A DNA stretch of 62,926 nt, counting the filler, from Intoshia linei (lineage: Eukaryota; Animalia; Orthonectida): the NCBI GenBank assembly GCA_001642005.1. It is 8 parts of 8 records of this genome, joined end to end, with 100 filler letters (N's around TTAATTAATTAA, not from the genome) between each part and the next. Parts side by side here need not be neighbours in the genome. Positions count along the whole stretch, not along the records: positions 1 to 17,278 come from LWCA01000811.1; 7 more parts are not named here. One strand, given 5' to 3'. Positions within the stretch are counted from its first letter, which is position 1; every line of letters begins with the position of its first letter. Shown here one piece after another: positions 1 through 62,926 of this stretch. Both the position numbers and the translations under genes were made by a program. The notes beneath the pieces are model-generated. The model had not been told where the DNA came from and made no database searches. It was given only the letters and a program-made list of their open reading frames with translations.

Positions 1-1367
1 TAAATTTAATACTAATTATATCTAATATTAATCTTAAATTACAAATTATTAAAAAAATTGACATAAAACTGATGAGAAAATACTGATAATACGAATTACT
101 GATAAAATAACTTTATTATTAAATGATTGCTGATGACACGATTACTGATTATGTGAATAAGCACGCCGTAGACAATGAGTAATTTGTAGTCTTTTCTAAT
201 TATGATCAGTATAAACCTCTTGTAGCCGTCAAAATTAAGAATTCACTATATTTTGATCAGTGAGTATGACATTTAATTCGATTATAGTGGTCAATTAAAA
301 AAATTAAATTTTCTGTGGTTTATAACAGTTTCGCAACGGAGCGAATTTTTTTAGATAAATGCGAAGGCAAATTAGAAAATGAAATTTGCGATAAAACACT
401 CTCAAACTAATAAAAATATCAGTAAAACACTAATATGAAAAATTTTTAAAACTCTTTCTACTTTCTTAAATAATCTGGAACAAACAGACATTTTAACTAA
501 GAAATTACTTTATATAAGTAATACTTATTAAGTATGGATTATTAGTTTTTAATTTAATATAACATTTTTTAAATTTTAATTGGTTTACCAGTTTCTAGAG
601 TAATGTGAGAATTTGATTTTGAAAATGAAATTTTTTTAGAAAGTTCTAAATTTACGATAAAAAATTTACACCTGTACTAGAATTTGAGTCTTTTAAAATT
701 TTCCTGTTTTATACACAAATTGCTCAAAATATTTCGCATTCCTATATAGAATCTGTATATTTCTGATAATATTAATCATCACGATCAATCAATTAAAACA
801 CCTCTCAAAGGTGGCCACTGATGGACCTTATGAGCACCGTACTAAATAAAAGTTTAAGTTGTCATACTTTTCGGTATATTATTGAGATTCCTGCGAGTTG
901 CAGTGAACAGTGTTATCTGGACAGGAAATACTAAGATAAATTCAGTATTTTATAAATATAATATCACCAAAGATCAAAAATGTTAAAATTTCGGTTTTCT
1001 AGTTTAAATTATACTAACAATGGGTAAAATGTCCATATAGAAAAAGTCAAGGATAAATTAATTTGTATGTAAAATATTTTTATTCTTAAATACGCTTCAC
1101 AACGTGTCCATCGTGCGTTCAACCTTTAACATCTATAATTATAAAAAATTGTACATATTCAAGAATGTACTCATTTACGTGAACCCTTTTCTATTAGAAT
1201 TTTACTTTTTAACTCACAGTTATAAATTATTTAATAGTACCTTTTGTCAATAAACATAAAATTGGAAATCCAACAATTAAATCATGCAATCGATCCTTTT
1301 AGTAATGTTGGTCAGAGAAACAAAAATAAGCTTCAATTTATTATGAACATTACTATATTTTTAAAAA

Positions 1368-2383
1368 ATGTCGAAATACATCAAAAAAGTAATTTTATAA
1401 ATTTTTGAAATATAAATAATTATTGTAGAGTACATATTTAACTGGATTAAAAGTTCTAGAATCTCCAATAAGGGTAATTCAAACAATGAAATGAAATTAT
1501 TCTTAAAATAAAATGTATTCAGGACTTGAAATCGTATTATGCTAAAATATTAAACGTATTATCCCACATGCCATCAACCGCATTTTATAGAATAAAAACT
1601 GAAGAAATTATCAATAAACAGCTAAAAGTTGTCAATTCGGTATTGTGAAATGTAACATTAACTAAATTGCACATTAGACTGACAATGTTGAAGAAATTGA
1701 AAAGCAACTCAAAGTTAAAAATATCGAAGAAATTGCTCAACAAGTAATTTTATCTAATAATTTGCCAAGCTCGTTTGTTCACCCTCTTTAGAAATATATA
1801 TTTTTTGACTAGAATTTTGTACTTTCAAATTGCAAAATTATAGGATGCTTCTATAAATTTAATTTTATTTTTTGCTGTTTATTAAAAATTACATATACAT
1901 TTCAAAGTAAGGTAAGTCGATAAGAGCTTAATTTTATAAAATTAAAAATTTATTATTCATTGTAATTATTTATTTCAATAATGCCAAAATTTCTTCGAAC
2001 AATCCCTCCTCTACAAGTTAAACTTTTAGCACACCACTCCGAAAAATTTTTTAATAAATGTAGAATTAACATGAAACTATTTTGAATGGTACCGAATTTT
2101 AGTTTATGGGGCCTGAGACCTATGAATCTTATGTATATGTTGGAAACTTTTAGTTTTTTATTTGTCCATGGCATAGCCGCTTTTTAATGGTTCAACGTAT
2201 TTTGCCGACTTGACCACGGGCTAGCCGTACCTTTTGCGATTGTAATTTTGAACATTTAATTAGGTAGAATACGAACTTCATCTAAGCAGAAAGATATTGA
2301 AATGGAAGCCGTGGGAGCGTTTAATATCGGAACCACCTATAAATCAATGGAAATGGCCATTGCCTTCAAGTGAAACAAAATAA
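1368..2383 (+). CDS. NDUFA5: NADH dehydrogenase 1 alpha subcomplex subunit 5 (B13), 5 exons
   Basis: Spliced translation MSKYIKK|[15 protein letters not shown]|[39 protein letters not shown]|[22 protein letters not shown]|[39 protein letters not shown]. The C-terminal WKPWExLxxEPPxNQWKWP is the NDUFA5 signature. All introns are GT-AG; the last intron is 1744-2263. Confidence 0.93.
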
Positions 2384-2421
2384 TTTTATATTTATTAAAT
2401 ATGGAATTTTTTCATTTTCTA

Positions 2422-5400
2422 CTACCCATAAATGGAAAGTTGTAAAAACTAAAATTATAATTATTTAACGTTTTTCAATTACAACCTTGTCCAAAGAAAT
2501 GGAATCAGGTGATACATTGAGAGTTTTATACGTTTCTAAATTTTAAGTTTTAAAATAATAATACTAATCTACCTATCAATATTGACATCCTGAAACAACA
2601 AATGATAAAATCTTCGCAGTCAATTTTGTTGTCTTCATTGATATATCTTAATATTATGGCAGTTAGTGTCCCATGAGAAAGTGAAAACCCTAAATTTTTC
2701 ATTGCCATTTTAAGTTCTGATGGGTCCAAATCGTTTGATTTGTCAATGTCATGTTTGTAAAATTCGTTCTATAAAATATGTTTACAACATTGATTTTTTA
2801 TTAACCTTGAAATAAATGAGCATTTTAATAGTTTCTTCATATTCACCAATGTCAATTTTACCTCGTTTATCGTTCTAAATATTTTAGACACTGAATTATA
2901 CACATTACATCTTTATAGCAAATCATTATTCTGCACAAATCTGTTGTTAATTTATGCATACTGAACCAACCTAAATTAGAATTTACATAATTTGAAGTAT
3001 TGAATTTTATACGATTTGAGCTATGCATCACAATTTCTCGGAGCAAAACTTTTAATTTAAATGCATCCACAACAGCACTATCACCATAAACGTTTCGGAA
3101 TTTTTTTTTGGAGAATTTCAAATCATTTGACGTATCATTGATATCGTGTACCTGAAATTTTAATTTGGAAATTTAATCACTATTTTGAATACATTTTTGA
3201 TCAATTTAGCACTGTCTAAATTAGTTTGTTCTTCAATTTCTCTAAAAATTAAGTACTGTAATCAGTTGATTTAATTTTCAATTATAGAAATTACGCAATG
3301 TTAGCTTTAGATTCAGTATAAAATCGCAAATAAAAATCGCACTCTTTTCCAGGTTCAAATGTGGAGGGTATTATAACGTAGTTTCCCGGTTTAAGCTTGT
3401 AGCGACAAGTCACAGTCCGCATGTTGGTAAATTCTGAAGTTGTAATGGACTGATTATACTTGAAAAAATTGGTTGAGTAGGTATCAAATGTATTATCTTC
3501 CTTCTAATATTAATTATGAATTAATTAATATAATCAACATAATTACTTTTTCATAGATAATGTAACCAATCGGTGTGAGAACAGGTTTTACGCCAGCCAC
3601 GATTTTACGCCGATAAATTTGAGAAAGTGATATTATGAAGGTACCTTTTTTATCATCATCATCCCCATCTGTCAATTTTACTTGGTATTGAGGGTTTGTG
3701 CAAAATGTCTCTAATTAAATACTTCATTACATACATTTATGGCATATATAAAGTACTAATATAATTTCGACATCCGCCAGCAGAAACATTCTTTATCCAT
3801 CGACCATAAAACTCATTCACTGCCAAATTTTGATCATATTTGAAATTTAAATGGCAAACTTCAATTTTATCATAATTTTTAACAAAATCGTTATAGTCCA
3901 TCCTGAATTTATCCAATTATTAAAAAATTAAATATAATAAACCAAAATTCACCATCATCTCTTTTGACAAAATTAATTTTATCTTTTTGTTCAGCGTTTA
4001 ATTTATTCCAATCTTTGGATCTATCAATTGAAAAATAAAAATAAAAGTTGATGAAAACTCATCGGACCAAGCACCATTCCATTCTTTATCGTTACCCCAA
4101 GGGTTTCGGATACGCACTAGGTTGTAATTTTTTGAGTTTATCGAAAACTAGACACATTGAGTTAGAATACAATATAGAGTTAAAAACTGTCTTAAATCCG
4201 GTTATGGTGTAAGCGTGTCCCTTGATAAGTCCATTTGATAGAGTTACTTCACCGCCTTCGCTCTGTTTTATCATTTATACATGTATTTAAATTATATTTA
4301 TGTATTACCTTAATTGAACAAGACATGAGAGATTTTTCTTTGATAAATTTCTCAAGTTGATGACATAGTTGCTTTAAATTTGTTTCTTTGTTGATAAAAA
4401 ATGTTTCAGATAAACCTCCAGTCATATCTTCAAAACCCTCACTGCTAGATCCACCACACAATGATTCATATGTACCATGGAATCTATATAAATGTGCTAA
4501 TTATATAAAGTAAATACATGTTACTTTGCATATGCTTTTTCCAACAAAGAAGCCCAAAATTCATTCTGTTCGTTAGAGTGTAAAAAAATTAATCGATCGT
4601 TCACAGTTGGCAATAGATCGTCTATTATAATGTCTACCCATCGACCATAGCGCCAAAATTTAAATTTAAGTGCACCAGTATAATCTTTAGACGCGTTTCC
4701 CTTTTTTGACTGGAGTGGAATCAAATTTATACGTGACGTGTCCACAATATTTTTTATTATATGAGGTTTATCAGCTATTGCTGCTAGAGCCGATAAAAAC
4801 CAACAATTCCCTAAATAAATTAATTTAGTGTTTATAATATTAATAATGTAGTAATTAAATCGGGTATGAGGTCCATGAGCCGCTGCAGCGGTTTAAAGGA
4901 ATTCAGTTTAAATTTAAATCAGTGCTTCTCAAAGTAATAAACGTCGTGGACCCCTAAAATATTTATGTGTAAATATTGTTTTCATCATGGCATATGCTTT
5001 AATTATTAAATTCCAAATTAAGCGCATTTAATATATTTAAATGGGATTTTTACTTTAAGTGTTGGTAAGATTAAATCTTTTCTTTTAGTATTGGATTAAG
5101 AGGTGTTTTCTCGGATGGTTTGATAAAATCACATTTTCAAAAAAAATTATAAAAAGTGGATTTCTCCCTTAACATTTAAATTATATGCTACCATATTTCT
5201 TTTTACGTTGTTTGTTAGTTTTCTTCGTATATTTTCAGGATATTACAAAATGATTATAGAAAATTTAATATTAAGGTTCCATTAAAATATGACATAAAAA
5301 AATAAATTATACTATATTTTAAAAGACATTCTCAAAGGGAATGCATCGTAACTACGCCAATGTTGACTAAAAAAGTAATGACAGTACATGGTAATGTTCA

Positions 5401-7060
5401 GAAAATTAAACTCTATCGAATGCGCGTAAAAGTGATGCGGTTAGAATTTAAAAAAATGAGTTAATTATTTGTTAATTAGAATTATATAATTATACTTAAA
5501 GTGTTAATTTATCAGAACATAGAGGTAAAACACCGTTTTGTGGTTATAATTTACAATTTATTAATACCATAAATGTATAACGTAGATAATAAGTTCAATT
5601 CGTAACGCCGTAACATTTTATATGTATTTTGAACCGAATTTATAGTCTAATTACAAGAATAAATTTTTTTTAATTTCTGAAATATCTGTTAATTACGTAA
5701 TTATCTCACTATTTAATCTATTACAAAACCTCAATTAATTATATTGTCACAGGAATCATTAAAAAACATGTTCAAATTTTATCATATTTCTTGCACGTTA
5801 CACCGTAACTCTTTTTAACTGTAAATGTACGTTTTAGTATTTACTTATATGTAAAATAGTGCAAATAACCATGTTGCACGCTGTCATACGCGTATTTTAA
5901 GTCTATCCATAAGTATGAGTCTTGGATATTATTTCTTGTAGGTCACTTAAATTGAAATATTTATATTTTATTTGTTAGCGAATGGCTCATGAAATTTATT
6001 TTAATTTAAAAAAGCTGCTGTTTTTGCAATTAATTTTAATTTTTTAAAACAAAATGGTAAAGAATCGGAATCGTCGCATCACTAGTAATGACATTAATTT
6101 ATATTTGGAAAACTCAAATTCAATCCAATACGTACCAACAACTTTTTATTGTTTACCAGACCTAATGACAACCCTGAAATACATTTCGTAGAATCTGGGC
6201 GAAAATGAATGTCAGTTCCAATCGTAAAAATTTACACAAAATCTTAATAAACTAATTTTGTAGGGAATTACAATAGTTTTTCACAACGATTAGAACCCTG
6301 CCGTTTGGTTTGACACTAGTGATAATTGTTATCAAGCCTCTTGACTCAAGAACCAACTAAAAAATTCCAATTTCTAAAGAGATCAAGAGACGCATTGCCT
6401 AAACACTAAAAATATTCATGCAAATTGAAATAAATCAATACATTGTTTATTACATTATTCCAATCAAGTCAACATTACCGATAATACCCTGCCTTACATC
6501 AAATCGACTGGTATCATCAACAAAAAATTGTGCATTGGAGCAAATTTCCTAATAACAAAATAATAAAAAATTGAATCAACATACATGAGGTCTTTTCCAT
6601 ACGACTTTACCTACCATCTTGGTAAATAAACTACTATTGTCCGCCTTAAAATCGGGATCAACATAAAGTGAATTGGTTTTGATACAGTGTCTATTAATTT
6701 CGTCAAAAACTTTTTTATCTTTCTAAGAATAAAATATTGATAAACCTACAAAACAAGAAATCACCTGATCAAATTCAGACTCAGGTAAAGTCCACCCAGA
6801 CCTATAACGTTTATCAGCCGTCACAATAGGTTTATCGATTCTATTTTCATCCATCTTATTAGGTTCGGTTTTATTCATAGGTTTCTTGGTAGATTTGGGT
6901 ATTTCTAAAAAAACTGCATTAAATTAAACGTGACTGTTTGCTCAAATTATATTTGCTTTTCTAGTTTGGTTGTTATACTTATTTAACTGTATTAATTACT
7001 ACCTGAGATGGCACTTGACTTTGCCGGATAAACCATACTAGAACAAGGCAAATTTCCCAT
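2422..7060 (-). CDS. Classical calpain (CysPc, C2-like domain III, penta-EF-hand), many small exons
   Basis: Spliced motifs: VDPDF..WKRPHEI, QGIIG|NCW (catalytic Cys, split by the 4811-6479 intron), FWASLLEKAYAK, GLIKGHAY (His), LVRIRNPWG (Asn), SAGGCRNY, NPQY, YVIIPSTFEPG, EF-hand DIDKSNDLDPSEL, ending FLQLSIYG*. Start is ATG 7060 (MGNLPC) or in-frame ATG 7069. Confidence 0.95.
6061..6400 (-). ncRNA. Candidate structured intronic RNA of unknown family
   Basis: Seven nested helices found by eye. Their mismatches read as G-U pairs on the minus (calpain sense) strand. See findings. Confidence 0.4.
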
Positions 7061-7452
7061 TCGAGTCATGAATTAATTGAAACTCGACAAAATTTATATT
7101 GTATGTAATAGTTACTAAACAAAAACCTGAACACATTGTATTCGGTAGTTAAATTTATATTTCAAATGAACGAAAACTAAGAATTGATAATTATATCTGT
7201 AACTTTCTTATTCTACCTAAGTTTACGTAACTGAAATACAAATGTACAAATAAAAAGTTTAATTCTTAATGTGTCAAATTCGAATAAATGATTGCAATTT
7301 GCAAATCAAGTGAAATACAGATACAACAATATTAAATATTTACCAAATTTTAACTTGTCTTCATTTTAATTACACTAGTAAACTGAAACGTTTACTTAAC
7401 GTAAATATATCTGCCTTTCTTTTAAATGTATTCGCGTTTATCGTAGTGTGTA

Positions 7453-7534
7453 GCCGTCGTGACCGAGTGGTTAAGGTGATAGATTAGAAATCTATTGGGC
7501 TCGTCCCGCACAGGTTCGAATCCTGTCGTCGGCG
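7453..7534 (+). tRNA. tRNA-Ser (anticodon AGA)
   Basis: Cloverleaf: GCCGTCG/CGTCGGC acceptor, D-arm with GAGTGGTTAA, ATAGA-TTAGAAA-TCTAT anticodon arm, long variable arm, ACAGG-TTCGAAT-CCTGT T-arm, G discriminator. Confidence 0.95.
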
Positions 7535-7544
7535 TTTTTTTTTT
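7535..7544 (+). terminator. Pol III oligo-T terminator
   Basis: T10 run immediately after the tRNA-Ser. Confidence 0.8.
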
Positions 7545-7670
7545 AATTCGAAAATGTGTAATTTAAAGATAATTAATCTAAAAGGTTTAATAGAATTTTT
7601 ATTCCAATTTAACTAATCGACACTTTACTGTAAATTTTCTTTTTTTTAGAACAATTTATTAACATGTAAA

Positions 7671-9439
7671 TTATTTCTTTAACTTTTCAACATATTCATA
7701 TAATTTCATTTCTTTAGGATCGATGGGCACATTTTTTTCATCCAATTTTTGACTTGGTTCAATTATGGTTACAATAGGCTTGTTTAAACGTTTTATTGCT
7801 AAATTTTGTATAAAAATTAATTAATCGTGAATTAAAAAACTATTGCAATTGAGAGACCAATATTGAGCAACTGCATGTAAAAACATGCGATCAAATGCTG
7901 AGTTGATGTGTAAATAAATTTGTTTAGATTCTGGGTTTTGAAAAGCTTTCTGTATAATAGATTCGTAGTATTTCATCAAATTCTAAATCACGTTTAAAAA
8001 AACCCAATTTTTTAAAGTCATAAACATCATAAATTGTATTCCCAAAAAAGTTCATTTTCACGATTAAACTACCAGATTACCCTTTAAAAAATTATTTTAA
8101 AAAATTAAAAGTCCTATAATTTAAAAAAAATATTACAGTTGATACAGCTATATCCAGTACACACATAAAAAAATTTTTATGGAATTTAAGCTATTTATGA
8201 CAATTTTTAGGATTGTGCGGTTTTGACTTTAGTTTTTAGTAAAAACTTTTTACTAAAGTTTTTTTTTATACACTCAATCTCTCTTATAAATTAAAAAATG
8301 GGATCACAAAATTGAAAGGTAATTTGAAATGACGGTCCGTGTGAAACAAGTTTGTTTCCACTCCTTTAAAAAGTTGTTAATAGTGAATGTAATTGTAGTT
8401 TAAGTAAGATTTTATTATTTAATTTATTTTTTTGGTAGAATTAAAAAAGTCGTCCCTCGACAGAGCTAGCTGCTTTTGGTACGAAATACATAACAATCAA
8501 ACTAGTCAAATAAAAAATACATTACTACAAAATGTAAATTCTAGATTTTGTAAAATATAGATTGGTAAATGTATTTTTGACTGGGAAGGTGCTAATTTCT
8601 GTATATGAACTGAAAAAACTGTCTACAGTTTATGTAGTTTACAATAAATACACTGGAAAATAAAAAAAGTAAATGTAGTCGTTTTAAAACTACTAATGTA
8701 GATATTCTCACTGTAAATGCACTTGTTGGTAGCCCATATAATATATGATAGTCGGAAACCTACTCTTGCTTTTTATATACTTTTTTTTAAATTTATAAAT
8801 TTGAAAAATGTAGAAAAAGATTATGCCTGTAAAATTAAAATTTTAAACATGAGACAAAGGTTTCCGATCTTAATATGTGAAACATAACGTACTATTTTAT
8901 AAAGATTATTGCGTATAACACACCTCAACCTAGGATTAATTAAATTAAATTTTTGAGAAAAATGTATAGATTTCATTTCCCGTTTAATTTCATTCATAAT
9001 GTCAAATGTGGGCATGGGTGGATCATTAAAAAATTTATTCATTAGAATCTAAAAAAAAATTATTTTTAAATAAATAAAATTGAAACGGGATCATTACATT
9101 CTTTCAATTCTCTAAAAGCAGATTTATGATTAACAAAAGGATAATAATCTTCTTCAATGATTTCGATAGATGAATCAAAAAGTAAATTTTCTAAATTGTA
9201 AAATAATGATGAAAAGTATTAAATTTACCGTTCATGTATCTTTTGTGGCGTCTTGTACCCGCATTAATACGTCGTGTTATATTTGAAAACAATACAGGCT
9301 GCAAAATTTTTTGAAATTTATTGGAAATCCTTCAAATATATTATTTTAATATTATATAATCAAACGTTTTTGTCGACTCACATTCGCTTTCACTTGTAGT
9401 TTGCAACAAATATGGTGAATCAATCAAAGATATTCCCAT
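7671..9439 (-). CDS. R3HDM4: R3H domain-containing protein 4-like
   Basis: Spliced: MGISLIDSPYLL...GTRRHKRYMNENLL...FNLINPRLRCVIR...NSAFDRMFLHAVAQYWSL...LYEYVEKLKK*. The RxxxH motif and its context resemble R3HDM4 (NSFERLLLHAVCQYMDL, recalled from memory). Confidence 0.8.
8040..8505 (+). mobile_element. Helitron-like family copy in an R3HDM4 intron
   Basis: Shared 3' end CCCTCGACAGAGCTAG...ACATAACAATCAAACTAG|T. Confidence 0.6.
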
Positions 9440-9697
9440 AATGTATAATTATAATTGTTAATTTTCTGTTTATATATCCTATTGGTTTAGTATTTCCGCA
9501 AATATCAGTTTTCAATTGCAATTTGCAAAAAAATACAATCTATAATAAATTTTATTCCAATTTGCAAATGTATATTGATAACAACAAACTAATTTTTATA
9601 CCTAAATTATTAAAGTTGATCTGTGTTGCTATTATGTTTTTCAAATTTTGATTAAAATATTAATTGCGGTTTCATCAATAGTTTCAATGCAATTATA
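9440..9697. promoter_or_regulatory. Putative bidirectional promoter region (R3HDM4/LRR1)
   Basis: 258 bp between two divergent ATGs. No specific motif identified. Confidence 0.45.
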
Positions 9698-12406
9698 ATG
9701 AAAGTCAAAGTTTTTGTAGAAAAATTAATTGATGGTATACAAGTAAATTCAACGAAACGAGCATCTTTTGGTAAAGTTAACATTACCCTGGAAAATGTCA
9801 AAAACGAGAGTGTCTATTACTTCAATGTCGTCACATTAAAGAAGGATACTTTTAATTTTAAGGTTATATAAACTTAATGTCAACATTTACATTTTTTAGT
9901 TGAGAAATTTAACAAAACTATTTACTAGATTTATCGATAAAGGAAAATTGACTATTGAATTTTCCTCCGGAAATATTACAAATAGAGTTTTGATTGATAG
10001 TGTACTTTTCTAATTTGAAATTTTTCATAAAACGTTTAGGATGCTTCCGAGTTGAAATTATTTGTGGAAAGTATTGAAAAATGTAATTTGTTTCGCTATT
10101 TTTCTGTTAATTTGAAAAGCTATCAATTTAGAAAAATTTGAACCATTAAAAAAGAAATTTAAATGTGATAAAATTGATATAAATACCAAATATTCCAAAT
10201 TAACGTTATCTATTGAACCTTCAAATATTATGACATTTTTACACAATTCCAACAAATATAATTTCCTTGAAACATTAAGATTGGAAGGATGCAATATGTT
10301 TACAGTTTATACACAAATTTTACAATTGAATACTCTTTCTACGCTAAGTCTTTCGAAAAATAAATTAAAGACCTTTGATTCTAATTGTTTAAAATCTTTA
10401 CAAAATTTGTATTCTTTGGATTTATCTCATAATGTGATTGAATCTATTCAAATTTCAGGTTTTTTATTTTTTCTATGATTCACTCACAATTGACACAAAA
10501 ATGTACAATGTGCATTTTTTTATTTTTTTTTATTGTACAATGGGAAATTCAATTGTTTGTCAAGTTACAAAATTATAATTATCTAAAAATGTAGAAATTC
10601 ATTTGGAACAATTAATTGTTTCATAACATTTTATTTAGCGAATTGCAGTGAAAATTTTACCAAAATTTGATTTTTTCAAAAATTTTGAAATCTTTTAAAA
10701 TTAATCAAAATTATTAGTATTTCTAATGTTTTAATCTATTTTTATTATTTTTCAGATATTATTTTAAAAATTAAAATTACCAGTCTTTTATCAAAATTTT
10801 ACATTAATTTTTTAAAAATTTTTATAAATCTTTTAAAATTAACCAAATTCATTTGTAATGGAATTTTTTAGTGTTTTTTTAAAAAATTGAAATTGTATAA
10901 TTTTTTTAGGATGTTTACTTAAATCAACCATTTTTAGTAAAAATCAAAATTTACCAACAATAAAAGGAAAAATTTAGTTTTAACAACTTTTAAACGAACA
11001 ATCTAGTTTTATTAACCCTAAAAGGAAAAATTCGGTTTTAAAAACGCTTTAGAGAAAATTCCAGTTTTACCAACCGTTAAGGAAAAAATCCAGTTTTACA
11101 GAATTGCGGAGTATCCCATAAAAACTCAATAATATTTTCAGGAAAGTGATTACCCTAATATACATATATATTGTATTTAACTTGTATATACATTTTTCGA
11201 GAATCTGCTAAAATTAACATATTTTATAACTTTTGAGATTTTTTAAATTTGCTTCAATAAAAAGTTGTTTAAATATTTTTACCCAACTAATATAACCTCA
11301 ATGTTTTACAAATAAAAATGAAACATTAATTAAATGTGAGTTGAATAAAATTTAATAATAAAAATTATACATTATAATTGAATTTATTTGTAGATGGAAA
11401 CAATTTCAGCAATGTAAATGTTTTACTGTTAAACAATAACAAAATTGTATTATTAAGCAATAATTTTTTCGAGTTTTACAGAAATTTAAAAGAATTATAC
11501 TTGGAAAATAACAAATTGGAAAAAATTCCAACGAACATTTCAATTGTTAATTTAAAAATTTTGAGAATTTCAGACAATCGGATAAAATATGTTGCACCAT
11601 CTATGCTTAAATTGTCAATGGACGAATTTTGTGGTTTTAATAATATTTGGCATGAAAATAAAAAAAAATATATCAAACTTTCCTCACTTTTTGAATTATC
11701 ATTTACCAAATTGATTAGAATGGCTAAATTTACTTACAATTATAGGTACAACTTTTTACAACCAGTTTTCACTATTGAATTACCATTGTGCATTGTACAA
11801 TAATTCTGGGGTTCCCACATTTTTTTCACAGTGTATCATTAAATCTAAATTACTAGGAAACCTTTAAAATGTTATGAATTGACTTAATTAGTAAAAATTT
11901 TTTACTGACTAGTACTGGTCCCCTGACAAGCATTTGGGAAACCCTGCAATAATTAATATTTAATATCTTAGAAATTGCTCTTACATATAACTGCTTATAA
12001 ATTTCAGAATGTTCCACAATTTAAGAAAGGGTGCAAATTTTACAATACGTATATAATTAATGAAAAATTCCATTTTCAAATTTCTAATGCCACTTTTCCA
12101 TTTTTTTTTTTTATATCTCACAATTCTAGAATTTTCCCCTTTCTAAGGTTTTATACACTTGACTTTTATATTTTTTATAAATTTATATTTAGAGACATGA
12201 AAAACACTATGAATTTGTTTGAACCAAATTTTTTTTTCAAATACCTTTCTCACATCAGGATGTGTAAATGTGGGAATTATCAATTGTCTAAATCTTATAA
12301 TATTTCCCACGTTTCAGCTGGAATTATATCAACCAGTATTGTATACGTTTCTGATGAAAACTATATCTCTGTATTATATGGAATTTGTAGTAAAAATTGT
12401 ACTTAA
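9698..12406 (+). CDS. LRR1: Leucine-rich repeat protein 1 (CRL2 substrate receptor LRR-1)
   Basis: N-terminal PH-like segment LFTRFIDKGKLTIEF, LxxLxLxxNxL repeats in ORFs 10230-10478 and 11378-11803, BC-box-like SSLFELSFTKLI, C-terminal CKCG...ICSKNC. Confidence 0.8.
10930..11100. repeat. Degenerate ~28-30 bp minisatellite (AAAATCCAGTTTTACCAACC-like)
   Basis: Tandem imperfect units in an LRR1 intron, related in reverse orientation to the 49525-50020 array. Confidence 0.55.
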
Positions 12407-12982
12407 ATTTTTATGTAAATAAATGTTTTTTGTAAAAAAATTTCCTAGAATATTTAGATATAAAAATATGACAAATTGGATTACAAGTCTGAGATTATTT
12501 TATATTTTCATTAAGACTTAACCTATTAAGATTTGAATTTTTCCAACTTTTTAAAAGTTTGATTTTTAGATCATTTAATTCGTTTTAATTATTAAGGGTT
12601 GATAAAATCTTCAATATTTAGGAAGGGTCGATGTGACTTTGTTTTATAATTTTCGTAAAATGGGACCTTATTATAGTTTAAGTCCTATTTAACGGAATTT
12701 CAAAATTTTGACAAACCAAAAATTCCGTTAACTAAAATTTTACTCTTAAAATATATTTTCTTATTTTATAATAAATTCAATTATACCATTACGTAATTTA
12801 AAATATAAATCAATTTCAACTTCATCTATATTAATATTTTTAATTAATTAATAATAAATCACGTGAAAATGATGAAAAATTTGAAAAGAAAAAAACTATC
12901 TTTAGATCTGAAAATGAAAATTGTAGATGATCTTAAAAATCACACTTTATTTGTGATAAATATAATCCATCATCTTATACAG

Positions 12983-13658
12983 CAGTGGTTCGCAACCCGT
13001 GTTCCGTTAAATATAAATTGAAAAGTTTCAAATTAATTAAAAAAAAATCATATTTTGATAAATACGTTAAATAATGATAATATGATAATAATAATGATTA
13101 GATAAATACGATCGGTCAACTTAATTATAATACTTTTTGTGTTTATTTTAAATTATCTTATTTAGAATTTAAAAATAATTATTCTATTTATTTATTCTAT
13201 TATTTGTCTGATTTCCTATAATTTAATTCTGCATTTTAATATATTCAGTACTTATTTTGATCAAAACAAGTCATAAATGGATTAATGTTATATTAGTGGT
13301 TCTTATCGTTACGTATTAACTAGGAAAGATCCAAATTATAATCTTACTTGCATTGACAGGAATTAAGCATAAGAAACGGGCAAAGCTGTTGTCGGTAGAA
13401 GAAGAACTTCGCGAATGTCTCTCAAAAACACGTGCAAGAATTAAAAACCTCGGTAAAAAATATCAGGCCCAAATATCTCATTGAGAAAGAAAAATTAATT
13501 TCTTTATTAAAAAATTTATGTTTTCAATATTAGAAGCGTAATTTTTTAATTAAAAATCAAATTATTTTATATATGCGACAGCGAAAAAAATTTTTGATCA
13601 CGCGATTTTTTGAAAGTTCATAAGGGTTTCGCGCAGTAAAAAAGGTTGAGAAACACTG
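12983..13658 (+). mobile_element. hAT (Charlie/Buster-like) deletion derivative
   Basis: TIRs CAGTGGTTCGCAACC / GGTTGAGAAACACTG. Transposase C-terminal remnant EEELRECLSKTRARIKNLGKKYQAQISH*. Confidence 0.75.
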
Positions 13659-13659
13659 T

Positions 13660-15187
13660 TTTAGATCTTTGTTGTACACCTCGATGTAGTACATTCAAGG
13701 CTTCTTGTAACTCACGATTGGTTACTGGTGTCTCTAAAAATAAAAATATACTTTAAAAATAATAAAATTTTAGATGTAATACCTGTATCATTTTCAGTTT
13801 GATTCTCTAACAAATCACCTTTGTCAGTATTTACCTGGCACACGTCCACTACATTAATATCAGAGATAATTTCTATATTTGCATCTATATCCACCCACTG
13901 TTGAAATTCACTATCATATAGTTCACTGACATTGTTAACATCTATTTCAGATGGTAGATTTATGGTATCTATTTTATTGAATTGTCTGTATAGACACTTG
14001 TACCCTAAGAACTTGCTGCCATATGCACTGCAGTAAGAACTGATATTTTTTTAACAAGTACATTTGCGTTATACATATCACAATTATCAAGTGTTATTAT
14101 TTGAGATTTGATTTATTTTCGGTAATATGACTTAAAGTTTCGTATTATGGCCTGGTCACACGGCTGAATAATAGACGTTGTATTCGCCGGTAACAACATT
14201 ATTTTGATATGATTTAATTGGCCAATGTTTTTGTGAGCCATGCAATTGTCAATTAATAACAAAATGTTATCATCCAAAAATAAGTCCCATTTAATCAGCC
14301 AATCTGTGAATATAGATCTAGTCATCCAAGAATTTGGACTACTTGCATAATCAACGGGTAACATTCTAATGCCTCTAAAGCATCGTGGGCTTTTGCTTTT
14401 TCCGATTACCAATAGTTTTTTTTTTGGCCTTCCGTATTGACGCATCACAATAATGTAAGTCGTTCTTTGATTACTTTAAACCCCTTATAGCTGTCATATT
14501 AAAATAAATACATATGATTAGGCATTGCCCGAAAATATAATCCGGTTTCATCAGCATTGTAAATGTTCTTCGGACTATATTCATTTACAATTCTGGGCAA
14601 CTCGGTTTTTGGCCAATCGTCAGCTGCTACAAAATCTGCACTTTTTTCTTTTCCATGAATTTGTTTGTAAACAATATTCTCTCTTTTTTTCCACCTATTC
14701 AATCATCCATCTGTAGCTTTAAAATTTTCTATATTCATAGTTTTTGCAATTTCTTCAGCTTTTCGACGCAAAATTGGTCCATCTATTAAAGCATTTTTTC
14801 ACGTAAATGCGAAAACCAAAGCTTCAGTGCAGATTCAACATCTTTATACATTCCCAGTCTTTTTTTTTCATCTTCATGTTGTCATTCATGATTAATGCAC
14901 ATTGAATATTCGTTCTATTCTTTAAAATTGTGTTCAAAAGAGATTATGGTATTTTGAGTTTTGTAGCAGCACTGCGTTGACTCATTTTTGGCAGTTTTTC
15001 ATATTCCATTATTATTTTTTTTTCTCTTGAATTGTTAAATTTGATCTTTTCTTATATTTTGACATTTTTGATATCTATAAGCGGATTAAATATCATACAT
15101 TTTGATCAAAATGTACGGGATTCTTAATTTTGATCATTATATGCGGCTGATCACTATATCCGTGATCAATATAAGCGGATTCTACTG
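13660..15187 (-). mobile_element. Tigger/pogo (CENP-B/DDE_1) transposon with a pseudogenised transposase
   Basis: TA-CAGTAGAATCCGC end at ~15187. Motifs MSKYKKRSNLTIQEKKKII (HTH), YNADETGLYFR, LLLIDNCMAH, QPCDQAIIRNFK. Stops and frameshifts present. Confidence 0.9.
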
Positions 15188-16659
15188 TAATTGTAAAGAA
15201 TTAGAAGAGCTAACAGTAGAAAAAATCAAAGAAGAGCCTAAGATAGATAATATAGTATGTGAAGATATAACATATCCAGAGTTATCAAAATATCTAAGTT
15301 TAATTGAAAAAATAAAAGTCATGACATCAAGGATTTCTCCATCAGCTCTAATTGATATTTATACCCTTGAAACAAAATGTCACAAGATTATCTCAAATAC
15401 AAAAAAGCAAACCAAAATATTCCAATATTTTCAAAAATCTGATAAATTCATAAATAAAAAATAATAAATGTAAATAATTTTTTAAATTACAATAACTAGA
15501 ATTAACATTTTATAAATTTTATTTTATTGAGCGATATTAAAAAAATCTAAAAATAGCTTCTCTCTACCCCACTTATTTGAATAACTATTATAATTCATTA
15601 TAAACATTCACATGTATTTATTTAGTATTCACAATCTCCAATATAGAAATATATCTTTTCATAGCTGTATTTAATAATTTTATAGAAAAAAATCGCTAAA
15701 CATCCTGTTTAGTGGAATTCCTAAATTTTTAAGTTCCAAAAATTCCGTTAAATAAAAATTAGACTGTATTTCAAATTAAACATTCTTGAATATTAAATAA
15801 ATTTATTTTGTGTGTTAAATCTAAAATATCAATTCAAGAGACTTGGAGAGGTGACTACGGGCTATATAACACTACACATCGTTGACAAATTTTTGGATAC
15901 CTCGAGCTTTGTAGCTTCGGCTGAAATCATCATGGTAAAATTGGTTGATTAACAAAATTTAAATTTTTAACGAGTAAAATTAATTATCTGGATTTTAGTA
16001 AACAATTTCAAAGAGGACTCTTTATAATTACTAATTATAATACTAGTAGTCTTAGATTACCGATATATTAATTTCTATTAGAAATTTTCTGAACATAATT
16101 AAATTGAAAACCATGGACACATGTCAATTATTTTAAAATTGTCCATAATTAAGTTTATTAGTAATTTCAAATAATTTCAAATTTATATATTTCATAATTA
16201 TAAAAATGATCTAATTTTACAGATACAAATTTAATATGAAAATACCAACCTCTACTGTAAATACATATCAAATGTTTTTATTTATATATTAGAATTGTAT
16301 ATTTATGAATCTTGTGGAAATGCTGAATTTTCATTTCGAATCACCAAAATATTTGGAAAATGCACTACAAACATCAATAAAACTGTTTAACAATTTTGAA
16401 ACGTACAACGATGGTAATTAAAAAATTTATCATTACTCGGTTTTTCTTGAATTTTTTAGTGTATTATTTGTCTATGAGTCTATGACTGAGTTTCACACAA
16501 TTTTTGTTGCCAAAATATGACCATATTTTTAACCCTAATTAATTTTCTTTTTTGAAGTGTTCACTTTTGAGAGGTTGAGAAATTAGATGCATTTATACAT
16601 TTTTTATTAATCTTTTTATTCTTATCGAACCAAGTTATGAATGAAAGTATGGATTAGAG

Positions 16660-16885
16660 CAGTGGTTTTCAACCTTTTTGTATTTGCGCGACCCCCTTAT
16701 AAACATAAAAAATTTTCGCGATCCAAAAATTTTCAGAATGTAAAAATATTTCCGTAACATTATTACTGTTATTACTATCGTTATTACTGTCAATAATATA
16801 TTAAAATAAATAAATGTATTCATAAAATTTTCAAATTCTCACGACCCCCTGATAAATTTCGCGACCCTCTGGTTGAAAAGCACTG
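16660..16885 (+). mobile_element. hAT MITE with perfect 8-bp TSD
   Basis: TIRs CAGTGGTTTTCAACC / GGTTGAAAAGCACTG, TSD GATTAGAG on both sides. A related end occurs at 30633. Confidence 0.9.
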
Positions 16886-17378
16886 GATTAGAGCATAGTT
16901 TTTCAAACTAATTTTATTAAGTGTAAACTAACAATATATTCAAAATCTCCAAATCTTACCGGTATTGTTAGAAAAGTACTGGGTTAATGGGTTAGATTTT
17001 GAAACTTGTAGGTAATAACTTTTTGGAGAGTGGTTTACACATAGACCAGAGGTTGGGAAGCATTTACTTTTCGAAGAATATAGTAATATCCCAAAAAAAA
17101 TTTAATAAGGCCGCACCTTTCTAAATAAGATGTAATCAAATACAGCAGTGCTTCTCATGGGGGTGAAGACCAACATTTTAGATGATTGGGGTGAATGATA
17201 AGTATTTAGCTTATTTTATTCAATTTATTAGGTCGTTTCATAAGTAATGTCGTTTTTATTGTAACTTTATTATAAATCNNNNNNNNNNNNNNNNNNNNNN
17301 NNNNNNNNNNNNNNNNNNNNNNTTAATTAATTAANNNNNNNNNNNNNNNNNNNNNNNNNNNNNNNNNNNNNNNNNNNN

Positions 17379-17741
17379 CAATAAAGAAATATGGGTGAAA
17401 ATCTATATAATTCATTCCTTCGGATTTTTTTTCATTGCTACGCTTTAAATTTCATATTCTTATTTTTAAATCACTTTGTATAAAATTTAAATTAAAACTA
17501 CAACAACGATTATTAATAGTAATACAACTTTATTATAATCATTTTTATATTTATTACAATCCTTTGCAATATTGGTTAAATTCGCCGTGTAAATGTGGTG
17601 AAATATGTTTATAAAATAAAGATTCTGTTAGATTAGTATTAAGTTAGATTTTCAACGTATGTTTATTTTTTTGTAAGAATAAAGATGTTCCCTTGGCAGA
17701 GTTAGGTGCTGTTTGTATTTATTACATAACAGTCAACCTAG
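17379..17741 (+). mobile_element. Helitron-like family 3' fragment (begins at a gap)
   Basis: Shared internal sequence and CAACCTAG|T end. Confidence 0.65.
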
Positions 17742-18590
17742 TACACATTATAAATAATCTCGACTGTAAACCGTTTAATTGGACTGTATACAATTTATTT
17801 TGCACTGTTTACAATTAAACCAACCAGTTGTGAGACAGAGAGAGTGTTCTCAAATACTGAACATTATACATGTATGTATAACTAAACAAACAACTAATCT
17901 TTCGCTAGAAGCTTTTAATTCTTTATTTTTTTTAATATTTCTTTCAAACCAGAGCATAATAAATTAAAAACATCTACCCTTTTTTAATTTTAAGGTTTTC
18001 GCGCACTTTCCGCTTTTTTTAAAATGTATGGTTATGATATGGATATGATTAATGTACGACCCACTAAGACATATACCACGTTTGATAAGAAAATATTATA
18101 TATTTAACCGTACCGGGCGTTATTTCGATAAAAAAGGATTTTGTTAATATGTATTATTTTGAAAAATTACACTATGCATAATTACCACCATTTTGTTGGG
18201 AACATAAAAATGTGAGCGTCTCTATTCTGTCATTTAGATAAATTAATTTTAATGAAATAAAGTAATATGAAGTTATTAGCATAGTCGCTATTTATCAAAT
18301 ATTATTAATATTTATCTATTATTTAATAAATACGTATTCAGATTAAATCTTCCACAAAGATTGATGGATAAAATGAAATCAAGTAGATCATTAATTCAAT
18401 TTAATCAATAATAATAAAATTTAATCAAATAATAATATTCAGACCTGTCAGTAGTGAACCTTACAAAAATAACTATTAGAATCATAAAAATTCTACGTGA
18501 TATTGAATTTAATTATTAGTTTATTGTGTATTATTAGATTTTATTTATACAGTAATAGCGTGACTCTACCTGTACTACAGGCCCTGTAGT

Positions 18591-18994
18591 CAATGGCGGA
18601 TCTAGTGTTTTCAGCCAGCAGGGCGAAATAATTATTAGGGAATAACCTCATATAATTTATTTACATTTTATTTTTTATATTATGTTTATTTATATATTTC
18701 TTTATTTTTTATTCTACTAAATTTTTTAACAATTGCATCAAAGTCGACATTTTTGGCAAGTTCTCTTTCAATTATCAACAACGTTAAGTCCGATAATTTA
18801 ACTTAAACTCCGATATCATATTAATATGCATAATACGTAAACAATGATAACAAGCATAATTTAATACATGCATTTGATGGTCCTATAAAAAAAGTTAACT
18901 TTACAATGTTAATATACAAATTAAAATATTTTAGGGGAACATTTGTCACGCCAGGGGGGCTACCGCCTTCTGCACCCACCTAGATCCGCTACTG
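18591..18994 (-). mobile_element. hAT (Tip100-like) deletion derivative
   Basis: TIRs CAATGGCGGATCTAG / CTAGATCCGCTACTG, TSD CCTGTAGT/TCTGTAGT. Minus-strand remnant LSDLTLLIIERELAKNVDFDAIVKKFS (hAT dimerisation tail). Confidence 0.85.
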
Positions 18995-19250
18995 TCTGTA
19001 GTACAGATTAATTACTCTCGACAACAGTATTAGAAATTTAATTTTGTTAAATTCTAAGACTGTTAAATTTTTAAATAAACGGTAACATACAGTCGAACCG
19101 ACACACAGAGAAAAATAATTAAATTTATATAAGTAAAGGATTAACTGTTTTTGTTACATATTGTCAGGTTTGATTTGCTCTATAATATATAATAATATAA
19201 TATATACATATACATAATGTATGTATTAATATAGAGTCTATATTATAGAC

Positions 19251-19350
19251 CAGGGGTGTCAGACTTAATTTGCTTGGCGGGCAAAATGTGAAAAAAAAAT
19301 TATTACCCGCAATTATGCAAATGACCCGAGGGCCGCATAATTGAAACATG
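19251..19350 (+). mobile_element. 100-bp hAT MITE
   Basis: Degenerate TIRs CAGGGGTGTCAGA / TTGAAACATG, near-TSD TTATAGAC/TAATAGAC. Confidence 0.6.
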
Positions 19351-19751
19351 TAATAGACTCTATATTAAGATTTTACGATTTATTATAATATTAATTGAAT
19401 TACATATGTATACCTATTGTTTAACTTTAACTTGTTAGAAACTATTATGTTGAAAAATTACTTACATAATTTTTTAGAAATTGTCGATGCAATATTATCA
19501 CAACCATTTCTTGGAATTTATTAAATAAAATTTACAACTTTGTATTTCTTGCAAGTTTCAATGTAAAACTTGCATTCTTTCATTTATTATTTACAGTAGT
19601 AGCGAAAGTGAGAGTGATTTAATATTCGCACTACCAAATTCGTAGTTAATTTATTTATGTTATTGCTGATAATGAAGCAAAAATATCTCTTCGTTGATGC
19701 AATTCACTTGGTGTAACTTACGAGAATACATGGGATATATTATGTATAATA

Positions 19752-21080
19752 CTAGGTTGACTGTTATGTACAACGTACAAACAGGACCTAGCTCTGCCGA
19801 GAGCACACTTTTATTCTACCAAAAAAATAAATTCATGTTGAACATCAAACTTAAAAATCCTACTATTCACTATTATCAATCTTTTAAAAGAGTGGTTCCC
19901 AAATTTGTGTCATATCACATTACTTTTTACATTAAAGTGTTTTATTCCATCTTAATTTTTTGTTTAACATTTAAAAATAAAGTAAAAACATTTCAATCCT
20001 AAAAATTGTCATAAATAGTATAAATTTCAGAAAAAATAAAATTATAAAAACCTATTTTGTCATTTTCAATGTGATGATATATATTCAGAACCAATTTAAT
20101 AAAACTTAAAAATACCAATTATGTATTAATAATTAACCGAATCTTCACTGTATAAATATATTTTAGTCGAATTTTTCCAAAACTGCAAAGAATTGTAATA
20201 AATATAAAAATAATATTTTATATATAACAAAATGGTTTTAGTTGTATATATTGTATTCAAAATGTTTTAAAAATGAGAATTTGAAATTTAAAAATTACCT
20301 AGCAATAAAAAAAAATCCGAAGGAATGAATTATATAGATTTTCACCCATATTTCTTTATTGGAAAAGTGTAGACGTTCAATGCACATTTTTGTTGAAATT
20401 GTAGGATCCATATTTACATTTTCAATTTTTATTTTAATCAAAATATTTGAAAAATATTGGTTGAATATATTAAAAGTATTTTTCACCCGGGAATGCGTAG
20501 ATTTCTCGGGTTAAAATTTTGTATTTATATCAACTGGAATAAGGTCTATCAGAATAATCTTTTGTTTTAATTTTCGAACCGTTAATTATTTCACATTTTT
20601 TTTTAATAAAATATTTCGAAAAAAAAATATATGAATACTAAAATGCTTTTTTGACCGTGAAGTCGTCCATTTATTCGGATTGCAATTTACTGTGTGTGTT
20701 AACAGGATACAACTGTACAACATGTCAATTTTTTGTAATTCTAGGGCTGTTTTCATTAAAAAAAAGAAAAGTAATTTGAGGTTTTGGCCCTGAAGATAAA
20801 ATTTTTTTAAATTTAAATTTAAGGTAATGTTTATGATTTTAAAATCTGTATCAGCGTATATATTTTTTAAATTCTCCAACTCGTTTGATTTTCAAAAAGA
20901 GGGACAACTGGGATTTTTAACCCGTAAGATGTTAAATTGGGACGTTGAAATTAAGTTTGCGAACACCCCCGGAAAAAACTGTAATTGAAATGTAGATGTT
21001 ATAAAATTTTAAGACGGAATTTATTTAAATAAAGGGTAACACACAACACAAACAAAAATCGCGTAGCATATTATATAAGT
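19752..21080 (-). mobile_element. Non-autonomous Helitron-like element, near-full-length ~1.3 kb copy of a multi-copy family
   Basis: Homologous to 17379-17741, 38208-39180, 42250-42628, 46026-47000 and 50070-50748. Copies start A|TCTAT..TATATAAT and end CTAG|T with a GC-rich hairpin upstream. No TIR or TSD. Confidence 0.7.
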
Positions 21081-21468
21081 TAATTATATAATGTAATATA
21101 TGATGAGAAATGTCCAATTTTTTAAATTTTGTAGTTAGACATATTTTAACATTTTGTTCTGTCGATACCCATTTATTTTTCCTTAACATCAATCAATTAT
21201 AATAAATTTTTGGGATAATACATGGTAGTTAGATATCCAATAAATTACAATCTGTCGAGAAAAAAACTTGTATTAAAAAATTTCTAGTACAGACTACAAT
21301 TGTAAATTTTAAAAAAATATCAATTGGCTCTAATGACATTCCTCTGGTCCTTACGTTCCTCCCGTCATTCCGTCATATGCAAACAATATTTTTCTTTGTT
21401 TATTTCAACGTTTGTCAACTAGTACGCTAAGTAAATTTTATGTCATTTTATCAATTTTATCACAGTTC

Positions 21469-21733
21469 TGAACCTACCTTACCGAGACCCATCTTCGGGG
21501 GATGGAGTTGGAGGATTTGACAAAAATTTTGAAAATGTGGCATTATTTTTTTAAATTCATCATTGAAACAGTTATATTCTTGAATAGCATAACTATTTTG
21601 TGTGCAAATTTAAAATATCAAGTCAAAAGTTTTAGACAGGTTGTTATGGCTATGTGACACAGTTATAGTTTGTGAAAAATTTTTTAGCTGCCTATTTTTC
21701 ATTTTCGGGTGGTCTCGAGCTGGGTAGATTCAG
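21469..21733. mobile_element. TIR-bearing MITE, superfamily unclear
   Basis: Inverted ends GAACCTACCTTACCGAGACCC / GGTCTCGAGCTGGGTAGATTC. A similar end occurs at ~40611. Confidence 0.55.
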
Positions 21734-21817
21734 CTCTATATATATCATTTTATAGATTCTCAGTTACATCGAATTTTTGTTTTATATACTGAAACAATAA
21801 TTTTCAGCTTTTGTTAG

Positions 21818-24800
21818 CAAAAATTCATTCCACAGTATAGAATATAAAGTAAAGATTTGTGATAGGCATCCATGAAATGTAAAATATTTAGTATTTTGTT
21901 ATTTTCATGTGCACCAAATTTTTGTAGTTGATTACTAAAATTTGTAAACTCGATTACTCGATTATTACTCGAATAAAAATGCAATATTAAAAACTACCAA
22001 TAACAACAAATTAGAATTGATAGATTCAATAGAATTTTATTTGTATTTATGATATGGCTAAATTTTTTTCATTTCAGGATTCATATAATTTCCAATCTGA
22101 AATAGAAGGTACGATGACTTGTTTAATGAAAATTTTATACATACAATATCTCCAATATATACATTTTTCATTTAGAATTATACAGTTACTCTGAAAATGA
22201 AACTTTCTATGAAAATCAAAAAAATTTTGTAAATCTAGTTCGATCTTATAAAAATGATGGTAACTTGTTTATATTAAATTTGATAATTTTTAATATACAA
22301 AATACCCATTTAAAAATACGCATTTTATATTAAAAGAATTTATTATTTATGTCTGGTACCAAAAAATAATATTCCCTAAAAAATTGGTCGAAAAATTATC
22401 TTTGAAAGATGTAAACAATGTTCCCTTAAATATCAAAATCTTTAAAAATTGGATGACAAAAAATTTCTTTTAAAAACCTTTCAAAATTTAGGTCCCAAAA
22501 TGTTTTTAACAAAAGGAACCAATAAAAATTTGATCAAAAAATCAATAATACACACCCCCCGACAAAACGTTAGAGTACCCTATAAAAATGCTATTAAAAC
22601 CATTTTCTGGATAAAAATTAAAATAAAATTTAATAAATTTAGAAAATGTCACTTATCTATGACATATCAAAGTGTATAAATATAATTTATTGCAATTATT
22701 CATTGCTAATTACCCCAAAATATTTATTTATATTATCGATCACGCGACAAAAGTGCTCTAAGAGCTATTATATTTTAGGTATTAATTAGCACTAAAGCTA
22801 AATTTTTTAATTTTAAAATATATCTAATTAATAAATACATATAGAATACACAATTTTTAATAAAGATGTCTAAAGGAAAATATTTAAATGAACGGGAAAA
22901 GGGAATTATTGATTATATGATAAAGGAAGAGCATAGCCAGTCGAAAATTGCAGTAACATTAGCAAGAAGTAGGAAGTGTATACAAACGTATCTCAATAAT
23001 CGTTCGTCAAAAAAATTAAATAATAAAATTGGACGCGCAAAGATATTAAATCCATCTGATAGACGACTTTTATTGCAAGAAGCGTCTAATTCTCGTCTTA
23101 GTGCTAGTTCAATAAAATCAAATTGTTTTTTTAATGACGTTTCCACTCGGACGATACAACGGGAATTATGTTCCTCACCGAACATTTAACGAAGAGTCAT
23201 TATAAAATGCCCAAATGTTACAAAACTCCACATAGAAAAAAGGATACTTTTTACTCGTACCAATGTGTTCATTAATTGGAATCAAATATGTTTTTCCAAT
23301 GAAAAACGTTTTAACCTGGACGGACCAGATGGTTATTTCTACTATTTCCACGATATTAGGAAAGAGCAATTATCCAAATTAAAACGATAATGTGGAGGAA
23401 ACAGTGTAATGGTTTGGGGAGGATTTGGAAAAAAATTTAAAACTAAATTATGTTTTACACGAAAAATTCAACTTTGAAAGATATATAACAATATTAAATG
23501 AATTCTTACTTCCTTACAAAACGAATTTTAGAATATTCTAACAAGACAATGCACCTATACACGCGTATAAAATGACTAAAGAATGGTTAAATCGTAAAAA
23601 TATTACTATTCTTCCGTGGCCACCATGCTCACCGGATCTAAACCCAATAGAAAATATATGGGGAATGATGACTGGGATTGTATATAAAGATGGAAAACAA
23701 TATAAATGTTTAAAAGATCTGAGATCAGCCATAGAGAGAGCTTGGAATTCTATTGGCCAACATAAGGTTAACATCTTAATTGCAAGTATGCCTTCTAGAA
23801 TTTTTGAAGTTATTACAAATAAAGGTGTAATAACTCATTATTAAAGTTATAACATATTTTAAATAAATTATTGTACCTATTTTGCTGTAAATTAGAAAGC
23901 GTTAGAGCGCTTTTGTCGCATATTTTTTTCGACTTTTTTTCATTTTCAAAATTATAAAAAAGTATACATAATTACACAATTTAAAATTCGGGGCAATAAC
24001 TGATATACCATATTTTTTTAGTATTTAAAAAATTAGATTATAAATTATTTTAGTTTTAATTATATTTCAATATAATACAGGTGCTATAAGGTTTTGGAAA
24101 AATCTATAAATATGCTTAATATCCGCAATTTTTATTGCTTTTTCTAAATTTTTTAAATTTAAGAATCATGGACTGAAAACTATGAATTTTATCAAAATAC
24201 CACCGAATTTATGAATGTGATGAGATATTTATTAAAAGAAATTGCTGATATTTTGAATTTGGAAAAATCCAGAGTTGCGACAAGTGCACTATTGTACATT
24301 TTTCAAGGTTGCTTCGGTGTTTGTTCTAATGTTGCACAAGTTTTGGTCAATATAGAATTAAACTGCTTGTTTATTTTTAAACGTAATCAGTTTCCAGTAA
24401 TTTGTCTTTTAATTAACGTCTGCATTCAAAATAAAATGTAATTTATATATTTGTTAATTAAATACAAATTAATTAATTTAACAATGTCTTTAGATGGCTA
24501 TCAAAAAACGGGAATATTCATTCGTATCAAAAATTTGATTATTTAAAGTAATGATATAAATGTTATATTGTTTGACACGACCGCGAAAATGTCCATATGG
24601 ATCCCTGGAATCTGGGACGAGGCCATAATGACCAGGGGAAATATTTGAGTTTGATGTAATTTTTGATAAACTGGGACAATTGCGACACAACGGTTACTTG
24701 TTACCGACCCTGGACTAATCAAACTAAATTTTAGTGATACAATTTATTAATCTATTTTTGTTTATAAATATGCACTAATTTTAGAAATTTGCTCAACATT

Positions 24801-27114
24801 GCATTCACTATAATTGATGTAGTTTACAAACACGATGATTTAATTGATCAATTACGAGATGAATTATTAATGTCGTCAAAATTACACGTTTCATTTCCAA
24901 AACTATTATTCAATGCAATAGCATATTTTGTAAATAAGGATGTGACTCATTTTCCAATAAAAAAAATATTTTTAATTCTCCAAAAATCTATAATGGCGAT
25001 AACTGGTGGATTCAATCGTTTACATCAACTAAAAAAGAAATCTAGAAAATTATGCGGATTGTCAGATGACATTGAAGATAATAATGAAATGATTTGCTCT
25101 ATGCGTCCTCATGTTCCACGTCAAAAATACACAATGGATTCTATGCTCGATGATTTTATCCCTGAAGAAACAAATTCGAATGGATGGATGCCAATCATGT
25201 TTAATATGTATTATGGAAATGTAGAAAGAAGCATGAATTATATTAGAAAAAAACAAAATATATCTTATCCACACGTTGTTGTACCCATCGAAGTTACTTT
25301 TAATTCAACTCAAAGCCTTTACAAATTTTGGAGAAATAAAACTTACCGAAAAGATTTGTTATTATTTTTAAACGTTCAACGTCGTAAATACTTGGGATTC
25401 GAATATATTAACAATGTTTCTACCGTGATTGGTTTGCCGTCACCTATTAAAACGTGTGCCATAACTATGAAACGCTACCTCTTTACTCCTCTAAGTGTGA
25501 TACAAGAAGAACAACATGATTTTGCAATGAAGTATCCCTTTGTGTCCATCAAAAATGAAGTGAAAACGAAGGAATATGATTACATTAAAAAACTATACAG
25601 TTGTTTGTTGAATGACTTTACGCTGTATATAACTTCAATGCTCAAGATATTATTAACTGCATCGCCAACATACAAAAATTGTTCCATTAATTTATTGTCA
25701 AATTTGTCTCCTTCAACCAATTATGATTTGACGAATTCGGCTCAGTCGATAATGTATGAAATTGATTGTAGTAGACAAAAAGAAATTATTGTAAAATGCA
25801 TTTCTTCCATATTTTTACTTTTGTTGCAGTATTTTAAGCTGCATCATATTTACGAGTTTGAATTTTTTTGTGAAAAAATTGTTCGGGTCAATGGTATACC
25901 TTGGATTTTAAATTTTTTCAATCAAGACATTGAAAGTTACATTACATCCAAAAATAGCATAAATTGCTTAAATTTTCCAAATTGTATTTTTGAAAAGGAA
26001 AAAAACATGAAATCGAAAATTGAAAAAAATATTGAATACATGTGTTTGAAAAATACTCTTTGCTGGCGCAATACGTTTTCCATTGTATGTCTACTACGAG
26101 TTTTACTCAAACTTGGAAAAAATAAATCAACCATTTTAAAAATGTTGGTGTACCATAAATGTGCTGCAATTCTGAGGAATATATTGACGGTTCCCAGTGT
26201 ACACATTTTAATGTATTCTTTAAAATTGATAAAATATCAAATTCGTTATTTGGGGCGCATTTGGAGAAGAACTGGGACAATCTTAGTTACTTTGATTCAT
26301 AGATATGTACGACATGTGTATGCTGATGATTGGGCTTATTTTATCGGTAATTTCTGCAGTGGATGACCGGAAATACAAAAGCGTTTATTAAACAACCAAT
26401 TCCTTGTTAAATTCGCGGATGGGCATCCACCACTGATGTATTTTAATAATACTACTAAAATTATATTTAACTTTTAATTTAGAAGCGTTGCCAAATTTGG
26501 TTGAAAACGATTCCCAAGAATCTGCAAATATTCTTTTGAACAATCGTACCAAAAAAGAATTGGAAACATTGAAATGTATAGACGAATACAATGAAAGAGT
26601 TTATAGTTACTGCGAACGCATTTTAATGAGACAAAAAGTACTTACCAAAGTCAATACTAAGTTGGATGGAGAAACAATAAACAAATTTAAAATCGGTCAT
26701 GTAATCCCAGTCAGTAATTTAAAATTGAGGTTAAAGCGAAATTTACACATTTGTATTAAAAACGCAGACGAATCTTTGAAAAACAATGAAACTTTTATTG
26801 ATTTCACCAAAAATACGATAAATACAGAATCAAACAAAATTTACCATCAAGCCATTGTATTGGCTAGGCAGGTACAAAATTTTGATTGTTTAAACCCACA
26901 AAATTCAAAACTTTGCAATATGGACATGTGCCATTTTCTCAATGGTTACAAAACTAATTCTAAAGAATTTGATCAAATTCTGAGTAAACATCTCGGAGAT
27001 ATTGAACTTAGCGACTACTTTGTTCAAAATTATAAAACGTGGCTAGATGATGAAATTATAAACAAAAAAATTAATTGGGATAAACTATTCTCTTACCCGT
27101 TTCCAAGTGATTAA
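21818..27114 (+). CDS. STRIP1: Striatin-interacting protein (STRIP1/2, FAM40/Far11); 5' end uncertain
   Basis: Exons give IEYKDSYNFQSEIEELYSYSE, ALLYIFQGCFG, HFPIKKIFLIL, MLKILLTASPT, RQKEIIVKCISSIFLLLLQYFKLHHIYEFE, CWRNTFS..LLRVLLKL, YLGRIWRR, DDWAY, YKTWLDDEI..KINWD, which are N1221/DUF3402 motifs. Confidence 0.92.
22551..24105 (+). mobile_element. Tc1/Tc3-like DD34E transposon in a STRIP intron, transposase disrupted
   Basis: HTH ORF at 22866, FSNEKRFNLDGPDG, QDNAPIH-(34 aa)-SPDLNPIENIW. IR/DR-type ends: inner GCGACAAAAGTGCTCTAA (22744) / TTAGAGCGCTTTTGTCGC (23902), plus degenerate outer repeats. Frameshifts and stops present. Confidence 0.9.
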
Positions 27115-27138
27115 TTTTTAATAGATCTCAATATACAT

Positions 27139-30100
27139 TCATTTACAATTGAAATTATATATTCTTTGTCCCTTTTTAAATGTTCATTTTCATTGATTTT
27201 TGATTCTATTTTGTTCATATTGTCTTTTACTCGGTTTATGTCAAACCCTAAATGTGAATAAATGTAGTACATCCTGTATAATCATTTCATTACAATTTAA
27301 ATATAAAAAATACCCTTATTTTTCGCTTCTAGTAATACAAGAGTGAGTGGCATGTCATTGATTAGGAAATCGGTTGATTGGTATTGTAAAATTACTTTAT
27401 TCCAGCTATACGATTAATATAAATTCATGATCTCAAAGTTTATAAAATTAATTCTTTCAACACTTACATAATTTGTAATGAAACTTATACAACGCAGTTA
27501 CCGCATTCCCGGTGGGCCAGGGAAATTTCTAATCATACACATCACAGGAAATATTGATAGTTATTCGTCATGACCTGACAGTCTCGGACCGTGACTCTCG
27601 ATCATGTTTTAAGTTTTCTAAACCTTATTCAAGAAAAAAATTGTTTGCATTCATAAGGGCTTGTATTATCTCGTCAGTGTTTTAGGTGCCAGTTGACAAG
27701 CTGTCAGTATTTAAATTGAATGTTCTGTATAAAATGAAACTGACAAAAAATGATTTTGTAAAATATTCTCTGATGTGAACGCCATAAAATATTTCCAATT
27801 TATTTGTAATGTTGTTTGTAGGTATAATATGGTATCTTAATATTTCAGTTTTAACTTGGGTCTGTAGTGGATGATATATTATTTAAAAAACTAGATTTTT
27901 AATTTTTATACTGACACTCCAAAATCATCAAACTTAACATTCAATTTTTTTACTGACAAAATATTAATTTATAAAATGTGTTTATTTCTATATACTTTTT
28001 TATTGAGTTACTTACAATTTTCGATGAAATAATTAATTTGATCTAATTAATATATTTACTGACAAAAAAGCAATTAAAAACTGACAAATATGAAATTGAA
28101 TACTGACAAAGTACATTTTAGTATTTATACTGAAAATTTTTTATTAAAAACTGCCAGTATTTTAATTAAATACTCCCCATTTATAAGTACTACTAATAAA
28201 CAGAAATGAGTCAGAAAACGGCAACATTTGGGCCACGGGTCAGTTTTTCCACCTCTGCATTATGTGGTTAATAACTTTTAATTCAATATGATTAAGTAAA
28301 AATAAATAGTCCAAATTAAAGTTGGTGGATATCTTGCTGAAATTCAAATTAATACCCAGATTTAGACTAATAATTTTTAACTTTTATATCTTATTTAATC
28401 TAAACTGTACTCGGTATTCATAATCCATTTCAAGATAATTTTCATCAAACACGAATCAATCATATTCTGACTATATTTTTTCTAAATATTAAAATTATAT
28501 AGTCGCATTTTGTTCCACCTCAATCATTATATTAATCAAGTGAAATAATGTTTCAAATCTATCTTTTTCGTTAATTGAAGAGTCGCTATAAATCTAAAAT
28601 TATAAATTAATAAAATTTTACAATAAAATATGTACTTCTAAAAGTTCTTCTGGTTCCATTGTCTCGAGCAATCCATCATCTTGTGGTATATTGTAATCCT
28701 ACTTGAAAATAAACAATAACATGTGTACATTACATTTCGTGCTTTTGAGGGTATATTGAGTATTATGTCCAATAATTTTCTTTCAATTTCCAATTTTTTT
28801 AAATCTAAAGTACAGTTGTATTCTTAATTGACTCTAATTTTAATGATAAAATATAAATATGGTGTTTTACAATACATTAAGTTGTATAAAATAAATATAA
28901 ATAATACTTTGAAGGGAGTTTTCAGGTGTAGTTATCTTTGATAATAAAATAACGTAATTCATGAGTAACTAAAATTTAATTAATTTTAAAAATTAGCAGT
29001 TTTCTGATTAAAGAAATGGCTACACTAGCGATGGAAAACGTTTGACGTGGCATAATCCCACAAAAACATTTTTAATTCAAATAATGATATATTCCCACAC
29101 ATCCGAATTTGCAACCGATGCATCACGAACCAGGGTGTATAAACTGGAAAAGAATATGTAATATATAAACAATGAGATACACGATCATAGCGTTCACCAG
29201 TAATTAAAATCCACTCAATATTAATCGTCAAAAAATAAAAACCGTCACAGAGAATAACACGTAACTGTAACACTGTAACACGTACTATATGCAAGGGAAA
29301 AATTTACAAAAAATTTAATTTTGTTAATTATCAAAAATTTAATACAATTTGTTGCCGACTGCTTATAATTTTTTATGAACCTTTTTAAAAAATTTTCACA
29401 AACAATTCGTAGTATGATATAACCCTTACCCACCTCTCTAAGGCTGTTGAGTTGAAATTTAACACAAAATCGTTTGATATTCAAGAGTCAATTTCAATAT
29501 TCAAGAATATATTTTTTTTAATTTGGTTAATTTATGTACGATGTACATATTATATATATTACCTTTTTTTTTGAGGCATTTTTTTGTTTAAATACAGACG
29601 AAAAAAGAATTGAAAAAACCTAAAATAAGTATTATTAACTAAATAATCACATAAAAATGCGCCAATATTAATAACATTACGCAAAATCATCACCAGAATA
29701 ATTAATTAATCATAATTAAGGTAGACAAAAGTTAATACAATTAAATGTTACATTTTTATTTCAAAAGTAAATTTCAATTTAGCTGCAATTATTCGAATTT
29801 TAATAAATTTTTAAAACAGTGAATTCAGTATAAATTTGTCACCAAAATTCGAATTAAAAAACTGTAAGATAGAAGTTCACATTTTCTAAATAGAAAATTA
29901 TATTCAGTAAAGGTTTAGTATACATATTTTACTGATTAATAAAGTTATATCAATGTTATTTTACAAATTAAAAAGAATGACTCTAATCATTATAAATAAA
30001 TCACATAAACTATGTGAGAAACATTTCTGGGCAGAGCCGTCTTAAGCCACTTCGTGGCTCTAATGGGGTAAGCAAATGACCGGAGGACCCTTAAAGTTTT

Positions 30101-33100
30101 GAACGAAGCGATAACAAAAATTTTAGGGCTCTTTTTAGAAGACAGGGCATACTGTTGGTTGGAGACTTAGAGTCTTATTTCATTGAATATTAATAAAAGC
30201 ATTACAAGATATTATGTAGGTATCTAGTAACTTTTATTTCTTTTACAAAAACTTAATTAATTATTTATTTTATTATTATTTATTAAAATTTATTTTTTAA
30301 TAAATTGGGGGCTTCTTTTTAAGATATAAATGTATAGTACTTTTATTAATTTTCGAGCCTTTTTTAATAAGTGGCCCTGGGATACATCCCATATTGCCCA
30401 TGTCTTAAAACGGCTCTGTTTCTGAGTATGGAATTTTTTTTAATATATTACAAAATTATGCATAAAAATAATAAGACCAAAAAGAAGATACAATAAATAA
30501 ATACTGCCTAATAATTAGTCCCTAATTCCTCGTTAACGGAATATTTGGTCCTGAAAAAAATCTCATTCCGTTAACGAGAAATTTTTTTGAAAAATTTTTT
30601 AATTTTCTGTTTTAATGTTATACAGTCTAAGTCAGTGGTTTTCAACCTTCTGGTGTTCGCGATCCCTTTATAAACATAAAAAATTTTCGCGACCCAAAAA
30701 TTTTTTATATAGTCCAAATATCATATCAATTCACATAAATAAAATTATTAAAAATCATATTCAGTTTTATTTATATTTTATACTGTCTACAGTGAGCAGT
30801 GCTCAGTACACTGTATTATTATAATGACTGAATTTATTTTCTTAATTTTAATCTTAATTTCTTAAAATATTACGTGCAGCGGATTCAAATATTAAATCTA
30901 TTACTTCATCCTGTATTTTATCGGGAATAGTTTATATATTAAGTGAAGAACTCCTTGAAACAAGGTAATGAAAATAAGTTCATTAGTAGTAAAATCCCTA
31001 TCCTATAGTATCGTGTACATAAAATACAAAACTTTTTTAATCAATACCTTTTCATAATTTCTTTGTTTCAATAAATACATAACAATCAACTTTTTTTCCA
31101 TATTAATAAATTCAACAAAACCATCACAAGATATAAGTGGCTCAGAAAACAAATTATCATACAATCCTCTCTCTACATGCCATTTAAAAGTAAAATTTTG
31201 AAAATCCTAAAAAACAATAAAAAAATATTTTTTTAAAAACCTTGTAAGTTTCATTATTCAACATATCATTCAATAATTCCATATCATCAGTTTTATAAAT
31301 GATGACCAACAATGAATGATAATCTCTCCAAATTAAAGCATACTTTTTAGCTTTTTCAAAAAATCCTTTAACGATAAACAAGGAAAGAACATGAAATCTG
31401 GATTTAATCATCAATTGTTTAATTTCAATATATTCTGCTGAATCGACAAGTTGAATACGTTGCAATTGATTTTCAAAAGATTGAACAAAGCTATTACAAT
31501 TGTCTTCAAAAATTTCAAACAACAGCAAATCAGTAACAGAATCACCCATAGACATGTCCAATAATTGAAAAAAACTTTCCACCTTAAATGTTTTTAAATT
31601 ATAAATACAAAACTTACATATGTCAGAAAAGCATGTCGAAATTCATCATTATCTGGAATAAATGTCAATTCCTTATATTGAGAAGGATTCAAGTCGAGAA
31701 AATTTCGAAAAAAATGTCGATAAAAGAGAGAAATGTGCTTAACAATATTGGTGAGTTCGTGATAATTGGCATTTTCCAATTCAACCAAATTATTGAACAA
31801 TTCAACGCAACTTTCAAAAACATTTTCAGCGTTGGGTATAGCCTGAAAAATTACGGTGATATAATTGGTAGATTCGTGTAAATTTGTTTTCAAGTTTCTC
31901 AGATAATAATCAACAATTAAAGAACTGGTATATTCATCAAAATTGTTATTAAAAAGAGTTGAAAAAAATTTCAATCTCAATTGAGTATTGAAAATGTGGT
32001 TTAAGGTGGCAATTTTAAATGATTTTAAAAGTAAATCATAGACGCCAGTTCTTTCGAGAAAAAGGTTAAAATAAAATAAATTGCGATTTTTAATGATTAA
32101 AAGTTTATGAACAAGTTTGTAATCAACAATATCATACTCTGATTTATCTGTGGAACAATCTGAAGTAATGGTGTTGGTGTCATCAGAGAAAATACGATAA
32201 CTGGTACTAAAACAAATTTCGTCTACAATTTTAATGATTGTACTGTATAAAGATAGAGATTTGTCACTTTTAAGAAGTTTTTTTAGTCGGTCAATCATTT
32301 TATTCATCTCATCTCCATTCCCATCTACAGAATATTGAAATGCCTGTAAAAGGCAACCGTAGGGTTGGTTATCCAAATTTTTATCAAATTTTGTGAGAAA
32401 TGTCAATTTAAAATTCTTATTGGCTTCAGCAATCTCAGAAAGGTGTTTAGCTTCAAAAATTGTTTCTTTCAAGTAAATTAATCCAGCGTTTTCCAAATAA
32501 ATGTTTGCAATAATGTCTCCTGAACCTGAATCGAGTGTATAAACAACATCGTCGATTCTGTCAATATTTATAGTAGTTTGTTTTTTAGTTACGCTAGTTA
32601 AACACCAAATTGAACATTTATTGTAGACTAGAAATGTAACGTCGTTTTTCGAGGTTTTTATGAATTTCGATTCTGACAAAGAATTTAAATTTTGATTAGT
32701 ATTGATGAAAACATGATTTCCACTAGATTTAAAATTATTAGATACTTCAAAATTTGCTATAAAAAGCTGATGGTTGTTTTTATTTATAGATAACATTAAA
32801 CCATACAGGGATTCACCATAAACGTTCCACAGTGCGTCCAATAACGTAACATTTTTAAAATTAGAAAGACAGTTTTTTAAATTAATATTACATTTTTCGT
32901 CAGTGTGGAATTCGTTGGCTGAGGAATTATAGAAAATGTTTTTATTAATCATTTGACAATCTTTGTAAAATGTAAAAAAAGACGGAGTGTCTTCATCCAT
33001 ACAACATAAAAAACAAACAGGCACTTTAATATCCAAGCTGCTGCTATGATTTAGTATAGATGAAAGTCTTTTACCAATATGTGAAATAAAGGATGGTTTT

Positions 33101-33624
33101 TCATAAAGAGAATGACAAATGAGAGGAGTTTCCATTACGTTGATTATGTATTGCTTGTAATCTTCTGCCGTCAAAATTACAAAATTATCTGTATTGTGCA
33201 AAAAAATGCTGCTGAAACCTACTTTATCACAGACACATTCCAAATATTCCGAGTTTCTGCTAATCATTGGCCAGTAACGTACACTTCCACTTTTACTTGC
33301 CGCAACACAAGATAGTTGGTTTTTGTAGGAACCGTAAAATAGTATAATTTGATTATCCCAGTCTGTACTGTATTGAAATTGTAAATTCAACTTGTAAACT
33401 ACATCTTCACTTTTCGACAATTTCCATACGTATAATGTATTTAAATTTACCAGTATTGCCCAATCTTTAAATATGAAGCGAATGTACGATTTAACGTTTT
33501 TTGTTGTATTGTATTCTATTACGTCCGAAATTGTTAATGGAAGTAGATTTACAGCGCCATGTAGTCTAAACATGGCATCTGTCTCTTCAAATACACGAGC
33601 CAGCTTCTGCATATATTTTTTCAA
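27139..33624 (-). CDS. NUP133: Nucleoporin Nup133; start codon uncertain (first in-frame ATG in the large ORF is 33612)
   Basis: Beta-propeller motifs LLPLTISDVI, DWAILVNLNTLYVWK, SGSVRYWPMI. Helical region AKKYALIWRDYHSLLVI. Small 3' exons splice to ..ILLSKI..DPEELLEIY..KWIMNTD|WNKV..NFNCK*. Confidence 0.8.
30032..30418. mobile_element. hAT MITE in a NUP133 intron
   Basis: TIRs CAGAGCCGTCTTAAG / CTTAAAACGGCTCTG, TSD TTTCTGGG/TTTCTGAG. Confidence 0.85.
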
Positions 33625-34429
33625 TTTTATTTACAAGTCTATTTTATTGATCGATAATTGAATTTTATATTTTTAAATCCATGTATAAATAAATACGCAT
33701 AATAATTTCTTATTTCATGATGATATATAGTTTTAACTTGCAAGTCCTTGCACTTTTTACTGTTATTATTGATATATCCACTTTACAATCCGGCTTAAGT
33801 TCTAACGATATGCACAATCGTACTGATATCAAATATTTTTTTCTCCTAAATTTTAAATTTAAAAATAAATCGACAATGTCAGTTAGAAATTTATCTAAGC
33901 AAAATTAACATATATTTAAATAAGAATAATATTATTTCCAAATTTTTGACATAAAATAACACGGTTTTTGGGCAAGGCAGCTAATATATCGGTACGCTAA
34001 ACAATACTATAATAAATATGTGATATAATATACATGTATGTTACTTGATATGTTAAAATATATTATGTAAATTAATATATTCCAATAAAAGAGAAATTGA
34101 TATGTAAATAAATGAACAAAAACTGAATACAAAATTTGACCTTTGTATTTTTCAAGTTGAAAGTTATTATCATTTCAAGTTTCGCTTTACAAAAGTACTA
34201 CAAATAACCGAACATACCATGCTCGAGGATACATGTAAAGATTTTGAAACGATTCGTTTTGAAATGTAATGTTATATAACCTTGGCCATCCCTTAATCCG
34301 GAATCCGAATTAGATTAAATTCAACACTCAAATCATTTACATCGTATGACATTCATAAATTTCATTTTTTAAATACTCAATTGTGAAAAATGCTCAATTA
34401 GAAGAAATGCAATCATTGTAATAATAGTT

Positions 34430-35227
34430 TATTTTATACGATTGTTTGCAACTTGGTACAATTTTTTTTTCCTTTAATATACTATAATAAAAAATAAATG
34501 TAATCATAACGCAAAATACCCGACTACATCCAATTTTTCATACATATTCAAAGCAAAACTAAAATATTTTAATTGTGTATTTAAAGACTCAATCTTTGCG
34601 GCACAGCGTCCGTGTTTTGTCCATTCGTGAGACCTAAAGTATAGTACAAAATGAAATAAAATTGATCATTTTTTTTTATCAGACAACATTTTATTTGAAT
34701 TTAAATTACTAAAAATTTTCATCCCGTTTGCTATACGATTTCCATTCTTTTTTTAATTTTTCCTCCAATGACTAAATTTTTTAAAATTATCCAACAAGAA
34801 ATCTCGTGAAAAGTTGTCTGATTCAATAAACTAAATAGTGCATCCATTTTTTTACTTCCTTTAACGGACGGCCTAATAAGCACATGTCAAATTTCAATTT
34901 TATGTTGAAATAAAAATTAAATCAAACTAATACCATAATCCGTGTATAGTAATTGGAATGTCCATGTTCGTTACATTTATCTGATGGTCTCTATAACATG
35001 TATTATTATTAAATTTTTTTAATTTAACTGGTCTCAAAAAGCAGAGACTAGTCGGCAATTGTAGAGCGAACAAGAAATTATCAAAGGGCTTTGGTTCTTT
35101 AGATCCAAAGTATACGCATAATACAATAACAATTGTGAGTATTAATACCTACAATTAATATGTATAATTATTCATTATGTATTACAGAGACTGCAACCAG
35201 TCCAATGATTAATTTTTTGCTTAACAT
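34430..35227 (-). pseudogene. Ribonuclease T2 family pseudogene (intron-containing)
   Basis: Hydrophobic N-terminus MLSKKLIIGLVAVSVLILTIVIVLCV, FDNFLFALQLPTSLC, CAS I TIHGLW|PS, CAS II F*|SHEWTKHGRCA, YFSFALNMY. TAG replaces the conserved Trp, with apparent frameshifts. Confidence 0.75.
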
Positions 35228-36809
35228 TTCAAATGAAAATAAATTTTAAATTAGTTTTAGAATAAATAGTAACAAATATCTAAATTAATGTATATTTACA
35301 TTAATAAATTGATGATAAAATTGATATTTATTTTAATTAATTTTTTAAAGGTTAATCTTAATTTAATTGTGTTTACCTTCGAATATAATCGCAACCGTGT
35401 ATACTAGACTTTCTTAGCCTTGTTATCTATTTTACTGAGACCCTGAGTTTGATGCTTCATACAAAAAGAATAATATAAATAATATTTTATTTTTTTGTAA
35501 CATTGTTTTTACTTATTTGGTATGTATTTGACAATATATAATTTTTAATATTATCATCACTTTATTTCGATTTCCGACGACATTCTTAGCTTTATAAACA
35601 TATTTTATAGTTTAGGATCAATTATGACAATAAAAACAGATTCAACGCTATCAATAGTTTTAAATTATGACTTATTAACGATTTAATTTCTCGAATTCTG
35701 GCTCAATAGCAATTAACATAGTTTAAATTTTAAATGATTGCATAATATGAATTCCATAAAATCCAAAAAAATTGAGCTAGAAACAAATTTAAAAAAATAA
35801 ACTTCAGTTTTAATTTCTCCATAATATTTATAGTGATATTTAAAATGACAAACGCAACTCGAATAGATATCGTCAAGTGTTTTTGATTGCGAATTAGTTT
35901 TTCTATTTTAAAAATACACACTTATAGTGCTAATTTGTCTTGATTCTTTGATGGGTATGACACCCTAATGCACACCTTATTAAACACAAATACACATTTT
36001 TAGCAATTTGTACGTTATATAAGATAGGATAATAGTAGAATGACAAAATGTTTATTAAAAAATAGCAAGTATCATTTTATTTGATTCCAATCTCTAAATT
36101 TGATATTAAAAATATTAACAAATGTAAATAAAAATAAAAACTTTTAAATGTAGTAATAAATGTTGGCAATATACCAAATATATTTTGTTTAAATATTAAA
36201 ACTAATATAATTTATTTAAACATATTTACATTATTTTTTAAAATAGTATTTTAAGAATATAAATGCATTAACAAAACCTCAGGATATTTTTGATCCCTTT
36301 AGTCATTATATTTACACTTGTAGTTAATAATTTTTAAAATTATCTAAACGATAAAAGTTGGTGTATAATGGTATGTAAATCTGTTAATAGAACTTTCTTA
36401 GTTTTGCCTATTGTCAATACAATATCACAGAAATGCCCAATTTTTTTTTGATGCGATCGACTAATACATTGACTAGAAAAATGTTTCTGATAGGAAAAAT
36501 ACTATAAAAAATGTATAACTAAATATTTTTAGTGTGATCGTAGAAAATATAAAAATTAAAATTCTGAATGATTCCAAGCACTTTCGCTGTATATTTGAAA
36601 ATAATTGTCAAAACCTAGTTTAAGAAATATGGACTAATTTATTTATTAGATAAAGATTTAAACAAGTTACATCGCATTTATTCAAATGTGTAAAAATTTT
36701 AACAATATNNNNNNNNNNNNNNNNNNNNNNNNNNNNNNNNNNNNNNNNNNNNTTAATTAATTAANNNNNNNNNNNNNNNNNNNNNNNNNNNNNNNNNNNN
36801 NNNNNNNNA

Positions 36810-37620
36810 CGAAATAACATTTTTCCGCAAATAATTTAAGACTAAATATAAAGTTGTTTTTTCTTTTGCTGGCCATTTTGTCAATGCGTTTTTGAATAGT
36901 TGTATCGTTGAAACACATCATCACAACATCAAATGATCGTTGATAATGTTCCATTAACTATTATTTTCATTGCAATGCATATCTGCAAAGATTAGCCGCT
37001 AAGACAAATTGATAAATAATTTTGATGCTTGTATGTTTTAGAATCAAAGTGGATACAAAAATCACCTTTGTAATCAACAATTAGTTTATTTATTTCTGTC
37101 TGACATATTTTTAAACTACATGCTTGTTTTTCAATGGACTTAGGAAATATCCTGTATCCCATTATTTTCATTACTCCGTTAACAATATAAACAGTACAAT
37201 AAATAGAATATGCAAGGCTTCCAGATATTTTTACAACATCCGACTGAGACTGAGACATATTGTGAGGATAAAGCAAATTTGAATTATTTTCCATTGAATC
37301 TGATGTGAAGTTTGATTCTTCAGCACTATTATATTTACTAATATCTTCAATTTCATAAGATGCATCATAGTAAACTTCAGGTAGATTATAAATATTTTTT
37401 TCATTTAAGTTACGACAATCTACATACCCCATAATGCAATTTGATTTTCTTTGCATATTGTTAAATTGCTGGTCCAAAATTGATTAAAAAATTTTAGGTT
37501 CACAAGAAATGTCAAATAATTTTATAAATTGTTATGTTTGCCATGCTTTATGTTTTGTTTTTTTTTGCTATTAATTGTAATAATCTACGCTTTATTGAAT
37601 TCTTTGTAATTGTTTTAATT
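36810..37620 (-). mobile_element. Degenerate DNA transposase fragment (hATm-like)
   Basis: CIHFDSK...LSICLSG and MMCFNDTT resemble the HxDGK / CFDTT motifs of hATm-type transposases. Disrupted and truncated at a gap. Confidence 0.5.
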
Positions 37621-38207
37621 CGAAATTTTATTCATAAAAATATGAATTCATCAGAAATCAAATCAATTCGATCATTAAAAAACTTGGTAGTGTGAAATAG
37701 AAATACATATTTTGTAATGTATTAATTTTAGTTGATAATCGAGATATATCACATAACTTATTCATTATTATAAAACTATTATAAACAAATAAATAAAATA
37801 AATAAATGAATGTAAATAGAATTGTTACGCTAGTTACTGTTGAAATATTTAAAAATTAAAATATACTTTTAAAGATATAAATTGATTTAGGGCACACATT
37901 TTTAAAAAATTGAATATTTTTAATAGACACATACGTTATTATACACTTTGAAGTATATGGTGTGACCATGGATTTTTTTTGAACAGCTCTAATGTACACA
38001 TTTTGTATTAAACACACATTCCATTTAAGCAATATAAATTAGCTGTTTTGTTAAAAACAGACTAAATTGTCAAAATATATTTAAAATATGTAAATACAAA
38101 TTGACATTGGTGTCTCTAGTTCAGATACAACCACTGAGGTATCAACGACATTTTTGTAAAATGGGCTTCATTTTTACAAATTAATTTTTTAAGCTTTATA
38201 TTTCTTA

Positions 38208-39180
38208 TCTATATAATGGCTACGATATTTGTTTGTGTGTGTGTTCTACTTTATTTCAATAGCTACCAGTCTTAGATATTTTATAAAGTCCACATTTTAA
38301 TTACGGTTTTTTCCGGAAGTGTTAGCAAAATAAATTTTAACCTCCAAAACTCGCATCTTATAAGTCAAACAGACAAATAGTCCTTTTTTGAAAATCAAAT
38401 GAGTGGGATAATTAAAAAATATATATTTTAATACAAATTTTACAATCATAAACTTGATCATAAATTTAAACTTAAAAAAATTATATCTTTAGAACATAAA
38501 CCACAAATTATTTTTTTTTTATAAAAACAGTCTTAGAATTTAAAACAATTTACAGGTGGTACAGTTGTATGCTGTTAACACACACATTAAATTTCAATAT
38601 GAATAAGTGACGACTTCGCGGTTCAAAAAGTATTTTAGTATTCATATATTTTTTTTCTGAAATATTTTATTAAAAAAAATGTGAAATAATTCACATTCCA
38701 AAAATTAAAAAAAATTTATTCTGATAGAAGTTATTTCAGTTGATATAAATACAAAAGTTTAACCCGATAAATCTACGCATTGCCGATGAAACATAATTTT
38801 TAATATATTATTAACTAATATTTATCAAATATTTCGATTAAAATAAAAATTAAAAATGTAAATATTGATCCTACAATTTTAAAACAAAAATATGGGTGAA
38901 AATCTATATAATTCATTCGTTCAGAATTTTTTTCATTACTACGCAATTTTCAAATTTCAAATTCTCATTTTTAAAACATTTTGTATAAATTTAAATTATA
39001 ATACTACAACAACGAATTTATAAAAGTCATATAACTTTGTTATTATCATTTTAATGTTTATTACAATCCTCTGCTATATTGATAATATTTAACCAAAATA
39101 TATTTATAAAGAAAAACTTCGGTTTATTATTGATACATAATTGGTATTTTTAAGTATTTATTAAATTGGTACTAAATAGA
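38208..39180 (+). mobile_element. Helitron-like family copy (5' part)
   Basis: A|TCTATATAATGGCTACG start, co-linear with the reverse complement of 19752-21080. Confidence 0.7.
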
Positions 39181-39572
39181 TATCATAACTAAAGCAATTT
39201 ATTAAATAACCTATATAAAAAAATAACCTAACGACTGATTTTTAGTAGCTTTTAGCTATNNNNNNNNNNNNNNNNNNNNNNNNNNNNNNNNNNNNNNNNN
39301 NNNTTAATTAATTAANNNNNNNNNNNNNNNNNNNNNNNNNNNNNNNNNNNNNNNNNNNNATAAAAACTCAATATCACAAACAAAACAAAATGAAGTTCTC
39401 TAATAGAAAGATTAGTGATAAACAAGTTATAAACGCTTTAATACTTACAAGAAAACTAAGAAAACTTTTTGAAACAAAATAAACAATTTATTAATTATGC
39501 ATTTTTCGGTCCCTGAAATATTTTAAATAACAATTCAAAAGTTTAGAAATGTATATAATTTAATTTAATTAG

Positions 39573-40172
39573 TAAAAAGAGTCAAATATCAGTAATAAAC
39601 AAATCACCAGAATTCATTAGAACCTCATTAATAGACCTTATAAATACTCCAGCTATATCATCAATTGAAATAAATGCAGAAAATTCATCAAGAATTGCAG
39701 AAGAATTAAAAGTAATTATAAATGCGATATTTATAATATATTTCAATCATCCATGTAGAGTGAATCTGAATCAAAAGAACCAAAAATAGTATATTTACCT
39801 AATAAAAAACCAGTCAAGCCAGACATTACAAGAAAAGAATGGCAATCAGAGTGTTGTCCTGATCAATTATATAACATTAGAGATATATATTATTCTTGGC
39901 ATCTTCGAAAAAAGCTAATTAAAAAGGAATTAAAAAACAAACGGGCCCATGAAAATTTACTTAAAAATGATATTATTCGACATGAAAGTAAAAGAAAAAC
40001 TAGTACCGTGATTTTTGAAAACCAAAAAAAGTACATTTATCAAGACGAATACGATGTTATTGATTCATTTTACAATTATCATGAATCTCTCGGTAAAAAA
40101 AATATTAGAATAATGAAAAAAGATTTCAATCAACTGTTTACTGCGGATAGAGAAAATTTTGAATTTATATAA
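39573..40172 (+). CDS. 3' exons of an unknown protein (5' part ambiguous or in the gap)
   Basis: Open exons 39573-39711 and 39759-40172 joined by a GT-AG intron: ..IAEELK|SESESKEPKIVYLPNKKPVKPDITRKEWQSECCPDQLY...ENFEFI*. Confidence 0.5.
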
Positions 40173-41464
40173 TTATTACATGAATGCATAAATTTTAGAT
40201 TAAAAAATACTTTGTTTTTAATAATATTTTTATTTAAAAATATTGTATATGACTAAAGCTGTGTCAATATATAATTTTCTGAACATAAAAGTAAGTATTT
40301 TCAAATATAAATAAATTTAATCATTAAATTCATAAAGTTTGATTTGATAAAATTGCATTCAATTGAAAGAGGATATTGGTGTCTGTTTTAAATAATCCTC
40401 TAAAAACGTTTGTTGTGGTCTGTGAGTTCATGTTTCTGATGCCGCGCATTATCATACATGTGTGGCTAAATTACTATATTAAATTTTCAATATATTTAAT
40501 CAGGTATTTTAGAGTTTGCGGTAATTTTATTTTTACAATCTACCACAAAGAGTATAATATTTTTGGTTACTTTTTTCAAAAATGAATAATATATATACAC
40601 TTAATCAGACCGAACCTATCACGCTCGAGACCCACAAAATAAAAAGATGACCCGTAAAAATTATTATAATTATTTTATATTTCATATAATCCCTAGCCAC
40701 GTGTCCATTCGTCTGAATTTGAAGTTTTGGTTCGACACACAAAACAGTCATGATATTCAAAAAATGTTTTTTAAATTTTTAAATTATCAATTTGTAATAA
40801 TTAACCCGAATAATGGTTTCGTGAACGGAACATTCGGCTTTACATTATATCAAATATGCATAATTTAAAAGTACAATCCATAATATGTAATAATAAATTA
40901 TACGTGGCTTTAATGCTAACGTATAAAGCTTTAGGTTCTAAGATTTGATCTATTATGTTGGAAATATCATTAATCAATCGTTCTTGTACTAAAAAAATTT
41001 TTAGTCAAAATTAATAAATTTGGATTTTTTTATCCGCGGGAGCGGGAATAGTGATTTGGAGAAATACCACGGTCGCCACTATTCTAATGATAGAAAATGT
41101 GTTCATTATGTCAAAACTGACTAATAAATTACGCATTAACATAACGTATTCATCATACCAATCATTTTTGTGTAAATGACCCTATCTGTCAGACAACATC
41201 ATAGCAATTTAAAATATTGGGTTTAGTTGTAGGCTTTGTGGGTATAAACGTTTTTTCAAATATGTTTATTAAATTAACTTAAATTAAAAATTAGCAATAC
41301 AATTGTATATACAAAAAAAATTTTTTTTAAAATGTATATATTAGGTAGGATGGTTTCACGTTTTAAAATATTTACATTTCATGTTTATGTTCATTCAAAT
41401 AACTTTTATTTTATAATTAACTAAATAAATGGCCTAAATGTAGAATTATCCTTTATTTCACGAC

Positions 41465-41887
41465 ATGTGTGTTACCGTTTATTTAAAAAATTAATAGTCC
41501 TAGCATTTAAAAAAACCCACTTTTAATACAATTTTTACGATATTGAGGTTTTATCGTAAATGTCATATTTGAGTAATTGGGTCTTTTACGGTTGAAAAAC
41601 CTATTTCCCCCTTTTTTTAAAAACAAAAATCAGACCTGGTGCTTAAAAAAACATAAATTCAAGGACGAGTTTTAAAATTATTAAGATTGCCATAAATCTC
41701 AGCCTCAGAAACTTACATCCTTATAGTAAAAACCCCAAATTACCTTTTATAAAAATTAAATATGTTCTAGAATTTTATAAAAGATAAATTGTGGGATTGT
41801 TTTTAAAATTATAAACTCGTTGTCAATAATCAATTAAAAAATCAATCGACTCTTAGCAGAGTTAGCTGCCGTTTGTAGTCCAACTAG
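41465..41887 (+). mobile_element. Helitron-like variant copy
   Basis: Shares the GTGTGTTACCGTTTATT 5' region and the GCAGAGTTAG..CAACTAG 3' end. Internal sequence resembles 51890-52130. Confidence 0.5.
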
Positions 41888-42728
41888 AAGTATAAAAATT
41901 ACATTGTAGTCTTTTGCTAAACATTTGTACCAATCTAAAACAGTATAAATTCAATATATCTATTCTTTAATCTAGATTACCTTTCAAATTTACTCAATCC
42001 TAAAATTTTGCCATTCGGTAAATAAGCTATTGTTACCTAAGCTTCAAATCAATTTTACATTATAAAATTTAAAATAGCTCATATATTGTTACGTGTAGTC
42101 AGCAGCATCATTAATTACAATTACATTATTAAAGACTCGTGATATTAAGTGTTTCATGGTGTCAAAATTATGAAACTGAACAACTCTAAAGAAAGGATCA
42201 ACAGGAAAAATATCGTATAAATTTATAAGATCTGAACTATTAATTTAGAATTTTTCAGGGGTGTTAGCAAAATAAATTTCAACCTCCCTAACTCACATCT
42301 TACAAATATCAAAAAGCGCAATTATCCTTTTTTTTTTTAAGAATCAAACGAGTTTGAGAATTTAAAAACATATATACTCTGATACGGATTTTAAAATCAT
42401 CAATTTAAATTTAAAAAAATATATATTCAGGGTCAAAACCACAAATTACTCTTTTTTTTAATGAAAACAGTCTTCGAATTTAAAAAATTTTACAGGTGGT
42501 ACAGTTATATCCTGTTAACACACACAAAAAATTTCAATCTTAATAAGTGACGCCTTTACGGTCAAAAAATCATATTAGTATTCATATATATTTTTTTCCG
42601 AAATATTTTATTAAAACAAAAAATGTGANNNNNNNNNNNNNNNNNNNNNNNNNNNNNNNNNNNNNNNNNNNNTTAATTAATTAANNNNNNNNNNNNNNNN
42701 NNNNNNNNNNNNNNNNNNNNNNNNNNNN

Positions 42729-43230
42729 GTTTGTAATGTTTAGTCTTTCAATTTCTTTAAACGTTTACATTACTTTTCATAGAAAATTTGTCTTTAAATT
42801 CGTTCTAGCCCATTTTATCCTTTTTTCTTGGTGAATAGGCTTCAAAATCAGGATTCTAAGATTTTTTTAACAAATACAACATATTTTAAAACCCTACATC
42901 GACTGCTTCTAGGCACATCTCCCATGTTGCAAGCCGAAAATAATCTTAAACTCGTCACAAGTGGTGTCACAAGCACTTCTTTTTTAAGAATGCGTAATTT
43001 TCTAGGTGAAAGTATTTTATTTCGACCACTATTTGACCTATCATTCTTTTTAGACGGATCTTTTAATTGAACGTTTATTAAATTTAATTTAATTAAACGG
43101 ACCATTTTTTAATAGTGCGATAATCACGTTCAAGACATCGTGATATTTGTAAAGTACTTTTTCCTCTTGCCATTAAACCAACTATTTGGTTCTTTTCTTA
43201 TATATTTAAGTGGTGTTTCTTTTCCATTTA
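42729..43230 (-). mobile_element. Tc1-like transposase N-terminal fragment
   Basis: MARGKSTLQISRCLERDYRTIKK, RSNSGRNKILSPRKLRILKKE, RIKWARTNLKTNF. Truncated at a gap. Confidence 0.65.
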
Positions 43231-44322
43231 AAATTTGCATAATATTTTGGCACACTTAGCAATATAAAAAAACGATAATATGTAAATAAATATTGATTAG
43301 GGTGTCCACTTTTTAAACTTTACGTTGAATTAACAAAATTATATTTTACTGAGCGTTCGAAATGTAATTTAGAACACAATTACCGATTACATTTTATCTA
43401 GTTTTGTAATTTTTTTTGCCTATTTTTTTTAAACCTTTTTTAAAAACATGACCGAAGAACTTTATTATTGTTTATGTTTATATACCTATATACATTTAAA
43501 TGAGATTTAAATAAGGTAAAATGATTATTAAATACGTATTTTTGACATGAAAATGGTATCGTTGTTAATGTAAAAAAAGTAGTAAATATATTAATATATA
43601 AAAAATCAATTTATGTATTTAAATGTAAAATATGCTACTACAATTTGTACCTCTAAAGAGAAAAGAGATATAATACTTTTTTACCCTGGTAGACCCATAT
43701 TCATCTTTAACGGAGAGTAGAAAAGAGTAGTGCTAAAAGCCACTGTGGGGTAACCTCACAAGGATAGAGATAAATCTATAATACAAAATGTAATAGCATA
43801 TTTTAATAATTTGGTAATTTATTAAATTTTGACATAAGTTATAACTCTAAACTTAACTCCCTTAACAGTGTGTAAAATAAAGTGAAATGACTGGTCCATG
43901 GTAAAACCAGTATAGAAAAGTTGGTATTGGTAATAGGTAAGTATACCATGTTTGGTAATTGTGAGATGTTTATATAAGAATTTATTTTTTTGTGGAATTA
44001 AAAAGTCCACCCTCTGCAGAGCTAGGTACTTTTTTTACGAAGTACTTAGCAGTCAAGCTAGTATGCAATAAAATGTAGTACTCAATATAATTTGGACATT
44101 ACAGTTACAATAAGTGAAGTATCGTAAAATTTTTCATTGTTCGTGGTTGGAACTGGGTAGCGAGTGGGTGAGTTGCAAAAGATTGATAAACATTGCACAT
44201 GAACTTTAAAATTTAAATTATGATATTACATTGTATTGAAAAATGAATTGAATACAATATCAATGTAAATATTTATTTTTGGATATATAATTTTTAAAAA
44301 TATTACTATTAAAAGACCTGAT

Positions 44323-47300
44323 ATGATAATACTAGCGATTTTCGTGCCTATATGTTTGGTAATTTTATAATCTACTGAAATTTTTACAATATTCAGGGTA
44401 TTGGTGGAATGTGTCGACTCATGTGTTTCTCGGGCCCACCCATTTGCTCAGAAATGGATTGCTTTTCCCTCATATTGCATTACAATGAAAGAACTGGAGA
44501 TTTATTAGTCAAAACTAAAATAATCAATGGAAATACTATATTTATGGAAATACTAACTCAATATGAAAAGGTATGCAGTACAGTAATTCCCAAAACGTAG
44601 GGTGTGTAAAATATAAACTCAGTATTCATGCTATGTAATGTTTAAATGTGATTTAAAATTGATACACGTTATAAAGAATGTAAGAATTACAATCCATGTA
44701 GCTAAAAACAATTTCAATCAAGTGAAATCAGAAACATTGACAATTAGGTTTAGATAATTTTATTTCAATTTTTAAATATTATTATACTAAAATTGATGAA
44801 TGAATTAATTACATGACTTACTTGTTAATAACTTTTATTTAATATCAAAACTCATCAACTTTGAATAAAATGTACTGAATTTTTAATTTTGACTTAAATA
44901 AGCTGGTTATATAGTCTACAATGTAAATTTTACATGGTAAGCAATGCGTATATATCCAAAAATGGGGAAACTAAATTGTATATGATTATGAGTTAACTGG
45001 GAAGCGAATAAATGCAAGTTAAGATGCTTCATGTTATCAAACTAATCGAACATTACAATGTAATGCCTAAAATACTTAAGTTCACGGTATTCCGGTGGCG
45101 CGAATATTTCCAATAATGTTTTATAGATATTTACTCTTAGATTGACGAAAAACGATATCTAACGAGAATGAAACAGTATTATCAAATTATTAGCAATAAT
45201 TTTTCCAGAAAAAGTAATAATGTAATTTTTTTAAATATTTGTTAATTTTTTGTATTTTTGTAATTTCAGAAATTGATTACAAATTTTGTGTCAAACGTAA
45301 CTGTAGCTGATCCTGTAATGACTGAAATTTTTCGATACGATAAAACATTCATCATAAATATAATGAAAGCTCAAATTATTGGTAATATTTAATATTTATA
45401 TTAATACAGTGCAAACTGAAGACGGAACATATATTCCTCACACTTTAAAATAAGTGTATTTCCGCTTTAAATAGAAAATAAATATCCAAATTAACAAAAA
45501 ATCAGATTTTAAAAAAAAGTTTCTTGTCCCGCTGCATAAAAATACAAACCAGGAAATATTATATTTTTAATACAACTCTATTTCGTATACATTATGAAAA
45601 TTTAGGTTAACTAATTAAAAAGACTGAGCGTATAATAAAATTAAATTTCAATTTACTATATTAGTCATTTACAGTAATAATGTTATTAAGAATCATAACA
45701 AATAAATACATACAGTAATGTACGTAATTACTAGGGCGAACAATGTCATAAAAATAATTTTTTTTTAAATATTATAGAAATGTAAGAAGGAATATCGATT
45801 TTTAGAAAGTTATAATATCATAATTTAAAAAAATTATATTTTCCTTAAAACAATAATAGAAACTGTCAATTCACAATACTGTGAGAAATAAGATCAACAA
45901 AAACTCATTCGCAGCTATTGAACTGTCAAACCTCATAATCAAGTGTTGAAAGATCCGTTTTCGTTGCTGAACAATATATTATTTGACGAAACAAATTTTT
46001 TAAAAACGAATATTTATAAATATAATCTATCCTTACTTATATAATATGCTACATAATATTTGTTTGTGTGTCTGTGTGTGTTACCGTTTATTTCAATAAC
46101 TACTAGTCTTAGAATTTTATAAAGTCTACATTTCAATTACAGTTTTTTCCGGGACGTATAATAAAATAAATTTCAACCTCCCAATTTCACATTGTACGGG
46201 TGAAAAACCCCCATTGTCCCTATTTTTGAAAATCAAACGAGTTCGAGAATTTAAAAAAATATACAATCTGATACGGATTTTAAAATTATAAACATTATTA
46301 TAAATTTAAATATAAAAAAATTATATCTTCAGGGCCAAAACTCCAAATTACTTTTTTTTTTTAATAAAAACAGCCCTAGAATTGCAAAAAATTTTAATCC
46401 GAATAAGTGATGACTTCACGGTCAAAAAAGCATTTTAGTTTTCATATATTTTTTTTCAAAATATTTTATTAAAACAAAAAATGTGAAATAATTAACGGTC
46501 CGAAAATTAAAAAAAAAATTATTCTGATTGAGTTTATTCCAGTTGATATAAATACAAAATTTCAATCCCAGAAATCTACGCATTTCTGGTGAAAAATAAT
46601 TTTTAATATATTATCAACCAATATTTTTCAAATATTTCGATTAAAATAAAAATTTAAAATGTAAATATTGATCCTACAATTTCAAAAAAAATGTGCATTA
46701 AACGTCTACACATTTCCAATAAAGAACTTTGCGTGAAAATCTATATAAATCATTCCTTCGGAATTTTTTTCATTGCTATGCCATTTTTAAAATTCAAATT
46801 CTGATTTTCAAAACATGTATAAAATTTAAATTAAAACTACAACAACGACTTCTAAAAGTTATACAACTTTGTTATTATTATTTTTATATTTATTACTATT
46901 TTTTGCAATATTGGTCAAATTCGCCTGAAATATGTTTATACAGTGAAGATTCCGTTAATTATTGATACATAATTGGTATTTTTAAGTATTTATTAATTGG
47001 TACTTTTCATAAAATTGATATATCTGGTATAGTCATATTTTTTTTGGTAAAATGTCATCATTTTTTGGAATTTTTGGTCATAAAAAAATTGCCCTAATAA
47101 TTACTAAAATAGCAATAAAATACTAAGCATTTACAAAATGTTATATAATGTAATGCTTAGATTAGAGCACTCCGGATCTACAGTTGGCACTGTATTAGAA
47201 ATAATTTGTAGATTATAAATATATAAAATTTATTAAAACATTTAAATTAGAGGAGAATTTTTTTCACATTTACAAGCACACATTTACCTACATTTCTGGA

Positions 47301-50300
47301 TATTATGAATGTACCGACGCATTTTACAGTAAATTCAGACACGAGCCGGGCAGTTGTTCAGCTTAATAAATAATTAATATCATTTTATTTACATTGATCA
47401 TTTCACATATACAATATTTATATGTACTGTATTTCTATATTATTTTTTGTTCATACTAGTTTTTCTGTTATATACTTGACAAATATACACAATACAGTGA
47501 AAAATTCCTATACGCAGTGCGTATTACGCACAGTGTGCGTCGCACACTTTATATAGATGTGCTTATATAAAGTGTGCACATGTAAAGTGTGGTTATAGGG
47601 AGTGTTCACTGTATTAGGAATTACAGTATTTTTATATTTGTTTTCAACTTTACAGAAAAGTTTTTGCGCATTACAATAATGTTTGAACAAAATTGTATTG
47701 AATATAAATAAATAAAGTGTAAAAACTTTGTTGCAAATAGTGCTTCCGCTGCAGATCTCTCAAGGATGAGACCATTGACAGTTTATGCTTATTAAAAAAA
47801 ATATTAAAAAAACATTAAATATTGATAATGGTAAAATTAATTAACATTTATTTATATTACACTAGACAACACTGGAAAATACATTTGCATAAAAATAATA
47901 CCATCTTGTGGATAATCTAGCGCTGATTTCAATGATATATTATATTTATAAGTTTTAGTTCATATAACCCATTTATTAACACTTTTAATGTTAAAAAAAA
48001 TATAACAAAGTTTCACTTCAATTCTAAAATTGACCAAAACGTAATATAAATTTGAATAAAACTTGAGGCAAAAAACTAAAGCAGAGGCGCCAGAAAAATA
48101 CGTAGCATAACTTTTAGTTTATTTTGAATAAATTTTAAGTCTAAAATTTTTATTCGTCATCATAGATAAGTAGTTTTGGCTTTACATTTATCACCAAATA
48201 AACTAAAATTGATGGTGCGTTTTTTTTTGTCACTTTACTTTAAAGTGCAAAAACAAATATAAAAACACTGTAATATGAACAAAATTGGAAAATTTTTTAA
48301 TATTTATTTTAAATTTTATGATTAACTACAAAACAAACACAATCTTTAATATAATAAACGTATATAATTTAAAAATGTACAGTAGTACAATTTGTTACCT
48401 TATTTTATCAATGATGATGGTAATTTAATAGTTTTGACATTTCTGATGGAAATACATAATATATAGTCTAACCCAGTGTTCGCCAAATTGGATGGCGCGA
48501 AATATACTTAAAGTGGTTCAAGATATTCTGAATATTATTTTCAAGCAATACTTAAAAAAATAATTGTAATTAATTTTAACCATTTATTACTTTTCAATTT
48601 CAATTTTATTGATACATGTATGAACATTAGGGGTTCTGCGATTTAAACTTACAAAATCTATTTAATTGTGTAAATCTCGTAAATATTTAATTGGAAATGA
48701 ATGTAAAATTTTACCAAATAAATCCATGTTGTTGATATCTTTCTTCACATCTTGTTTGTGTGAGGGTGAGGTTTTAATTTTAAATTATAAATTAAAAAAA
48801 TTTTAAAGACTTAATATAGGAATCGACTAACGATCAACTAATTGTTTCTCTATCGTCATATATTCTTTGTATTTTATTTGATTTGATGGAAAAAGGAAAA
48901 CGAACAAAAAAATTTTGAAGAGTGGCGTCATTTTTTTAGTCCTGCAGAGGCTGCACTCAAAAAAGAATGTAGCGAACACTGGTCTAACGTGTCTATACTA
49001 AATTCTGCTGATAATTATCATAATCATGAAACAGTTTTGGTCAAAATTGTAACAAATAAAACAATTTTTTTTGTATAAGTAGGGATTAATGTTAATTAAT
49101 TATTGTATTAATTTTTTGTATATCTGCCAAACTTATTTTGTCATAATTAGTATTTAGATTACATACGGGAAAATAGTTGATAATTACAACAAAAAATTAT
49201 CTTTTTGTTTCAAGGATAAAAGAGATTGTGACGGTTATCCCTGTTTCGTAGGGTTTGTACAATATAATAACAGTACGAAGAAAGCAGCAATTAGCGTCAT
49301 TATACCAGATGTAAATATTGTTTTGTGCGAAATTAGCACATCCAACATAGTAATATTTTACAAATTTATCGATATGAAAAGTTTAAGTTGCTTAATGTTT
49401 GTCTGACCAGCACTGTCAGTCTGTCAATGTGTAAGCATATAATGTATTTGGAAATTTTAAAATGTATACATGTTAAATTGACGTACAGTAGTCAATTTAA
49501 TTTAAAAAATAGATTGTTCACTTCAGGGTTGGTAAAATTGGGAATTTTATTTTGGGTTGTATTAATATGTTGTTTCTCATAATATTTAGTATAACCGGAT
49601 TTTTCAAAAAAATATTGTAAAAAGGAGATTTTTGCCTTAAGGGTTAATAAAATTGGAATTTCTATATTCTGATTGGATTAAGTGTATTTTTCTTATAAGG
49701 GTTGGTAATATCAGCTTTTTTAAAAAAATATTGGAAAAAGGGGATTTTTGCCTAAGGGTTAGTAAAATTATAATTTCTATATTCTGATTGGATTAAGTGT
49801 ATTTTCTCATAAGATTTGGTAAAATCGACTTTTCAAAAAAATATTGGAAAAAGGAATTTTTTTCTTAAGGCTTAAGGGTTGGTAAAATTGAATTTTCTAT
49901 ATTCTGGTTGGATTAAGTCAATTTTTCTACTAAAGGTTTTTATATAAAGGGATTTTTCCCTCAAGGCTTAAGGGTTGATAAAATAGGATTTTTCTCATAA
50001 GGTTTTGTAAAATCTGGTTTTTAAGTGGACGCTTTATCTTTTACTACTGTAGTCAGCTTTTCAAGATACTTTTGAATTTAAATTAAAACTACAACAACGA
50101 ATTACTAAAAGTAATACAATTTTGTTATTATCATTTTTATATTTATTAGTAATATTATATAACGTAATAAATTATTACAATCTTTTGCAGTATTGGTAAA
50201 ATTCACCTGAAATATATTTATAAAGTTCTGATTCCGTTAATTATTTATACATAATTGGTATTTTTAAGTATTTATTAAATTAGTACTGAATATATCACAT

Positions 50301-51434
50301 TGAAAATGACAAAAGAGATTTTTATAATTTTATTTTTTTTTGGAATTTATGCTATTTATGACAATTTTTAGGATTTGACTTTTTTACTTTATTTTTAATA
50401 TATTACACACATTCTGTCTAATAAATTAAAAAAATATGATAACAATTGTTTTTAAAATTTTTTACGCAAATGTTAAAAAAAATTAAAATGGAATAATTCA
50501 CTTTAAAGTAAAAAGTAATCTGATATGACGGCTCCACCTAAAACATGTTTGGGAAGCACTATTTTAAAGGATTGATAATAGTGAATAGTAGGATTTTTAA
50601 GTTAGATTTTCAACGGGGATTGATAATAGTGAATAGTAGAATTTTTAAGTTAGATTTTCAACGTGAATTTTATTTTTTTGGTAAAATAGTATGTACCCTC
50701 GGCATAGCTAGGATTCTGTTTGTACGAAATACATAACAGTCAAGCTAGTTTTTACTAAAGTTTAGATATTTAATTTTTAGAGAAGGTTATACAGTTATCC
50801 TTTTGCAACAAGTAAATTAATTTATAATTTTATAATATAAAACCCATCAAAATAAATTGGGAGGTTAGGATATAATATGAAATTTGTTTGAACAAATGAC
50901 CTTATCAGTTGAATCAAAATTAGTTTTAAGTATACTAAAATATGATTATAAATATATTTAGTTTGACAATGTACTATCATCGATAAACCTTCATACATAT
51001 TATGCACGTCATCTCAACGATTATAAACTCAATTCGCTCCAAGTAAAGAATTTTAATTTATGTTTAAGCTGTTTTAGAATAACAGAATCAAATATGTCAG
51101 TTATCTCGATATTACTGAAGAGGCATTACAATTGGACATTTTAAGACAACATTTTTATCTATACATTATGAAAGCGTTCATTTTATCAGGTATATTATAA
51201 AAATAATTTTATTTATAGTAATTCAATGGTTCCCGATTCAAATAGTGTACAGTGTCCGTTAGGGTGTCACACATTCAATAAATTTGTTGCGTGTACATAA
51301 AAGGATATCTATTTATTTATAAAACCCTCATGTATTTCATATTATAATATACTTTTTTAGATGAAACGCATAGTAAGCAAGAGCACGTTATAATTCATTT
51401 AACAAGTGTTAATTTGTGTAATGAACACATTTGA
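44323..51434 (+). CDS. Orphan putatively secreted protein, about 9 exons, with TE-expanded introns
   Basis: Phase-consistent GT-AG exons 44323-44358, 44397-44570, 45141-45221, 45270-45381, 47166-47191, 47251-47328, 49158-49310, 51078-51189, 51361-51434. Signal-peptide-like MIILAIFVPICLG. Confidence 0.5.
46026..47000 (+). mobile_element. Helitron-like family copy (5' part)
   Basis: A|TCTATCCTTACTTATATAATATGCTAC start, co-linear with other copies. Confidence 0.7.
48474..48981 (+). mobile_element. hAT (Charlie/Buster-like) deletion derivative
   Basis: TIRs CAGTGTTCGC / GCGAACACTG, TSD GTCTAACC/GTCTAACG. Internal FFTSCLCE remnant. Confidence 0.8.
49525..50020. repeat. Tandem repeat, ~120-bp higher-order unit built from GGTTGGTAAAATT subunits
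   Basis: Repeated AAGGGTTGGTAAAATT..TTTCTATATTCTGATTGGATTAAGTGTATTTT blocks, about 3-4 copies. Confidence 0.75.
50070..50748 (+). mobile_element. Helitron-like family copy (3' part) with an internal ~48-bp tandem duplication
   Basis: Ends CAGTCAAGCTAG|T. GATTGATAATAGTGAATAGTAG..TTCAACG is duplicated at 50570-50665. Confidence 0.7.
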
Positions 51435-52496
51435 TCGAAGAAATTAATATTAGAATATTAAAAATAAAATAAAATCCATCAACAAGTTTTCAATAAATTA
51501 TTATAATAAATGATATTACATAGTTTTATTATTACGTTTCTGGAAACTACCATTTTAGGTTTAATAGTACAGTACTTTTAGAAATTTTTCGAAAAAAAAA
51601 TAAAAACATGTGCCGTGAACGAAGTGTTTTGATAAACACTGTTGTGTATATAAATGTCAAATTTAAATTATAAAATTTATTTATCATAAATCCGTAAACG
51701 TTTACATTTAATATCCTTGATTTATATAAATGGAATGTTGTCATATGTCTGTGTTGATCTATGTTGTCAGTCTGTTATGTTTATTTAAATTTTAAAACAT
51801 TTACAGTCTTGGAAGTTCATAAAACCTAATATCTACTACAAATTTTTGCGGGTGACATTTTATTGCAAATTATATTTTCAAAAATTGAAAATCCAGGCAA
51901 AACCCAATTTCTCTTTTTTTAAAAATATTTTTTCTTAAAATAAGGTTTAAAAAACACATATTTTACATGTAGAACGCGTTTATAAATCATTTACATTGTC
52001 ATAAATCTCAGACTCAGAAACTCACATCTACATGGTCAAAACCACAAATAACCTTTTTTGAAAATTGTTGAAAAAAGTGCTAGAATTTTATAAATCATAA
52101 ATTCTGTTATAGTTTTTAAAACCATAAGTATTATTATATATCGCAACCCCTAATAAGCATTATCAAGATTACAACCACAGATTACCTTTTTTAAATTAAG
52201 AGTCCGAATTTTAATAAAACTTTCTATTTTATATTATTACTAGATTTACTGTTATGTACTACGTACAAACACCACCTATCTCTGTCGAAGGCACATTTTT
52301 ATTCTACCAAAAAAATAAATTCATAAAGTTAGAATTCTAATTCATAACAGTAAGGTTAGTCGATAATAAAATGATAAATGCACTAAAGATGATATTGAAA
52401 ATAAACTTATTGTCACGTGTTGATCAATATATTACATCAAATTTTACAATTAATAATTAATTTAATTCGACATATACCCTAAAAATATATTCAATT

Positions 52497-52970
52497 ATGG
52501 AAGCAATACAACAGGAAATTTTAAACAAAACTACGAATGTCGTCGATAAATTACAGAAAAGTATTAACGATATTCAAGTAATCATAATGGCAAAAATTTG
52601 TATTATATTTTGGTTGAATCTGGCATCGCAGTGGTTCATTTCATCACAAATTGTCCAGGATATTTTCTCAATAATACTAAAAATATACTTATTTTTAAAC
52701 AAATTTTCTGAAAGTCTCTTTTTTTAGTGAATTTTAAAGTTTTTAGTTATTTGGTTCACAACTAGACAAACCATGCCTATCTTTCCTTCTAAATTATACC
52801 AATATCATTTTCTTAACTTAATTTTTAAGATCAAATGTCTAAAATGTAGCATAAAATGCTGTGAAAATTCAAATTTACCCATGTTGGATAATCAAAATTG
52901 TCAACGAAATTGTATGATTCCTCTACAAAATTTACAAAATGAAGTGGAAGAAGAATTAATCAGTTTTAAT
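52497..52970 (+). CDS. FAM136A: FAM136A-like mitochondrial twin-CX3C protein, first two exons only
   Basis: MEAIQQEILNKTTNVVDKLQKSINDIQ|IKCLKCSIKCCENSNLPMLDNQNCQRNCMIPLQNLQNEVEEELISFN matches the FAM136A pattern CSxxCCE..CxxxCxxPL. 3' exon(s) not found. Confidence 0.75.
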
Positions 52971-53819
52971 GTATTTTTATTTTGTCTAAATTAGAGCTTA
53001 CATTTCCTTTTAATATTTATAATATAAAATCTACAATATATAAAATCTATATATATAATATACGAGTTGACTGTTATGTACTACGTACAAACAGCATCTA
53101 ACTCTGTTGAGGGCACAATTTTATTCTACCAAAAAAATAAATACAATAAGAAAATCTAACTTAAATATGATACTATTCACTATTATCAATCCTTTAAAGC
53201 AGTCATTCTCAACGGGTCCACAGATCCTTTTTTAAGGGTCCAAAAAAATATATTTATTTATTACATATTATAGACATTTTCAGTAACATAAAGTCGTTTT
53301 TAAAACATAAAGGCTCAGAAATACTAATATAAAACGTGAAAATCATGTAAAAGTAAATTCTTTGATATTAAATTAAACTACTTACAAGTGTAAAAACTTA
53401 TTGGGAAACCTCCATGGTTCTATTTTAGGAGCATCGTTTTATTTAATTATTTTATTAAAATTTATGACCGAGCCAAGTTTCTAGTCATAAAAAAAGCTTT
53501 AAATTTCGCATTGAAAATGGGACAATAAATCAGTCAATATTCATGATTCTATGAAACATCAACCAAAGAATATAAAATATTAATTTTTAACAGGGATGAT
53601 AGATAACATTAGACTATACACAAAAATGCGTCAATAAAATTTATACATTAAAAGAATGAGAATTTAAATCTCATCATGATGATATACATCTTATGATTTG
53701 ATCATATCAATTTTAGAAATTATTAGCGAAAAACCCAATTAATTGGATTAATCCTTATTTCTATAAAAAAATACTGATATGAAGTTTTATTCGTACTTGA
53801 TTGTATTAATTTTTGAAAT

Positions 53820-54308
53820 AATGCAATGCTTTTCTGACAACTATTGTTATATTTGTGGAATATATGTATTTAAATCGTCTAGAATGTATAATACAACTAA
53901 TAAATTGATGCCAGAGAAATACAAACTTACCTACAAGCGCAGTATTTTTTTTAATATTTGGAGCCCCACAAAAATCAAATTAAAAAATTAATAATTTACT
54001 AAAAACTTTTTTCAAATTATATCAAAAAATGGGCTGCCTTTATACGTCCAAAATACACCTCATAGAAAGTCATAGTGATAGATTACCTATAAATTGCATA
54101 ACCGCAAGTGACGAACACGGTGAATGTTTTANAAATGGGCTGCCTTTATACTCCCAAAATACACCTTATAGAAAGTCATAGTGATAGATTACCTATAAAT
54201 TGCATAACCGCAAGTGACGAACACGATGAACGTTATATCAAACTAAAAATTTTTGAAAAACGGTTTCATGGATTGAATCACCAAAGAATGCTTGCCGATT
54301 ATTTGTGA
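53820..54308 (+). mobile_element. Chapaev3 (CMC) internally deleted transposase remnant
   Basis: N-terminal SDNYCYICG and C-terminal KIHLIESH..ASDEHDERY..EKRFHG..MLADYL. Confidence 0.7.
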
Positions 54309-54969
54309 ACAATTAAAAATATTAATTAGCTTAATTTTTGTATATATGTTGTATTTATTTTGAAACTTATATCTAATTCTATTCAAAAGTTAAACAGAGC
54401 TGCACATAACATTATACATCATTCGATGCCCTCAATTGTGGTCTATTTATTGTATACATTACATATATGACGCAGAAACTGACATTAATATTGAGGGTTA
54501 ATTAGTCCACAATATTAATTTTTAGTTATTTATTATATTATTTTGCTATCGAATTATCATACATATATACTAAATATAAATATTCCAAATATTTATTAAC
54601 CATTTTTTGATTCATAAAAAGGGATTTTTCCCAAATATATGAAAAACCGCAAATCCAATATGAATATTATTTATTTTATTAGGTTAGTTCATCAAGTTTA
54701 TCACCGAGCAAAAATAGAGTACTCCATGTCTTTTGACCNNNNNNNNNNNNNNNNNNNNNNNNNNNNNNNNNNNNNNNNNNNNTTAATTAATTAANNNNNN
54801 NNNNNNNNNNNNNNNNNNNNNNNNNNNNNNNNNNNNNNGATATAATTTCACTTTAATTTTTTTATTCGATTTTTACTGACGTACACCAGGTTGAATCTTA
54901 GTTAATTAATAATTATATTATAATCAAAAATACACAAATTAATGAATTTATTATTAGAAAGGTCATTAT

Positions 54970-55553
54970 TTCAAATATAAACACATTTGCTTCTTTTTGA
55001 TGTTTCAAACTGTCAACGATGAATTCATTTCTCTCTTCACAATTAATGGATTAAATTTAGTACATTCAATAAGTAATTTTTAATTAATTTGAAATACCAT
55101 TACTATTAGATAACAAATCTATTGGCACAGTACAGAAAAACAAAATTGAAAACAATTTTGAGTATGATAATAAAGATTTTATTGATGTAAGACTCTGATA
55201 AATCAATGTATTGTGTTAATTAAACATTTCTTTCAATTTAAATTTTTCACAACATTGTTCAAAGTTACTGCAACTTGACAAGTCAGAAATGTTCATAAAT
55301 CGGAAATGAGCAAATTGAATGTTGGATGTTGATGAAAACGTATTATGGTTATTAAATTGAATGTCATTGACTTTGCCAGTATTTGCATAATCTATATATT
55401 TTTTGGGTGAAATATCTGGCATTTGATAATTGTCATAATTATCTTTTTTATACGGATAATCGCGTTTTCTAGGACTAGATTGATTGTTTGATAAAGTTAT
55501 CACTACTTCATTTAAAACGTTTAAATTTGACTTTTTAATTCAATATACTGTAG
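54970..55553 (-). CDS. Possible exons of an unknown gene
   Basis: Open frame through ORF 55216-55503 with a plausible AG acceptor upstream and GT donor downstream. No recognisable motif. Confidence 0.3.
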
Positions 55554-55650
55554 TTCTAAAATTATGATTTATTTTTAAAATTTATACAACAAAGTTGTCA
55601 TTTCTATATAATTAGAACTTTAATTATCAAAAATACGTATTTATGACCAC

Positions 55651-55940
55651 TAGGGTGGACATATTTTTCATAGTATATAATTATTTTCTGCAGGTCCAAA
55701 TTAAAATTATTTTCGTTTTATTAATCTATACACCTGTGTGACATTATATAAGTCTACCATGATAGTATAGTGGTGCTCAATGGCGAGAAATACACTAAAA
55801 GTTGGAATTTTTTTAAGTTTGGTGAACATTTTTATTGTAATAAAATTTTTTGTGATATTTCTAAAAAAACAATTTATATTTGTCGCATTCAGACGTATGT
55901 GTAAGCAAAATTTTAGAAATCAACGTTGATGCGTTAGATT
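55651..55940 (+). mobile_element. hATm-like element 5' end
   Basis: Starts TAGGGTGG and is homologous to 61885-62130, which precedes the hATm-like transposase. Confidence 0.5.
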
Positions 55941-56444
55941 AGTGCTTTTCAACTTTTTTGAGCATTCACCCCCTATGACACATATTTTTGTTCTATTCAC
56001 CCCTGTCGTGAAAAATTTTATGTCTACCAATTGAACAATAATTGAGATCAATATAAAAACAGTATTACACTAACAAAACAAAGTAATTGAGCAGTGTATT
56101 TTAAGCCAGATTAATTTTAGGTGAAATAACAGCGTGCAAAATGAACGAAATTGTGTATTATTATAAGCCAAAATGGGTCTTATTTAGTTTAAGCCCACTC
56201 AATAATAACTTTATTCACAATTTTAAGCAGTCATTTGAAAATAAATTTGTATAATTCAAATTTTCGTAATTATTTTAAATAGAATTTTTAAAAAATATTT
56301 ATTAGTTTATTTCAGGTATAGAAATACATATTTTCATTACTTAATCATTAAAAGTTTTAATTAAAATATATCTTTTATAGGTACTTTATATTAAGTATTA
56401 GATTATCAACATTAATTTGTAAATTTGTTTCGTCTTTTTAATGA

Positions 56445-56580
56445 AGCCCATAACGATTCAATCTTATTTGTGTGGTAACCTGTCAGGGTCCACAAAATTT
56501 TGTGAGTGGTTTACCACGCCATGGTCGAAGCCATATAATGGAATTCTCGTATAGGATCTCAAGCCATCAGACATAATAAT
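56445..56580 (-). mobile_element. Merlin (IS1595/ISXO2-like) transposase fragment
   Basis: IIMSDGLRSYTRIPLYGFDHGVVNHSQNFVDPD / HTNKIESL: the SDxxxSY...VNHS..FV.P..HTNxIE signature, frameshifted. Confidence 0.8.
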
Positions 56581-58124
56581 AACATAATAAAAATATTAAA
56601 AAAAATAGAATATTTAATATTTTCAAGTGTTAAATTAATTTCTAATTATGAACACAATTATATATTCAGTCTAAAATTCAGAAAAGATTATTCACTTGTA
56701 AGCGAAATATTTGCATAAACGTTCAAATTAAATCAATTTAAATACACATAACTCGGGCAGATTTTCATTTGACTAGTAATAAATCTAGATTAAATTTATT
56801 GAAAAATCAAAATAAATGTATAAATTAATTTTTTAATTTATTTTTGTATCAAGTTGTTCGACTTAATTGACGGTTTTGATTGGCCTAATATTTTTTTAAT
56901 AAAAACACATTAGAAAAAAATTTCTGAAAATAGCATTAAATCTAACACACCTAGTTTTAGTTTTGCTGCCATCACTGGCCTAGATCTTTGTACGACAGAA
57001 TCTCACAAATTTGCAAGTAGATTCGACTATCAGAATTGTAGATCTATGCATTAGTTAAATGTTAGCATTATTAGTTAATAAAAAAACGCGTTCTATCTAT
57101 TCTATTGATATTTTTCCAAAGCATGACACATTATCGAACTACTGTAAATTTTTCTAAATACCTGCGGTTACCTATGTAATATAATAAAGTTTCATTCTTT
57201 AAATTAATATTGAAATATGCCTCAACATAAATTAATNTCAGACATAATAATAACATAATAAAAATATTAAAAAAAATAGAATATTTAATATTTTCAAGTG
57301 TTAAATTAATTTCTAATTATGAACAAAATTATATATTCAGTCTGAAATTAACAAAAGATTATTCACTTGTAAGCGAAATATTTGCATAAACGGTCAAATT
57401 AAATCAATTTAAATACACATAACTCGGGCAGATTTTCATTTGACTAGTAATAAATCTAAATTAAATTTATTAAGAAATCTAAATAAATGTAAAAATTATT
57501 TTTTTAATTTATTTTTGCATCAAGTTGTTCGACTTAATTGACGGTTTTGATTGGCCTAATATTTTTTTAATAAAAACACATTAGAAAAAAATTTCTGAAA
57601 ATAGCATTAAATCTAACACACCTAGTTTTAGTTTTGCTGCCATCACTAGCCTAGATCTTTGTACGACAGAATCTCACAAATTTGCAAGTAGATTCGACTA
57701 TCAGAATTGTAGATCTATGCATTAGTTAAATGTTAGCATTATTAGTTAATAAAAAAACGCGTTCTATCTACTCTATTGATATTTTTCCAAAGCATGACAC
57801 ATTATCGAACTACTGTAAATTTTTCTAAATACCTGCGGTTACCTATGTAATATAATAAAGTTTCATTCTTTAAATTAATATTGAAATATGCCTCAACATA
57901 AATTAATTGCCAAGAAAGGTAATAAGCAAAAAACTAGCAGAAAAAAAGTAGTAAATCTAACAAAAGGCAAAAAGTAATTTACATTAATTTAATCCACAAG
58001 TTTATTCATATCAAATTAACCACATTATATANAAATAAATGTATAAATTAATTTTTTAATTTATTTTTGTATCAAGTTGTTCGACTTAATTGACGGTTTT
58101 GATTGGCCTAATATTTTTTTAATA
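56568..58124. repeat. Near-identical ~670-bp tandem duplication plus a partial third copy
   Basis: 56568-57236 is nearly identical to 57240-57908, joined at a single N. A third fragment at 58033-58124 also follows an N. Likely an assembly or haplotype artefact. Confidence 0.7.
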
Positions 58125-58389
58125 NNNNNNNNNNNNNNNNNNNNNNNNNNNNNNNNNNNNNNNNNNNNTTAATTAATTAANNNNNNNNNNNNNNNNNNNN
58201 NNNNNNNNNNNNNNNNNNNNNNNNAATAATGTGAAACAAATTTAATATAAAATTAAATTAGAATACTAATTATAATATTACACATAAATAATTTACCATT
58301 TAAACTATATCAAATTAATTTGTCTTATCATATCTGTCTTAATTAGTCTTTTAACAATTGATTGATCAATTACATCATGTTTAAGGTTT

Positions 58390-58785
58390 ACATCAAATTA
58401 TCTACAAAATGATTTAGTGTTAACTGATTTACAAAGTTTTAATGATGATTTATTCTTAATTAGTCCCAAATCGTATTTGAAATTATTGTTTAGTTTAAAT
58501 AATTTTTACAATTTGATTAATAATTTTTAAGTAGCAGTAATTCTATAAAAGTCGTTTTTTTCCAAATCTTTAATCTTTTTAGTCAAATTCACAATGCAAT
58601 TTAATAATTTATTATAACTAAATTTTATTTATTCATTTCTTTTAATTAATTTACGCAGACATGTTTTCTCTCTTATGAACATGATACTTTTTTATCAACA
58701 TGTTGTTTTGACTCTGTTCGTCTGACTATGTTATAAAATCTACTTTTTTTAGTAATTTTTTTTCGTGAAATTTTAATTGTCGCAT
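58390..58785 (-). pseudogene. IMP3: IMP3 (U3 snoRNP protein) intron-containing pseudogene
   Basis: MRQLKFHEKKLLKKVDFIT*...KYHVHKRE..A|YNKL...KIKDLEKNDFYRITAT*KLLIKL|YDLGLI...LCKSVNTKSFCR. Two stops, an acceptor reading AA and a donor reading AT. Confidence 0.85.
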
Positions 58786-60045
58786 TAATATTAAATTATT
58801 TAAATGTAGGTAACTTTATTTGTATTAATGTATTATTATTGATTTCAGTTTTTTTGAGTGATAAATGCTTAAAATCAAATACAGCATCCATTTAAAAATG
58901 GTAGTTCAGGATAATGATTTCAGGTGTTGAACTTTGACAATCGGTCATGTTGTACATTTTCCAGAATTTTTATGTAAAATTTTAAGTTTAATAGCTTTTT
59001 TTAAAACACGTGTTCTAATAATCAGTATGAACAATAATAAAAATGATTTGATGAAAAATTCTTTTTAGAATCAATTTTAGATTAAAAATCTAACAAATTA
59101 AAAATCTTTATTCTTTATATAATAAATTGACAAAAATTTTAATACAAGTTTTTAATTGTTGTTATTGTGATTCTGTAAGAATATTTAGAGACATTTAAAC
59201 AGTAAAATTTTTATTAAATTAAGTTAAATTTAACATAAAATTAAAGTAAAGTACAAGTGATATTTAAGATAGTGTCATAGATGCTACAGTAGTAAATAAC
59301 AAAATTGTAATATCTTCATGAAAATATTCAAAAAAAAGTACTTAAAGTTTAACCGTGATACGCACACAACTTTATCAAATTTTAATTAGCTAATTAATAT
59401 GCATAATATTAATATCATTATGCTTGTAATTTCATACCGATAAACATAACAAAAATAAACTTTATTAACTTTTGGCCGCCCTATTTATAATTTACATAAC
59501 ATTGTATTTCATACATCATGTCATAAAATTTGTAAATAGTGCAAAATTATAGGCTAACTAAATTTTATTTAACAAAATCGTCTATAAAATGGACACTGCG
59601 CAAGCACTAAATAGTTAAGTTTAATTATGGAGTACTGAGGGGTTCAGCTGACGTTGATAAATTTACTTATAAATTATAAGTTAATAATATAGTAGTTAAT
59701 AATTTAATTTACTTTAACACATTAAATGTATGTTTCAATTCCATTAAATATGAAAAAATAAGTTTGGACGTTTATATGGCTATTTTTGTAATGGTACTTC
59801 TTAATACTCTTCACCTCAAAAGTGTTGTACTAATGTATTACATTTTAAACTNNNNNNNNNNNNNNNNNNNNNNNNNNNNNNNNNNNNNNNNNNNNTTAAT
59901 TAATTAANNNNNNNNNNNNNNNNNNNNNNNNNNNNNNNNNNNNNNNNNNNNTTTATAAAATTCTAAGACTGGTAGTTATTGAAATAAAGTGGAACACACA
60001 CACACCAACAAATAATGCGTAGCATTATCAAAGTTAACTCTATTA

Positions 60046-61246
60046 CACTGGGAAACATTTTAACGCTTTTAAAAAGATTTCTCTTAGCTTTTATTTTTAA
60101 ATGATAAACCGAGTTGCAGAATGTATATTCTGACAGATCGAAAGAAATCTGTCTCCTAGTTACCGAAATAATATCACATTAATACTTAATATATTGAGCA
60201 TAATTTACCATAATCATAGGTTTTTTAAAGAATTTCTGTTACCTTTTTTCATAGTGCAATCTACACAAAAAAACAAAAATATAATCCCATTACACAAAAT
60301 TATTGACAAGGATTTTTTTAATATAAGTTTTAATAATGACCAATAAATAAAAAATATTAAATATATCAAGTTCTTTTCATCGTAAATGTCTAAAATAAAA
60401 TGTATAAATATATGTATCTGGATTTTATGAAAATTTTATGTTACATTTATGATTTGCCAAAAAATATATTCTTGTTCAGGTGGAAATTATTAAAAATAAA
60501 TGTAACAGAAAAATGAATAACATATGTTCACATTAATTAAAATAAAATTAAAATAACACTTGACCTTCAACAATATTCACCGAGCATATTTATCATAGAG
60601 CCACCTTGAAAATTACGTTCAAGAGGTTTGAGAATTTGATGATATCTTTCGCCGTGCTCATCAGACCACGCACCACAATTATCGACAAATGTTTCCGGGT
60701 GTGAATGTAACAGATGAATTTTAATGCTTAAGTAGCAATTATGACTTAATAAATTCTTTGATAATATTTTTATATGATGGATTGCGTTTGTTTCCCAAAA
60801 AATCTAAACATAATAATTTGAAGACATCCCAAGCATTCTTTTTGGATATTGGTAGAAATTCCGTAAATTCTTCTGATTTAAATAATTTTGTAAGTTTAGA
60901 TCCGGTGACGATGCCGTTTGACAATTTAGCATTTGTTAAATGTGATAATACACACATTAACGTGGGATTGATAGTTCTTAAAAGTTTGATAATGTGGCTC
61001 TCACAATATAATATTGTAAGAAATTGGCGTGCAAATTTTAACTTCAAATGTAATAGACGAGAAATTATTTTATTTTTTGGAATTAGAGGAATATTAATGC
61101 AATTGTATTCACCCACAACATGTTCCCGAACTGGCCAAGATTTTCTAGTATAGTGATCATCCCTGTATCGTAAATCAAATAAGCATAGATAACATGGATA
61201 TTTTAAAAATCTTCCCTTAATACCCATTAGAATATTAACCACCTTT
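60046..61246 (-). mobile_element. Chapaev3 (CMC) transposon 3' part
   Basis: KYPCYLCLFD..HY..SWP.R, LHLKL, KIHLLHSHPETFVDNCGAWSDEHGERYHQ, and a CACTGGGAAACA terminus at 60046. The 5' side abuts a Helitron-like 3' fragment (61250-61361). Confidence 0.8.
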
Positions 61247-61884
61247 AAGATTTGTATTTTTAAGTTAAATTTTCAACGTGAATTTATTTTTTTGGTATAA
61301 TAAAAATGTGCCTGGGCAGAGTTAGGTGCTGTTTGTACTTAGTACATAGCAGTCAATCTAGCACATTATAATTAATTTCATTTTTATATAAAATTTTTTA
61401 GTCAAAATATATATATAAAAATAAAAATAGTCTTTCTAGCTCCCCTAGGGGTGCTATCACCCGGTTAAGAAACGCTGTATAGCAGAATCTAAAATTGCTA
61501 AAAGGTAATATTTTTTAATCATCATTAATTATATGTAAAAAAATATAATGGGGACATAGAAGAACATTTAATAAAAAAGGAGCCATAGCTTCGAAAAAGT
61601 TGGGAAACCCTGTATTAGCTCATACATTAGTTTCTTCTATATTATTTTAGACAGCAACTTTTAGCGTAGGATTGGCATAATTTACATGGACAACACTTTT
61701 ATTCTCAACCTTTTTCATTTCGCGATCCCATTATAAATCTCAAAACGCCCGCAAATTTTGAAACCGCTCCGTTGAAAACCCTGTATATATTAACAATTAA
61801 TGTAAATAATTACAATTATATGTACAATGTATACACAGTAGAGTAAATATATTTTTCATAATAAATAATTATTTTCAGATTTTC

Positions 61885-62926
61885 TGGAGGGACAAGTAAA
61901 AATTTTGTTCGTTTCATTAATCTATACATCTGTACGAAATTTTACAAGTCTACCATAATGTTATAGTGGTGCTCAAGGGCGGGAAATATACTAAACATTG
62001 AGTTTTTTTGATTTTGATGAACGTTATGATTATAATAAAATATTATCATAATATAACAATCAATAATTATATTTTTATCATTCATACGTATCTGTATATC
62101 AAATTTTTAGAGTCAGCGTTGATGTTAAATAGTGTTTATTAAATGAAATAGTAAATTACAAATAAATTGATATTTTTATTATCGTCATCTAAAAATTTAT
62201 TTACTTTTCAAAATTAATCTACCATTTAATGTTACCAACAAGATCCAAAGACAATATATGGTTAATTGGGTATGTTATGAAAGATTTTGCTTACTATAAT
62301 TTTCCAACAATGAGATGTATTGAAGATTTATTTTTATCATGTTAATAATCACAGTAAAACGTATTTGTTCTCTGAAATTGTTAATTTAACTGTAATGAAG
62401 GTTATGGATTTGTGGAGTACTAGTACCATTCCGATTAAACATAAAAACCATATTATAAATAAGTTAAAGAAATACTGCCAACTCTATAGCCTATTAAAAA
62501 AAAATAAAAATAGACGATCCAATTCTCAAATACTCCGTGAAGAAAATTTTATTACTTTTATGGATAAATTATTCGATATATCACACACAAATGCAGAATT
62601 AATTTATTTTCATGCTGAAGATATGTGTTTTCTGCGTGATCAGAGAAATGAAAGAAATATGACTTTTGGTAAGCTGGATAATGACCATAATCGTAAATAC
62701 AAAAAAAATGGAACGTGAGGAGGCAGAATTGCAACGGAAATTGACAGAGAGAAACAGATTTATTATATCACAATTACAACAACCTAAAATTAATGGTATT
62801 AAGTGTTATAACAATTGTGTGGATTCAATTCAAAATGATGTAAACTTGAATAAAGCACATCATGGTGGGCACGTATCAAAACTGTATTGTCAGGATATTG
62901 CAAAGGCTTGTATAAAAACACACACT
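61885..62926 (+). mobile_element. hATm-like transposase N-terminal region, disrupted
   Basis: LWSTSTIPIK..KL...KKNKNRR...E..F...DKLFDISH...ED..FLRDQR.ER.M.FGKLD pattern, with frameshift and stop. Confidence 0.65.

What the first reader, a model, noticed from the sequence alone, without database searches (positions are those of the whole stretch)
6061..6400. Unassigned ~340-nt multi-branched structured RNA candidate in the oversized calpain intron
Seen in sequence (plus coordinates, minus-strand pairing): H1 6383-6390/6337-6344 (UCUCUUGA/UCAAGAGG). H2 6314-6324/6077-6087 (UAUCACUAGUG/UACUAGUGAUG, 11 bp). H3 6300-6309/6134-6142. H4 6286-6296/6215-6225 (GUUCUAAUCGU/ACGAUUGGAAC, 11 bp). H5 6254-6262/6235-6243. 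H6 6189-6198/6156-6164 (CCAGAUUCUA/UAGGUCUGG). H7 6124-6130/6102-6109. These are mutually nested and form two three-way junctions. A possible pseudoknot pairs 6364-6375 (AGAAAUUGGAAU) with 6061-6071 (AUUCCGAUUCU). Most non-Watson-Crick pairs are G-U on the calpain sense strand but would be A-C on the other strand, which points to selection at the RNA level rather than a DNA palindrome. It starts about 80 nt after the donor of a 1.67-kb intron, in a gene whose other introns are mostly about 40 bp. Inference: an intron-encoded ncRNA. The pseudoknot loosely recalls RNase P P4 (CR-I/CR-V) but lacks the canonical bulged U, and I see no telomerase template or SRP/U3/snR30 motif, so it could be a very divergent known RNA or a new class.
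Basis: partly seen in the sequence, partly recalled or inferred. Interest (0 to 1): 0.75.

Follow-up and report, generated by a model that had tools for sequence, protein, structure and literature searches.

The report
Candidate H/ACA RNA in calpain intron
The one oversized intron of a calpain gene in a tiny parasitic worm likely (about even odds) holds an ordinary two-hairpin H/ACA-type small RNA of about 185 bases rather than the proposed new 340-base RNA, and RNA contigs indicate that the same DNA is also transcribed and spliced in the opposite direction.

Summary
The gene is an Intoshia linei calpain, and the 1,668-nt intron is real. All eight helices exist as complementary sequence, but only H1, H2 and H4 hold in the folding ensemble. 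The 340-nt fold is not above shuffles (z -1.29; 11 of 100) and the pseudoknot is chance-level. No Rfam family matches, and the RNase P, MRP, SRP, telomerase, U3 and snR30 motifs are absent or at chance level. A smaller unit does stand out on the calpain strand: hairpin 6391-6336, box H 6332-6327, hairpin 6297-6214, ACA 6212-6210 (z -3.0). It is the only such arrangement in the window and occurs in 0-2 of 1,500 shuffles, with criteria set after seeing it. Its first loop fits one conserved animal 28S site, with 10 bp at the canonical distance from box H or 14 bp at 21 nt. Against this: both boxes are predicted paired, the second hairpin has no proper pocket, and Intoshia's own rRNA could not be tested. 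RNA contigs also show a plus-strand (antisense) transcript through the region with two GT-AG introns, one of which removes H5. It is not a MITE. Verdict: probable new member of a known class (0.45); chance folding is the close rival (0.35).

The parts
4811..6478 (-). 1,668-nt intron of the calpain gene (GT at 6478, AG at 4811)
   Evidence: (joint 4805/6474 in three runs)
6207..6393 (-). Candidate box H/ACA-type RNA, about 185 nt; ends inferred (3' end taken as 3 nt after ACA)
   Evidence: (z -3.04 for 6205-6395, 2 of 200)
6336..6391 (-).
6327..6332 (-). Box H match (AUAACA, ANANNA), 3 nt after hairpin 1
   Evidence: sequence; predicted partly paired
6214..6297 (-).
   Evidence: (z -3.85)
6210..6212 (-). 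ACA triplet 1 nt after hairpin 2
   Evidence: sequence; predicted paired
6077..6324 (-). H2, 11-bp long-range stem (6324-6314 with 6087-6077); both arms contain the same self-complementary hexamer; its 3' arm lies outside the H/ACA candidate
   Evidence: a stem this strong arises in 57 of 400 shuffles
5813..6507 (+). Spliced antisense transcript (true ends unknown); exonic pieces up to 5937, 5979-6223, and 6264 onward; no significant ORF
   Evidence: (X3 contig 5813-6507, X4 contig with both joints, X5 contig starting at 5979)
6224..6263 (+).
   Evidence: (joint in X3 and X4)
5938..5978 (+). 41-nt GT..AG intron of the antisense transcript
   Evidence: (joint in X4)
4920..6030 (.). Mosaic of multi-copy repeats that accounts for most of the intron's size
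   Evidence: up to 17 different contigs of run X1 pile on single positions; matches to 49.5-49.9 kb and elsewhere in the window

Best explanation
The calpain-sense strand of this intron likely encodes a box H/ACA-type small RNA of about 185 nt (6393-6207), which would be trimmed out of the excised intron and bound by the dyskerin/Cbf5 proteins at box H and box ACA. Its first hairpin is predicted to pair with a conserved stretch near the 5' end of 28S rRNA (Rfam LSU model positions about 369-384) and would guide conversion of one uridine there (about position 377) to pseudouridine; the second hairpin would be a scaffold without a target. Shown: the two strong hairpins, the two box sequences next to them, single-copy GC-richer DNA in a spliced intron, and complementarity to animal-type 28S from other species. 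Inferred from established H/ACA biology: expression, processing from the intron, protein binding, target and modification. The part 6206-6061, with H2's 3' arm and the pseudoknot arm, would be ordinary intron. A separate, weakly structured antisense transcript is spliced from the opposite strand.
For: Hairpin-ANANNA-hairpin-ACA on the host-sense strand. It is the only tandem pair of stems <= -16 kcal/mol in the window, and the only one of 49 looser tandem pairs that carries both boxes. In 1,500 shuffles of the region the pattern appears 0 times (strict) or 2 times (loose; 229 shuffles have a tandem pair). The base rate of both boxes after any two given positions is 0.006-0.015. 6205-6395 folds at z -3.04 (2 of 200). 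The loop strands of hairpin 1 give 6+8 = 14 bp around an unpaired UU in the 3 animal-type loci tested (next best 9; 10 bp in the 1 non-animal locus). This is reached by 34 of 1,500 shuffled strands, 3 of 1,500 random window pieces and 4 of 500 shuffled targets. With the 14-15-nt ruler enforced, the same 28S site is among the best matches, at 10 bp, above the 8-bp minimum of PMC6049503 (passages). One contig only in DNA-like run X1 on 6180-6401 at 80% likeness. GC 32.6% against 24-27%.
Against: The H/ACA criteria were set after seeing the candidate, and about 25 motif classes were looked at. In the 187-nt ensemble, four of the six box-H bases and all three ACA bases are predicted mostly paired, and the ruler-distance pocket is closed by three pairs (0.94-0.96) that cost about 7 kcal/mol to open. 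The 14-bp register lies 21 nt from box H, not about 15 (PMC7991803, PMC5778458, passages). The 10-bp register is chance-level (distributions), and on an AT-richer target 14 bp is reached by 82 and 164 of 1,500. The longer 21-nt duplex with 28S is not significant (17 of 150 and 104 of 150). Hairpin 2's 12-bp stem abuts ACA, and no consistent target was found for it. The 38-nt hinge and 185-nt length are long for an animal H/ACA RNA (recalled). No Rfam H/ACA family matches at E <= 10. 112 merged loci in this window reach local z <= -2.75. No homologue, so no covariation; Intoshia's own rRNA was not available.
Confidence: 0.45

Rival explanations
1. No functional sense-strand RNA. The stretch is unique, GC-richer DNA (possibly a decayed nested gene) that forms the exons of a spliced antisense transcript, probably started in the neighbouring repeats; its helices and boxes are the best chance draw in 63 kb.
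For: Whole-region z -1.29; 22 of 104 windows as good; 10 of 344 reach the same top-stem z. Two GT..AG joints of 40 and 41 nt on the plus strand, sized like the calpain introns. GC is 35% in the exonic parts and 17.5% in the skipped 40 nt, an exon-intron-exon pattern. RNA contigs run across both ends of the proposed element.
Against: It does not explain both boxes sitting next to the two strongest hairpins on the host-sense strand. No coding signal: the longest ATG ORF is 45 aa, reached by 136 of 500 shuffles, and 679 of 2,000 shuffles have a frame with as few stops. No homologue (one search gave only 3 weak hits to repeat proteins) and no similarity to calpain or the rest of the window. An antisense RNA does not exclude a non-polyadenylated sense RNA.
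Confidence: 0.35
2. One reading: one RNA of about 340 nt in which H2 clamps a multi-branched domain and the loop of H1 pairs with the 3' end; a very divergent known RNA or a new class.
For: H2 is well supported in the ensemble (0.60-0.98). GC stays high to 6061 (33.6% in 6061-6206). Trimmed versions fold at z about -2.7 (1 of 50 shuffles).
Against: H3, H5, H6 and H7 have pair probability <= 0.16. The pseudoknot is chance-level and uses the bases of hairpin 1's own upper stem. A stem as strong as H2 arises in 57 of 400 shuffles, and both arms share a palindromic hexamer. No motif of RNase P, MRP, SRP, telomerase, U3 or snR30.
Confidence: 0.1
3. A highly diverged U4 snRNA gene or relic at about 6353-6206.
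For: Rfam U4 positions 65-138 align with 6280-6206, with H5 as the 3' stem-loop followed by an Sm-like run.
Against: 10.3 bits against a gathering score of 46, E 3.4-8.3; positions 1-64 do not align; the Sm-like run lacks the G; H4 would lock the flanks together.
Confidence: 0.04
4. A MITE or other dispersed foldback element.
For: The rest of the intron is a multi-copy repeat mosaic, and H2's arms hold a near-identical 8-mer that could be read as a target-site duplication (sequence).
Against: Only one contig of run X1 lies on 6180-6401 at 80% likeness; no second copy in the window by blastn, nhmmer or tblastx; no terminal inverted repeats inside that 8-mer pair.
Confidence: 0.04

Closest known systems
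Intron-encoded box H/ACA guide snoRNAs (dyskerin/Cbf5, Nop10, Nhp2, Gar1 RNPs)
   Same: Hairpin-hinge-hairpin-tail plan with ANANNA and ACA, host-sense position in a spliced intron, and a two-sided match of at least 8 bp around an unpaired UN in rRNA (rules from passages of PMC6049503 and PMC7991803).
   Different: Long hinge, a second hairpin without a pocket at the ruler distance, the best rRNA match 21 nt rather than about 15 nt from box H, boxes predicted paired, no Rfam family.
snR30/U17 (non-modifying H/ACA RNA that pairs with 18S rRNA)
   Same: H/ACA RNA of about 200 nt in animals, with an internal hairpin between the two main ones and rRNA pairing outside the usual guide geometry (passages of PMC7601244).
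   Different: m1 and m2 motifs absent from hairpin 2 (best matches 2 and 1 mismatches, elsewhere); the candidate target is 28S, not 18S.
Intronic RNase P RNA of insects and crustaceans
   Same: A structured RNA about this long inside a Pol II intron (passages of PMC4287351).
   Different: No CR-I/CR-V pair, and the pseudoknot order differs; the same paper reports intergenic Pol III RNase P genes in two annelids and two molluscs.
Intronic telomerase RNA of Caenorhabditis (nmy-2 intron, 327 nt)
   Same: Intron-encoded, similar length, H/ACA boxes, an outer long-range stem (sections 2.4 and 2.7 of PMC12921731).
   Different: No template for TTAGGG, TTAGG or TTAGGC (longest 6 nt); here the H/ACA unit is at the 5' side, with no room for a template domain before it.

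Membership tests
Box H/ACA RNA | Two hairpins joined by a hinge | tested here: met
Box H/ACA RNA | ANANNA in the hinge and ACA after the second hairpin | tested here: met
   6332-6327 and 6212-6210
Box H/ACA RNA | Boxes single-stranded | tested here: inconclusive
   predicted mostly paired in the protein-free ensemble; prediction only
Box H/ACA guide | At least 8 bp around an unpaired UN, about 15 nt from the box (hairpin 1) | tested here: inconclusive
   10 bp at 14-15 nt (chance-level) and 14 bp at 21 nt, same 28S site, other animals' rRNA only
Box H/ACA guide | Pocket at the ruler distance in hairpin 2 | tested here: not met
   12-bp stem abuts ACA; no consistent target in 9 rDNA loci; snRNA targets not tested
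Box H/ACA RNA | Discrete RNA ending 3 nt after ACA, bound by dyskerin | not testable with these tools
   only unstranded contigs were available
Box H/ACA RNA | Conservation and covariation in relatives | not testable with these tools
   no genome held; no homologous locus found
snR30/U17 | m1 and m2 motifs in the 3' hairpin | tested here: not met
   motifs as in Table 1 of PMC7601244
Nuclear RNase P / MRP RNA | CR-I and CR-V forming P4; Rfam match | tested here: not met
   CR-I best 3 mismatches on minus (recalled consensus); no hit at E <= 10
Telomerase RNA | Template of at least 1.5 telomere repeats | tested here: not met
   at most 6 nt for TTAGGG, TTAGG and TTAGGC. Of 13 recalled units, only TTTGG (10 nt, 6312) and TTGCA (7 nt) reach the length. 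I. linei's repeat was not found in the listing
SRP RNA, U3, 7SK | Helix-8 and Alu motifs; box A; GAUC pair; Rfam match | tested here: not met
   recalled motifs
U4 snRNA | Full-length model match, U6 stem II, k-turn, Sm site | tested here: not met
   10.3 bits on positions 65-138 only; U6 pairing itself not tested
HDV-like ribozyme | P3/L3 motif, P1.1 GG, catalytic C linker | tested here: not met
   the strand order H1/pseudoknot/H2 resembles P1/P2/P4, but no L3 motif lies between 6363 and 6345 (recalled motif) and no GG follows H1
MITE | Many dispersed copies, TIRs, TSD | tested here: not met
   copies below 80% identity not excluded

The most novel reading that the evidence does not exclude
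An extended H/ACA RNP RNA (up to about 330 nt, clamped by H2) that does not modify rRNA but opens its first hairpin to pair over some 25 bases with the 5' domain of 28S rRNA, a large-subunit counterpart of snR30/U17, and whose level is tuned by a spliced antisense transcript.
Probability: 0.06. Interest if true: 0.7.

Novelty: new member of a known kind. Interest (0 to 1): 0.3.

Why it matters
If real, it would be an H/ACA RNA from an orthonectid. None turned up in the listings, though snoRNA annotation in databases or subscription papers was not searched. It would show that a strongly reduced animal genome with introns of about 40 nt still hosts such RNAs in rare long introns, and it predicts a pseudouridine in a conserved 28S hairpin that is easy to test. 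That is useful annotation rather than new biology. The spliced antisense transcript is a reminder that, in genomes with tiny introns, GC-richer islands and hairpins in long introns can belong to the other strand.

Tried and rejected
Rfam: whole window at gathering score gave only a tRNA; E <= 10 on 4500-6700, 5980-6480 and 6195-6400 gave 3, 6 and 4 chance-level hits. No genome is held, so there was no genome-wide copy search. Run search: no RNA holder listed; the contigs of X2-X5 nevertheless show spliced calpain joints. Contig depths were not used to rank expression, and X5's lack of cover on 6130-6347 is not counted either way. The first calpain-exon search covered only 51-165-aa proteins and found nothing. 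The 45-aa ORF 6054-6191 (+): no Pfam hit, no homologue among 24-79-aa proteins, no Atlas hit, 3 hits to repeat proteins. My codon-usage model did not separate real exons well and is not used. A window-derived pocket pattern in viral contigs gave 120 loci that were not used further. The extended 28S duplex is not significant. A second H/ACA unit from H6/H7: weak hairpins (z about -0.2) and no consistent target. HDV-like ribozyme, hAT insertion, U4 and a TTTGG telomerase template were considered and rejected (see membership). Earlier findings: nothing by place or by sequence.

Full report
Setting. The exon 4808-4527 is 100% identical to an Intoshia linei protein that has calpain catalytic and domain III matches. 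The big intron runs 6478-4811 on the minus strand, 1,668 nt, GT..AG. Contigs of three runs join across it, and the 16 other calpain joints shown are 34-53 nt. PMC6543705 (passages) gives a median intron of 57 bp for this species. Most of the extra length is repeat: in DNA-like run X1 up to 17 different contigs pile on positions of 4920-6030 at 80% likeness, while only one contig lies on 6180-6401. The finding is therefore a single-copy island at that likeness, with 33.2% GC against 24-27% in the rest of the intron; 4 of 172 grid windows reach that GC.

All arms are complementary where stated. The 340-nt fold is not above shuffles (z -1.29, 11 of 100; plus strand -0.74), and 22 of 104 sampled strand-windows do as well. 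Only 2 of those 104 reach the same raw energy, which reflects composition. H1, H2 and H4 are firm in the ensemble; H3, H5, H6 and H7 are not. The three best stems together beat shuffles on minus (3 of 300) and not on plus (127 of 300), but 10 of 344 strand-windows reach that z and 112 merged loci reach local z <= -2.75. The window's tRNA region itself scores only -2.46 there, so a modest z does not exclude a real RNA. The pseudoknot is chance-level, and a stem as strong as H2 appears in 57 of 400 shuffles. Rfam gives nothing beyond chance. Recalled motifs of RNase P, MRP, SRP, U3, 7SK and HDV-like ribozymes, and templates for the common animal telomere repeats, are absent or at chance level.

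Antisense transcript. Contigs of X3 (5813-6507) and X4 skip 6224-6263, and X4 also skips 5938-5978. Both skips are GT..AG on the plus strand, 40 and 41 nt long and AT-rich like the calpain introns. X1 and X2 read through 6224-6263 unbroken. A contig of X5, from the other study, starts exactly at 5979. I infer a spliced Pol II transcript antisense to calpain; a deletion allele would not be expected to give two such ends. The 40-nt intron holds both arms of H5. The spliced RNA has no significant ORF (45 aa; 136 of 500 shuffles), no homologue and no notable fold (z -0.96). Contigs carry no strand, ends or level, so they neither show nor exclude a non-polyadenylated sense RNA.

The H/ACA-like unit. 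On the calpain strand, hairpin 1 (6391-6336) is followed after 3 nt by an ANANNA match (6332-6327), then a 38-nt hinge, hairpin 2 (6297-6214) and ACA (6212-6210). This is the plan described in PMC6049503 (passages). With criteria that I set after seeing it, it is the only tandem pair of stems <= -16 kcal/mol in the window and the only one of 49 looser pairs with both boxes. Shuffles give 0 and 2 of 1,500, and the base rate of both boxes is 0.6-1.5%. The unit folds at z -3.04.

Possible target. From memory I suspected that hairpin 1's loop matches a conserved 28S stretch. Passages of PMC4860332 and PMC4336746 show that stretch as the C2/D2 primer (PMC6492006's held text had no hit). The Rfam LSU consensus shows it at positions 366-387. 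The primer fetched 54 loci, which hold the site by construction; two were confirmed as eukaryotic rDNA. The loop gives 14 bp around an unpaired UU in 3 of 3 animal-type loci and 10 bp in the one other locus. Nulls on a 6.3-kb GC-rich animal-type target are 34 of 1,500, 3 of 1,500 and 4 of 500; on an AT-richer target they are 82 of 1,500, 164 of 1,500 and 10 of 500. This register is 21 nt from box H, whereas 14-16 nt is the rule (passages of PMC5778458 and PMC7991803). Enforcing 14-15 nt returns the same site at 10 bp, tied with others, which is chance-level. The targets lacked much of 18S, the 3' end of 28S and all snRNAs, and none came from Intoshia. Against the reading, the protein-free ensemble pairs both boxes and closes the ruler pocket, and hairpin 2 has no pocket at the ruler distance.

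Weighing. It does not by itself explain both boxes beside the two best hairpins on the host-sense strand of a long intron. The atypical geometry and the lack of any expression or conservation data keep this near even. I put the H/ACA-type RNA at 0.45, chance folding in exons of the antisense transcript at 0.35, the 340-nt new RNA at 0.10, and U4 or a MITE at 0.04 each.

Comparison. It works like an intronic H/ACA guide and meets the plan and box tests. The guide test is inconclusive for hairpin 1 and not met for hairpin 2, so I file it as a candidate member. It is not snR30/U17 (passages of PMC7601244), not an intronic RNase P RNA as in insects (passages of PMC4287351) and not an intronic telomerase RNA as in Caenorhabditis (abstract and sections 2.4, 2.7 of PMC12921731). 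Searches for Intoshia with RNase P (0 papers), with snoRNA (2 papers, 1 listed) and orthonectid with non-coding RNA (6 papers) showed no description of this RNA in their listings; PMC10639083 names the species only in a legend. Supplements were not read. Earlier AI notes on intronic H/ACA candidates in other genomes were seen after I had formed this reading and are not counted as support.

Noticed in passing
window 4805-4811 and 6474-6478: At the big intron's junction the contigs of X2-X4 read GGT for the glycine before the catalytic-site asparagine-cysteine, the window gives GGG, and X1 has another base at 4809. Either three alleles at one silent site or a shifted GT..AT junction in those runs.
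   Followed up: partly
window 6180: All four runs laid read C (plus strand) where the window has T: an allele or an assembly error.
   Followed up: no
window 7453-7534 (+): tRNA-Ser(AGA) about 400 nt upstream of the calpain start, on the opposite strand.
   Followed up: yes
window 47387-47660, 19153-19367, 43625-43806, 30431-30624: Much stronger hairpins than the finding (local z -5 to -8), scoring on both strands, as foldback or MITE-like DNA would.
   Followed up: no
window 17279-17378, 36709-36808, 39260-39359, 42629-42728, 54739-54838, 58125-58224, 59852-59951: Seven 100-nt scaffold gaps (44 N, 12 letters, 44 N) that the repeat finder reports as a repeat family; an artefact.
   Followed up: yes
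window 5030-5172 and 49521-49928: Part of the calpain intron is a 70-74% copy of a 115-nt tandem array at 49.5-49.9 kb.
   Followed up: no
window 5192-5410: Contigs of X3 and X4 match this intronic stretch without a difference, and 5200-5218 resembles the plus-strand acceptor at 5960-5978; it may be another piece of the antisense transcript.
   Followed up: no
window 6400-6346 (-): An acceptor-like AG at 6400-6399 would open an in-frame 17-codon exon ending in a stop; no contig showed such a joint among those listed.
   Followed up: partly
L237 7001-7075 (-): A 104.7-kb viral contig carries a short piece of eukaryotic 28S rRNA (E 6.5e-14).
   Followed up: no
L240-L290: Many contigs filed under bacterial genomes show eukaryotic 28S flanks around the primer site, which points to contamination; two were confirmed by Rfam.
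   Followed up: partly
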